Shown here: one piece after another, positions 1 through 43,939 of the stretch
How positions within the stretch are numbered: the first letter of the stretch is position 1
How the letters are laid out: each line of letters opens with the position of its first letter
DNA from: Clostridia bacterium
Lineage (GTDB): Bacteria > Bacillota > Clostridia > Oscillospirales > CAG-272
Length of the DNA: 43,939 nucleotides
Assembly: GCA_017628875.1 (NCBI GenBank)
Contig: JAGBYG010000162.1
Coordinates: forward strand, 1-43,939
Reading direction: 5' to 3'
Notes under the pieces: model-generated
What the model was told of the DNA's origin: nothing
Database searches by the model: none
The model's input: the letters and a program-made list of their open reading frames with translations, nothing else
Translations under genes and position numbers: made by a program

Positions 1-1
1 C

Positions 2-355
2 TTTGAGCTTCGCAACCCCGATGCTACATGCAACCCCTACTTCTGCTATGCGGCAATTCTCATGGCAGGTCTTGACGGTGTTAAGAATAAGATAGATCCT
101 CACGCAGAGGGCTGGGGTCCTTACGATTTCAACCTTTTCCACCTTTCCGACGAGGAGAAGGAAAAGCTCAAGGGCTTGCCCACTTCTCTTGATTTAGCCC
201 TTGATGCGCTTGAAGCAGACCACGATTATCTCACCGCAGGCGGAGTATTCCCCGAGGAGCTTCTCAAGAACTTTATTAAGACAAAGAGAGCAGAGTGCGC
301 AGAGCTTGCTAAAATTCCTACCCCCGCAGAATTTGATAAATACTATAATTTATAA
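2..355 (+). CDS. glnA: Glutamine synthetase type I, C-terminal part (5' truncated by the window)
   Basis: Frame from base 2 reads FELRNPDATCNPYFCYAAILMAGLDG...LPTSLDLALDALEAD...EFDKYYNL, the typical GS-I C-terminus. Confidence 0.95.
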   Translation, partial: FELRNPDATCNPYFCYAAILMAGLDGVKNKIDPHAEGWGPYDFNLFHLSDEEKEKLKGLPTSLDLALDALEADHDYLTAGGVFPEELLKNFIKTKRAECAELAKIPTPAEFDKYYNL

Positions 356-416
356 TATAGTCAAGTAAGCTCGATGACGTTGGGCTTGAATACGAAAAGT
401 GAAAGGAAGAAACAGT

Positions 417-923
417 ATGAATGTAATGAAACATGCTAAATTGGATACGGCTCAAATGGGGGCTGTGAATAGATGCCACCGTTGTGGTGCTCTCCCAATT
501 TTTAGCAAATCACCTTGCAATCATGGTTTCACAATTTTGTGTCCTAACTGTAAGAATCAGGTGGGTATGACCGTTGACTATTTATTAAAATCAGAAGCGG
601 ATAAATTATGTCGCGCTTGGAATGATACAACCTTGGACGGAACGTTCTCGATTATGGCAAATTCCAATGGCTACCAAGGTAAGATTTCCGAGGGAAGCTT
701 GGCGCTTATAAGATGCTTGGATAGTTATATCGAACAGATTACCGACAATATGGACGAGCTTTTGATTCGTTTGAAAAACGAGCATAACAAAGGGCTTGAC
801 ATCGACTATGATATATGTCAGTTTGTTCCAAATGAAACGGGCTTTGAATTGCATCATATTACAACTTCTCGCGTTTGTATTTACCTTATGTGCGGAAAGC
901 TGCCCGATGATATAATCGAATAA
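417..923 (+). CDS. Lar (restriction alleviation)-like zinc-finger protein with a C-terminal extension
   Basis: CHRCG...CPNC...AWN pattern; RBS GAAAGGA before ATG 417; clear paralog of 17618..18133. Confidence 0.6.
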   Translation: MNVMKHAKLDTAQMGAVNRCHRCGALPIFSKSPCNHGFTILCPNCKNQVGMTVDYLLKSEADKLCRAWNDTTLDGTFSIMANSNGYQGKISEGSLALIRCLDSYIEQITDNMDELLIRLKNEHNKGLDIDYDICQFVPNETGFELHHITTSRVCIYLMCGKLPDDIIE

Positions 924-944
924 ATTATTAAGGGGAAAAATAAA

Positions 945-1385
945 ATGGAAGAAAAAGAAACTGTATGCCATGAATGTGGCACAATTATTGGAAATTGGGC
1001 GGACGTTTGCATCGAATGTGGATGTCCAAAAGACGAAGATGGCGAAAGATTATCCGAAGAAAACGTTAGAGCGGAAGCGGAAGTAAGATTCATTCGCAAC
1101 AAGGACGATGAAAATAGCAACGAATACGAAATCGTTGATATTGAATATTACGTTAACGGTACAGAGTTGGAAATCATCGCATATCTTAATAAAATTTCCG
1201 AGGGTGAAGGCCGCGAGGGAGAGGGAGATGATTTCTATTTATATATGCTTGATTCTCATAGCGGTGAAATTTCTTATGGCCCCGTTACTATGCCATATAT
1301 GGAAGTTGGTGCAACCAATGACGTATGGATTAAAGGCCGTATTGACCAAATGGGAACATACCGAATCCTTGTTGAACTTCAATAG
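945..1385 (+). CDS. Acidic hypothetical protein with an N-terminal zinc ribbon
   Basis: CHECG-x9-CIECG; AAGGGG RBS; followed by a terminator. Confidence 0.7.
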   Translation: MEEKETVCHECGTIIGNWADVCIECGCPKDEDGERLSEENVRAEAEVRFIRNKDDENSNEYEIVDIEYYVNGTELEIIAYLNKISEGEGREGEGDDFYLYMLDSHSGEISYGPVTMPYMEVGATNDVWIKGRIDQMGTYRILVELQ

Positions 1386-1421
1386 AAACAGTATTGTTAA
1401 AAGTAAAAAATAACAAAAATG

Positions 1422-1454
1422 AAAAAAGTCACGACTAAAAGTCGTGACTTTTTT
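1422..1454. terminator. Bidirectional intrinsic terminator
   Basis: AAAAAAGTCACGAC-taaaa-GTCGTGACTTTTTT perfect inverted repeat. Confidence 0.85.
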
Positions 1455-1463
1455 AGGTTTGAT

Positions 1464-1524
1464 AAAAAACAGCTCAAATCCTTGATAAATAAGGATTTGA
1501 GCTTGGCGGAGAATGCGATTTGAA
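1464..1524 (-). repeat. Degenerate tRNA-Ser 3'-end remnant with an adjacent terminator hairpin
   Basis: TGGCGGAGAAtgcGATTTGAA (1504-1524) resembles the att core; next to it is AGCTCAAATCCTT-gataaat-AAGGATTTGAGCT (1471-1503). Confidence 0.65.
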
Positions 1525-1750
1525 GCGGCTACACCGCCCACTCGCGTCGCATAGTCGGTGTTTAAATATAACAAGTGCGAACATAGTCCCACTCGAAAAT
1601 ATAGTCGTCTCGGGTGTATGCTAAAGCACACGCCCGACACTCCTTATTTTCTCCCTTCTCGTTCTCCCTTCATCTGCCACTGGCAGCGGTCGAACTCGAA
1701 GCCCTCGCGCCGCCCGTCGCTCCTACGAATTTAAATATCACAATTCAAGC

Positions 1751-1789
1751 AAAAAGAAAAAGCAGACACAAGGTCTGCTTTCTCTTTTT
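1751..1789. terminator. Terminator hairpin abutting the left att copy
   Basis: AAAGCAGAC-acaag-GTCTGCTTT with A- and T-tracts on either side. Confidence 0.75.
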
Positions 1790-1813
1790 GGCGGAGAAGG
1801 AGAGATTTGAACT
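1789..1813 (-). repeat. att site: displaced tRNA-Ser 3' end (25-bp direct repeat, left copy)
   Basis: TGGCGGAGAAGGAGAGATTTGAACT is identical to 43897-43921. Confidence 0.95.
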
Positions 1814-1868
1814 GTGTTAGGTTAATCAAAACGGTCATATTTGTCATAAAAATGGCCATTTTGGTGCC

Positions 1869-1942
1869 ATTTTGTCCTATTTTTCCTGGATTTGCTAAAA
1901 CTTTTTGATTTTGTATGGGGCGCGTATGAGGAGCGTATGGGG
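1869..1942 (+). repeat. Putative integrase arm-type sites, left end
   Basis: GTATG(G/A)GG at 1913, 1924 and 1935 (11-bp period); ATTTTGTCCTAT at 1869. Both motifs recur at the right end. Confidence 0.75.
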
Positions 1943-1992
1943 AAAATACACACAAAAAAGAAGACCATATTTGAAGATGTGGGCTTCTTTTT

Positions 1993-3213
1993 TTACATTT
2001 GCTCTTTGACAGATTTGATGTATTTATCAAAGTTGTCGGCGCTTTTGGTTACTCGGGTTTGGCTCAATCCATCGTAATAATGCCACGTGGTACTAGCCTC
2101 AGAATGTCCTAATCTCTTTTGGACGGTAGTATAATCGTCACCATTGTCAAAGGAGATGATAGCGTGATTATGACGCAATCCGTGGAAATACTCTTCGGGC
2201 TTTCCAATGGCAGCTACAACTCTTTTGTAATGTTTGTAAAGCGTGTTGTGTGATATGTTGCGTCCATACTCATCTTCAAAAACAAGTCCTGGGAAGGGTT
2301 CGTGCCACAAATCTTTAGCGATTTCTCTTTGCTGGAGTTGTTCCTCATATCTTTCTTTCAAAAGATTGATAATCTCATCTTTTACTTCGATTTTTCTCAT
2401 TTGCTTGTGCTTGACAGGACCAAATGCATATTTCAACTCTGGCTGATCGTCTTGAACTTCAACGTAGTGCATCTTCTTTTTTCTGTATAGCTGTTTTCTA
2501 ACGTGGATAATTTTCTTATCCCAGTCTATACAATCCCAGGTCAAACCGATAATTTCACCCTGTCTCATACCTGTAAATAAGCAGAACGAGATCAATTTGC
2601 TAAATCTGTCTGTCTCTGCTTCTTTAAGAAGAGCTACAACTTCATCAAATTCGAAAGGGATTATTTCTTGGTCTACCACTTTGGGAAGATGCGTGTGTGT
2701 AGCAGGATTAATTTTGATGTAATCCAAGTCTACTGCAACATTGAGAGCCTTGCGCAAAACTGCGTGTATCTCTCTAATGGTTTTTTCGGAAAGAGGTTTT
2801 CCTAACCTGGATTTCTTTGTGATCAAATGATTTGCAAATTCCTGTACCTTTTCACGAGTTAATTTGCAGAGTGGTATATCACCGAGAAATGGAATAATGT
2901 GGATACGAATGCGATCCTCATACGCCTTTCGGCCAAGAGGTGACATATGCATTGTGAATGTTTGCATATAGAAGATCAAAAACTCGCGGACAGTTTTCTT
3001 GTTGGGGGTAACATAAGTGCCATCGTTAATGGAATTCAAAACTTGAAGTTTGAATTCGATGGCATCGGCTTTTTTGTCAAAAGTCTTGCTTCCCATCTTT
3101 TGTTTGTGAGTAACGGGATCGTAAGACTTCGTAAAACGAACTTCCCACTTGCCGTTTTTGGTCTTTCTGATACTGCCTTCACCGTTTCCTGCTTTAATGC
3201 TCTTTTTAGCCAT
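1993..3213 (-). CDS. int: Tyrosine recombinase / site-specific integrase
   Basis: N-terminal GEGSI...WEVR arm domain; TGMRQGE, FHGLRH and LGHSEASTTWHYY catalytic motifs intact; RBS GAAAGGAG. Confidence 0.96.
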   Translation of the reverse strand: MAKKSIKAGNGEGSIRKTKNGKWEVRFTKSYDPVTHKQKMGSKTFDKKADAIEFKLQVLNSINDGTYVTPNKKTVREFLIFYMQTFTMHMSPLGRKAYEDRIRIHIIPFLGDIPLCKLTREKVQEFANHLITKKSRLGKPLSEKTIREIHAVLRKALNVAVDLDYIKINPATHTHLPKVVDQEIIPFEFDEVVALLKEAETDRFSKLISFCLFTGMRQGEIIGLTWDCIDWDKKIIHVRKQLYRKKKMHYVEVQDDQPELKYAFGPVKHKQMRKIEVKDEIINLLKERYEEQLQQREIAKDLWHEPFPGLVFEDEYGRNISHNTLYKHYKRVVAAIGKPEEYFHGLRHNHAIISFDNGDDYTTVQKRLGHSEASTTWHYYDGLSQTRVTKSADNFDKYIKSVKEQM

Positions 3214-3214
3214 A

Positions 3215-3424
3215 TCAAGCACTCTCCTTTCCCCAATTAAGATTGGATCTTTCGGAGATCATATCCATTGCACGTGAATTCAAAAACTGAGTTTTGAACA
3301 AGAGCGCTTCTTTTTGAGCGTAGAAAACTTTGGGGTTTGTGTTGTGAGCATTTACATAACGAACTTCCCATCTTCCGCCATCGCAGGGTTTAATGATTGC
3401 ACGGGGTGTTTTGTTTGTCATCAT
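3215..3424 (-). CDS. 69-aa stand-alone homolog of the integrase arm-binding domain
   Basis: RBS GAAAGGAG before ATG 3424; GRWEVRY...KVF...EALLFKTQFLNS aligns with Int GKWEVRF...KTF...DAIEFKLQVLNS. Confidence 0.7.
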   Translation of the reverse strand: MMTNKTPRAIIKPCDGGRWEVRYVNAHNTNPKVFYAQKEALLFKTQFLNSRAMDMISERSNLNWGKESA

Positions 3425-3425
3425 A

Positions 3426-3647
3426 TTACGCACACTCCTTTCCAAGCTTGAGATCTCCACCAAGGTTAATCCAAGAGAGAAGCTGATCTCTTTTGAGGTA
3501 AAGTCTTCCTCTGATGCCGACGGTGAGTTCGGAGTGGTCGTGAGCAATGGCATAAAAGCCGTTCTTTGTGATGCCCATTTTTTGAGCATCTTTTACTGTG
3601 ATGAGCATAGGGAGCTCGGGGTGAGTGCTGGTTTGTTTCTGTGTCAT
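3426..3647 (-). CDS. xis: Excisionase / recombination directionality factor (winged HTH)
   Basis: LPMLITVKDAQKMGITKNGFY...IRGRLYLKRDQLLSWI; upstream of int; RBS GAAAGGA. Confidence 0.8.
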   Translation of the reverse strand: MTQKQTSTHPELPMLITVKDAQKMGITKNGFYAIAHDHSELTVGIRGRLYLKRDQLLSWINLGGDLKLGKECA

Positions 3648-3780
3648 AGTTTTCTTTCCTTTCATTATATAGAATTGTTTTAATTTCTTTTTTAGGAAAC
3701 ATATGCTAAGAAACAAAAAAGCATAGTTATCCTTAAAAAAGAAAACTATGCTATAGAGTTAACTCTCTAACCCTATTAAT

Positions 3781-3809
3781 ATTGTACTCGAAAAAATGAC
3801 CAATGTCAA
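3781..3809 (-). promoter_or_regulatory. SigA-type promoter for the xis-int operon
   Basis: Minus strand TTGACA-17 bp-TACAAT. Confidence 0.7.
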
Positions 3810-3941
3810 TAGGTTTTGTCCGGTTTTCAAATTTTTTAAATAAAATTTTTAGGTTTTTTTAGAAAAATATGAATAATATCAAAGCTTTTTTAAACAATAA
3901 ATTGATGCAAAAACTTATCTTTTTTGTAATTATACATATAT

Positions 3942-3972
3942 AAAAAATCCCTCAAATCGTTTGATTTGAGGG
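3942..3972 (-). terminator. Terminator of the abiE operon
   Basis: CCCTCAAATC-gttt-GATTTGAGGG with a minus-strand U-tract. Confidence 0.8.
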
Positions 3973-3979
3973 TATATTG

Positions 3980-4843
3980 TTATACTGCACTTTCAAACAG
4001 TGCTATTTCTTTTTCTAAAATGTTGCAACTTGTATGCAAGACGTTTTTCCAAGCAAGGTCGCCCACATAATAGCTATATGATTTATAATTTTTCCAGTTG
4101 CTTTCGAGGTAATCACTTTGCTTGATATCTTTAAGAATGTCATCAAGATTATCAAAAAGATGTAATGTTCCTCTTTTACGAGCCACATTTAGGATTGCCT
4201 GCTCCAAAATCTTGAGATTAATCTCTGATTGCATCTCTGTCCACAAAATATGTATATCATAAAAATCTCTCATACGAGTGTTAAGTGTGGAACGCGCAAC
4301 TATAGTTTCAAGCTTTTCTGCGAGTACGGTTTCAAGATTGTATGACCAAATGTCAAGCTTTTCATCATCGAACATCATTTTGTAAGAAAATTCGATGGCA
4401 GCGGGTGTGATTTCATCACCAGTTGAAACATCTACCTTGATTGTGTCTCTAAGCTTTTCAAGAGTTACTTCCAATGTAAAACGAATACCGGCATAGTCGT
4501 GTTCTTCCATAATGTCTTCAATCTTTGTGATGCTGAAGGTAAGACCGTCGTCAAGATCCGTCTTAGCAATTTCTTTGATGATGGAAGAAGCAACTTCCTT
4601 TGTTAATGAAAGAGAACGAACGGTGGTGTCAATATCCATAGTCGCTCTTGCTTCAACACCTACAAGCGCAGAAACGAGCATACCGCCTTTGAGAATGAAG
4701 TTGTTTTTGTATTCCGATTGAGCAATTCTTGCAAGAAATCTCTCCATCATATATTTTCTGATAAGCATCTGAGCTTTTGTGCTATCGTTTCCTGACAAAT
4801 TAGAAATCTTATCTTTTAACTGTCTTGATGTTTTGATAATCAT
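3980..4843 (-). CDS. abiEii: AbiEii-family nucleotidyltransferase toxin (type IV TA / abortive infection)
   Basis: FILKGG...RATMDID, AEKLE and RMRDFYDI motifs. Confidence 0.92.
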   Translation of the reverse strand: MIIKTSRQLKDKISNLSGNDSTKAQMLIRKYMMERFLARIAQSEYKNNFILKGGMLVSALVGVEARATMDIDTTVRSLSLTKEVASSIIKEIAKTDLDDGLTFSITKIEDIMEEHDYAGIRFTLEVTLEKLRDTIKVDVSTGDEITPAAIEFSYKMMFDDEKLDIWSYNLETVLAEKLETIVARSTLNTRMRDFYDIHILWTEMQSEINLKILEQAILNVARKRGTLHLFDNLDDILKDIKQSDYLESNWKNYKSYSYYVGDLAWKNVLHTSCNILEKEIALFESAV

Positions 4844-5433
4844 AACAATACCTCCATATATTGACGGATTTCCGCTTCAATGCCAAATTCTTTTGCATAC
4901 GTCATTAGTCGGGGTAAATTTTTGGAAGAACTTTTCGCATATTCCTTCATAGCGTAAGCAAACATTTGAGGATCTTTTTTGTCCTTTACGCGCACAAGGT
5001 CGCAAATTGTACGCTCCATATCGTAAACGGGAACTTCATTTCCGTAAGTTGTTTTTGCGGTGCTTTTGCCTAAGTCTAACCATTCTTCTTTGACTTGATA
5101 TACAGAAATGCCCCTGCTACGCAAACGAGAAGCGTTGTATTTTCTTGGAACTGTAAGAAAGATTGTACCTGGCTCGCGCTCGGTCAATCCGTGCAACATA
5201 AGAGCAGTATCAAAAGAGCATACTGCTTTTTCGCTTTTTAATGTTGCAATGTATAGCTCGTCCGTCCATATATCGGGAGACTTATATAAACCGTGAGCAA
5301 CCTTTTCAAAATTGTTATTTTTTAGATATTCTTGGATATAAACCCTTGAAATTCCAAGCGCTTGCGCTTCGGAAATCAATACATATCCATTACATTTTTC
5401 AATCAATTCAATTAATCTATCGGTCTTTGTCAT
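4840..5433 (-). CDS. abiEi: AbiEi-family antitoxin / transcriptional regulator
   Basis: N-terminal wHTH (KVAHGLY), TALMLHGLT, YDMERTICD; overlaps the abiEii start. Confidence 0.9.
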   Translation of the reverse strand: MTKTDRLIELIEKCNGYVLISEAQALGISRVYIQEYLKNNNFEKVAHGLYKSPDIWTDELYIATLKSEKAVCSFDTALMLHGLTEREPGTIFLTVPRKYNASRLRSRGISVYQVKEEWLDLGKSTAKTTYGNEVPVYDMERTICDLVRVKDKKDPQMFAYAMKEYAKSSSKNLPRLMTYAKEFGIEAEIRQYMEVLL

Positions 5434-5451
5434 AATTACACCTACCTTTTA

Positions 5452-5488
5452 TGCTTACAATTATATCATAAGTAAGCACGAATGTAAA
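5452..5488 (-). promoter_or_regulatory. abiE promoter with an overlapping inverted-repeat operator
   Basis: Minus strand TTTACA-17-TATAAT with an extended TG; TGCTTAC-N13-GTAAGCA (5452-5478) straddles the -10 box. Confidence 0.7.
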
Positions 5489-5601
5489 GTATTTTTTGAA
5501 ATTTTATTAAATATTTTATTTTTTTGCAAAAATTGAAGAATTTTGTTGAAAAGATGGGTAATATATTATGTCGTGCAAATAAAATCTTATTACAATTATT
5601 C

Positions 5602-5666
5602 AATTTTATCATTTTTGCAAAAATGATAAAATTAAACTTGACAATTGATTATAATAAGGGTATAAT
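5602..5666 (+). promoter_or_regulatory. Consensus SigA promoter of the fic-hsd operon, preceded by a perfect 32-bp palindrome
   Basis: TTGACA (5638)-17 bp-TATAAT (5661); AATTTTATCATTTTTGCAAAAATGATAAAATT at 5602-5633. Confidence 0.85.
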
Positions 5667-5698
5667 ATATGTAGAAAAATATATTTTTAGAGGTTATT

Positions 5699-6760
5699 AT
5701 GAGAAATTACGCTTATAACAACAAGTGGAAAAAGCTTTTGACGCCGGAAATTGTTTTGCTGTTGACACAAATTCACGAGTATAAAGGTGAGCAAGCCTTA
5801 TTTGTGGAGACTAAAGCTGATACACTTACACAGCTTGTTGAAGTTGCAAAGATACAGAGTACAGAGGCATCAAACAAAATCGAAGGTATTTACACTTCCG
5901 ACGAGCGTTTGAAAAGCATTGTTGCAAACAAAACTATGCCCCGAACAAGAAACGAGCAGGAAATTGCCGGTTATCGTGATGTACTTGCTACTATTCACGA
6001 AAACTACACATATATCCCCGTTAAGCCATCTATCATTTTGCAGCTCCATCGCGATTTGTATAAATTTAGTGGCAAATCCATTGGTGGTAATTACAAGGTA
6101 TCTGAAAATGTGATTGCCGAAGAAGATGAAGCGGGTAATAAACGTATTCGTTTTCAGCCTGTAGTATCTTGGGAAACACCGGGAGCAATAGATACTATAT
6201 GTGCAGAATTTGATGAAATGATTTCACAAACTGATGTAGATCCTCTTTTAATCATTCCAATGTTTGTGTTGGATTTTCTTTGTATTCACCCCTTTAACGA
6301 CGGAAACGGTAGAATGAGCCGTTTGCTTACGTTGTTGCTTTTGTATCGTGCAGGATATACCGTTGGAAAATATATCAGTATTGAAAAATTGATTGAGCAA
6401 ACCAAAGAAACATATTATGAAGCATTGCAAAATAGTTCTGCGAATTGGCACGAGGGTGAAAACGATTATATTCCTTTCGTTCAATATACACTTGGTGTAG
6501 TGCTTGCGGCTTACCGCGAATTTTCAGTAAGAATGAAATCAATGGCTACCAATAATATGTCAAAGCCCGAGCGCATCAAAGAACTTATAAAAAACATACT
6601 CGGAACGATTACAAAAACAGAAATTATGAAGGAATGTCCCGATATAAGCCAAATTACTGTGCAGAGAGCACTTAATGATTTGGTTACAAGCGGAGAAATT
6701 TTGAAAATTGGCGGCGGACGTTATACCGCATATATGTGGAACCACAATAAGGAGAATTAA
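5699..6760 (+). CDS. Fic-family AMPylase with a C-terminal winged HTH
   Basis: HPFNDGNGRMSR Fic motif; N-terminal SNKIEG inhibitory-type motif; C-terminal ISQITVQRALNDLV...GGGRYTAY. Confidence 0.92.
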   Translation: MRNYAYNNKWKKLLTPEIVLLLTQIHEYKGEQALFVETKADTLTQLVEVAKIQSTEASNKIEGIYTSDERLKSIVANKTMPRTRNEQEIAGYRDVLATIHENYTYIPVKPSIILQLHRDLYKFSGKSIGGNYKVSENVIAEEDEAGNKRIRFQPVVSWETPGAIDTICAEFDEMISQTDVDPLLIIPMFVLDFLCIHPFNDGNGRMSRLLTLLLLYRAGYTVGKYISIEKLIEQTKETYYEALQNSSANWHEGENDYIPFVQYTLGVVLAAYREFSVRMKSMATNNMSKPERIKELIKNILGTITKTEIMKECPDISQITVQRALNDLVTSGEILKIGGGRYTAYMWNHNKEN

Positions 6761-6762
6761 TT

Positions 6763-8265
6763 ATGATTACAGGTGAACTTAAAAATAGAATTGACGGACT
6801 TTGGGACGTATTTGCGGCGGGGGGAATTGTAAATCCCATTAGTGTAATTGAGCAAATTACATATCTTATGTTTATTCACGAGCTTGACGAAACGGATAAC
6901 CTTCGTGCAAAGGAAGCTGTTATGCTCGGACTTCCTCATAAGAGTATTTTTGCAGATAGAGTTAAGGTTGGCGACCGCGAGATTGACGGTCAGCAGCTCA
7001 AGTGGTCGGTGTTCCACGATTTTCCTGCAGGAAAGATGTATTCAACCGTGCAGGAGTGGGTTTTCCCGTTTATTAAGAATCTTCACGATGATAAGGATAG
7101 CGCATATTCCAAATATATGGACGATGCGATTTTCAAAATTCCCACACCCTTGCTTCTTGATAAAATAGTAACCATACTTGACGATATTTATGACAAAATG
7201 TCACAGATAAAGGATACGGATATCCGTGGCGACGTTTATGAATATTTGCTCTCTAAAATTGCGCAGTCGGGACTTAACGGTCAGTTCCGTACTCCTCGAC
7301 ACATCATTCGTATGATGGTCGAGCTTATGGACCCCAAGGCGGACGAGGTTATTTGTGACCCCGCGTGTGGTACTTCGGGATTTCTTGTTGCGGCAGGGGA
7401 TTACTTGAATGAAAAGCGCAAGGAAGAAATCTTCTTCAATAGACAAAAGAAGGCACACTATATGAACGGAATGTTCCACGGCTACGATATGGATAGAACA
7501 ATGCTCCGTATCGGTGCGATGAATATGATGACGCACGGTGTGGACAACCCCTATATCGAATACCGTGATAGCTTGTCCGATCAGAATACGGATAAGGAGA
7601 AATACTCACTTATACTTGCAAACCCACCTTTCAAGGGAAGTCTTGACTACGATACAGTTTCTGCAGACTTGCTTAAGGTTTGCAAAACCAAAAAGACCGA
7701 GCTTTTGTTTCTTGCATTGATGCTTCGTATGCTTCGCGTGGGCGGAAGATGTGCGGTTATCGTTCCCGATGGCGTGCTTTTCGGTTCATCAACTGCACAC
7801 AAGGCAATTCGCAAGGCTATCGTTGATGACAATAGACTTGAAGCGGTTATTTCTATGCCCTCAGGCGTGTTCAAGCCCTATGCGGGAGTTTCAACAGGAA
7901 TTCTTATTTTCACAAAGACAGGACACGGTGGAACTGATAATGTTTGGTTCTATGATATGCAAGCGGACGGATTTAGCTTGGACGATAAGCGCACCGAGGT
8001 AAAGGAAAATGACATTCCTGATATTATAGCGCGTTTCCATAATCGTGATGGCGAAATCGACCGCGCACGCACCGAAAAGAGCTTTTTCGTTCCAAAATCC
8101 GAGATAGTTGGCAACGATTATGACCTTTCAATAAATAAGTATAAAAAGACTGAATATAAGCCCGTGGAGTATGCTCCCACAAAGGAGATTTTGGCTGAAA
8201 TCAACGAACTTGAAGCACAGATCCAGCAAGGACTCAAAGAGTTGGAGGGGATGTTGAATGGATAG
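6763..8265 (+). CDS. hsdM: Type I R-M methyltransferase subunit
   Basis: GQFRTPRHI, DPACGTSGFL and NPPF motifs. Confidence 0.96.
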   Translation: MITGELKNRIDGLWDVFAAGGIVNPISVIEQITYLMFIHELDETDNLRAKEAVMLGLPHKSIFADRVKVGDREIDGQQLKWSVFHDFPAGKMYSTVQEWVFPFIKNLHDDKDSAYSKYMDDAIFKIPTPLLLDKIVTILDDIYDKMSQIKDTDIRGDVYEYLLSKIAQSGLNGQFRTPRHIIRMMVELMDPKADEVICDPACGTSGFLVAAGDYLNEKRKEEIFFNRQKKAHYMNGMFHGYDMDRTMLRIGAMNMMTHGVDNPYIEYRDSLSDQNTDKEKYSLILANPPFKGSLDYDTVSADLLKVCKTKKTELLFLALMLRMLRVGGRCAVIVPDGVLFGSSTAHKAIRKAIVDDNRLEAVISMPSGVFKPYAGVSTGILIFTKTGHGGTDNVWFYDMQADGFSLDDKRTEVKENDIPDIIARFHNRDGEIDRARTEKSFFVPKSEIVGNDYDLSINKYKKTEYKPVEYAPTKEILAEINELEAQIQQGLKELEGMLNG

Positions 8266-8857
8266 AAAAGATAAAAAACGTACTGCGAGAGCCAGAAGAA
8301 TAAGAAACTCTGGAGAATATGTGGATGTTAGTTTTACTATTAAGCAAATGGAAAAAATGATTGATGAAAAGCTCCAATCAATGAAGTTTTTTATTCCTTT
8401 TGTGTTAACTATCGTTACTTCATTGCTTGCTTATTTATTTACAACAACCTCAAATGCTTTTGATGATTATATATACATAATAGTAGCGTATCTTTTGCTG
8501 TGTTTGGGTTCAATTTTGCGTGCATATAAGCCATCAAACAGATATATAGGAAAAGAAAGCTGGTTTAAATTTGAGAAAAAACTAAAAAGAAATTTGGAAT
8601 TTTATCCAGATATTCAACCTTGGAATATGGAAAGCTATATTAATTTAAGTGATACTGAGTTTATTACTCGTTTGGAAAAGTTTGTAAGTAGAAAGCTATA
8701 TCAAGATGAATTGATGTCAGCTCAATTTCTTAAACAAAAAATAAATGAGTATAGGTACAAAAAACGCAACATTTCCATATCTTACACAGTGATAATTGTG
8801 GGAGCATTGGCATTAGCTTTGCTTTTTGCTATTGAATATGTTTGGAGCGTAATGTAG
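8258..8857 (+). CDS. Hypothetical membrane protein (about 3 TM segments) between hsdM and hsdS
   Basis: 199-aa ORF overlapping the hsdM stop; two N-proximal and one C-terminal hydrophobic segments; AT-rich. Confidence 0.75.
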   Translation: MDRKDKKRTARARRIRNSGEYVDVSFTIKQMEKMIDEKLQSMKFFIPFVLTIVTSLLAYLFTTTSNAFDDYIYIIVAYLLLCLGSILRAYKPSNRYIGKESWFKFEKKLKRNLEFYPDIQPWNMESYINLSDTEFITRLEKFVSRKLYQDELMSAQFLKQKINEYRYKKRNISISYTVIIVGALALALLFAIEYVWSVM

Positions 8858-8865
8858 AGGTGAAT

Positions 8866-9972
8866 ATGGCAAGATTAGGTGATTATATAGAACAAATTCG
8901 GGGAGTATCATACAAACCAGAAGATGTTTGTTCATCAACGGATATAGATGCTGTAGCAATTCTTCGTGCTAATAATATTCAGGATGATGAATTAAATTTT
9001 GATGATTTAGTTTATGTTAGGAAAAGCAAAGTTCACGAGAAGCAATATATCCAAAAAGGGGATATCGTTGTTTGTGCATCGAGTGGAAGCAAAAACTTGG
9101 TTGGAAAAGCAGCTGTAGCTAAAGAGAATATGCAGATTTCCTTTGGAGCATTTTGTAAAGTTGTACGTCCTACGGGACTTTTACCAGGTTATGTGGGTCA
9201 TTTCTTTCAAAGTCCTAAATATAGAAGCACAATTTCCGATTTATCTGGCGGTGCGAATATAAATAATATTCGAAATGAACATATTGATGAGTTGGATATT
9301 GTAATTGTTTCCGAAGAAGAACAAGAAAAAATTATAAACGAACTTGACGCAATAAGCAACTTGATTTCCCTCCGCAAACAGCAACTTGCAAAATTGGACG
9401 AGCTTGTAAAATCCCGATTTGTCGAGATGTTTGGGGATTATAGAATTAACAACAAAGGATTTAATTGTAAAAAGGGTAGTGAGTTGTTTAAGTTTTCTTC
9501 AGGTAAGTTTTTGCCCGAAGAGAAAAGGCTTGAAAGTGGTATTCCTGTATATGGTGGAAATGGAATTGCTTGGTATACAGAAGAAGCTCTTATAGACTTT
9601 TCCACCATTATTATCGGTCGTGTTGGCGCTCAATGTGGTAACATTCATGCGGTAACTACTCCAGTTTGGATTACTGATAATGCTATCTATATTAAAGAGC
9701 AGAAGACAAAGGCATATACATTAGAGTTTTTGACTGAACTTATGCGAATGATGAATTTCTATCAGTATGCTGATTTTTCTGGACAACCGAAAATCACGCA
9801 GAAACCTTTGGAAACATTAGAGTATATTATCCCTCCAATTGAACTTCAAAAAGAATACACCGCCTTCGTCGAACAAATCGACAAATCGAAATTTGAAATT
9901 CAAAAGAGCTTAAATCAGCTCGAAATACTAAAAAAAGCATTAATGCAAAAATATTTTGGGGAAGGAGTATAA
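8866..9972 (+). CDS. hsdS: Type I R-M specificity subunit
   Basis: Two TRDs separated by LDELVKSRFVEMFGD; C-terminus LKKALMQKYFG; GAGGTG RBS before ATG 8866. Confidence 0.93.
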   Translation: MARLGDYIEQIRGVSYKPEDVCSSTDIDAVAILRANNIQDDELNFDDLVYVRKSKVHEKQYIQKGDIVVCASSGSKNLVGKAAVAKENMQISFGAFCKVVRPTGLLPGYVGHFFQSPKYRSTISDLSGGANINNIRNEHIDELDIVIVSEEEQEKIINELDAISNLISLRKQQLAKLDELVKSRFVEMFGDYRINNKGFNCKKGSELFKFSSGKFLPEEKRLESGIPVYGGNGIAWYTEEALIDFSTIIIGRVGAQCGNIHAVTTPVWITDNAIYIKEQKTKAYTLEFLTELMRMMNFYQYADFSGQPKITQKPLETLEYIIPPIELQKEYTAFVEQIDKSKFEIQKSLNQLEILKKALMQKYFGEGV

Positions 9973-9975
9973 AAA

Positions 9976-10902
9976 ATGAGGTCTATTATTAAATTATCTA
10001 TCTTTGTGTTCTTTTCTATATTTGCAGCAGCTTTTCTATTTTTGCACTTATTTATGAATATTTTTATTCAGTTTGAATTAATATCAGATGAAATGGCGGT
10101 TTATATTTCCTTAATAATATCAATAATTTTAGCAATTGTTTCTGTAATAGTTTTTTTACTGGATATCAAAGCAGAAAAGAAAACCAAAATAGGACATTGG
10201 ATGCAAATTTATACCTCTAAGATTGTATTAGGATATATATTCTTGATTTTGTTTTTCGCATCGTTTAAATCAGAAGTGTTTTTAACTAAAGAGGTGGCAA
10301 GAGAATTGCTATCATTGGAATGGGTTATTTTGGGGATATCAATAGCTATATTTTTAATTTGGAATGTTAAGGTTATAGATTATTTGGAGAAGAAAAAGCC
10401 AACAAAACCTCAAGATTGTTTGCCAACCCAAAAAATGATTTATATACAAGCAAAAGAAAATTTTTACTTTGATTGTACTATGTTGCTAAAAAATATATAC
10501 TTATTGATTGCAAATATGATGATTGTTTGTGCTGCTACAGCGGCTGTATATTTATCATCAAAAGGAATGAACTTATTCACTCAAACTATATTAGTTTTTG
10601 GATTGTTTTTGTCTACTAACACTATTATTGGATTAATTTTTGACATATTGAAAATGTTCAGTGAAAAAAAGAATGAAATGTTAAAAGAAGCGAAGACCAC
10701 AATTTCTGATGTGGAACTTCAAAACGCAATACTTAAAGATGCAGATGAACTTCTCTTGATAGCAGAAAAAATACAGAATTCTCAAAGTATTGATGAAACA
10801 CAAAGAGCATTACTGATATCTGAATTAATTATAAACTTTAAAACCAAATACAATGATGAATCGAATGATAAAGACTTAATTCACAGGGATAACGAAAATT
10901 AA
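9976..10902 (+). CDS. Hypothetical multi-pass membrane protein (about 6 TM segments)
   Basis: 308-aa ORF with GAAGGAG RBS and several hydrophobic segments; very AT-rich. Confidence 0.75.
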   Translation: MRSIIKLSIFVFFSIFAAAFLFLHLFMNIFIQFELISDEMAVYISLIISIILAIVSVIVFLLDIKAEKKTKIGHWMQIYTSKIVLGYIFLILFFASFKSEVFLTKEVARELLSLEWVILGISIAIFLIWNVKVIDYLEKKKPTKPQDCLPTQKMIYIQAKENFYFDCTMLLKNIYLLIANMMIVCAATAAVYLSSKGMNLFTQTILVFGLFLSTNTIIGLIFDILKMFSEKKNEMLKEAKTTISDVELQNAILKDADELLLIAEKIQNSQSIDETQRALLISELIINFKTKYNDESNDKDLIHRDNEN

Positions 10903-10910
10903 TTTTATCG

Positions 10911-10948
10911 CTAAAAAACATTAACACAAAAATATTTTGGGAAAAGGA
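10911..10948 (+). repeat. Degenerate intergenic copy of the hsdS 3' end
   Basis: CTAAAAAACATTAACACAAAAATATTTTGGGAAAAGGA vs hsdS 9928-9966 CTAAAAAAAGCATTAATGCAAAAATATTTTGGGGAAGGA; 15-bp identical core. Confidence 0.8.
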
Positions 10949-10956
10949 AAATTATT

Positions 10957-11328
10957 ATGGATAGTTTAATTGATATAAAATCAAGCCTTTCGGATATGTT
11001 TGAAGAAATCGACACACGAAATTATTATTTGGCAGATTGGAAATATGAAAAAATCAAAGAAGAAATAGAGCAATTTCAAACCAATCTTTCTGATGAAATG
11101 GACGTAGGTGTAGCATTAGCATCTTTTGGGACAAATATGATAATGCAAGTTATTGATATAGAATATCAAAATCCAGATTTGCTATATTTTCACGGTTATA
11201 TAAATGGTAATCGTGCCGAATTAATTCAACATGTGTCGCAACTTAATTTTGTCTTGATGGCAATAAAAAAAGATGATCCTAAACGTCCTGCAAGAAGAAT
11301 TGGATTTATCACCGATGATGAAGTATAA
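10957..11328 (+). CDS. DUF6173-like protein
   Basis: LASFG...YQNPDLLYFHG...LIQHVSQLNFVL...RRIGF pattern, recognised from memory of this family. Confidence 0.75.
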   Translation: MDSLIDIKSSLSDMFEEIDTRNYYLADWKYEKIKEEIEQFQTNLSDEMDVGVALASFGTNMIMQVIDIEYQNPDLLYFHGYINGNRAELIQHVSQLNFVLMAIKKDDPKRPARRIGFITDDEV

Positions 11329-11381
11329 TGGCTTTAGTTAGCTGGATTTCAACACTATTTTGGATGGAAAGGTAAAAACAA

Positions 11382-12620
11382 ATGAAAAAGAGAAAAATAG
11401 CTAAAAAATCTCTATATAAGTTAAAAAGAATGATAAAAAAGCGTCATAATAGAAGACGATTTTCAAAATTACAGAGAGTGATATTTCAATGTGTTTTGTT
11501 TTTGGGTTGGGCTACATTTATTAACTACTTGGTTTCTAATACGGCACCTTTTCTTGAGCAATATGTACCCACTGAGAATGAAAGTTGGGCAGTCGCCTTG
11601 ATTGCATTACCAGTAGCATTTTTAGGAATTTGGCTATCCATTTATTTGCCTTGTTTGACAAAATATAACAGTTGTTTTGCAAATAAGACATTGAATTCTA
11701 TATACAGTAAAACATTACATTGGTTTGATTTTCAATCTTTTTTTGTGCTTAGATTTTCATTTGATTTTCTATTATGGTCAGTTGCTTTCTTTGGATTAAT
11801 GTATACAAAAATGATAGCATATTCTTTTGTTATGGCGATTGATTTGCTATATCTAATTTGTTTTACTGTTTGGAAATATAAGCAACGCCCTTGTAACATT
11901 TATATGAGTAATATTATGAAATCTTATTTTCAGTCTATATCTAAATATTCAAGTCAACAGTTAGAAAATATTAATAAGTTAATCAATGAAGATAAACTTG
12001 ATGAGGCGCAAAAGGAAGAAAAATATATTCATTTTTCTTTTTGGCAAGAGATAGACGAATTAATGTTATCTATCATTACTGACAAAAATAATAATGAAGA
12101 AAAAGATGCTTTCATATGCATTTTTTCCGAGTTGCTCAAACTTCCTTTTCAAGAAGCCAACGGACTGATTATTGACAACTATATTAACCGAGCTGCGGTT
12201 ATATTCGAGCATTCTATAGATGTTGGAGACTATTTATATGCTAAAAAAATATCGGATTTGGTATTTGAAGCTTGGTATAATTATCTTGAAAAGATATGTA
12301 ATTATTTAGAGGAATATATTAAACATTCCCAAAATATACAAGAAAATTATAAGTATTTATATTTGAATGAATTGGAAGAATATGTGTGCGTTGAGACTGA
12401 GATAGGGTGTCAATTTAATGTTATATATAAAATTTTTAAGTTACATAATAGTAGTATATTGACGCTTATAAAAAACTCAAAGAATAATGTTATTACAAGT
12501 GAATATATTAGCAATTGGCACACCGAAGAAGCATTTTTGTGTTTATGTGCCTTGCGCGAAAAACAGTTGGACAAAATTAATGATGCTCTAAAATCTAATA
12601 TAAGAGAGGTATTGAAATGA
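11382..12620 (+). CDS. Hypothetical protein with about 4 N-terminal TM segments and a helical C-terminal domain
   Basis: 412-aa AT-rich ORF whose stop overlaps the hsdR start (ATGA). Confidence 0.75.
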   Translation: MKKRKIAKKSLYKLKRMIKKRHNRRRFSKLQRVIFQCVLFLGWATFINYLVSNTAPFLEQYVPTENESWAVALIALPVAFLGIWLSIYLPCLTKYNSCFANKTLNSIYSKTLHWFDFQSFFVLRFSFDFLLWSVAFFGLMYTKMIAYSFVMAIDLLYLICFTVWKYKQRPCNIYMSNIMKSYFQSISKYSSQQLENINKLINEDKLDEAQKEEKYIHFSFWQEIDELMLSIITDKNNNEEKDAFICIFSELLKLPFQEANGLIIDNYINRAAVIFEHSIDVGDYLYAKKISDLVFEAWYNYLEKICNYLEEYIKHSQNIQENYKYLYLNELEEYVCVETEIGCQFNVIYKIFKLHNSSILTLIKNSKNNVITSEYISNWHTEEAFLCLCALREKQLDKINDALKSNIREVLK

Positions 12621-15600
12621 CCAACTTCGATTTCTTAGAAAAGAACCCCGATTTTGACGCGTTTAGTGACGTGGCGATATCGGCGGAGAAATTATTACAT
12701 ATAGACATTGATGCCTGTGTTATAAACTGTCGCAGGGCGATGGAGTTTGCGATCAAGTGGATGTATTCCGTTGACCGTGATCTCGTTATGCCTTATCAGG
12801 ACAACCTTGTTTCACTTATGAACGAGGACAGCTTCAGGCATTTGATTGGCAACGATATTTGGCGACGTATTGAGTACATTCGCAAGCTTGGTAACAATGC
12901 GGCGCACGGTGGCAAAAAGATTACGCGCGAGCAAGCAGAACTGTGTATTGAAAACCTTTTTGTGTTCCTTGATTGTCTTGCGTGCTACTATTCTGCAGAC
13001 TACGAGGAGCAAGGGTTTGACAAGTCTTTGCTTGAGCTTACAGTTGAAGAAGCGGTTTCGTTTGTTCCCGATGTTGATATTGATATCAATCAGCTTATAG
13101 AAGAAAACAAGGCGCTCAAAATGGAGCTCACCGCCCGCCGTGCCGAACAACAACAGACATATGTGCCGAAGCCACTTGATCTTTCTGAATACAAAACGAG
13201 AAAGATTTATATTGACGTTATGCTTCAAGATGCGGGCTGGAGTGAGGGCAAGGACTGGATAAACGAGGTTGAGCTCTACGGAATGCCCAACAAGAGTGAG
13301 GTGGGATATGCCGATTATGTTCTCTATGGTGACGATGGCAAGCCCCTTGCGCTGATTGAGGCAAAGCGTACTTGCGTTGACGTTTCCAAGGGCAGACAGC
13401 AGGCAAAGCTATATGCCGATCTTTTGGAGCAGAAATACGGTCGCAGGCCGATAATCTTCCTCTCCAACGGCTTTGACACGCACATTTGGGACGACAAACA
13501 TTATCCCGAGCGCAAGGTAGCGGCCATTTATTCAAAGCGCGATCTTGAAAAGCTTTTCAATCTTCACACTATGCGCACAAGCCTTAAAAACGTGATGGTG
13601 GACAAGCACATTGCGGGACGTTATTATCAAGAGGGAGCAATCAAGGCGATTTGTGAGGCGTTTGACAAGAAAAATCGCAGAAAAGCACTTCTTGTTATGG
13701 CAACCGGTTCGGGTAAAACGAGAACCGTTATTGCTCTTTGCAAGGTGTTACTTGATCACAGTTGGGTAAAGAATATTTTGTTCCTTGCCGACCGAAATTC
13801 ACTTGTTACACAGGCAAAGCGTAGCTTTGTCAATATGTTGCCCGATCTCTCGGTTACTAACCTTTGCGAAGATAAGGATAACTTTGATGCGCGCTGCGTA
13901 TTTTCTACCTATCAAACAATGATGAATTGCATTGATACAATCAAAGATGAGAACGAAAGAAAGCTTTTTACCGTTGGGCACTTTGACCTTGTTATCGTTG
14001 ATGAAGCGCACCGTTCAATTTATAACAAATATAAGGATATTTTCAATTATTTCGATGCTCCGTTGGTAGGTTTAACAGCTACACCCAAGGACGAGATTGA
14101 CAAGAATACTTATGAGATATTTGAGCTTGAAAACGGTGTTCCTACCTATGGTTACGAGCTTGCTCAAGCAGTTACTGACGGATTTCTTGTTGATTTTGTA
14201 TCCGTTGAAAGCAAGCTGAAATTTATTGAGCAAGGAATTGTATATGATGACCTTTCCGAAACGGATAAAGAAGCATATGAAAATACATTTGAGGACGAAA
14301 ACGGAGATTTGCCCGAAAGTATTGCTTCATCTGCAATTAACGAGTGGGTATTTAATGAAGATACTATTCGTCAAGTGCTTCATATTCTTATGAGTGACGG
14401 TTTGCGCGTGGATTACGGTGAAAAGCTTGGTAAAACCATTATTTTTGCTAAAAATCACGAGCACGCGGAGAAAATTCACGAGATATTTGGCAAGGAATAT
14501 CCTCATTTGCCCGGTTATACAAAGGTAATCGACAACTATATGACCTATGCGCAAAGTGCGATTGACGAATTTTCAAATCCCACGAAAATGCCTCAAATTG
14601 CAATTTCCGTTGATATGCTTGACACAGGTATTGACGTGCCCGAGGTTCTTAATCTTGTTTTCTTTAAGAAGGTTATGAGTAAGGCAAAGTTTTGGCAGAT
14701 GATAGGCCGTGGAACTCGTCGTTGTGACGGACTTATGGACGGTAAGGATAAGGATAAATTCTATATCTTTGATTTTTGCGGCAACTTCGAATTTTTCCGT
14801 ATGAACAACGGACGTCCTACAGCAAACTTGATTGCGTTGCAAGGAGCTATATTCAAATTGAAGGCGCAAATTGCATATAAATTGCAGGATCTTGTATATC
14901 AAATTCCCGATTTGATTGATTTCCGTAAATCTTTGGTAGATGATATGGTGCGCAAGGTTAAGGAGCTAAATAAAGAAAATTTTGCTGTTCGTCAGCATTT
15001 GCGTTACGTCGAGAAGTATTCAAATGAAGAAAATTATAATGTTCTTACATATGAGGATACTCTTTTGATGTCTCAAGAACTTGCCCCTCTGATTACTCCT
15101 GATGAGGACGAGGCGTCAGCTGTACGATTTGATGCCTTGATGTATGGAATTGAGCTTGCATATCTTGCGGGTAAAAAATATTCTCGCGCTCGTACCGACT
15201 TGTACAAAAAGGTTAGTGGAATTGCAAGCGTAGCGAACATTCCCGAGATTATGGCCAAATCCGAACTTATTAATAAAATTTTACACACGGATTATATTGA
15301 TAATGCCGGTATTAACGAATTTGAATATATCCGTGAAAATCTTCGTGATTTGGTGAAATACATTCCTAAAAGACGCATAAAATATATCACTAATTTCGAT
15401 GAGGAAATTTTGAACGTTGAATGGAACGATTCCGAATTGGAGAATGACGATCTCAAAAACTATAAAGCTAAAGCGGAATATTACATTCGTCAACATCAAG
15501 ATGAATACGTTATTGCTAAACTTAGAAAGAATATTCCTCTGAATGAAGATGATATTAAGACACTTGAAAATATCTTGTGGAGTGAAGTCGGAAGCAAAAA

Positions 15601-15913
15601 GGAATATGAAGCTGAATATGGCCAAAAGCCTCTCGGTGAGCTTGTCCGAGAAATCGTTGGTCTTGATATGGCGGCAGCAAAAGAAGCCTTTGCAGAATAT
15701 TTGAACAGTGTAAATCTTGATGCAAATCAAATTTATTTTGTAAACCAAATTATAGAATATATAGTTCACAATGGTATTTTAAAGGACTTTACAGTTCTTC
15801 AAGAGCCGCCATTTACTGATAAAGGTAGTATTGTTGAAATATTCACCGATGTTTCTGTGTGGTTCGGTTTACGAAAAGTAATTGACCAAATTAATAGAAA
15901 TGCTGCGGCATAA
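12617..15913 (+). CDS. hsdR: Type I R-M restriction subunit (EcoAI/EcoEI-like architecture)
   Basis: ADYVL...IEAKR nuclease motif; MATGSGKT, DEAHRS, TATP and QMIGRGTR helicase motifs. Confidence 0.96.
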   Translation: MTNFDFLEKNPDFDAFSDVAISAEKLLHIDIDACVINCRRAMEFAIKWMYSVDRDLVMPYQDNLVSLMNEDSFRHLIGNDIWRRIEYIRKLGNNAAHGGKKITREQAELCIENLFVFLDCLACYYSADYEEQGFDKSLLELTVEEAVSFVPDVDIDINQLIEENKALKMELTARRAEQQQTYVPKPLDLSEYKTRKIYIDVMLQDAGWSEGKDWINEVELYGMPNKSEVGYADYVLYGDDGKPLALIEAKRTCVDVSKGRQQAKLYADLLEQKYGRRPIIFLSNGFDTHIWDDKHYPERKVAAIYSKRDLEKLFNLHTMRTSLKNVMVDKHIAGRYYQEGAIKAICEAFDKKNRRKALLVMATGSGKTRTVIALCKVLLDHSWVKNILFLADRNSLVTQAKRSFVNMLPDLSVTNLCEDKDNFDARCVFSTYQTMMNCIDTIKDENERKLFTVGHFDLVIVDEAHRSIYNKYKDIFNYFDAPLVGLTATPKDEIDKNTYEIFELENGVPTYGYELAQAVTDGFLVDFVSVESKLKFIEQGIVYDDLSETDKEAYENTFEDENGDLPESIASSAINEWVFNEDTIRQVLHILMSDGLRVDYGEKLGKTIIFAKNHEHAEKIHEIFGKEYPHLPGYTKVIDNYMTYAQSAIDEFSNPTKMPQIAISVDMLDTGIDVPEVLNLVFFKKVMSKAKFWQMIGRGTRRCDGLMDGKDKDKFYIFDFCGNFEFFRMNNGRPTANLIALQGAIFKLKAQIAYKLQDLVYQIPDLIDFRKSLVDDMVRKVKELNKENFAVRQHLRYVEKYSNEENYNVLTYEDTLLMSQELAPLITPDEDEASAVRFDALMYGIELAYLAGKKYSRARTDLYKKVSGIASVANIPEIMAKSELINKILHTDYIDNAGINEFEYIRENLRDLVKYIPKRRIKYITNFDEEILNVEWNDSELENDDLKNYKAKAEYYIRQHQDEYVIAKLRKNIPLNEDDIKTLENILWSEVGSKKEYEAEYGQKPLGELVREIVGLDMAAAKEAFAEYLNSVNLDANQIYFVNQIIEYIVHNGILKDFTVLQEPPFTDKGSIVEIFTDVSVWFGLRKVIDQINRNAAA

Positions 15914-15916
15914 TAC

Positions 15917-15945
15917 AAGGGACGAGGAGTAATCCTCGTCCCTTT
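15917..15945 (+). terminator. Terminator of the hsd operon
   Basis: AAGGGACGAGGA-gtaa-TCCTCGTCCCTT. Confidence 0.85.
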
Positions 15946-16048
15946 GCATTATTAACTAAAAACCTTGTATAGAAAAACGAGTTTATATTTTCATCTTTCA
16001 TAATTATAACAACGGCGATGTGCCGAAATTTTTATGAGAGGTGTTTAT

Positions 16049-16807
16049 ATGAGCTTTTTTATTATTCCGGGAGATATTTTTTCTTATGATTTGAAACCAA
16101 ATGAGATTGCGGTTTTTTCGTTTTTGTGTTCGTGCGCAGACAATAAGACTTTTGATTGTTTTCCAAGCGTTAAGAAGATTGCAAAAGCTTGCAATATGGG
16201 GCAATCTACCGTGAGGGCGGTAATTCACACCTTACAAGAAAAGGGTTTAATCAAAATCAAGTCTCAGTACAAGCCTATACCTGATAGCGACAAGCGCAGA
16301 CAAACGTCCAATCTATATCACGTATCGTTGCTTGAGGAGTGTCGCAAAGAGGAACGAGAAATGAGACAATTTTACAAATCTATGATGAGGACGGCACATA
16401 GGAAAGAGGGGGTGCCTCCAGGAAATAGAGACCAATTAACTAAACCTAATATAACTACGACCCGCATCGAAAACAAGCCTTCTGGTTCCCAAAAGTCTTG
16501 TTCTGATGCATCTATTTCTTCAAGCGAAACAGATTTTGCAATGCTTAGAGATACGTGTATTCAAGAACTTACCTACTATGGTGAAGAGCTGTCCTGTTGT
16601 GGTTGGATTGTTCGAGAGGCTTTGAACATTATATGGAACGATCTTGTATTTGATAGTGATAACCCCACTGTTCAAAGGAAGTTGATACTAAAACATCTGA
16701 ATGCTAAACTCGTGGTCAGGGTTTTGAACGGATTTGAAATAGATGGCGCCTATGATGTCACGCCGATGTCGCTATGTGGACCGTTGTACGAGGTGCTGGT
16801 TCGTTGA
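16049..16807 (+). CDS. HTH_36-type protein, possible replication initiator
   Basis: CFPSVKKIAKACNMGQSTVRAVIHTLQEKGLI...QTSNLY winged helix followed by a low-complexity linker. Confidence 0.7.
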   Translation: MSFFIIPGDIFSYDLKPNEIAVFSFLCSCADNKTFDCFPSVKKIAKACNMGQSTVRAVIHTLQEKGLIKIKSQYKPIPDSDKRRQTSNLYHVSLLEECRKEEREMRQFYKSMMRTAHRKEGVPPGNRDQLTKPNITTTRIENKPSGSQKSCSDASISSSETDFAMLRDTCIQELTYYGEELSCCGWIVREALNIIWNDLVFDSDNPTVQRKLILKHLNAKLVVRVLNGFEIDGAYDVTPMSLCGPLYEVLVR

Positions 16808-16995
16808 GGTAATGTGCGTTATTTATTTCCTCTCAACACAAGTGTGTGTTTGAATGGAGCGAATACTTTGAATGTTACAATATTATGATTTCTTACTGAG
16901 GTGTTACCCTAAATAGCATAATATTAGTAGTGAATATACAATGTTGGTATTGTGTATTATTAATATCTCTTTTTTCATTTGTTTTAAGTTGCCAG

Positions 16996-17022
16996 GCCCC
17001 AACCTTCTTGTAAGGTTGGGGC
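16996..17022. other. Stable intergenic hairpin
   Basis: GCCCCAACCTT-cttgt-AAGGTTGGGGC. Confidence 0.55.
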
Positions 17023-17143
17023 TTCGGCTTTTCGTGATGAGCGTATAATATATCCTTCATATTAGTATTAGGATATATACAGTGCAGGAGAATAACACAC
17101 CTATATGTCAAATATTTTTTGTTATGAAAGGAAAAACAAAACA

Positions 17144-17602
17144 ATGGAAAAACAAACAAACCAATCGTCTCTCGAGAGAGACCAACCGACTGAGCTTAAT
17201 CTCTGTCCCTGTTGTGCAGGGGAAGGTGAGATTGTATCAAACCCCGAGCAAAACGAACACTCAGTAGTGTGCAAATGTGGACACAAAATATCTGTGTACA
17301 ATCCAACACTTAATGAGTGGCAGTTGAACGTCTTGAAATCTTTGTGGAATATGTCCTTGGTTCAGATGGAGTTATCTCAAAAGACCAAAGATGCTCTAAA
17401 TCTTACAGACAATAGCTTGTTGGTATTCGATATCAGCAACTACACTTTGTTGAAGAGTTTCAACACGTTTCTTGATGCAATCACGTTTATGGAGCAACGT
17501 TTCAAAAAGGATATGTCCAGAAGCGTTTTATTCCAATTGCGTGAAAATCGTTTGGAATACATTATGGTAAGCGATGAGCTTTGGGAAGATTTAACGGATT
17601 AG
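17144..17602 (+). CDS. Lar-like zinc-finger protein with a C-terminal extension
   Basis: ELNLCPCCAGE...VVCKCG...LWN; RBS GAAAGGA before ATG 17144. Confidence 0.65.
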   Translation: MEKQTNQSSLERDQPTELNLCPCCAGEGEIVSNPEQNEHSVVCKCGHKISVYNPTLNEWQLNVLKSLWNMSLVQMELSQKTKDALNLTDNSLLVFDISNYTLLKSFNTFLDAITFMEQRFKKDMSRSVLFQLRENRLEYIMVSDELWEDLTD

Positions 17603-17617
17603 AAAGGAAAAAACACA

Positions 17618-18133
17618 ATGAATGCAATGAATAGAAGATTTTCATCAAGCGAGCCTGCAGTGGCTTTTTCGGGAGTATTTAACAGTTGTCCTATATGTTC
17701 GAAGCTCCCACGATACACTCATTCAAGTTGCGGCGGATACCATTTGTCGTGTTGCGGAATACGAACAAAAAGTTGTGTGCCTAATTTGACCAAGGAAAAT
17801 GCCAACTTTTTGCGCGAAGAGTGGAATTCAATTGTGGTAAATTCAGAACTTAGCCCCAACTTTGTTAAAAAGTACAATATGGGGAACGGCGATTTGGTAA
17901 TCGTTCGTTCCGGTGACAGTTCCATATTTGCCTCATACGATGATATGGACGATGCTTTGGCTTGCTTGAAACAAGAAATGAAAAAGGATTTTACGATTGA
18001 CTATGACTTGACTCAGCTTGTTAGAATTCAAAACGGCAATTTCGTGGTAGCTCACATAGCAACAAGCAAAGTTTTGTCCTATGTTGGAAACTGGGACGGT
18101 TTCAAGTATGAATTGATGATGCCGGTAGAATAA
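17618..18133 (+). CDS. Lar-like zinc-finger protein with a C-terminal extension
   Basis: CPICSKLP...CCG...EEWN; paralog of 417..923; RBS GAAAGGA. Confidence 0.65.
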   Translation: MNAMNRRFSSSEPAVAFSGVFNSCPICSKLPRYTHSSCGGYHLSCCGIRTKSCVPNLTKENANFLREEWNSIVVNSELSPNFVKKYNMGNGDLVIVRSGDSSIFASYDDMDDALACLKQEMKKDFTIDYDLTQLVRIQNGNFVVAHIATSKVLSYVGNWDGFKYELMMPVE

Positions 18134-18139
18134 CAAAGA

Positions 18140-18165
18140 AGCACACCCACTTCGATGGGTGTGCT
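18140..18165 (+). terminator. Hairpin after the Lar-like pair
   Basis: AGCACACCCA-cttcga-TGGGTGTGCT; no clear U-tract on the + strand. Confidence 0.55.
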
Positions 18166-18336
18166 CAAAGAAACTAAAACAATGTTTAAAAACAGGTAGT
18201 ACTGTTTTTATATAATATTCTCTTTTTGTTTTCCCTCAGCCATTGCGGGCTGGGGGAATATTCTTTTTAGGGAACATTTATATATTAATTTGTATAGTTT
18301 GTTCCCCAAATTTTATTTTTTCTCTCTCATCTCTCC

Positions 18337-18418
18337 TCAATTCAAATGAAAGAAAAGAAGCAAGTAAGAATGAAAGAGTTTTGGACATGGTCACTTGCGA
18401 ACTTTCATACTTATAGTA
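18337..18418 (+). repeat. Non-coding imperfect direct repeat, copy 1
   Basis: 64/82 identities with 41691-41771 by manual alignment. Confidence 0.85.
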
Positions 18419-18600
18419 AGAATTTATAGCGATGCTATAACAATAGTACCAACTGCGGTGATTAACGAAAAATGTGGAGACAACAAAAGCATTTCTTTGG
18501 GACGAATTAAAAACTTAGGTTTCGTTGCAAAAACTTATAGTGAAATCAAGGCGGAAATTGATATGATAATCGACAATATACAATAGAAAGGAGTGCGCTT

Positions 18601-18744
18601 ATGCCACTTCAAATTATAAGACAAGACATAACTTTAATGGAGTTTGGTATTAGATATTATGTAACTTTTAAGACTTTAGAGGACAAAAACAGAGTGTTTG
18701 ATGATAGTATAAAAAAAGCTTGCAAAGAGAAAACGAAAATGTAA
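18601..18744 (+). pseudogene. Probable deleted remnant of a macro-domain gene
   Basis: RBS GAAAGGAG; the 47-aa ORF begins MPLQIIRQDIT, like clostridial macro-domain N-termini, then diverges. Confidence 0.5.
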
Positions 18745-18761
18745 ATAATATAAATAGTTAG

Positions 18762-18792
18762 AAAGCGGTCTTGTAATCAAGACCGCTTTTTT
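18762..18792 (+). terminator. Intrinsic terminator
   Basis: AAAGCGGTCTTG-taat-CAAGACCGCTTT plus a T-tract. Confidence 0.85.
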
Positions 18793-18954
18793 GTAGCTTT
18801 TTGTTCCAAATTTATCCTTTTTTACCATATTTTTTATATAAAGCAAACAAAAATCATAGTTTTATTATAGTGTATGATATAAATCTTAAACGATTTTCAA
18901 AAACATATATGTTATAATGTAACTGAAGAACTTTATTTACAAAGAGAGGAAAAT

Positions 18955-19941
18955 ATGAGAGTAGGTATTATTGGAATTGGTGCTATTGCGCAATTACATA
19001 TCCCGGCATTGCTTAATGCTGAACAGGACATTGTTGCCCTTTGTGATATTAAATTAGATAGATGCTTGAAGGCTATTGAGAAATTTGAACTTAAAGCTAA
19101 ATCATACGAGGATTATAAGGAAATGATTGAGAAGGAAAATCTTGATGTTGTTCACGTTTGTACTCCTCATCATCTTCACGCAGAGATGATTTGCTCTGCA
19201 CTTGATCACAACGTAAATGTTTTGTGTGAAAAGCCTATAGCCATTAATTATGAACAGCTTGATATGATAAAAGCCTCTGTTGAAAAATCAAGCGCACAGC
19301 TTGGTGTATGTCAACAGAATAGATTTAAGGCGTCCATGCAATATGTTAAAGAACTTTTTGATGGTGAAGAAATCACTGCGGGTAGTGGATATCTGTGCTG
19401 GCAGAGAGATAAAAATTATTACTTGAGTGAAGATTGGCGCGGTCAAAAGGAAACCGAAGGTGGTGGTGTTGTAATTAATCAGGCATTGCATACATTGGAT
19501 ATGCTTCAGTGGTTTTGTGGTATGCCCAAGTCAGTTATTGCTCACACCTCTTGCGATACACTTAAGGATATTATCAACGTTGAAGAAACTGCATTTGCTA
19601 TATTTAATCTTCCTAACGGAGGACGTTTTATCTTGAATGCAACAAATTCAAATACATTCAGCTTTCCGATAACGATTATGCTTCATTCCAAGACCAAGAA
19701 TGTTGTGATTGTTGATGACAATATTATTTACAACGGTCAGTTTGTAACTCGAAGTGACGGCTTGCCATTGTTTGGCAAAGAGGTTTGGGGTGTAGGCCAC
19801 ATAATACTTATCAAGGAATTTTACGGAGCATTGGCAGAGGGTAGAAAATTCCATCTTGATTTTGAAGAAGCTCAAAAGGTTGTTAAGCTCTTGTTGGCAC
19901 TTTACGAATCCGAGGGCAAGGAAATTACTATTAGGGGGTAA
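18955..19941 (+). CDS. Gfo/Idh/MocA family NAD(P) oxidoreductase
   Basis: GIGAIA, CTPHHLH, CEKP and NQALHTLD motifs. Confidence 0.93.
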   Translation: MRVGIIGIGAIAQLHIPALLNAEQDIVALCDIKLDRCLKAIEKFELKAKSYEDYKEMIEKENLDVVHVCTPHHLHAEMICSALDHNVNVLCEKPIAINYEQLDMIKASVEKSSAQLGVCQQNRFKASMQYVKELFDGEEITAGSGYLCWQRDKNYYLSEDWRGQKETEGGGVVINQALHTLDMLQWFCGMPKSVIAHTSCDTLKDIINVEETAFAIFNLPNGGRFILNATNSNTFSFPITIMLHSKTKNVVIVDDNIIYNGQFVTRSDGLPLFGKEVWGVGHIILIKEFYGALAEGRKFHLDFEEAQKVVKLLLALYESEGKEITIRG

Positions 19942-19944
19942 ATT

Positions 19945-20823
19945 ATGAAGAGAATTGCTTTTTTGGGTTGTGAAAATTCACATTCCGCAACATTTTTGAA
20001 TTTTATAAAGAACGATGAAAAGTTTGCTGACGTTGATGTTGTTGGTGTATATAGCCACGATAGAACAGCGGCAGATAATCTTGGTGCAAAATACGATGTA
20101 CCTGTACTTGACGATTACGCAGATGCTGTTGGCAAGGTTGACGGTGTTGTTATTACAGCAAGACACGGTGACAATCACCTTAAATATGCGCGTCCCTATA
20201 TGCAAAAGGGAATGACGATTTTTATGGATAAACCCATTACCGTAAGCGAAGAAGATGCACTTGAATTTGCTCATCTTGCAATGCAGAATGGCGTAAAGGT
20301 TACAGGCGGTTCCTCATTAAGACTTGAAGCTTGGGTTAAGGAACTTAAAGGTGACGCCGAAGAAAACAAGGGTGGGGAAACACTCAGTGGTTTTGTTAGA
20401 TGTCCAATGAGCTACACTAACGTTAACGGTGGTTTCTTCTTCTATTCACAGCATCTTGTTGAGATAGTTGGTGAAATTTTCGGGCGCTATCCCAAATCTG
20501 TTAAAGCGTTTATGAACGGTAAAAAGCTCACTGTTGTATTCCGTTATGAAAATTATGATGTAACAGGACTTTTCGTTGATGAAAGCTATAATAGTTATTA
20601 TGCAATGAGAGCAGTTGAAAACGAGGTTAAGGGAGCTTCTTTCCCCGTTACAGGAAGTAGTCCTTGCTTTAGAGAAGAATTTGATGAATTTTATGATGTT
20701 CTTTCCAGAGCAGAGCAGGTTATTAATTTTGAAGATTTCATTGCCCCTGTGTTTGTTATGAATGCAATCAAACGATCTATCGATAGCGGAAATGAAGAGT
20801 ATGTCAAGGAGTTTATTTTATAA
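19945..20823 (+). CDS. Gfo/Idh/MocA family oxidoreductase (DKP subtype)
   Basis: GCENSH, FMDKP, GGSSLR and FFYSQH motifs. Confidence 0.88.
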   Translation: MKRIAFLGCENSHSATFLNFIKNDEKFADVDVVGVYSHDRTAADNLGAKYDVPVLDDYADAVGKVDGVVITARHGDNHLKYARPYMQKGMTIFMDKPITVSEEDALEFAHLAMQNGVKVTGGSSLRLEAWVKELKGDAEENKGGETLSGFVRCPMSYTNVNGGFFFYSQHLVEIVGEIFGRYPKSVKAFMNGKKLTVVFRYENYDVTGLFVDESYNSYYAMRAVENEVKGASFPVTGSSPCFREEFDEFYDVLSRAEQVINFEDFIAPVFVMNAIKRSIDSGNEEYVKEFIL

Positions 20824-21671
20824 TGAAGGATATTAGATTGTCGGCGTTTATTGATGAATATTCCGACGAATTGGACGTACAAATTGAAGCACTTAAAAGA
20901 TATGGTATAGAGTACGTCGAGCTTCGTCACTGTAACGGTAAAAACGTTGCAGATTTCACAACGGAAGACATAATGACTATTAAAAATGCATTCGATGAAG
21001 CGGGCATAAAGGTTTCTGCGATAGGATCTCCTCTTGGTAAAATTGCTATTGAGGGAGATATTGATGCACACCTTGTTATTGCAAGAAGAGTTTTTGCGAT
21101 GGCTAATGTTCTTGGAGTTAAAAATATTAGAATGTTTAGCTTCTATCTTCCCGCAGGATCAAATCCTAAGGATTATAGAGAACAGGTAATTTCTAATTTA
21201 CAAAAGCTTATAGATGTTGCAGACGAATATGGTGTTGTTCTTTGTCACGAGAATGAGGCGGCAATTTATGGGGAAAACCCTGAAAACTGCCTTGACTTGT
21301 TAGAGCATTTTGGAGGCAAATTGAAATGTGTTTTTGATATGGGCAATTTTGTGCTTGACGGATATGAACCATATCCTCACGCATTTAATATGTTGAAAGA
21401 GTATATAGAATATTTTCACATTAAAGATGCGTTGTATCAGGGAGCAATCGTTCCTGCTGGTGTTGGTGAAGCATCAATTAAAGAAATTCTTAAGGATTAT
21501 ACCACAAATTACTCAAAAGATGTCTGTGTTACTATTGAGCCACATCTTCAGACGTTTGCAGGACTTAATGCGCTTGTTGGTAAAGCGTTTGAAAATCCAT
21601 ACAAATATGAAAATCAGCAGGTTGCATTTGATGATGACGTGGAAAAATTTCGCGAGCTTATCGGAGGTTAA
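20823..21671 (+). CDS. Sugar phosphate isomerase/epimerase (xylose-isomerase-like TIM barrel)
   Basis: HENE, FDMGNF, HIKD and IEPH metal-binding motifs. Confidence 0.9.
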   Translation: MKDIRLSAFIDEYSDELDVQIEALKRYGIEYVELRHCNGKNVADFTTEDIMTIKNAFDEAGIKVSAIGSPLGKIAIEGDIDAHLVIARRVFAMANVLGVKNIRMFSFYLPAGSNPKDYREQVISNLQKLIDVADEYGVVLCHENEAAIYGENPENCLDLLEHFGGKLKCVFDMGNFVLDGYEPYPHAFNMLKEYIEYFHIKDALYQGAIVPAGVGEASIKEILKDYTTNYSKDVCVTIEPHLQTFAGLNALVGKAFENPYKYENQQVAFDDDVEKFRELIGG

Positions 21672-21672
21672 T

Positions 21673-22431
21673 ATGAAAACTTATTTGGTAGATAAATTAC
21701 AGGTGAAAATTTTTGAAAACAGAACTTTGATGGGTGAGGACGCAGCTCGTGATATTAAGAACAAGATTTGCGAGCTTTTATCTCAAAAAGAGCAAATCAA
21801 TATGATTTTTGCAGCTGCTCCTTCTCAAAACGACGTTCTCAAATCTCTCGTTGAAGATACAAGCATTGAATGGAACAGAGTAAATGCATATCATATGGAC
21901 GAGTATATCGGACTTGACAAAAATGCTCCTCAAGGATTTGGTAATTTCCTTAAGGATCACATCTTTGGCCTTGTTCCTTTTAATAGTGTAAATTACATAG
22001 ATATTTCTGCCAAAGATCCCGAGGCAGAGGCGGACAGATATGCGAAATTGTTGAAGGATAACCCCACGGATATTGTCGTTATGGGCATTGGTGAAAACGG
22101 ACATATTGCATTTAACGATCCGCCTGTAGCTGATTTTAATGATGCGAAATTGGTAAAGCCCGTTAAGCTTGACGAGATTTGCAGAAATCAGCAGGTTAAT
22201 GACGGTTGCTTTGCTTCAATTGAAGAAGTTCCTACTCACGCTATGACTTTGACTGTTCCTGCATTGGTATCAGCCCCATATTTATTCTGTATTGTTCCTG
22301 CACCCACAAAGGCAAATGCGGTATATGAAACACTTAACGGTAGCATTGACGAGCATTGTCCTGCAAGCATTTTGAGACGTCAGGATAACGCAATTTTGTA
22401 CTTGGACGCAGATAGCGCGAAATTATTATGA
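21673..22431 (+). CDS. Glucosamine-6-phosphate deaminase-like protein (NagB family)
   Basis: HMDEY and MGIGENGHIAFNDP; AAAPSQ variant; start re-assigned to ATG 21673 after GGAGG. Confidence 0.85.
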   Translation: MKTYLVDKLQVKIFENRTLMGEDAARDIKNKICELLSQKEQINMIFAAAPSQNDVLKSLVEDTSIEWNRVNAYHMDEYIGLDKNAPQGFGNFLKDHIFGLVPFNSVNYIDISAKDPEAEADRYAKLLKDNPTDIVVMGIGENGHIAFNDPPVADFNDAKLVKPVKLDEICRNQQVNDGCFASIEEVPTHAMTLTVPALVSAPYLFCIVPAPTKANAVYETLNGSIDEHCPASILRRQDNAILYLDADSAKLL

Positions 22432-23576
22432 TTAGAATTAAAAGTAAAAAAATAATAACTCCCGACGGAGTTATTAACGGATACGTTTATATTGAAAACG
22501 GCAAAATAGTTGATATTTCCGCTGAAGAAAAATCTGCAGGTGAGAGTTATGATTTTGGAGAAAAATTCGTTTCTCCCGGATTTATTGATATGCATACTCA
22601 CGGTGGTGGTGGACACGCATTTATGAATAGCACAGTTGATGACGTCATAAGCGGTTCAAATCTTCATCTTAAGCACGGAACAACGACTATCGTTCCCACA
22701 ATTTCCGCGGGTTCGTTTGAAACAATGAAAAATGCCGTTGTAAATATTGACAAGGCAATGAAGGACGAAAGATCCAACGGAATTATACTTGGTGCACATC
22801 TTGAAGGCCCGTATCTTTCGGCTAAGCAGTGCGGTGCTCAGTGTCCGGTGTTTATTACAAAGCCCATTGCAAAGGATTATATTCCGTTGATTGAAGAATA
22901 TGGAGATAGCATTGTTCGTTGGACTTATGCCCCCGAAAACGATGATAATGGTGCGTTTTGCAAGTATTTGACCTCTCATGGTATTATTGCATCTGCGGGT
23001 CATACTGATGCAAAATATGAGGATATGTCAGTTGCAATTGATAACGGTTGTAATTTGATTACTCATTTGTATTCTTGTACTTCAACTGTAACAAGAGATC
23101 ACGGTTTCCGCAGCCTTGGTGTTATTGAATCTGCATTTCTTCGTGATGAGCTCTTTGTTGAGATTATTGCTGACGGAAAGCATTTACCCTCAGACCTTAT
23201 AAAAATGATAGTTAAGGTGAAGGGAACTGATAGAGTAGCCTTGATAACTGATAGCTTAGAGATAGCTGACACCGATATTAAGGAAGGTGTGATGAGCGGT
23301 ACTGAATTTATTGTTGAAGACGGTGTTTGCAAGCTAAAAGATAGGTCTGCATTCGCCGGAAGTGTGGCAACTGCAGACCGTTTAGTAAGGGTTATGGTTA
23401 AGGATTGTGGTTATGAGACACCGCTTGCTGTTAAAATGATAACTCAAATTCCCGCTAAAATATTGGGAATTAACAAGGGTGAAATAGCTGTTGGCAAAGA
23501 CGCCGATATAGTTGTATTTGATGATGATATCAATATAGAAAAAGTATTTGTTGCGGGTAAGAAAATCAATTTTTAG
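22428..23576 (+). CDS. nagA: N-acetylglucosamine-6-phosphate deacetylase
   Basis: PGFIDMHTHG, HLEGPY, GHT, THLY, IADGKH and ITD motifs. Confidence 0.9.
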   Translation: MIRIKSKKIITPDGVINGYVYIENGKIVDISAEEKSAGESYDFGEKFVSPGFIDMHTHGGGGHAFMNSTVDDVISGSNLHLKHGTTTIVPTISAGSFETMKNAVVNIDKAMKDERSNGIILGAHLEGPYLSAKQCGAQCPVFITKPIAKDYIPLIEEYGDSIVRWTYAPENDDNGAFCKYLTSHGIIASAGHTDAKYEDMSVAIDNGCNLITHLYSCTSTVTRDHGFRSLGVIESAFLRDELFVEIIADGKHLPSDLIKMIVKVKGTDRVALITDSLEIADTDIKEGVMSGTEFIVEDGVCKLKDRSAFAGSVATADRLVRVMVKDCGYETPLAVKMITQIPAKILGINKGEIAVGKDADIVVFDDDINIEKVFVAGKKINF

Positions 23577-24378
23577 TTGTTTCTTCGGATGGTGGATATC
23601 CAAAAAAGTCAACGTATCTTTGATAAAAAGATATATAGTTGTTAAAGCCGCATTTTTCAAATATTACGGTAGGATGTTCACCATTGCGCAATAATTTTTG
23701 AGCATAGAGTAATCTTTTAGATGTGATATATTTTTTAGGAGATACCTTCATTTCCTCTTTGAAAAGACGGAAAAAGTGATTTTCTGAAATGAAAATATAG
23801 TCGCAAACTTCTTTAATATCTTTTATGGTAAAGAGGTTTTTATTGATATAAGCGAGTGCATCTTCAATTACCTTTGAAGTTGGATCGTGATCTTGGGTTA
23901 CAAGAGAGTCGTTTATTAAAAGATTATAACACACCTCAGTGAGAAGATTGTTCAGCAAAATTTTAAAATCTTCTTTTGTAAGATGTTCCTTGTATATATC
24001 CATTTTCTTGAAGCAATCAATTATTATGGGTATATTGGAACAGTTAATTACTTCAAATTTATCTAAAAGCTTGTCTAATAAAGGTGTGATTTGCGAATCG
24101 GGTGTTATAAGAATATCATATCGGTCATATTTTTCATTTGTGTTGATGTCAATGTTATGATAATTCCAAGGTTTTGTGATAATTAAGTCATACTTGTTAA
24201 GGGAGTATATCTTTTCTTCAATTTGATAGCTTCCGGAGCCCGAAACAAAAAAGATTATCTCATAATCGTTATGACAATGTGTATAAAATTTTGAATGAGG
24301 TATGCTGACCTTATGCTGAAAATAAAGATTTGAAGTGAAGTCTTCGAATCTGCTTATGGGCATTCTTTCATTTGTCAT
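23566..24378 (-). CDS. AraC-family transcriptional regulator
   Basis: Cupin HCHNDYE; C-terminal FFRLFK...CGFNNYISFY...FGYPP. Confidence 0.93.
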   Translation of the reverse strand: MTNERMPISRFEDFTSNLYFQHKVSIPHSKFYTHCHNDYEIIFFVSGSGSYQIEEKIYSLNKYDLIITKPWNYHNIDINTNEKYDRYDILITPDSQITPLLDKLLDKFEVINCSNIPIIIDCFKKMDIYKEHLTKEDFKILLNNLLTEVCYNLLINDSLVTQDHDPTSKVIEDALAYINKNLFTIKDIKEVCDYIFISENHFFRLFKEEMKVSPKKYITSKRLLYAQKLLRNGEHPTVIFEKCGFNNYISFYQRYVDFFGYPPSEETTKN

Positions 24379-24473
24379 TATAATCCCTCCTTTTGTAGAA
24401 TTATATCACATTTTGCAAATAAAATCAATAGAATTTTGATAGTTTTATTAATGTAATAGCGCATTTTTACATA

Positions 24474-24561
24474 TTTACATTTATATTTATTTGGATTACA
24501 ATGAAGCTATAAGTATTAATTAACTATTTTAACCTATATTTGCACACACTAATTGTGCAAA
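24474..24561 (+). promoter_or_regulatory. Promoter of the glycan-uptake operon with a downstream inverted repeat
   Basis: TTTACA-17-TACAAT (24474-24502); TTTGCACA-N7-TGTGCAAA (24539-24561). Confidence 0.6.
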
Positions 24562-24587
24562 ATACACAAAAAGAAAAGAGGTTTTTT

Positions 24588-25661
24588 ATGAAAAAGTTAA
24601 ATTTGGCGATTATCGGTCAAGGCCGAAGTGGTAAGGATATCCACGGAAAATACTATATTTCTTCCGATAATGAATTATTTAACGTGAAGTATGTTGTTGA
24701 TGCCGATGAATATCGCAGACAAGTGTCCTTGGAAAGATATCCAGGATGCCAGGTTCTTGCAGATTATAGCGAATTGTTTGGCAAAGACGATATTGACTTG
24801 GTAGTAAATGCATCATATTCCGAGATGCACTACTCAATAACAAAGGATTTGTTGCTTCACGGCTTCAACGTTCTTGTTGAAAAGCCTTTTGCAAGAAATC
24901 AGGTTGAATGTGAAGATCTTATTCGCATTTCAAAGGAAAAGGGTGTTGTTTTGGCAGTGTTCCAGCAGACATTCTTTGCTCCGTTCTATCAAGATATCTT
25001 GAATATTATTGACTCCGGTATTCTTGGTGACATTCTTCAGGTTACTATCAGATATAACGGTTTCTCAAGAAGATGGGACTGGCAGACATTGCAAAAGAGA
25101 ATGGGTGGTAATGCCTATAACACAGGTCCCCACCCCATAGGCATTGCGTTGGGTATTCTTGGATTCGACGATAACACTCAGGTTGTGTTCAGTAAGATGG
25201 CAACAAGTAAAATGTCAAGCGGTGACTATGATGACTACTGCAAGATTATTTTGTCTACACCTAATAAGCCCGTTGTTGATATTGAAATCAATAACACAGA
25301 TGGATATACACCTTACAATGTAAAATTGCAGGGAACAAATGGTTGCTTTAAGTGTAACACAACAACATGTGAATACAAGTATATTATAGACGGTGAAAAC
25401 CCCGAACGTCCCGTTCAAGAAACCTTTATGCAGAATGAAGAGGGAAATCCAATTTATTGCGGTGAAAAACTTATTGTTCACGAGGTAAAGGGTAACTATA
25501 ACGGAACTGCTTTTGACGTTGGTACAGCTAAATTGTACGAAGATGTTTATAAAGCAATCGTAGAGGGTAAGGAACTTTACGTTACTCCCGAAAAAGCACA
25601 AAAGATTGTGGCTGTTATTGAAACTGCGCACGCGCAAAATCATTTGCCGAGAAAATATTAA
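24588..25661 (+). CDS. Gfo/Idh/MocA family oxidoreductase
   Basis: GQGRSG, VEKP, RRWDWQT and NTGPH motifs; start re-assigned to ATG 24588. Confidence 0.9.
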   Translation: MKKLNLAIIGQGRSGKDIHGKYYISSDNELFNVKYVVDADEYRRQVSLERYPGCQVLADYSELFGKDDIDLVVNASYSEMHYSITKDLLLHGFNVLVEKPFARNQVECEDLIRISKEKGVVLAVFQQTFFAPFYQDILNIIDSGILGDILQVTIRYNGFSRRWDWQTLQKRMGGNAYNTGPHPIGIALGILGFDDNTQVVFSKMATSKMSSGDYDDYCKIILSTPNKPVVDIEINNTDGYTPYNVKLQGTNGCFKCNTTTCEYKYIIDGENPERPVQETFMQNEEGNPIYCGEKLIVHEVKGNYNGTAFDVGTAKLYEDVYKAIVEGKELYVTPEKAQKIVAVIETAHAQNHLPRKY

Positions 25662-25675
25662 TAAGGGGTGCGCTT

Positions 25676-27037
25676 ATGTATGAAGAGTTGATTTTCCCGA
25701 AGGGGTTTGTTTTCGGTGCAGCTACTGCCGCTCTTCAGGTTGAAGGTGATAGAGCAGGTCGAGGTGATTGCATTTGGGACGATTATTGTTCTAAGCCGGG
25801 CAATATTTTAGATGGAACAAATGTTGACGTTGCCTGTGATCACGTTCACAGATATAAAGAGGACGTGGCAATTATGAAGAAGATGGGACTTGATGCATAT
25901 CGTTTCTCAATTTCTTGGCCAAGAATATTTCCTGATGATAGCGGAGTGCCCAATCAAGCAGGAGTTGAGTTTTACAACAATCTTATTGATGAATTGCTCA
26001 AAAACGGTATTGAACCTTATATAACTCTCTTCCACTGGGAGCTTCCTACTTATATTCAAAGAGTGGGTGGTTGGAGTAATCCGACTATTGCCGATAAGTT
26101 TGGGGATTTTGCTCGTTTCGTTGGTCAAACCTACGGAGATAGAGTTAAAAAGTATATCACTTTCAATGAACCACAAAGCTTTTTGGGATATGGATATAGA
26201 AGAGGAAGCCATCCTCCGTCTCTTAAAATGACGGACAAGGAATACTTGTACGCAATTCATAATTTCTTTAGAGCTCACGGCATGGCAGTTAGAGCATTGA
26301 GAGCGACTGTTGAAAATGCGGAAATTGGTATTACGATGTCAACCAATGCTAACTATCCTGCAAGCAATAGCCCTGAGGATATCGAAGCTGCAAAGATGAG
26401 TAATCTTGATATTGTAAATGACGATGGTTTCATTATGAATATCGTGCATTGGTGCGATCCTATTTATTTCGGTAAATATCCCGATAAGGCTTATGAGGTG
26501 TTCGGAGACGATATGCCCTATATGTCCGAAGAGGACTCGAAATTAATTTCTGAGCCGCTTGACTTCCACGGTCAAAACTGCTATTGCTCATCGATGATTA
26601 AGTCCGATGGCAAGGGCGGTTATGAGGTTGCAAAGCGCCCGCTTGGTAGTGCTAAAAACTCATTGAACTGGCCGGTAACACCGGAAGCCATAGGTTCTGT
26701 GTGCAAAATATTATATGAAAGATATGGCAAACCTATTTACATTACTGAAAATGGTATTTGCTGTAATGACTGGATATGTGAAGATGGAGAGGTTCACGAT
26801 AGCTATCGTGTGGATTTCTATCACAAGTATCTTAAAAATTTGAATGAGGCGATTAAGGACGGTGCAGACGTCCGTGGCTATTTTGCTTGGTCTTTGATGG
26901 ACAACTTCGAGTGGACCAAGGGATATACCGCTCGCTTTGGAATCGTGTACGTTGACTACGATACACAAGAAAGAATCCCTAAGGATTCAGCTAAGTTTTA
27001 TTCTGAGATAATCAGATTAAATAAATCAAATCGATAA
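25676..27037 (+). CDS. Glycoside hydrolase family 1 (beta-glucosidase-like)
   Basis: YRFSISWPRI, TFNEP, ITENG and WSLMDNFEW motifs. Confidence 0.96.
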   Translation: MYEELIFPKGFVFGAATAALQVEGDRAGRGDCIWDDYCSKPGNILDGTNVDVACDHVHRYKEDVAIMKKMGLDAYRFSISWPRIFPDDSGVPNQAGVEFYNNLIDELLKNGIEPYITLFHWELPTYIQRVGGWSNPTIADKFGDFARFVGQTYGDRVKKYITFNEPQSFLGYGYRRGSHPPSLKMTDKEYLYAIHNFFRAHGMAVRALRATVENAEIGITMSTNANYPASNSPEDIEAAKMSNLDIVNDDGFIMNIVHWCDPIYFGKYPDKAYEVFGDDMPYMSEEDSKLISEPLDFHGQNCYCSSMIKSDGKGGYEVAKRPLGSAKNSLNWPVTPEAIGSVCKILYERYGKPIYITENGICCNDWICEDGEVHDSYRVDFYHKYLKNLNEAIKDGADVRGYFAWSLMDNFEWTKGYTARFGIVYVDYDTQERIPKDSAKFYSEIIRLNKSNR

Positions 27038-27050
27038 GGAGAAAATTATC

Positions 27051-28343
27051 ATGAAAAGAATAATTAGTATGATTTTAGTGCTTGTTATGATAGCTGCTAC
27101 TTTGGTAGTATTTTCAAGCTGTGGCGGTAATAATAACAATGGCAAAACAGTTGTAAGAATTGGTCGTTGGGCAAGTGAATGGGAAAAAGAAGTTTTCGAA
27201 GCTTGGACAGCAGAATTCGAATCAGAGAACCCCGATATTGATATCGTTTGGGAATGGAATGCTTATAACTCACACTTCGACAGAATTAAGACAGACCTTC
27301 TTAGCCAGATGGCTGCGGATATTATCTTCGTAAACCACTGGGGTTGGTATCCTTATCGTAACGTTGATATGTTTGTAGATCTTAGCACAGTTCCCGAGCT
27401 TCAGGAATGCTTTGATAACCTCATCCCCGAAGCACAGAATGCATTTGTATTCAATGGCAAAACAATCGGTATGCCTATCGGATTTGTAACTCGTGTTCCC
27501 GTAGTTAACACAACATTGTTTGAAAATGCAGGTGTTGAAATTCCTACTGACAGAACATCTTGCTTTACACCTTCAGAATTTGTAGAACTTATTACTCCTG
27601 TAATGAACCACCCTGCCAATAACGTTGAGCTTGGTTTGAATATCACACTTAATGACTTGCTCTATTGCATGCTTGCGAGCGTTGGTACACCTATGTTTGA
27701 TGAAAATAATGAAATTCACATTGATAATCCCACAGCTATTGCAGCAGTTAAGGAATTCCAGGATTTCGTTTACGGAAGCGGTATCGTTATTCCTTATCAG
27801 CAGTCAACAGGCTCCGGTAAATACGGTAGTGTAACAGATTGCTTGCTTTATAAGAACCCTCAGGGTGACAGACTTGTAGCTGCCGGTTACAGTAACCCCG
27901 GTAACCTTCTCACACCCACAAGTGGTGGTGTAAGTGTTGCAACAATCCCCGGTATCAAGGCAACGGGTGGCGTTGATACAATTGTAGCTGATACAAACGT
28001 TCTTGTAGTTCCTACATTCAGCAAGGTTAAGGACGAAGCTTACAGAGTAATTAAGTGGTTTATGGAAAAGGAAAATCAGCTTAAGTACGTTGAATTCGGT
28101 GATCTTCCTTGCAATGCTGAAGCATTTGAAGAAGTATTTACAGATACAGATAGATTTGATCCCGAAATTTACTCTGCTTATAAGGTGGGTATGGATAACA
28201 TTTACTTTGGTAAGTCAACCTCCTCCAGATGGCAGGCATTTATCGCAGGTTACTTTAAGAGACTTTGCGAAGGCACAATTACTCCCGAACAGTTCTGTAA
28301 AGAAGTTACAGAAAAAGGACCTCAGTATTTTGAAGAGGAATAA
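27051..28343 (+). CDS. Carbohydrate ABC transporter substrate-binding lipoprotein
   Basis: Lipobox FSSC; FESENPDIDI; lies just upstream of two permeases. Confidence 0.9.
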   Translation: MKRIISMILVLVMIAATLVVFSSCGGNNNNGKTVVRIGRWASEWEKEVFEAWTAEFESENPDIDIVWEWNAYNSHFDRIKTDLLSQMAADIIFVNHWGWYPYRNVDMFVDLSTVPELQECFDNLIPEAQNAFVFNGKTIGMPIGFVTRVPVVNTTLFENAGVEIPTDRTSCFTPSEFVELITPVMNHPANNVELGLNITLNDLLYCMLASVGTPMFDENNEIHIDNPTAIAAVKEFQDFVYGSGIVIPYQQSTGSGKYGSVTDCLLYKNPQGDRLVAAGYSNPGNLLTPTSGGVSVATIPGIKATGGVDTIVADTNVLVVPTFSKVKDEAYRVIKWFMEKENQLKYVEFGDLPCNAEAFEEVFTDTDRFDPEIYSAYKVGMDNIYFGKSTSSRWQAFIAGYFKRLCEGTITPEQFCKEVTEKGPQYFEEE

Positions 28344-28376
28344 TTAATTTATATTCAAAAAATAAGGTGATATAAG

Positions 28377-29312
28377 ATGATTAAAAAGAAGAAAAGGAAC
28401 AAACAAAACCTCGGGTGGCTTTTTGTTAGCCCTTGGGTGTTTGGATTTGTTTCGTTAACAGTATTACCTCTTTTATATTCACTATATCTATCTTTTCACG
28501 ACTGGAATATGTTTTCTGATCCTAAATTTGTTGGGCTTAAGAATTTTGAACTTCTGTTCGATAAAACATCGATCTATGGCGATGCGTTCTATGCGGCGTT
28601 ATCGAATAACTTGATATACGTTTGTGTTGCTGCTGTGATTAACTTTACAGTTGGTATAACCATCGCCTGGTCGATATTTAGACCAAGTAAGCTAAATTCA
28701 ACATTGAGAACTATTATTTATATGCCAAGTATGATAATTAGTTTTGCTTTGTCTATGATGATGAGCCCCATATTTAGCAGCAATGAATTTTCACTTATTA
28801 ATCAGATAAGACAAGCAATGGGGCTTGATCTTCAAAACTGGCTCGGAACAAGAGGGCAGGGCGTTTGGGTTCTTTGTATCCTTTGTTTCTGGGGCGTTGG
28901 TGGTGCGATGATGACATATATTTCAGGAATGAAAAATATTGATAAAAGTGTTTATGAAGCAGCAAAGCTTGACGGTGCCGCAAATATGCGACTCCTTGTG
29001 AGTATTTGTCTTCCACTTTTGGCACCAATGATAGTATATCAGGTAATTATGACATTTGTTGGCGGTCTTCAGGCGTTTGATAACGTTATGGGCTTGGCAA
29101 CGATTTGCGGTGGTAACGGTACTGCAAACATGGGTACCGATAACTCACTTGCAACGCTTGTATTCTACCTATACAATCTTGGTTTTAAGGACTTTAAAAT
29201 GGGTATGGCGAGTGCGCTTGGTTGGATTACGTTTGCTATTACGGGCGTATTCGGTATAGCGTTGCTTGTATTTGTTCAAAAAACGGGCTATTACAGTATA
29301 GATGGTGATTGA
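28377..29312 (+). CDS. Carbohydrate ABC transporter permease
   Basis: FVGLKNF; YEAAKLDGA EAA loop. Confidence 0.93.
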   Translation: MIKKKKRNKQNLGWLFVSPWVFGFVSLTVLPLLYSLYLSFHDWNMFSDPKFVGLKNFELLFDKTSIYGDAFYAALSNNLIYVCVAAVINFTVGITIAWSIFRPSKLNSTLRTIIYMPSMIISFALSMMMSPIFSSNEFSLINQIRQAMGLDLQNWLGTRGQGVWVLCILCFWGVGGAMMTYISGMKNIDKSVYEAAKLDGAANMRLLVSICLPLLAPMIVYQVIMTFVGGLQAFDNVMGLATICGGNGTANMGTDNSLATLVFYLYNLGFKDFKMGMASALGWITFAITGVFGIALLVFVQKTGYYSIDGD

Positions 29313-29313
29313 T

Positions 29314-30156
29314 ATGAAAAAGATACATTTAAAACAAAAGCCCGCTTTGTCGGAAATATTAATGAAAACATTCACTATTTGTTTGGCGATATTGATTTTG
29401 TTCCCATTTGTATGGTTGCTTCTCACATCGCTTAAAACAGTAGATGAATATTATACTTCACCGGCTCCGTTATTCCCATCTGATCCTCAGTGGAGCAGAT
29501 TTTGGACGGTGTTGGTTGATCTTGAGTTCTATACTCCGATGCTCAACAGTATATTGATTGCTGCTTGCTCGGTAGTAATTTCACTTACGATGAACTCATT
29601 TATTGGATACGGAATGGCACGTTTCAAATTCAAAGGAAAGAACATCGTATTTATTTTGATACTTGTTACTATGTTCTTACCTGCGCAGGTAACGTCAATT
29701 CCTAAATTCCTGTTATATTACAAACTTGGTTGGCTTGATACATATTTGCCGATTATCATACCAATGTTCTTTGGTTCTTCAACGGGTATTTTGTATATCT
29801 CGCAGTTCATTAGAACAGTTCCAAAGGAAATGGACGAGGCGGCAATGGTTGACGGATGCGGACACCTCAGAATTTGGTCACAAATTGTTATACCGCAGAT
29901 TGTACCTGCATTGGTTCTTTCCGGTATCAACGCATTCCTTTCAAGCTGGAAATCAAGTATGGGCCCCTTGATTTATTTGCGTAGCCCCGATCTTTATACA
30001 GTACCACTTGCGTTGCTGTATTTCCAATCTCCTGAGTCTAACAGTAATTTGATGCTTATGACCGGTGTATTGATTTCTATGATACCTACTCTTATTGTAT
30101 TTATTATTGGACAGGTAATTATGGATAAGGGCGCTACAACAGCAGATCTTAAATAA
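29314..30156 (+). CDS. Carbohydrate ABC transporter permease
   Basis: GYGMARFKFKG; DEAAMVDGC EAA loop. Confidence 0.93.
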   Translation: MKKIHLKQKPALSEILMKTFTICLAILILFPFVWLLLTSLKTVDEYYTSPAPLFPSDPQWSRFWTVLVDLEFYTPMLNSILIAACSVVISLTMNSFIGYGMARFKFKGKNIVFILILVTMFLPAQVTSIPKFLLYYKLGWLDTYLPIIIPMFFGSSTGILYISQFIRTVPKEMDEAAMVDGCGHLRIWSQIVIPQIVPALVLSGINAFLSSWKSSMGPLIYLRSPDLYTVPLALLYFQSPESNSNLMLMTGVLISMIPTLIVFIIGQVIMDKGATTADLK

Positions 30157-30171
30157 AAAGGAGTTACAAGT

Positions 30172-32697
30172 ATGAAAAAAGTTAATTTGATTGCTAAACT
30201 GCTTTTCATTGTCTATGTGTTGACAACGATTTTGAGCTCTTGTGCAGTTCAGACGCTTGTTAACATTGACATTAAAGAAAGTGATGAGCAAATTATTCAG
30301 TCAATCCTTGCAGAGAGTAAGAATAGCGTAAATACTCTTGTTCAAGATCCCGAATTCTATATGAATGGTGTTTCTGAATTTGAGGTTGACGCTACTGACC
30401 CCAATGCAGTTGCTAACGAAACTTCCTCAAGCCACGTTGTAAATGAGAAGTTCGAGTTAGATATTGATTCTGTTACAACAGGTAACAAATATGACCCCAA
30501 CGAAGTAAACGTATACGGTCAGTTCGTTTCTCCCTCGGGTGTTCTTTATGAAATGCCCGGTTTCTGGTATGTTGATTGTGATAGATACCTTGTTGAACTT
30601 GACGAAACTCTTGAATATGAGCTTAAAGGATACACAATCAACGGTGCTACTGCAACCGGCGTTATCGATGAAAAAGATGGAGTAAAGATTCCCGTTGCCA
30701 AAATCAATTTTAATTCTACATCATCTGCAGCTCAGCAGGTAGGTGTAGCACTTGACAAATCTCAGCTTAATATCAGAGTTGGAGCTGCATTTACACACGT
30801 TATCTCCGTATGGCTTCGTGTTGACGAGGGCTTTACAGGTGATGCGCTTTACCTTAGATTGTATTCATCATCTGAGGCAAACGATACCTTCTATAAAATA
30901 GATGCAAGCGAGCTTTCCACTGAATGGAAAAAGTTTGAGTTTGCATATAACGAAGGATTTTATAGTAGTGCCGCAGTTGAAGATTTCAAGAAAAACTATT
31001 CTTTGTTTATTCAGACATCCGGTATTGATGAAAATAACGGCAGCAAAAATTATGAAGCAGTAAACGGAACAGTTTACGCATCAAATTTTGCATTTGAAAA
31101 CATTATCACATATACCGACGGAACAAGTGCTGTAAACAGTACCTTTACACTTGTTGATTTTGTTGCTTCTGAACTTGCAAATTACAGAAGCGGAGATATC
31201 AATGGTAAGGAAGTAATTACTATTGGTGAAGAAGGAAACTTCAAGATTCGTTTCAGATTTACCGAGGTTGGTGAATGGACATATCGCATTGTTATGGAAA
31301 AGAACAATGTGAGAATTTGCACATACACTTCAAGTGTAGTTGCAACAGAAAACCCCGATGAAGAAGAGAATAGAGGTATTATCGTGGTTGAACCTACTCT
31401 CAAGCGTAACTTTATGTTTGAGGACGGCACACCCTATGCTCCCATCGGTATTAACGTTCCATATACTGTTGACCCCGTTAGAGGAACATACGACTATGAG
31501 TCATATTTCCCTAAGATGTCGGCAGCAGGTATGAACTTCTCAAGAACTTGGCTTACTTACGTTGGAAACGGTGTTTCTAACACAGAAGGTGGTGTTCTTA
31601 ATTATGATGCAAGACAGAATAGAGCATATGCATTTGACCATATCCTCGACCTTGCAGATGAATACGGAATTTACTTGCAAATTCCTATGGAACACACCGG
31701 TTGGTTTAGAGAAAATCAACTTTGGGACTCCTGTCCTTACAATGTGATTAATGGCGGTTACCTTGAACATTCATTTGAATTCTTTACAGATGAGCGCGCA
31801 AAGGAAGATTACAAAAAGCTTCTTAGATATTATATTGCTCGTTATTCATATTCACGTTATATTATGAACTGGGAAATCTTTAACGAGATTGGTCACGTTA
31901 CTGATTATGACGGTGATATTGCAAAGGCTTGGGCTAACGAAATGGGTAGCTACCTTCACTCAATAGATCCATATAGACATATGGTATCTATGAGTAGTGC
32001 AAATGACTACTCCGATACCTGCTATACTGCAGAAGAGCTTGATTTCACATCATTCCACAGCTATATTTACGGTAATAAATATGCAGCAAAGACAGTAAGT
32101 GAATGTGTAAGAATGTATCAGTGGCTCGATAAACCTGCTATGATTGGTGAAATCGGTGCTTCCGGTACAAGTGAAATCGTAAACTTTGCAGCAGACCCTG
32201 ATTATTACATTTTAAGACAAGCACCTTACACAATTTTTGGTGGTGCAGCTGCATCCCCGATGTATTTCTGGTGGCAGATGTGTGATAAGTATGATCATTA
32301 TGATAACGTTACACCTGCAACAAAACTTTTTGAACTTTTGCCTAATAAGTGGATAACAATGCCACAGATCAATTCTGCTAAGAAGCAGGATACAGGAGTA
32401 AACGTATTGTACGAATGCTCTCGTGGTATTGCCGTTTGGGGCTTTAAGGATAATACATCTGCATATATTTATATGATGGATAACGATTATAGTTATGCAA
32501 ATCATAATCCTGAAGAGAAGAGTGATACTGTTATTACGCTTCTTGATATGGCAAATGGTAGTTACACAGTTAGAGTATTTGATACTCAAAACGGTGTAGT
32601 ATGCGGAACATTTGATGTAAACGCAAGTGGAGGTCAGCTTAAGATTTCCGTACCTGCTTGGTCATCAGATTTGGCTCTTTTGATTGAGCAGAAATGA
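30172..32697 (+). CDS. Surface lipoprotein glycoside hydrolase (clan GH-A / GH5-like TIM barrel with a DUF5060-like N-terminal domain)
   Basis: Lipobox LSSC; WEIFNE acid/base motif; FHSY; IGEIG nucleophile motif. Confidence 0.75.
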   Translation: MKKVNLIAKLLFIVYVLTTILSSCAVQTLVNIDIKESDEQIIQSILAESKNSVNTLVQDPEFYMNGVSEFEVDATDPNAVANETSSSHVVNEKFELDIDSVTTGNKYDPNEVNVYGQFVSPSGVLYEMPGFWYVDCDRYLVELDETLEYELKGYTINGATATGVIDEKDGVKIPVAKINFNSTSSAAQQVGVALDKSQLNIRVGAAFTHVISVWLRVDEGFTGDALYLRLYSSSEANDTFYKIDASELSTEWKKFEFAYNEGFYSSAAVEDFKKNYSLFIQTSGIDENNGSKNYEAVNGTVYASNFAFENIITYTDGTSAVNSTFTLVDFVASELANYRSGDINGKEVITIGEEGNFKIRFRFTEVGEWTYRIVMEKNNVRICTYTSSVVATENPDEEENRGIIVVEPTLKRNFMFEDGTPYAPIGINVPYTVDPVRGTYDYESYFPKMSAAGMNFSRTWLTYVGNGVSNTEGGVLNYDARQNRAYAFDHILDLADEYGIYLQIPMEHTGWFRENQLWDSCPYNVINGGYLEHSFEFFTDERAKEDYKKLLRYYIARYSYSRYIMNWEIFNEIGHVTDYDGDIAKAWANEMGSYLHSIDPYRHMVSMSSANDYSDTCYTAEELDFTSFHSYIYGNKYAAKTVSECVRMYQWLDKPAMIGEIGASGTSEIVNFAADPDYYILRQAPYTIFGGAAASPMYFWWQMCDKYDHYDNVTPATKLFELLPNKWITMPQINSAKKQDTGVNVLYECSRGIAVWGFKDNTSAYIYMMDNDYSYANHNPEEKSDTVITLLDMANGSYTVRVFDTQNGVVCGTFDVNASGGQLKISVPAWSSDLALLIEQK

Positions 32698-32707
32698 GGT
32701 GAAGCAA

Positions 32708-34171
32708 ATGAAAAAATCAGTAATTACTTTAATCGCTATTATTTTGTTGGTTTCACAGCTTCTGGTTGCTTGTCAAAAATATGAAATAGTTGATGGAATA
32801 GATAATGTTCCGAGTGGCACAATGCAAATTTCTGTTTTCAAGGACGCAGAGGGCGCTACTTGTACATCTCCCTACATTACTTGGACGCAGGAAGACGGTG
32901 CTGAAGACTATATTATTCAAATTGCTTCTGACAAGGATTTTGCTAACATTGTAGAAAGTAAAATTGTTAACACAAGCAGATATTCCGTTGCTAAAATCTT
33001 GAATTATTCTACCGAATATTTTATTAGAATATTTGCTAGAAAAACTGTTGACGGAGAAAAATATGTATTTGCTATGTCAAAGAGTTCATTTATAACCAAT
33101 GAACAACACGATACAACAGCTCCCGATTACACACAAACAAGAACACTCTTTGATTTTGAAGAATATACAACAGAAAGCTTTGCTGAACTTTTCCAACCTC
33201 ACGCAGGTGGTGATACAATCACAGCTGAAATAGTTGAAGGCGCAGGCGTTGACGGTTCTAAGGCACTCAAACTCACAGGGGAGAAGGGCTCTATGGGTTG
33301 GAGCGCAGTTGTATGTAGCTTGTTGCCCACAGATAAAAAGGTTTGGACCGGTACAACAGGTATTAGATTGCATATCAGAGCAGAGGAAGGAACATCAGTT
33401 AAATTCTCTGTTAAGGTAGGTAAGCGTGGATATCAGACTTGGTCAAAGAGCTTTATCGTTAAAAACGAAGAAGGTGCTTATATCACAATTCCTTATGAAG
33501 TGATGGCAGACCAGGGCGGTGGTGACGGCATTTGGGATCTTTCAATTATGACCTTTATGCAGTTTACCTTCTCAGGTAGTGCAGGCACAGTTTATATTGA
33601 CGATATTACTATTGGTAGTACCGAGGAATATATGTACGATACTACAGAAGAAGCCGCAAAGGGAATAGCTCCCGGCATTCTCGAAACATTTGAAAGTGAA
33701 GATCTTTCTTCAAAGCTCAGTGAGAATTTCAATATTTCAAACGTTGATACAAGTCTCACAGCTATTAAAGAAAGTACAGACGGAAGTGGACACGAATTGT
33801 ATATCAAGCTTTGGGGAAATAGTTCAATGGTGCAGTTGAAAAAGGCAGCTTATGAGCTTACCAAGTACGATTACACTCAGGTTGATGGTATTACATTCAA
33901 GTTTAAGATTAGCAAGGTTAATTCTAATGCAAGTATTTTAATTAAATTTGGCTCATATCTTAATGTTTATACTGCAACATATTCACTTGAAGGTGTTCAG
34001 GCAAACGAATACGTTACAATTAAAATTCCTTTCTCTGCACTTACTCTTGCAGACGACGGTTTGAGTAGTGGAGCGCTTGACTACACCAAAATAGATACAC
34101 TTCAAATATTCGTTAAAGAAAGCCAATATTGTCACGTATATCTTGATGACATTGGATTCTATAAAGATTAA
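32708..34171 (+). CDS. Lipoprotein with an Ig/Fn3-like domain and two CBM-like beta-sandwich domains
   Basis: Lipobox LVAC; two domains running LFDFE...VYIDDI and LETFE...VYLDDI. Confidence 0.7.
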   Translation: MKKSVITLIAIILLVSQLLVACQKYEIVDGIDNVPSGTMQISVFKDAEGATCTSPYITWTQEDGAEDYIIQIASDKDFANIVESKIVNTSRYSVAKILNYSTEYFIRIFARKTVDGEKYVFAMSKSSFITNEQHDTTAPDYTQTRTLFDFEEYTTESFAELFQPHAGGDTITAEIVEGAGVDGSKALKLTGEKGSMGWSAVVCSLLPTDKKVWTGTTGIRLHIRAEEGTSVKFSVKVGKRGYQTWSKSFIVKNEEGAYITIPYEVMADQGGGDGIWDLSIMTFMQFTFSGSAGTVYIDDITIGSTEEYMYDTTEEAAKGIAPGILETFESEDLSSKLSENFNISNVDTSLTAIKESTDGSGHELYIKLWGNSSMVQLKKAAYELTKYDYTQVDGITFKFKISKVNSNASILIKFGSYLNVYTATYSLEGVQANEYVTIKIPFSALTLADDGLSSGALDYTKIDTLQIFVKESQYCHVYLDDIGFYKD

Positions 34172-34191
34172 TAAAATTTTAGGAGGCAATT

Positions 34192-36312
34192 ATGAAAAAA
34201 CTATTAGCAATTCTCTTGATTGCAATGATGCTTGTTTTTACTCTTGCATCTTGTGATTTCTTTGAACTCCCCCCCGAAACAACAACCACAACAACCACAA
34301 CAGGCGCAACTACACAGCCTGAGCCTGATCCCGCACCTGCTCACGAATGCGAACACGCTTGTGAAGAGTGCGGAAAATGCCTTGACAGCGAATGCACAGA
34401 AGCTGCATGTGCTGACAAGTGCGAAGGCCACGTACCCCCTCACGTATGCGAGCACGCTTGCGAAGAATGTGGCAAGTGCCTTGACTTAGAATGCGCAGAG
34501 TGCACAGACAAGTGCGAAGGTCATCACGAGCATAGCTATGAAGCAGAAGTAACTGCTCCTACTTGTGAAAATGGCGGTTATACAACATACACATGTGCTT
34601 GTGGACACACATATACAGATGATGAAACAGCTGCTCTTGGTCACGATAAGGTTACTCAAGAAGCTGTTGGCGCAACTTGTACTGCAACAGGTCTTACTGC
34701 TGGTGAATACTGCACAAGATGCGACTATAAGGTAGAGCAGGAAGAGGTTGCAGCTCTTGGACACAGCTATAATAAAGAAGTAACAGCTCCCAGTTGCAAA
34801 AACGGTGGCTATACAACATACACTTGCTCAGTATGTAGCGATTCTTATGTAGCAGACCAAACAGCTGCTCTTGGACATAGCTATAATGCAGAAGTAACTG
34901 CCCCCAGTTGCTTGAACGGTGGTTATACAACATACACTTGCTCAGTATGTAGCGATTCTTATGTAGCAGACCAAACAGCTGCTCTTGGACATAGCTATAA
35001 TGCAGAAGTAACCGCTCCCACTTGCTTTGCGGCAGGATTTACAACACATACTTGTCACTGTGGTGATAGCTATGTAGATAGCGAAACAGCACAGCTTATA
35101 CACATTGATGCAAATGACGATGAAATGTGCGATCACGGTTGTGGCACAGAAATGCTTAAGCCCAGATACACAGTAACTCTTAAATACGGTAGCCATACTA
35201 AGACTCTCGAAGTTAAGGAAGGCACAAAGCTCACAGAAGCAGACCTTGCTCTTGACTCCAAATATCCTTTTGCACTCGTTGAATGGCAGAAGGACGGTGT
35301 AGCTTATGATCTTGATGCTACAGTAACGGGTGAGATGACACTTACAGCAGTTTTGGAAAGCTATAAGTTGTTCGAATCTCCCGAGGCTTGGAAGAACTCC
35401 GGTTCAACAACAAATACTGAAATTGCGGATGAAACAAATCCCGAAAACACAATCTTGCAGTTTACAACAGTAGGTAACTATAGTGGTATCTATAGTCAGA
35501 ATCTCCATCTTCATGAAGATTTTGCGGATGTTCGTTATATCTACCTTAAGGTTAGAGTAAGTGTTGATACAAAGATTAATCTTAGATTCTTTAAGGAAAA
35601 CAATGCATTTGCTTCTACATATATGCAGGCAGGCGAAAACGTATCTGCTGACGGCAAGTGGCACATCGTTTGCGTAGATCTTGATTCTCTTACAACATTC
35701 TCTAAGGAAGAAATTAAGCTTATGCTTATTATGTCCAACGTTGCTGCAACAGTAGAAATTGACGATATCTATTTCGCACGTGAAGAAATTGAGATTGAAT
35801 TGCCCGAAGAAGAAAAACCCGATGATGGTATAGGAGTTAAATATGATTTTGAATCCGGTGCTGACAAATGGGTAACAACAGGTTCTACAACAACTGTTGA
35901 ACTTATTCAAACTGGTGCATTGTCCGGAACACAGAGCTTGAAGGTTTCAACTGGTGCAAATTATGCAGGTGTTATGAACTATAGTTTGAGTGATGTTGAT
36001 ATGACAAATGTTAATTATATCTATATTACAATAAAGTCTAATACCGCTATAGGTAATCTTCAATTGAGAATTTATGCCGATGCTGAGATTAATGATAATC
36101 GTACTAATGGAATTACTGCAACAACAGTTTTTGAAGGTAGTGACTATAAGATTATCAGATTTGATATTAGCAACTGGGAAGGAATAGGTTTCAAAACACA
36201 GCAATTTACCAAAGATGATATTTCAAATATTGCTTTGATAGGAGCATATAAGGGTACTATCATTACAATAGATGATATAATCTTTGCTTCCCAAGAATTA
36301 ACATTCGAATAA
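34192..36312 (+). CDS. Lipoprotein with Cys/His-rich repeats and two C-terminal CBM-like domains
   Basis: Lipobox LASC; Thr/Pro linker; HECEHACEECGKC-type unit twice; ALGH...APTC repeats; domains ending IDDI. Confidence 0.75.
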   Translation: MKKLLAILLIAMMLVFTLASCDFFELPPETTTTTTTTGATTQPEPDPAPAHECEHACEECGKCLDSECTEAACADKCEGHVPPHVCEHACEECGKCLDLECAECTDKCEGHHEHSYEAEVTAPTCENGGYTTYTCACGHTYTDDETAALGHDKVTQEAVGATCTATGLTAGEYCTRCDYKVEQEEVAALGHSYNKEVTAPSCKNGGYTTYTCSVCSDSYVADQTAALGHSYNAEVTAPSCLNGGYTTYTCSVCSDSYVADQTAALGHSYNAEVTAPTCFAAGFTTHTCHCGDSYVDSETAQLIHIDANDDEMCDHGCGTEMLKPRYTVTLKYGSHTKTLEVKEGTKLTEADLALDSKYPFALVEWQKDGVAYDLDATVTGEMTLTAVLESYKLFESPEAWKNSGSTTNTEIADETNPENTILQFTTVGNYSGIYSQNLHLHEDFADVRYIYLKVRVSVDTKINLRFFKENNAFASTYMQAGENVSADGKWHIVCVDLDSLTTFSKEEIKLMLIMSNVAATVEIDDIYFAREEIEIELPEEEKPDDGIGVKYDFESGADKWVTTGSTTTVELIQTGALSGTQSLKVSTGANYAGVMNYSLSDVDMTNVNYIYITIKSNTAIGNLQLRIYADAEINDNRTNGITATTVFEGSDYKIIRFDISNWEGIGFKTQQFTKDDISNIALIGAYKGTIITIDDIIFASQELTFE
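34753..35026 (+). repeat. Intragenic 114-bp (38-aa) tandem repeat
   Basis: GCTCTTGGACA at 34753, 34867 and 34981; near-identical units. Confidence 0.9.
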
Positions 36313-36366
36313 TCAAATAAAAAGAAATGATGCGGGGGCGCTTATGCGCTCCCGCCACAATAAATT

Positions 36367-37116
36367 ATGGCAAAAATAGAAATTAAAAACCTTACCGTTG
36401 AGTTTACGGATAAGAAAAAAGGCAACGTGGTTGCCGTTGATAATATAAGTACTGTTTTTGATAATGGTATGTTTAATGTAATACTTGGAACCTCGGGCTC
36501 GGGAAAGACCACTCTTTTGAGGACAATAGCGGGCTTGCAGGAATACGAGGGTGATATCCTTTACGATGGAACTGATGCGGACGAGCTTTCGTTCAAAAAG
36601 AGAAATATCTCTTTTGTAACGCAAAATTATTCTCTTTATTCACATTTAAATATTTTTGATAATATTGCTTTTCCCCTCAAGACCATTGGTGCGCCAAAGG
36701 AAGAAATAATTGAAAGAGTAATGAAGCTCTCTGATCAGCTTGAGTTAGGTGTATTTCTAAATAGAAAACCTCGACATATCTCGGGTGGCCAGCAACAGAG
36801 GGTTGCGCTTGCTCGTGCGCTTGTTAAAAAGCCTTCTATATGCTTTTTAGATGAGCCACTTTCTAATATTGACCCAGAACAGCGCAGAGTTGCAAGGGAA
36901 CTTATGAGAAAAGCTCTTAAATTGAACGGTTGTACTGTTATTTACGTAACTCACGACTTTTCAGAGGCGCTATCTCTTGCAGACAGGATATATGTTATGG
37001 ATAAAGGTAAGATTATCCAAAGCGGTACTGTAGACGAAATTATAGAAAGCACAAATGAAACGGTTAATGCTTTGAAAGGAATTTGTTCTTATGACAGAAG
37101 TATATTCCAAAAATGA
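36367..37116 (+). CDS. ABC transporter ATP-binding protein (short MalK-like)
   Basis: GTSGSGKT, ISGGQQQR, LDEP and VTHD motifs. Confidence 0.93.
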   Translation: MAKIEIKNLTVEFTDKKKGNVVAVDNISTVFDNGMFNVILGTSGSGKTTLLRTIAGLQEYEGDILYDGTDADELSFKKRNISFVTQNYSLYSHLNIFDNIAFPLKTIGAPKEEIIERVMKLSDQLELGVFLNRKPRHISGGQQQRVALARALVKKPSICFLDEPLSNIDPEQRRVARELMRKALKLNGCTVIYVTHDFSEALSLADRIYVMDKGKIIQSGTVDEIIESTNETVNALKGICSYDRSIFQK

Positions 37117-37567
37117 ATTGGAAGTGATTGCAAAAAAGCAGAAAAATACTATGACACTTGCTATTGCTTTGCCATCGATAGCATTTGTTCTTGCTGTGGT
37201 TTTTTGCTTTTTAGCTGACACGGATACTTTATCCATGTTTAAAGCCATAGGAAGCACGATTTCTGTTTTAAGTGTATGGATTTGTGTATATTTTGTTTTT
37301 AACAGATTACCCAAATTGAAAAACAATGCTTCTCACATAAATAAAATGTTGAACGGTGAGAAAAAGCATATATCGTTTTTTGTTGACAAAATAGAAGAAC
37401 CTAAGACTTTGGTTGAAAACATCATTGCTTATGAGGTGTATGCCAAAGATATGGACGTCGCTTTTTACTATGAGGTGAAAAACAGTGATATGCCGTTTGA
37501 AGTAGGAAACCTTGTTGAAGTTGATGTTGTCAACAATTATATAGTGGCTTACGAGGTGAGAAAATGA
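37091..37567 (+). CDS. Hypothetical protein with 2 TM segments
   Basis: 158-aa ORF overlapping both neighbours. Confidence 0.7.
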   Translation: MTEVYSKNELEVIAKKQKNTMTLAIALPSIAFVLAVVFCFLADTDTLSMFKAIGSTISVLSVWICVYFVFNRLPKLKNNASHINKMLNGEKKHISFFVDKIEEPKTLVENIIAYEVYAKDMDVAFYYEVKNSDMPFEVGNLVEVDVVNNYIVAYEVRK

Positions 37568-38169
37568 GAGAATTTTTACTTGATATAAAGCAAAAATGGT
37601 ATCTTTACCTTGCTATAGCTGTTTTGATAATTGGAGTTCAATGTGCATCCCTTGATATTGCTACAAGACACTCAAGCGACGAAAAGGTAACTATTTTCCT
37701 CACTTGTAACAGTTATGATGAAACACTCTCAACTATTATAAATGAAGATTTACCAAATGGGATAAAGTCATTTAACGTTGAAGTTTTCGATCAAGATGGA
37801 ACGTACTACGGTGCATATTTTAACACTTACGGTAAGGAGTCCGACCTTGTTACTCTCACTCAAAAATTTGCAGATATTTGCGAATGTGACAGTTATTTTG
37901 TTAGTTTAGATGAAGAAAAAGTTAAAGCATTGCTTGGTGATGTTGAATTCTATTATTATAATGGTGAAGCATACGGTATAAAGGTTTTTGATAAAGAAAC
38001 AAAAAACGGTATGGCTACTGATTATATTAAATATTTTCAAGAGGGAATGGAAGAAAACGTATATATGTTTTTTGGAAAGAACTCAAAGCATATAGGGGAT
38101 TTTTCAATTAACTCTCTTGATAATTCTGCACTTGTAATATTGGAGAAAATATGGCGAAGTTCAAAATAA
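37564..38169 (+). CDS. Hypothetical membrane-anchored protein
   Basis: N-terminal hydrophobic segment; GAGGTG RBS; ATGA overlap. Confidence 0.7.
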   Translation: MREFLLDIKQKWYLYLAIAVLIIGVQCASLDIATRHSSDEKVTIFLTCNSYDETLSTIINEDLPNGIKSFNVEVFDQDGTYYGAYFNTYGKESDLVTLTQKFADICECDSYFVSLDEEKVKALLGDVEFYYYNGEAYGIKVFDKETKNGMATDYIKYFQEGMEENVYMFFGKNSKHIGDFSINSLDNSALVILEKIWRSSK

Positions 38170-38984
38170 AAAGATCGGCTGACACGGATTTTACAGAAGC
38201 TCAGCTACCGCACAACAGAATAGATGCATTTTTTGATTGTATAAAGCTTAGATGGAGAGAATTTTTTATAATCGGGTTTATTATAATGCTCTCCATGCTT
38301 CCGATTTTTGCATTGGGACTTGTCCGCGATAATTTAATAGCTGATGCTATAAACAAAAATGAAATAGCAAATGCTCAATATACACTTTTGTTTTTTGATG
38401 CTGTAAGTATATTGTTCTATCTTTTGCCTGCAGTTGCTTTTGCGGGAGCATTTAGAGTAATTCGTAATATTGCTTGGGCGGATATAGTGTTCTTCAAAGA
38501 GGATTTTAAAGACGGAATAAAGCTCAATTTCAAAATATTTTCTTTTGTATTCCTTTTGGTAGGAACAGGGATATTCTTGGTTGATTATTTTATGATTTCC
38601 GCTCCCGATACGTTTAAAGGTGTGCCAATTGGACTTAGCGTTATGCTGCTAATTCCCATAGCTATATTTATTATTGTTCAAGGAACACTCTATAATATAA
38701 GCTTTAGTGCCTCATTAAGAAATGGAGTGTATTTGTTTGCTAAATCCATTTTACGTTCATTTATTGCATCATTGGTAACAGTGATGCCAATAGTGTTTAG
38801 TTTGTTGTCTGATACGATAACAAAGCACATTTGCCTTGTTGGTTATATGGTTGTATTTATGCCTTGGGTGTGCCTTGGACTTTTCTTGTTTGGTTGCTCG
38901 GTGTTAGATAAGCATATCAATGCAAAGTCGCATCCCAAAATAGTTGGTAAGGGACTTTCAAAAATTAAAGAAGAAAACAAATAA
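38151..38984 (+). CDS. Integral membrane protein (possibly YesL/DUF624-like)
   Basis: About 6 TM segments; FFKEDFKDGIKLNFK segment; sugar-ABC context. Confidence 0.65.
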   Translation: MAKFKIKRSADTDFTEAQLPHNRIDAFFDCIKLRWREFFIIGFIIMLSMLPIFALGLVRDNLIADAINKNEIANAQYTLLFFDAVSILFYLLPAVAFAGAFRVIRNIAWADIVFFKEDFKDGIKLNFKIFSFVFLLVGTGIFLVDYFMISAPDTFKGVPIGLSVMLLIPIAIFIIVQGTLYNISFSASLRNGVYLFAKSILRSFIASLVTVMPIVFSLLSDTITKHICLVGYMVVFMPWVCLGLFLFGCSVLDKHINAKSHPKIVGKGLSKIKEENK

Positions 38985-39015
38985 AAAAGACTGTCCAAAA
39001 TTTGGACAGTCTTTT
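38985..39015. terminator. Bidirectional terminator
   Basis: AAAAGACTGTCCAAA-a-TTTGGACAGTCTTTT between convergent genes. Confidence 0.9.
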
Positions 39016-39018
39016 GTT

Positions 39019-39699
39019 TTAATTATCGGTTTTATCTTTTGTGAATTTGATAGCCACAGGTAAATTCCAAAGAAAGATGGTGGCGCACATTCTGATAATG
39101 AAAATAATGCTGATACAAGCAATAGTTGCAACGATATTCGCGCTTGGCATTCCTTTCATAAAATATGTAACTATAAGATAGTAGGACGAAGACCCTATCA
39201 AGCAAGCGATTGCATAAATGCGTTTGCGAAGAACGGTTGGAATTATACCGAGTATTACGTCACGAGTTATGCTTCCGCCGACAGAGGTCAAAAGTCCCAT
39301 GAATATAGAGATGAAAAATCCAAGCTCTATATATGCTGAGGTTCCCATAACCGAGAATACTCCAATTCCGAGAGCGTCAAGGACGTTGTTTATCTTTTCA
39401 ACGGTAGTTTCTTCTTTTATGTATTTTTCTTTTGTAGCCATTGCTATAAAGAACACAGCCAAAGCGGTCAGTATGCAAATAACTATCTCTAATTGTAGCT
39501 CTGTGAAGACCGCAGGGAGCACTTTTCCAATGCTTTGGCCTGCTATCATATCTCGGATTAAACCACCACCAAAGCAAGTGACAAGAGAAAGTGTAACAAC
39601 ACCAAAGAGGTCGGCTTCCTTGTCTATAGCAACCATTGCACCTGCTGCGGCAAAGGAGATTATTCCAATAATATTTATTATTTCAAGAAGTGTTTCCAT
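39019..39699 (-). CDS. TRIC channel family membrane protein (UPF0126 / YadS-like)
   Basis: Duplicated GGG(L/S)xRD motif; DLFGV; LDALGIGVF. Confidence 0.88.
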   Translation of the reverse strand: METLLEIINIIGIISFAAAGAMVAIDKEADLFGVVTLSLVTCFGGGLIRDMIAGQSIGKVLPAVFTELQLEIVICILTALAVFFIAMATKEKYIKEETTVEKINNVLDALGIGVFSVMGTSAYIELGFFISIFMGLLTSVGGSITRDVILGIIPTVLRKRIYAIACLIGSSSYYLIVTYFMKGMPSANIVATIACISIIFIIRMCATIFLWNLPVAIKFTKDKTDN

Positions 39700-39708
39700 A
39701 TAAGCTCC

Positions 39709-40619
39709 TTATTCTTGGTTTTTTACCCAATGGTCAAGGAAGTTGTAGCCTTCCTCAAGCGCCCACATGGGTGGACGATGACCGGTAGCGTGATTGACTA
39801 TTTTTAATCTGCCGTCGTCTTTTTTGTATCCATCTGCTTTAAGCATTATTTCATAGCTTTCGTCGGTATCGTATTGACCTGCCAAAAGACAGAAGGGCTT
39901 GGGCGAAGCAATGCTCAAAAGTTGTATATGATCCATTCCTGCAGTTATCATTTGTTGAAGTTTTTTGCTCCAATACCAATCATCACCCCAGTTGCTTTGA
40001 TGCCAACCGATACCAAAATCACTTGCCAATATTGCACAAACGCGTTCGTCGAGGCATCCTGCATAAAATGCCATTTTTCCACCAAGTGAATGACCGGCAA
40101 TGCCTATGCGTGAATTGTCAACCCTTGTATCATTGTATAAGAGGTCTATTAAAAGCTTGGTATCGTCAAAAAGCTTTCCCATTCCGGTATAGTTTGGCAT
40201 ATCCTTCAGCAAAGCATTTGCAGCATCTTGCCAACGTGTGAAATTACTGCGGTTTTTTGAACTATTAATGTAAGTCAAGTGATAGGATTCTGCAGAAGCA
40301 ACTATATACCCTCTGCGAACAAGATGAAGCATCATTTCGATTCCTTTGTAGGACTCAAGTATCTCTCCTGTAGTTATATCAAATCCTAACATAGCGTCGG
40401 GAAATAGAAGGGAACTGCGATTGCAGGTGTTTTAGCGGATATATTTTTAGGCAAAACCATCAAAGTGCGCTGATACTTCCCATCACCATTTATTTGATGA
40501 TATAATTCCGCATCAAATTCTTCATAAGAAAAAGTCGAAATAAGAGTTGTTTTGCCGTAGTCAGAGCATTTTGGAAAAGAGCCAAGTGTATCTAACCATT
40601 TTTGCTTTATAGAATTCAT
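39709..40619 (-). pseudogene. Alpha/beta-hydrolase split by a one-base frameshift
   Basis: ORFs 40386..40619 and 39709..40392 join as VPFYFP-DAMLG if one base is added in the G-run at 40399-40401; GHSLGGK nucleophile motif. Confidence 0.75.
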
Positions 40620-40807
40620 ATTTATACCTCGTTTTTCGAGAATATTTGCTACAACTATTATAATACTTTAAGATTAGCTTTTCAATATTATTTTGTAATT
40701 TAATTGATTATTTATATTAATAAAACTATCTATTATACCAATAAAAAAGTGTTTTTATATATTGACACTTTACCATAAAAATATATAATAATATATGAGG
40801 TGATGAT

Positions 40808-41626
40808 ATGAAAATTAAGGCTTTGTATATGTTTCCCCAAGATAAGGAAGCACATTTAATTGCGTATATAAGAGATACTTCTCCTGAAATGAAAAACGAC
40901 CCACGTCCTGCGGTACTTATTTGTCCCGGCGGTGGATATCAATGGGTGTCTGATAGAGAGAATGAACCCGTTGCATTACAGTTTTTGGCGCGAGGATATA
41001 ATGTTTTTGTGCTTAAATATTCTGTTGGTCAAATGGCATCAGACCTTCGCCCTTTGTGTGAAGCTGCATTATCGATGAAGTATATTAGAGATAATGCCAA
41101 TGAATACAACATTGATCCTAATAAAGTGTATGTATTAGGTTTTTCCGCAGGAGGACATCTTGCCTGCTCATTAGGCGTGTATTGGAATCATAATGAAGTC
41201 AAAAACCTATTGACAGAAAATGATAGTGCCGATATTTGTCGTCCTGATGCGATGGTTTTGTGCTATCCTGTAATAACTGCAACTTGTGATACACATCTTG
41301 GTACATTACATAATTTTTGCGGAACAGAAACACCTGATGAAAAACTTGTAGATTTGTTTTCTCTTGATTTACACGTTAACGCAAGTACACCACCGGCATT
41401 TATTTGGCATACTGAAACAGATGCTGTTGTTCCTGTTCAAAACTCTAAAAACTTATCAATTGCATTAGAACGTGCCGGTATCAAACACGAGATTATTTTG
41501 TTTCCAGAGGGTCCTCACGGGTTGTCTATAGCAACACACGAAACATCTTATGATATACCAGAAGATAATCCACATCAGGCTTCCGTTTGGATTGATATGG
41601 CGGATAGATGGGTTAAAACTTTATAA
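40808..41626 (+). CDS. Alpha/beta hydrolase (carbohydrate esterase-like)
   Basis: CPGGGY, GFSAGGH, D-x-x-VP and GPHG motifs. Confidence 0.9.
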   Translation: MKIKALYMFPQDKEAHLIAYIRDTSPEMKNDPRPAVLICPGGGYQWVSDRENEPVALQFLARGYNVFVLKYSVGQMASDLRPLCEAALSMKYIRDNANEYNIDPNKVYVLGFSAGGHLACSLGVYWNHNEVKNLLTENDSADICRPDAMVLCYPVITATCDTHLGTLHNFCGTETPDEKLVDLFSLDLHVNASTPPAFIWHTETDAVVPVQNSKNLSIALERAGIKHEIILFPEGPHGLSIATHETSYDIPEDNPHQASVWIDMADRWVKTL

Positions 41627-41640
41627 TGGATATTAATTAA

Positions 41641-41671
41641 AAAATCAAGTCTTAAAAAGACTTGATTTTTT
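41641..41671 (+). terminator. Intrinsic terminator
   Basis: AAAATCAAGTCT-taaaa-AGACTTGATTTT. Confidence 0.85.
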
Positions 41672-41690
41672 GTTTTCTCTTGAATCTTTC

Positions 41691-41771
41691 TCAATTCAAA
41701 TAAAAGAAGAAAAGCGAGAAAGAATGAAGGAGACTTGATATGGTAATTGGAGAACTCGCATATTTGTAGTA
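41691..41771 (+). repeat. Non-coding imperfect direct repeat, copy 2
   Basis: Aligns with 18337-18418 (64/82). Confidence 0.85.
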
Positions 41772-42058
41772 GATATGATAAGAGTATAGGAGGGGACAAA
41801 CTAATGAAGAAATTTGAGAAACAATGAGAGAGGAAGAAAAGAAAAAGCTGGTTACTCTTACTCGCGAGCGAAGCGAGTATGTAAGAGTAAACAGCTAAGG
41901 GGCGGTTTTAGGTTTTTTACGCACGACAAAAACTCAAACTGCGGAGGAATGCTTTAATATAGGTTCTGTCTGCAAATCCGTTCAACGATGGTGCTACCGC
42001 ATCGAAAACTCAGGTGGTGTGAATTTTCTTTAACAAAATCTTTATATAGGAGGATCAA

Positions 42059-43069
42059 ATGGCAAGAAATAGGCACTCTTTGAGTTATCAAGCAAAGCAA
42101 ATATTGGATAGAAAATTGCGAATTGGAGAGAGCAAGCACGAATTGAAGCGAAAAGGTGAAGACGTAAGTGAATGGATTTTCTCATATAGTACATACACGA
42201 GTTATCTTAAGCACATAAATTATTTCATCAACTATGCTCGGAAAGAATACGCAACTGAATTTGGCAAGCAACCGAGAAACCTTGAGGACTGTCGTAAATA
42301 CGTTGAGCCGTTTATGAGAGAGAGCATAGCTAAACACTCACCGTGGACCTGTCAGCTACAAATTTGTGCATTAGGTAAACTATATAATTGTCGTACAACG
42401 GATTTTGGTATCGATATCCCCAAGCGCAAACGTTCTCAAATCAAACGTAGCAGGCATTCAAATCAAATGGACAAGCATTTCAGTGAGAAAAAGAATGCTG
42501 ATTTGGTTTGCTTCTGCAAGTGTTGTGGATTAAGACGTAGAGAGCTTGCAGCAATCAAGGGTTCTGACCTATACATTGACGAAAACGGTATATATAAATT
42601 AAACGTAACAAAGGCAAGCAAAGGTGGTCGCCCTCGTCAGGTGACCATATGCTATGAAAACCAAGAAGAGTTAGACACAGTAATTCGACTTTGCAAAGAA
42701 GCAGGCAATTCAAACATCTTCAAAAAGATAAGTTCGGCAGCAGACGTGCATTATTATAGACATATTTTTGCTTTACGCACCTATGAAAAGCACGCAAGAT
42801 CCTTCAAAGAATACAAAAACGAGCGAATTGTCATCTTTAGAAATAGAGTTATCGGTTCATACAAGACCGCTAACGGTAAAAAGGACTTTTTAACCTTTGA
42901 AAGTATTTGCAAAGCAAATAAAATCCCACTCAACGCAAAAGGACTTCGTGATGTGAGTTCTGCCTATTATTGCCGTGATGATTTGAAAGGTAAGGTTTTA
43001 GATAGAAAAGCGATGCTTATTTGCTCGCAAGCCCTCGGACATAATCGTGAGCAGGTGCTACAAAACTAA
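42059..43069 (+). CDS. Tyrosine recombinase-family protein lacking the terminal catalytic Tyr (possible pseudogene)
   Basis: GLRRRE, KGGRPR, HYYRH and LGHNR motifs; TAA at His+9; AGGAGG RBS. Confidence 0.8.
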   Translation: MARNRHSLSYQAKQILDRKLRIGESKHELKRKGEDVSEWIFSYSTYTSYLKHINYFINYARKEYATEFGKQPRNLEDCRKYVEPFMRESIAKHSPWTCQLQICALGKLYNCRTTDFGIDIPKRKRSQIKRSRHSNQMDKHFSEKKNADLVCFCKCCGLRRRELAAIKGSDLYIDENGIYKLNVTKASKGGRPRQVTICYENQEELDTVIRLCKEAGNSNIFKKISSAADVHYYRHIFALRTYEKHARSFKEYKNERIVIFRNRVIGSYKTANGKKDFLTFESICKANKIPLNAKGLRDVSSAYYCRDDLKGKVLDRKAMLICSQALGHNREQVLQN

Positions 43070-43204
43070 ATCTACTGAATTTGAAAAATATTTTTAAAAA
43101 AGTTAAAAATCCTTGTGCAGAAAAAAAGGTAGCCCATTTCATCTTGCATAATTGTAGTACAAGCACAGAAGTGCAAATAATATCAACACAAGGAGGTTAT
43201 CACA

Positions 43205-43762
43205 ATGATAACAAATGAAATCGAAATGACTATTAGCTACAACACACACGACGCCGAGAACAACACCAAAGTACTTACTTCAAGCCCCCTTGATCTTTCC
43301 AAGTATAGTTCTTGGGAAGAAATCAGAGAAGAACTTACAAAACAGGGATTTGTCCTTGATGAGTTCAACAATTGTTTGGTTATTGAGAATTTGCAAAACA
43401 TTTCTGAGGAAATGACTGACCTCAAACAGTGGCACCCCAAACATGTGTTCAATCTTTTGAACGCAGCTGGAGTTTTGACAGATAGAAGTCGTTTTGCAAC
43501 TATGCAAGCTGTTGCTGAAGTTTGTGGTCTTGATGAGTTCGCTGATCTCGTTGAACATCGAGGGGATGCATGGGACGAGGGCATCTTCCTTTACGAAGGT
43601 TACGATTGGTACGATTTTGGCAAAATGGTATGTGAGGCCAATGAATATAAAATTCCCGAAAATCTTGAGTATTTTATTGACTATGAAGCTTACGGAGAAA
43701 GCTTTAGTCTTAATGCTAATGTGTATTCATATTCCAACGGAATTATCGAATTAGCATACTGA
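43205..43762 (+). CDS. ardA: ArdA-like antirestriction protein
   Basis: Strongly acidic; C-terminal IPENLEYFIDYEAYG motif; AAGGAGG RBS. Confidence 0.75.
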   Translation: MITNEIEMTISYNTHDAENNTKVLTSSPLDLSKYSSWEEIREELTKQGFVLDEFNNCLVIENLQNISEEMTDLKQWHPKHVFNLLNAAGVLTDRSRFATMQAVAEVCGLDEFADLVEHRGDAWDEGIFLYEGYDWYDFGKMVCEANEYKIPENLEYFIDYEAYGESFSLNANVYSYSNGIIELAY

Positions 43763-43787
43763 TGCAGTTCGTATTTGATTAATAATA

Positions 43788-43816
43788 AAAGCACCGAGTT
43801 CTAAACTCGGTGCTTT
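43788..43816. terminator. Terminator after ardA
   Basis: AAAGCACCGAGTT-cta-AACTCGGTGCTTT. Confidence 0.85.
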
Positions 43817-43827
43817 ACATAAAAATA

Positions 43828-43859
43828 CGCGTATGGGGTGGTATGGGATTTTGTCCTAT
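43828..43859 (+). repeat. Putative integrase arm-type sites, right end
   Basis: GTATGGGG at 43831, GTATGGGA at 43841 and ATTTTGTCCTAT at 43848. Confidence 0.75.
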
Positions 43860-43860
43860 A

Positions 43861-43896
43861 AAAAACGAAAAAGTCCTTGAAAATCAAGGACTTTCG
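43861..43896 (-). terminator. Island-provided terminator downstream of tRNA-Ser
   Basis: AAAGTCCTTGA-aaa-TCAAGGACTTT with a minus-strand U-tract. Confidence 0.75.
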
Positions 43897-43939
43897 TGGC
43901 GGAGAAGGAGAGATTTGAACTCTCGCGCCGGGTATATCC
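43897..43939 (-). tRNA. tRNA-Ser, 3' half (5' part outside the window); contains the att core
   Basis: Minus strand ...GAGAG-TTCAAAT-CTCTC-CTTCTCC-G-CCA: T-arm, acceptor strand, G discriminator, encoded CCA and part of a long variable arm. The anticodon is not visible. Confidence 0.88.

Follow-up and report, generated by a model that had tools for sequence, protein, structure and literature searches.

The type I R-M operon and its cargo genes

The window, as the whole stretch of 43,939 nt that was analysed is called here (coordinates count from its first letter), carries a type I restriction-modification (R-M) operon of a family that is common in gut Clostridia, with the order Fic, hsdM, slot 1, hsdS, slot 2 and hsdR, all on the plus strand. 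A promoter-like site that agrees with the sigma-70 consensus in 12 of 12 positions (5638..5666, plus strand; pattern match only) precedes the first gene (5699..6760), which encodes a SoFic-like protein with a Fic domain (Pfam Fic 6e-13; PADLOC SoFic 1e-36) and is kept upstream of hsdM in most related loci. The hsdM gene (6763..8265) encodes the N6-adenine methyltransferase (Pfam N6_Mtase 3.8e-66 and HsdM_N) and hsdR (12617..15913), which begins with the conserved residues MTNFDFL, the helicase-nuclease (Pfam ResIII 1.4e-39, HSDR_N, Helicase_C and EcoEI_R_C). Between them hsdS (8842..9972) encodes a protein with two target-recognition domains, as judged from two stretches of Pfam Methylase_S, and with conserved central and C-terminal regions, the blocks 9360-9440 and 9825-9960 being common to related loci. 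By comparison of hsdS tails, the canonical stop after ...QKYFG has been lost, resulting in an extension by three residues (EGV). From these genes methylation and restriction activity are predicted for the operon. A terminator-like hairpin follows 3' of hsdR (16013..16025, plus strand; pattern match only). Two short segments of the core genes are central to what follows, the conserved 3' block of hsdS (9825..9966, plus strand), called the left handle, and the first ~45 nt of hsdR, called the right handle. The left handle is delimited by blastn blocks that end at about 9895-9980 in those loci that have a match and by a depth spike in four metagenome runs. A Pfam search found no recombinase inside the operon (5699-15913); the nearest Phage_integrase gene, which encodes a tyrosine recombinase, sits in the island at a distance of 2.5 kb on the upstream side, beyond a toxin-antitoxin pair, on the minus strand (1993-3222).

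Four further genes sit among hsdM, hsdS and hsdR, all on the plus strand, which is the layout of embedded cargo. Slot 1, between hsdM and hsdS, holds o199 (8258..8857), a putative membrane protein of 199 residues with hydrophobic segments, for which a homologue was seen only in locus L007 (55%); it alone among the cargo of the window was matched by PADLOC, and only weakly (2TM effector, 7e-6). Slot 2 holds the other three. Cargo 1, o308 (9976..10902), encodes a 308-residue protein that by hydropathy has several hydrophobic segments and that matches no Pfam or PADLOC family. A homologue of 31% identity lies in slot 2 of L031, relatives were found in 0 of 400 other genomes sampled from its order and in none of the genome or metagenome contigs searched, and the Atlas returned no usable match. 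Cargo 2 (10957..11328) is a DUF6173 protein (Pfam 4e-16; no PADLOC match). Cargo 3, o412 (11382..12620), encodes a 412-residue protein with hydrophobic segments in its N-terminal part that Pfam and PADLOC searches placed in no family; no relatives were found in genome contigs, and the Atlas gave unnamed clusters and helical-repeat look-alikes below TM 0.5. The products of o308, o412 and the DUF6173 gene may serve in defence. A pattern scan found no strong promoter-like site inside the cargo, the best agreeing in 9 of 12 positions, the same as in shuffled sequence. In a distant search, plasmid records contained no match to 8200-12700.

Copies of the hsdS 3' end between the cargo genes

The final ~38 nt of hsdS (copy 1, 9928-9966) are repeated between the cargo genes of slot 2. 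Copy 2 (10911..10948, plus strand) begins 8 nt past the stop of cargo 1, contains an RBS-like AAGGA and lies 8-13 nt ahead of cargo 2. Copy 3 (11347..11367, plus strand), delimited by a position-specific scoring matrix (PSSM), is more eroded, has its core at 11350-11363, is followed by an AAAGG RBS and ends 15 nt ahead of cargo 3. An earlier note on this DNA, made from the sequence alone, had pointed out these three copies, and each of them was recovered. In a repeat search of 8000-13000 the pair 9932-9963 and 10913-10944, identical in 28 of 32 positions, was the top direct repeat, and the exact 15-mer CAAAAATATTTTGGG occurs in the 1.8-Mb genome solely at 9946-9960 and 10927-10941, with one further match elsewhere at one mismatch. 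When the final 45 nt of hsdS were compared with 9973-12616, the best ungapped score, 22, was that of copy 2. None of 1000 dinucleotide shuffles reached this score (mean 10.7, sd 1.2, maximum 17.5), which answers the call of the earlier note for a comparison with shuffled AT-rich DNA, and control 45-mers from the body of hsdS (n=70) scored at most 11.5.

Copy 3 (CAACACTATTTTGG, 12/14, reading QHYFG) is weak when compared with the window's own hsdS tail. A PSSM of 21 nt was built from 51 hsdS tails of other loci, with the window excluded, and its top two plus-strand positions in the interval are 10924 (12.9 bits) and 11347 (10.6 bits), the next-best match having 2.9 bits and the best match on the minus strand -3.9. 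Random Markov-1 intervals (5000 trials) reached 12.9 bits in 0.8% and 10.6 bits in 1.9% of cases. Copy 2 is thus far above chance and copy 3 moderately so. Moreover, copy 3 agrees in 16 of 17 positions with remnants in locus L010 (see below), and the RBS-like stretch after it is also common to both. Within the window similarity does fall with distance from hsdS, as had been proposed (from 86% over 36 nt to 12/14 over 14 nt). Copy 2 is matched equally well by the window's own tail (score 47) and by foreign tails (49), so that the comparison does not name its donor. The palindrome AAAATATTTT within the repeat corresponds to the codons K-Y-F. With folding of the copies no better than that of shuffles (z = 0.06, -0.37 and 0.68), the palindrome could be ruled out as a recombinase site, consisting of K-Y-F codons with no special fold.

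Variation of slot 2 in related loci and metagenomes

The related loci considered here are the best 80 of at least 591 HsdM relatives, with HsdM 74-91% identical, and nearly all of them are metagenome-assembled contigs. Alignment of the hsdS-hsdR intervals, which the earlier note had suggested, revealed that gene number and gene identity vary among these 80 loci. Stretches of DNA homology to the window run no further than the hsdS stop (latest HSP end 9980); in 31 loci they pick up again at 12615-12618, the hsdR start, and no match within 9981-12587 was found in any of the 80. In the 59 operons with both hsdM and an hsdR start (58 of the 80 loci and the window) the gap from the last hsdS-like ORF to hsdR ranges from -7 to 4430 nt. 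Slot 2 cargo in the relatives is diverse and frequently of defence type, and includes AbiH, Abi_alpha, SieB, HEPN, TIR, DUF4062, DUF2806, PIN, an OLD-like ATPase, DUF559 and HipA_C. In 24 of 51 loci the RBS and the hsdS stop overlap. Six loci (L047, L049, L050, L053, L056 and L078) are of the shufflon type, with slot 2 containing additional hsdS segments as well as an integrase; their tails read LFDSLMQxYFG, whereas that of the window reads LKKALMQKYFG. For slot 1, a search for analogous remnants of the hsdM tail gave only weak matches (best E = 0.07, in L028).

A contig of 3811 nt from metagenome run X5 matches 9931-10941 with 15 differences, continues with 2630 other letters and then matches 12617-12786. 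This one contig suggests a natural variant in which o308 is kept and putative different cargo extends from the 3' end of copy 2 (10941) to the first base of hsdR (12617). As the contig switches at precisely these two positions, the hsdS 3' end, with its RBS that often overlaps the stop, behaves as a recombination handle. In addition, each of the four runs has peaks of read depth at 9348-9484, 9759-10032 and 12636-12900, indicating that the handles are common to many co-resident sequences. Run X1, possibly the source sample, has a contig that covers 10472-11758 with 0 differences and even depth and crosses both junctions of the window; it is the one contig that bridges the junction between o308 and the DUF6173 gene. 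In run X4 the DUF6173 gene and part of o412 are covered and o308 is not, a gap that at a depth of ~4 is uninformative; the breaks that Logan contigs of X3 and X4 show near 10939-10992 and 11361 are likewise uninformative.

Remnants of hsdS tails and hsdR heads in other operons

At least 12 other loci contain additional hsdS-tail remnants, which with few exceptions occupy the same interval and strand. At a threshold of at least 10 bits the tail PSSM gave 14 extra plus-strand matches downstream of hsdS, in 10 operons and about 95 kb of interval sequence, and elsewhere two plus-strand matches in 874 kb, one of them being the genuine tail of a second operon, along with two on the minus strand. Searches with nhmmer add remnants in L065 (two), L076 and L084 (two). 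The start of the next ORF lies 10-31 nt downstream of 11 of the 14 extra PSSM matches. The remnants range from 14 to ~80 nt with varying 5' boundaries, carry stops and frameshifts and have 67-97% identity; remnant 2 of L010 is an intact mini-ORF of 17 codons. Remnants are present at 10 of 48 internal cargo junctions and absent from the other 38, and stacks of cargo free of remnants could be multi-gene units, could have lost the scar or could have another origin. Their decay follows no common order: the two remnants of L010 are decayed to the same degree, and in L007 decay is stronger in the proximal one. In L053 a remnant stands directly ahead of the slot 2 integrase.

Homologues of the DUF6173 protein are encoded in L084-L087, after an hsdS tail or a remnant. 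Of those with 72-74% identity, the one in L085 comes directly after an intact hsdS, the one in L084 after a remnant of 49 nt and the one in L086 after a remnant that has decayed, indicating that this cargo travels with the hsdS tail. Furthermore, pieces of the other core gene accompany some remnants. At two junctions of L010, 29 nt of the hsdR 5' end are fused directly to an hsdS-tail remnant, with the microhomology TTTTGAAAAA common to both; in L012 a 47-nt hsdR 5' fragment ends ~5 nt before such a remnant and in L084 a 147-nt fragment ~37 nt before one. Such an order, hsdR 5' fragment upstream of hsdS tail in three loci, points to the joining of two operon copies and not to capture at one site. 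L024 has a duplicate of the hsdR head of 134 nt. At the window's own junctions, upstream of copies 2 and 3, no hsdR fragment is detectable.

Origin of the copies

How did pieces of hsdS come to lie ahead of unrelated genes? The explanation we favour, with a probability of roughly 70%, is that the copies are scars of recombination events that joined the hsdS-hsdR intervals of different operons, and that they can still be used as homology arms. It builds on the repeat itself, its recurrence, the breakpoints and the junctions of hsdR heads with hsdS tails, all of which are observed directly. Briefly, slot 2 would be a bay for small defence-type cargo genes that are transcribed with the operon, flanked by the hsdS 3' block, with its RBS often overlapping the stop, and by the first codons of hsdR. 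Since these flanks are common to many co-resident operons, the cargo would be replaceable by homologous recombination between them. Occasionally two operon copies would recombine out of register, so that the hsdR 5' end of one copy, or the DNA just past its cargo gene, becomes joined to the hsdS 3' end of the other; alternatively, an excised circle reaching from hsdS tail to hsdR head could re-insert and give the same product. Unequal crossover and circle re-insertion are indistinguishable from sequence. Either way two cargo intervals would end up in tandem, with a truncated hsdS tail ahead of the downstream cargo. In the window copy 2 would be the scar ahead of the DUF6173 gene and copy 3 the scar ahead of the 412-residue gene, with the 308-residue gene between hsdS and copy 2. 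As the junctions of the window itself lack an hsdR fragment, the out-of-register model is transferred to it from L010, L012 and L084. The scars would decay with time and, while recognisable, act as homology arms for later swaps. The pathway may be RecA-type or microhomology-mediated, and the order of events is one that we infer; handles of 20-60 nt are short for RecA-type recombination, which counts against this reading.

The earlier note had interpreted the array as integron-like, with a site-specific recombinase adding promoterless cassettes one at a time at the hsdS 3' end and polar growth from there. Its claim of a recombination handle at the hsdS 3' end, where in about half of the loci the RBS overlaps the stop, is borne out by the variation of slot 2 among the loci and by the breakpoints of the X5 contig. 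A row of same-strand genes without strong promoter-like sites, each behind a repeat and an RBS, a variant breakpoint exactly at the end of the motif and a tyrosine recombinase 2.5 kb upstream would all fit integron-like growth as well, but we consider it very improbable because neither the window nor the remnant-bearing loci outside the shufflon type have a recombinase in the operon, the copies lack hairpin potential, the 5' boundaries of the remnants vary from 14 to ~80 nt, hsdR fragments occur at junctions and the repeat is missing from 38 of 48 internal junctions. Neither L007, where the order of decay is reversed, nor L010, where decay is equal, fits strict polarity. The note's own fallback, scars of deleted hsdS genes, came closer: the copies do appear to be scars, albeit of an hsdS that was lost from another operon copy and not from a local array of alleles. 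The local version, in which extra hsdS alleles or half-genes once occupied slot 2, as in phase-variable shufflons, and were deleted save for their 3' ends, has a precedent in the six related loci with integrase and extra hsdS segments in this slot, and the remnant of L053 directly before such an integrase would be expected from it. Nevertheless we regard it as unlikely, as tblastn found no separate second hsdS-like segment in slot 2 outside the integrase-carrying loci, the tail of the window is unlike those of the shufflon loci, and remnants abut the RBS of the cargo exactly as an intact hsdS does elsewhere, for example in L085 for DUF6173. Moreover, the presence of hsdR-head fragments beside hsdS-tail remnants implies a joining of two whole operon ends.

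Could the motif instead be maintained ahead of cargo for a role in expression, such as providing a coupling signal or a context for translation initiation, and not be a passive scar? What survives is always the 3' portion, adjacent to the RBS, many loci have an RBS that overlaps the hsdS stop and the second remnant of L010 is an intact mini-ORF; however, remnants with stops, frameshifts and such variable length and identity, the majority of cargo junctions without a remnant and the lack of predicted structure make selection for this purpose a poor candidate, and conservation of the intact tail is explained by its coding for the HsdS C-terminus. Least probable of all is an artefact, be it a chance match in AT-rich DNA or a chimera of strains that metagenome assembly produced at a common motif. 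The window and most related loci are metagenome-assembled, contigs of X3 and X4 break near the motif copies and chance AT-rich PSSM matches exist. Yet no shuffle reached the score of copy 2, and the copies are diverged and not identical and therefore not of a kind that assembly could create. In addition, the X1 contig runs across both junctions without a difference and at even depth, and the same architecture recurs in at least 12 independent assemblies.

Relation to known systems and implications

Exchange of accessory genes at hotspots by homologous recombination in conserved flanking genes is general for defence islands and capsule loci. Slot 2 shares with such hotspots the conserved flanks, the variable middle and the breakpoints at the edges of the flanks. 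It differs in that both flanks belong to a single operon, one being the final ~135 nt of a gene and the other the first ~45 nt of the gene that follows, and that truncated copies of a flank have been carried into the array. The type I loci of Campylobacter jejuni are said to contain R-M-linked ORFs, the rlo genes, in work reportedly by Miller and colleagues in Microbiology in 2005; the likeness lies in variable ORFs between the hsd genes of otherwise conserved type I loci, the difference in the organism and operon family of the window. With integron arrays the window has in common a putative single upstream promoter (in the window a pattern match), a same-strand row of apparently promoterless genes, an inter-gene repeat and variable gene content, but a Pfam-level scan found no IntI-type recombinase adjoining the array, its repeats, which are pieces of a coding gene, vary at their 5' ends and do not fold like attC, and junctions in relatives include pieces of the downstream core gene. 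As in the hsdS shufflons or epigenetic invertons covered in PMC7672463, repeated conserved hsdS segments within a type I locus are recombination substrates. In those systems an invertase in the locus and extra hsdS halves change specificity, whereas in the window, with its one hsdS and no recombinase in the operon, the repeats stand between unrelated cargo genes; the six shufflon-type relatives do combine a recombinase in the locus with at least two copies or halves of hsdS.

Embedding of defence genes as such is already known. Payne et al. (2024; bioRxiv 10.1101/2024.01.29.577857) describe type I R-M, BREX, DISARM and Hma loci in which defence genes are embedded and use the embedding to find new defences, and PMC11411939 places TgvAB within a T1RM operon of Vibrio cholerae and cites the Campylobacter jejuni rlo work for a gene between hsdR and hsdS. 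The window resembles the loci described there in having non-R-M defence-type genes, diverse and mostly uncharacterised, between type I core genes on the same strand. The route of embedding is left open in the accessible portions of both sources, and the words recombination, hsdS, remnant, exchange and hotspot are absent from the main text of Payne et al. (2024). To descriptions of this kind the window adds physical scars and breakpoints that reveal cargo entry. Literature searches on hsdS-tail scars or on the mechanism of embedding found nothing, and the scars appear to be undescribed.

As embedded genes in R-M, BREX and similar operons now serve the discovery of new immune systems, the scars offer a concrete route by which cargo would enter and leave through two short handles, at the hsdS stop and the hsdR start, with stacking resulting from out-of-register joins. 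They predict that new cargo should be sought directly after any hsdS-tail motif, and they provide a sequence signature that would delimit independently acquired modules within multi-gene intervals. More tentatively, and at somewhat less than even odds, the hsdS tail and hsdR head may together constitute a recombinase-free cassette system through which defence genes are shared, swapped and stacked among the type I R-M operons of gut Firmicutes, with truncated tails staying active as arms so that any block of cargo could be exchanged independently. If so, the two would in effect form a "defence integron without an integrase" that is driven by homology and that would account for the embedding of defence genes in immune operons generally.

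The operon and its hsdS-tail repeats

Between 5699 and 15913 the window holds a single row of genes, all in the same orientation (+ strand): a Fic gene (5699-6760), which matches SoFic in PADLOC, hsdM (6763-8265), o199 (8258-8857, 199 aa, weak PADLOC match to a 2TM effector), hsdS (8842-9972), o308 (9976-10902, 308 aa), a DUF6173 gene (10957-11328), o412 (11382-12620, 412 aa) and hsdR (12617-15913). The last three genes before hsdR, whose role in defence is putative, have no PADLOC match and no Pfam match except DUF6173 itself; o308 and o412 each contain several hydrophobic segments. Pattern matching alone places a promoter-like site (12/12) ahead of Fic, at 5638-5666, and, past hsdR, a terminator-like hairpin at 16013-16025; the best promoter-like site found by the same kind of scan among the cargo genes, as we call the non-R-M genes between hsdM and hsdR, scores 9/12. 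The operon is part of a small island that adjoins a glutamine synthetase gene at the 3' end of the latter and also carries a tyrosine integrase (1993-3222, - strand), an AbiEii/AbiEi toxin-antitoxin pair (3980-5433, - strand) and an HTH_36 gene (16034-16807). From about 18.9 kb onwards come genes of sugar metabolism.

The three copies of the hsdS tail described in the earlier note are present, at 9928-9966 (copy 1), 10911-10948 (copy 2) and 11347-11367 (copy 3, core 11350-11363). The pair 9932-9963/10913-10944 (28/32) is the highest-ranked direct repeat in 8000-13000, and the 15-nt core of copy 2 occurs exactly twice in the 1.8-Mb genome. Could such copies arise by chance? The best ungapped score of the hsdS tail against the interval, 22, is that of copy 2 and is reached by none of 1000 dinucleotide shuffles of the interval (mean 10.7, maximum 17.5), and control queries from the hsdS body (n=70) score at most 11.5. 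A tail PSSM trained only on hsdS tails from 51 loci other than the window ranks copies 2 and 3 as the top two positions on the + strand of the 2644-nt interval (10924, 12.9 bits; 11347, 10.6 bits; next 2.9), scores that are reached in 0.8% and 1.9% of random intervals, respectively (5000 trials). Because of this rank and rarity copy 3 is probably real though eroded; it also matches remnants (truncated hsdS-tail copies) of the related locus L010 at 16/17 positions. Chance is thus largely excluded, as is an assembly artefact, for which chimerism remains a caveat because nearly all data are MAGs. Nearly all relatives keep the canonical stop after ...QKYFG; the window's hsdS has lost it (9958-9972) and is longer by three residues, EGV, ending at a TAA that lies 3 nt ahead of the o308 ATG.

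A variable interval between conserved ends

A search with HsdM found at least 591 relatives, of which the best 80 (74-91% identity), mostly gut Clostridia MAGs, were used; 58 of these loci contain both hsdM and the hsdR start, giving 59 operons with the window. HsdS ends in ...LMQKYFG followed by a stop in nearly all loci, irrespective of the recognition domains, and the gap from the last detected hsdS-like ORF to hsdR ranges from -7 to 4430 nt across the 59 operons. When the window operon was compared with all 80 loci by blastn, homology was confined to Fic-hsdM (to ~8256-8270), a central conserved region of hsdS (~9360-9440), its 3' conserved region (~9825-9960, latest end 9980) and hsdR (starting at 12615-12618 in 31 loci, and at 12588 at the earliest), with no match within 9981-12587 in any of the 80. 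The alignment of relatives suggested in the earlier note therefore favours a variable interval bounded at the motif. A Pfam scan of 133 non-hsdS ORFs of at least 75 aa (from 221 called) in the hsdM-hsdR span of 58 loci found AbiH, Abi_alpha, SieB, RiboL-PSP HEPN, TIR, CAP12-TIR, DUF4062, DUF2806, PIN_8, OLD-like ATPase, DUF559 and HipA_C, many of the ORFs having no Pfam family. In 24/51 loci the hsdS stop overlaps, or is immediately followed by, an RBS-like GGTGA or AGGAG, and across differing cargo families the ATG of the first cargo gene is usually close behind; thus the conserved left flank extends into the region where translation of this gene is initiated.

The hsdM-hsdS interval (slot 1) is also variable, its length ranging from -57 nt to 1981 nt among the loci. 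The window's slot 1 encodes the membrane protein o199, common among the loci only to L007 (55%), and a search for hsdM-tail remnants in slot 1 of related loci yielded none that was convincing (best E = 0.07, L028). A SoFic-like Fic gene lies directly 5' of hsdM in most of the 80 loci (53-85% identity) and seems to be a fixed component of the operon family.

Remnants and their junctions

Scanning the 59 operons with the tail PSSM (at least 10 bits) placed the first match within the hsdM-hsdR span in 54; in L020 and L039 this match is a chance one, and a later match marks where hsdS truly ends. A further 14 + strand matches lie 3' of hsdS in 10 operons (~95 kb of interval), compared with 2 in 874 kb outside the span, one being a second operon's tail, in L062, and the other AT-rich and chance-like in appearance, as are both minus-strand matches. 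Searching by nhmmer with a tail profile of 63 nt brought up additional remnants, two each in L065 and L084 and one in L076. The next ORF starts 10-31 nt 3' of the remnant for 11/14 extra PSSM matches. Aligned with the resident tail, remnants are 14 to ~80 nt long and 67-97% identical; their 5' ends vary, and nearly all alignments end at most a few nt from the former stop.

Several remnants are accompanied by pieces of the hsdR head. In L010 the opening 29 nt of hsdR, comprising the end of the RBS, the ATG and seven codons, run straight into each of the two remnants, and the fusion point lies within a TTTTGAAAAA stretch found in both parents. The second of these junctions (L010:8272-8324) forms an intact 17-codon mini-ORF (MTNFDFLKKSLKQQYFG) after the hsdR RBS; in the first junction a 1-nt insertion disrupts this mini-ORF. 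In L012 a 47-nt hsdR 5' coding piece ends ~5 nt 5' of the remnant, and L084 carries a 147-nt hsdR-head copy (43 codons) ~37 nt before a remnant. Such junctions would be expected if the interval of one operon were joined behind that of another. The window's own two junctions have no detectable hsdR piece. L024 has no tail remnant and contains a 134-nt duplicate of a DUF2806 cargo gene end plus hsdR head (13614-13747 and 15226-15359) flanking ~1.5 kb with a 339-aa minus-strand ORF of no Pfam family, an arrangement that resembles an insertion into the head of hsdR.

DUF6173 homologues (72-74% identical) occur in four other genomes, three of them (L084, L085, L087) clearly with type I operons. The gene starts 12 nt past the stop of an intact hsdS in L085 and is preceded by a 49-nt remnant in L084 and by a decayed one in L086; the cargo travels together with its hsdS tail. 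Logan contigs from four gut-metagenome runs were compared with 8800-12900. One contig of run X5, 3811 nt long and at depth 22.7, follows the window over 9931-10941 with 15 differences, continues with 2630 letters unlike it and matches again over 12617-12786, so that divergence starts just past ...TTTTGGG and stops at the first base of hsdR. Thus o308 and copy 2 are kept and the cargo after them differs, which suggests a natural swap at the remnant and that a remnant is usable as an arm for further exchange. In all four runs summed contig depth at 9348-9484, 9759-10032 and 12636-12900 is ~3 to 20x that of the flanking cargo; therefore many co-resident sequences or operons have these handles in common. 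A contig of run X1 (10472-11758) covers copies 2 and 3 with 0 differences, and X1 may be the source sample of the window.

How cargo may be replaced and stacked

The earlier note had proposed integron-like capture with polar growth at the hsdS 3' end. Several observations argue against capture of this kind: the operon has no recombinase, the copies fold no better than shuffles, remnant boundaries are variable, and, among the 27 operons with at least two cargo ORFs, a remnant is present at only 10 of 48 internal cargo junctions. Nor is the order of decay consistently polar, since the window, L065 and L084 fit but L007 is reversed and L010 equal. Another reading is that the copies are relics of a shufflon. 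Six related loci (L047, L049, L050, L053, L056, L078), with a Phage_integrase-family tyrosine recombinase and extra hsdS segments in slot 2 (the hsdS stop to the hsdR start), are phase-variable shufflon-type forms of the same operon family. All six, however, have the LFDSLMQxYFG tail type, and the window has neither this tail nor extra hsdS-like segments nor an integrase in the operon, which argues against such an origin. A role of the copies as an expression signal fits poorly with remnants that contain stops and frameshifts and differ in length.

The data show the repeats and where they occur, how the junctions are built and where the breakpoints fall; the recombination pathway, the order of events in the window and a defence role for o308, DUF6173 and o412 are inferred. 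Slot 2 is most likely a cargo bay between two short conserved handles, the hsdS 3' block on the left and the first hsdR codons on the right. For replacement of cargo, homologous exchange within the handles would suffice. Stacking would take one out-of-register join of the hsdR head, or of DNA just 3' of a cargo gene, to an hsdS tail, between two operon copies or via a circle that re-inserts. The join would leave a truncated hsdS tail ahead of the downstream block, which would decay and, until lost, could act as an arm for more exchange. L062 contains two hsdM copies of the operon family (535-2022 and 10001-11494, in L062:535-11494), a paired arrangement that could permit out-of-register recombination.

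In Campylobacter the rlo genes are reportedly embedded in type I R-M loci. That defence genes can be embedded in operons of this type is established (Payne et al. 2024, bioRxiv 10.1101/2024.01.29.577857), as for TgvAB in V. cholerae (PMC11411939). The main text of Payne et al. 2024 makes no mention of recombination, hsdS, remnant, exchange or hotspot, and full-text literature searches turned up neither hsdS-tail scars nor an embedding mechanism. The locus is ordinary in gene content and its scars are informative: with embedding already known, the hsdS-tail scars are what it adds.
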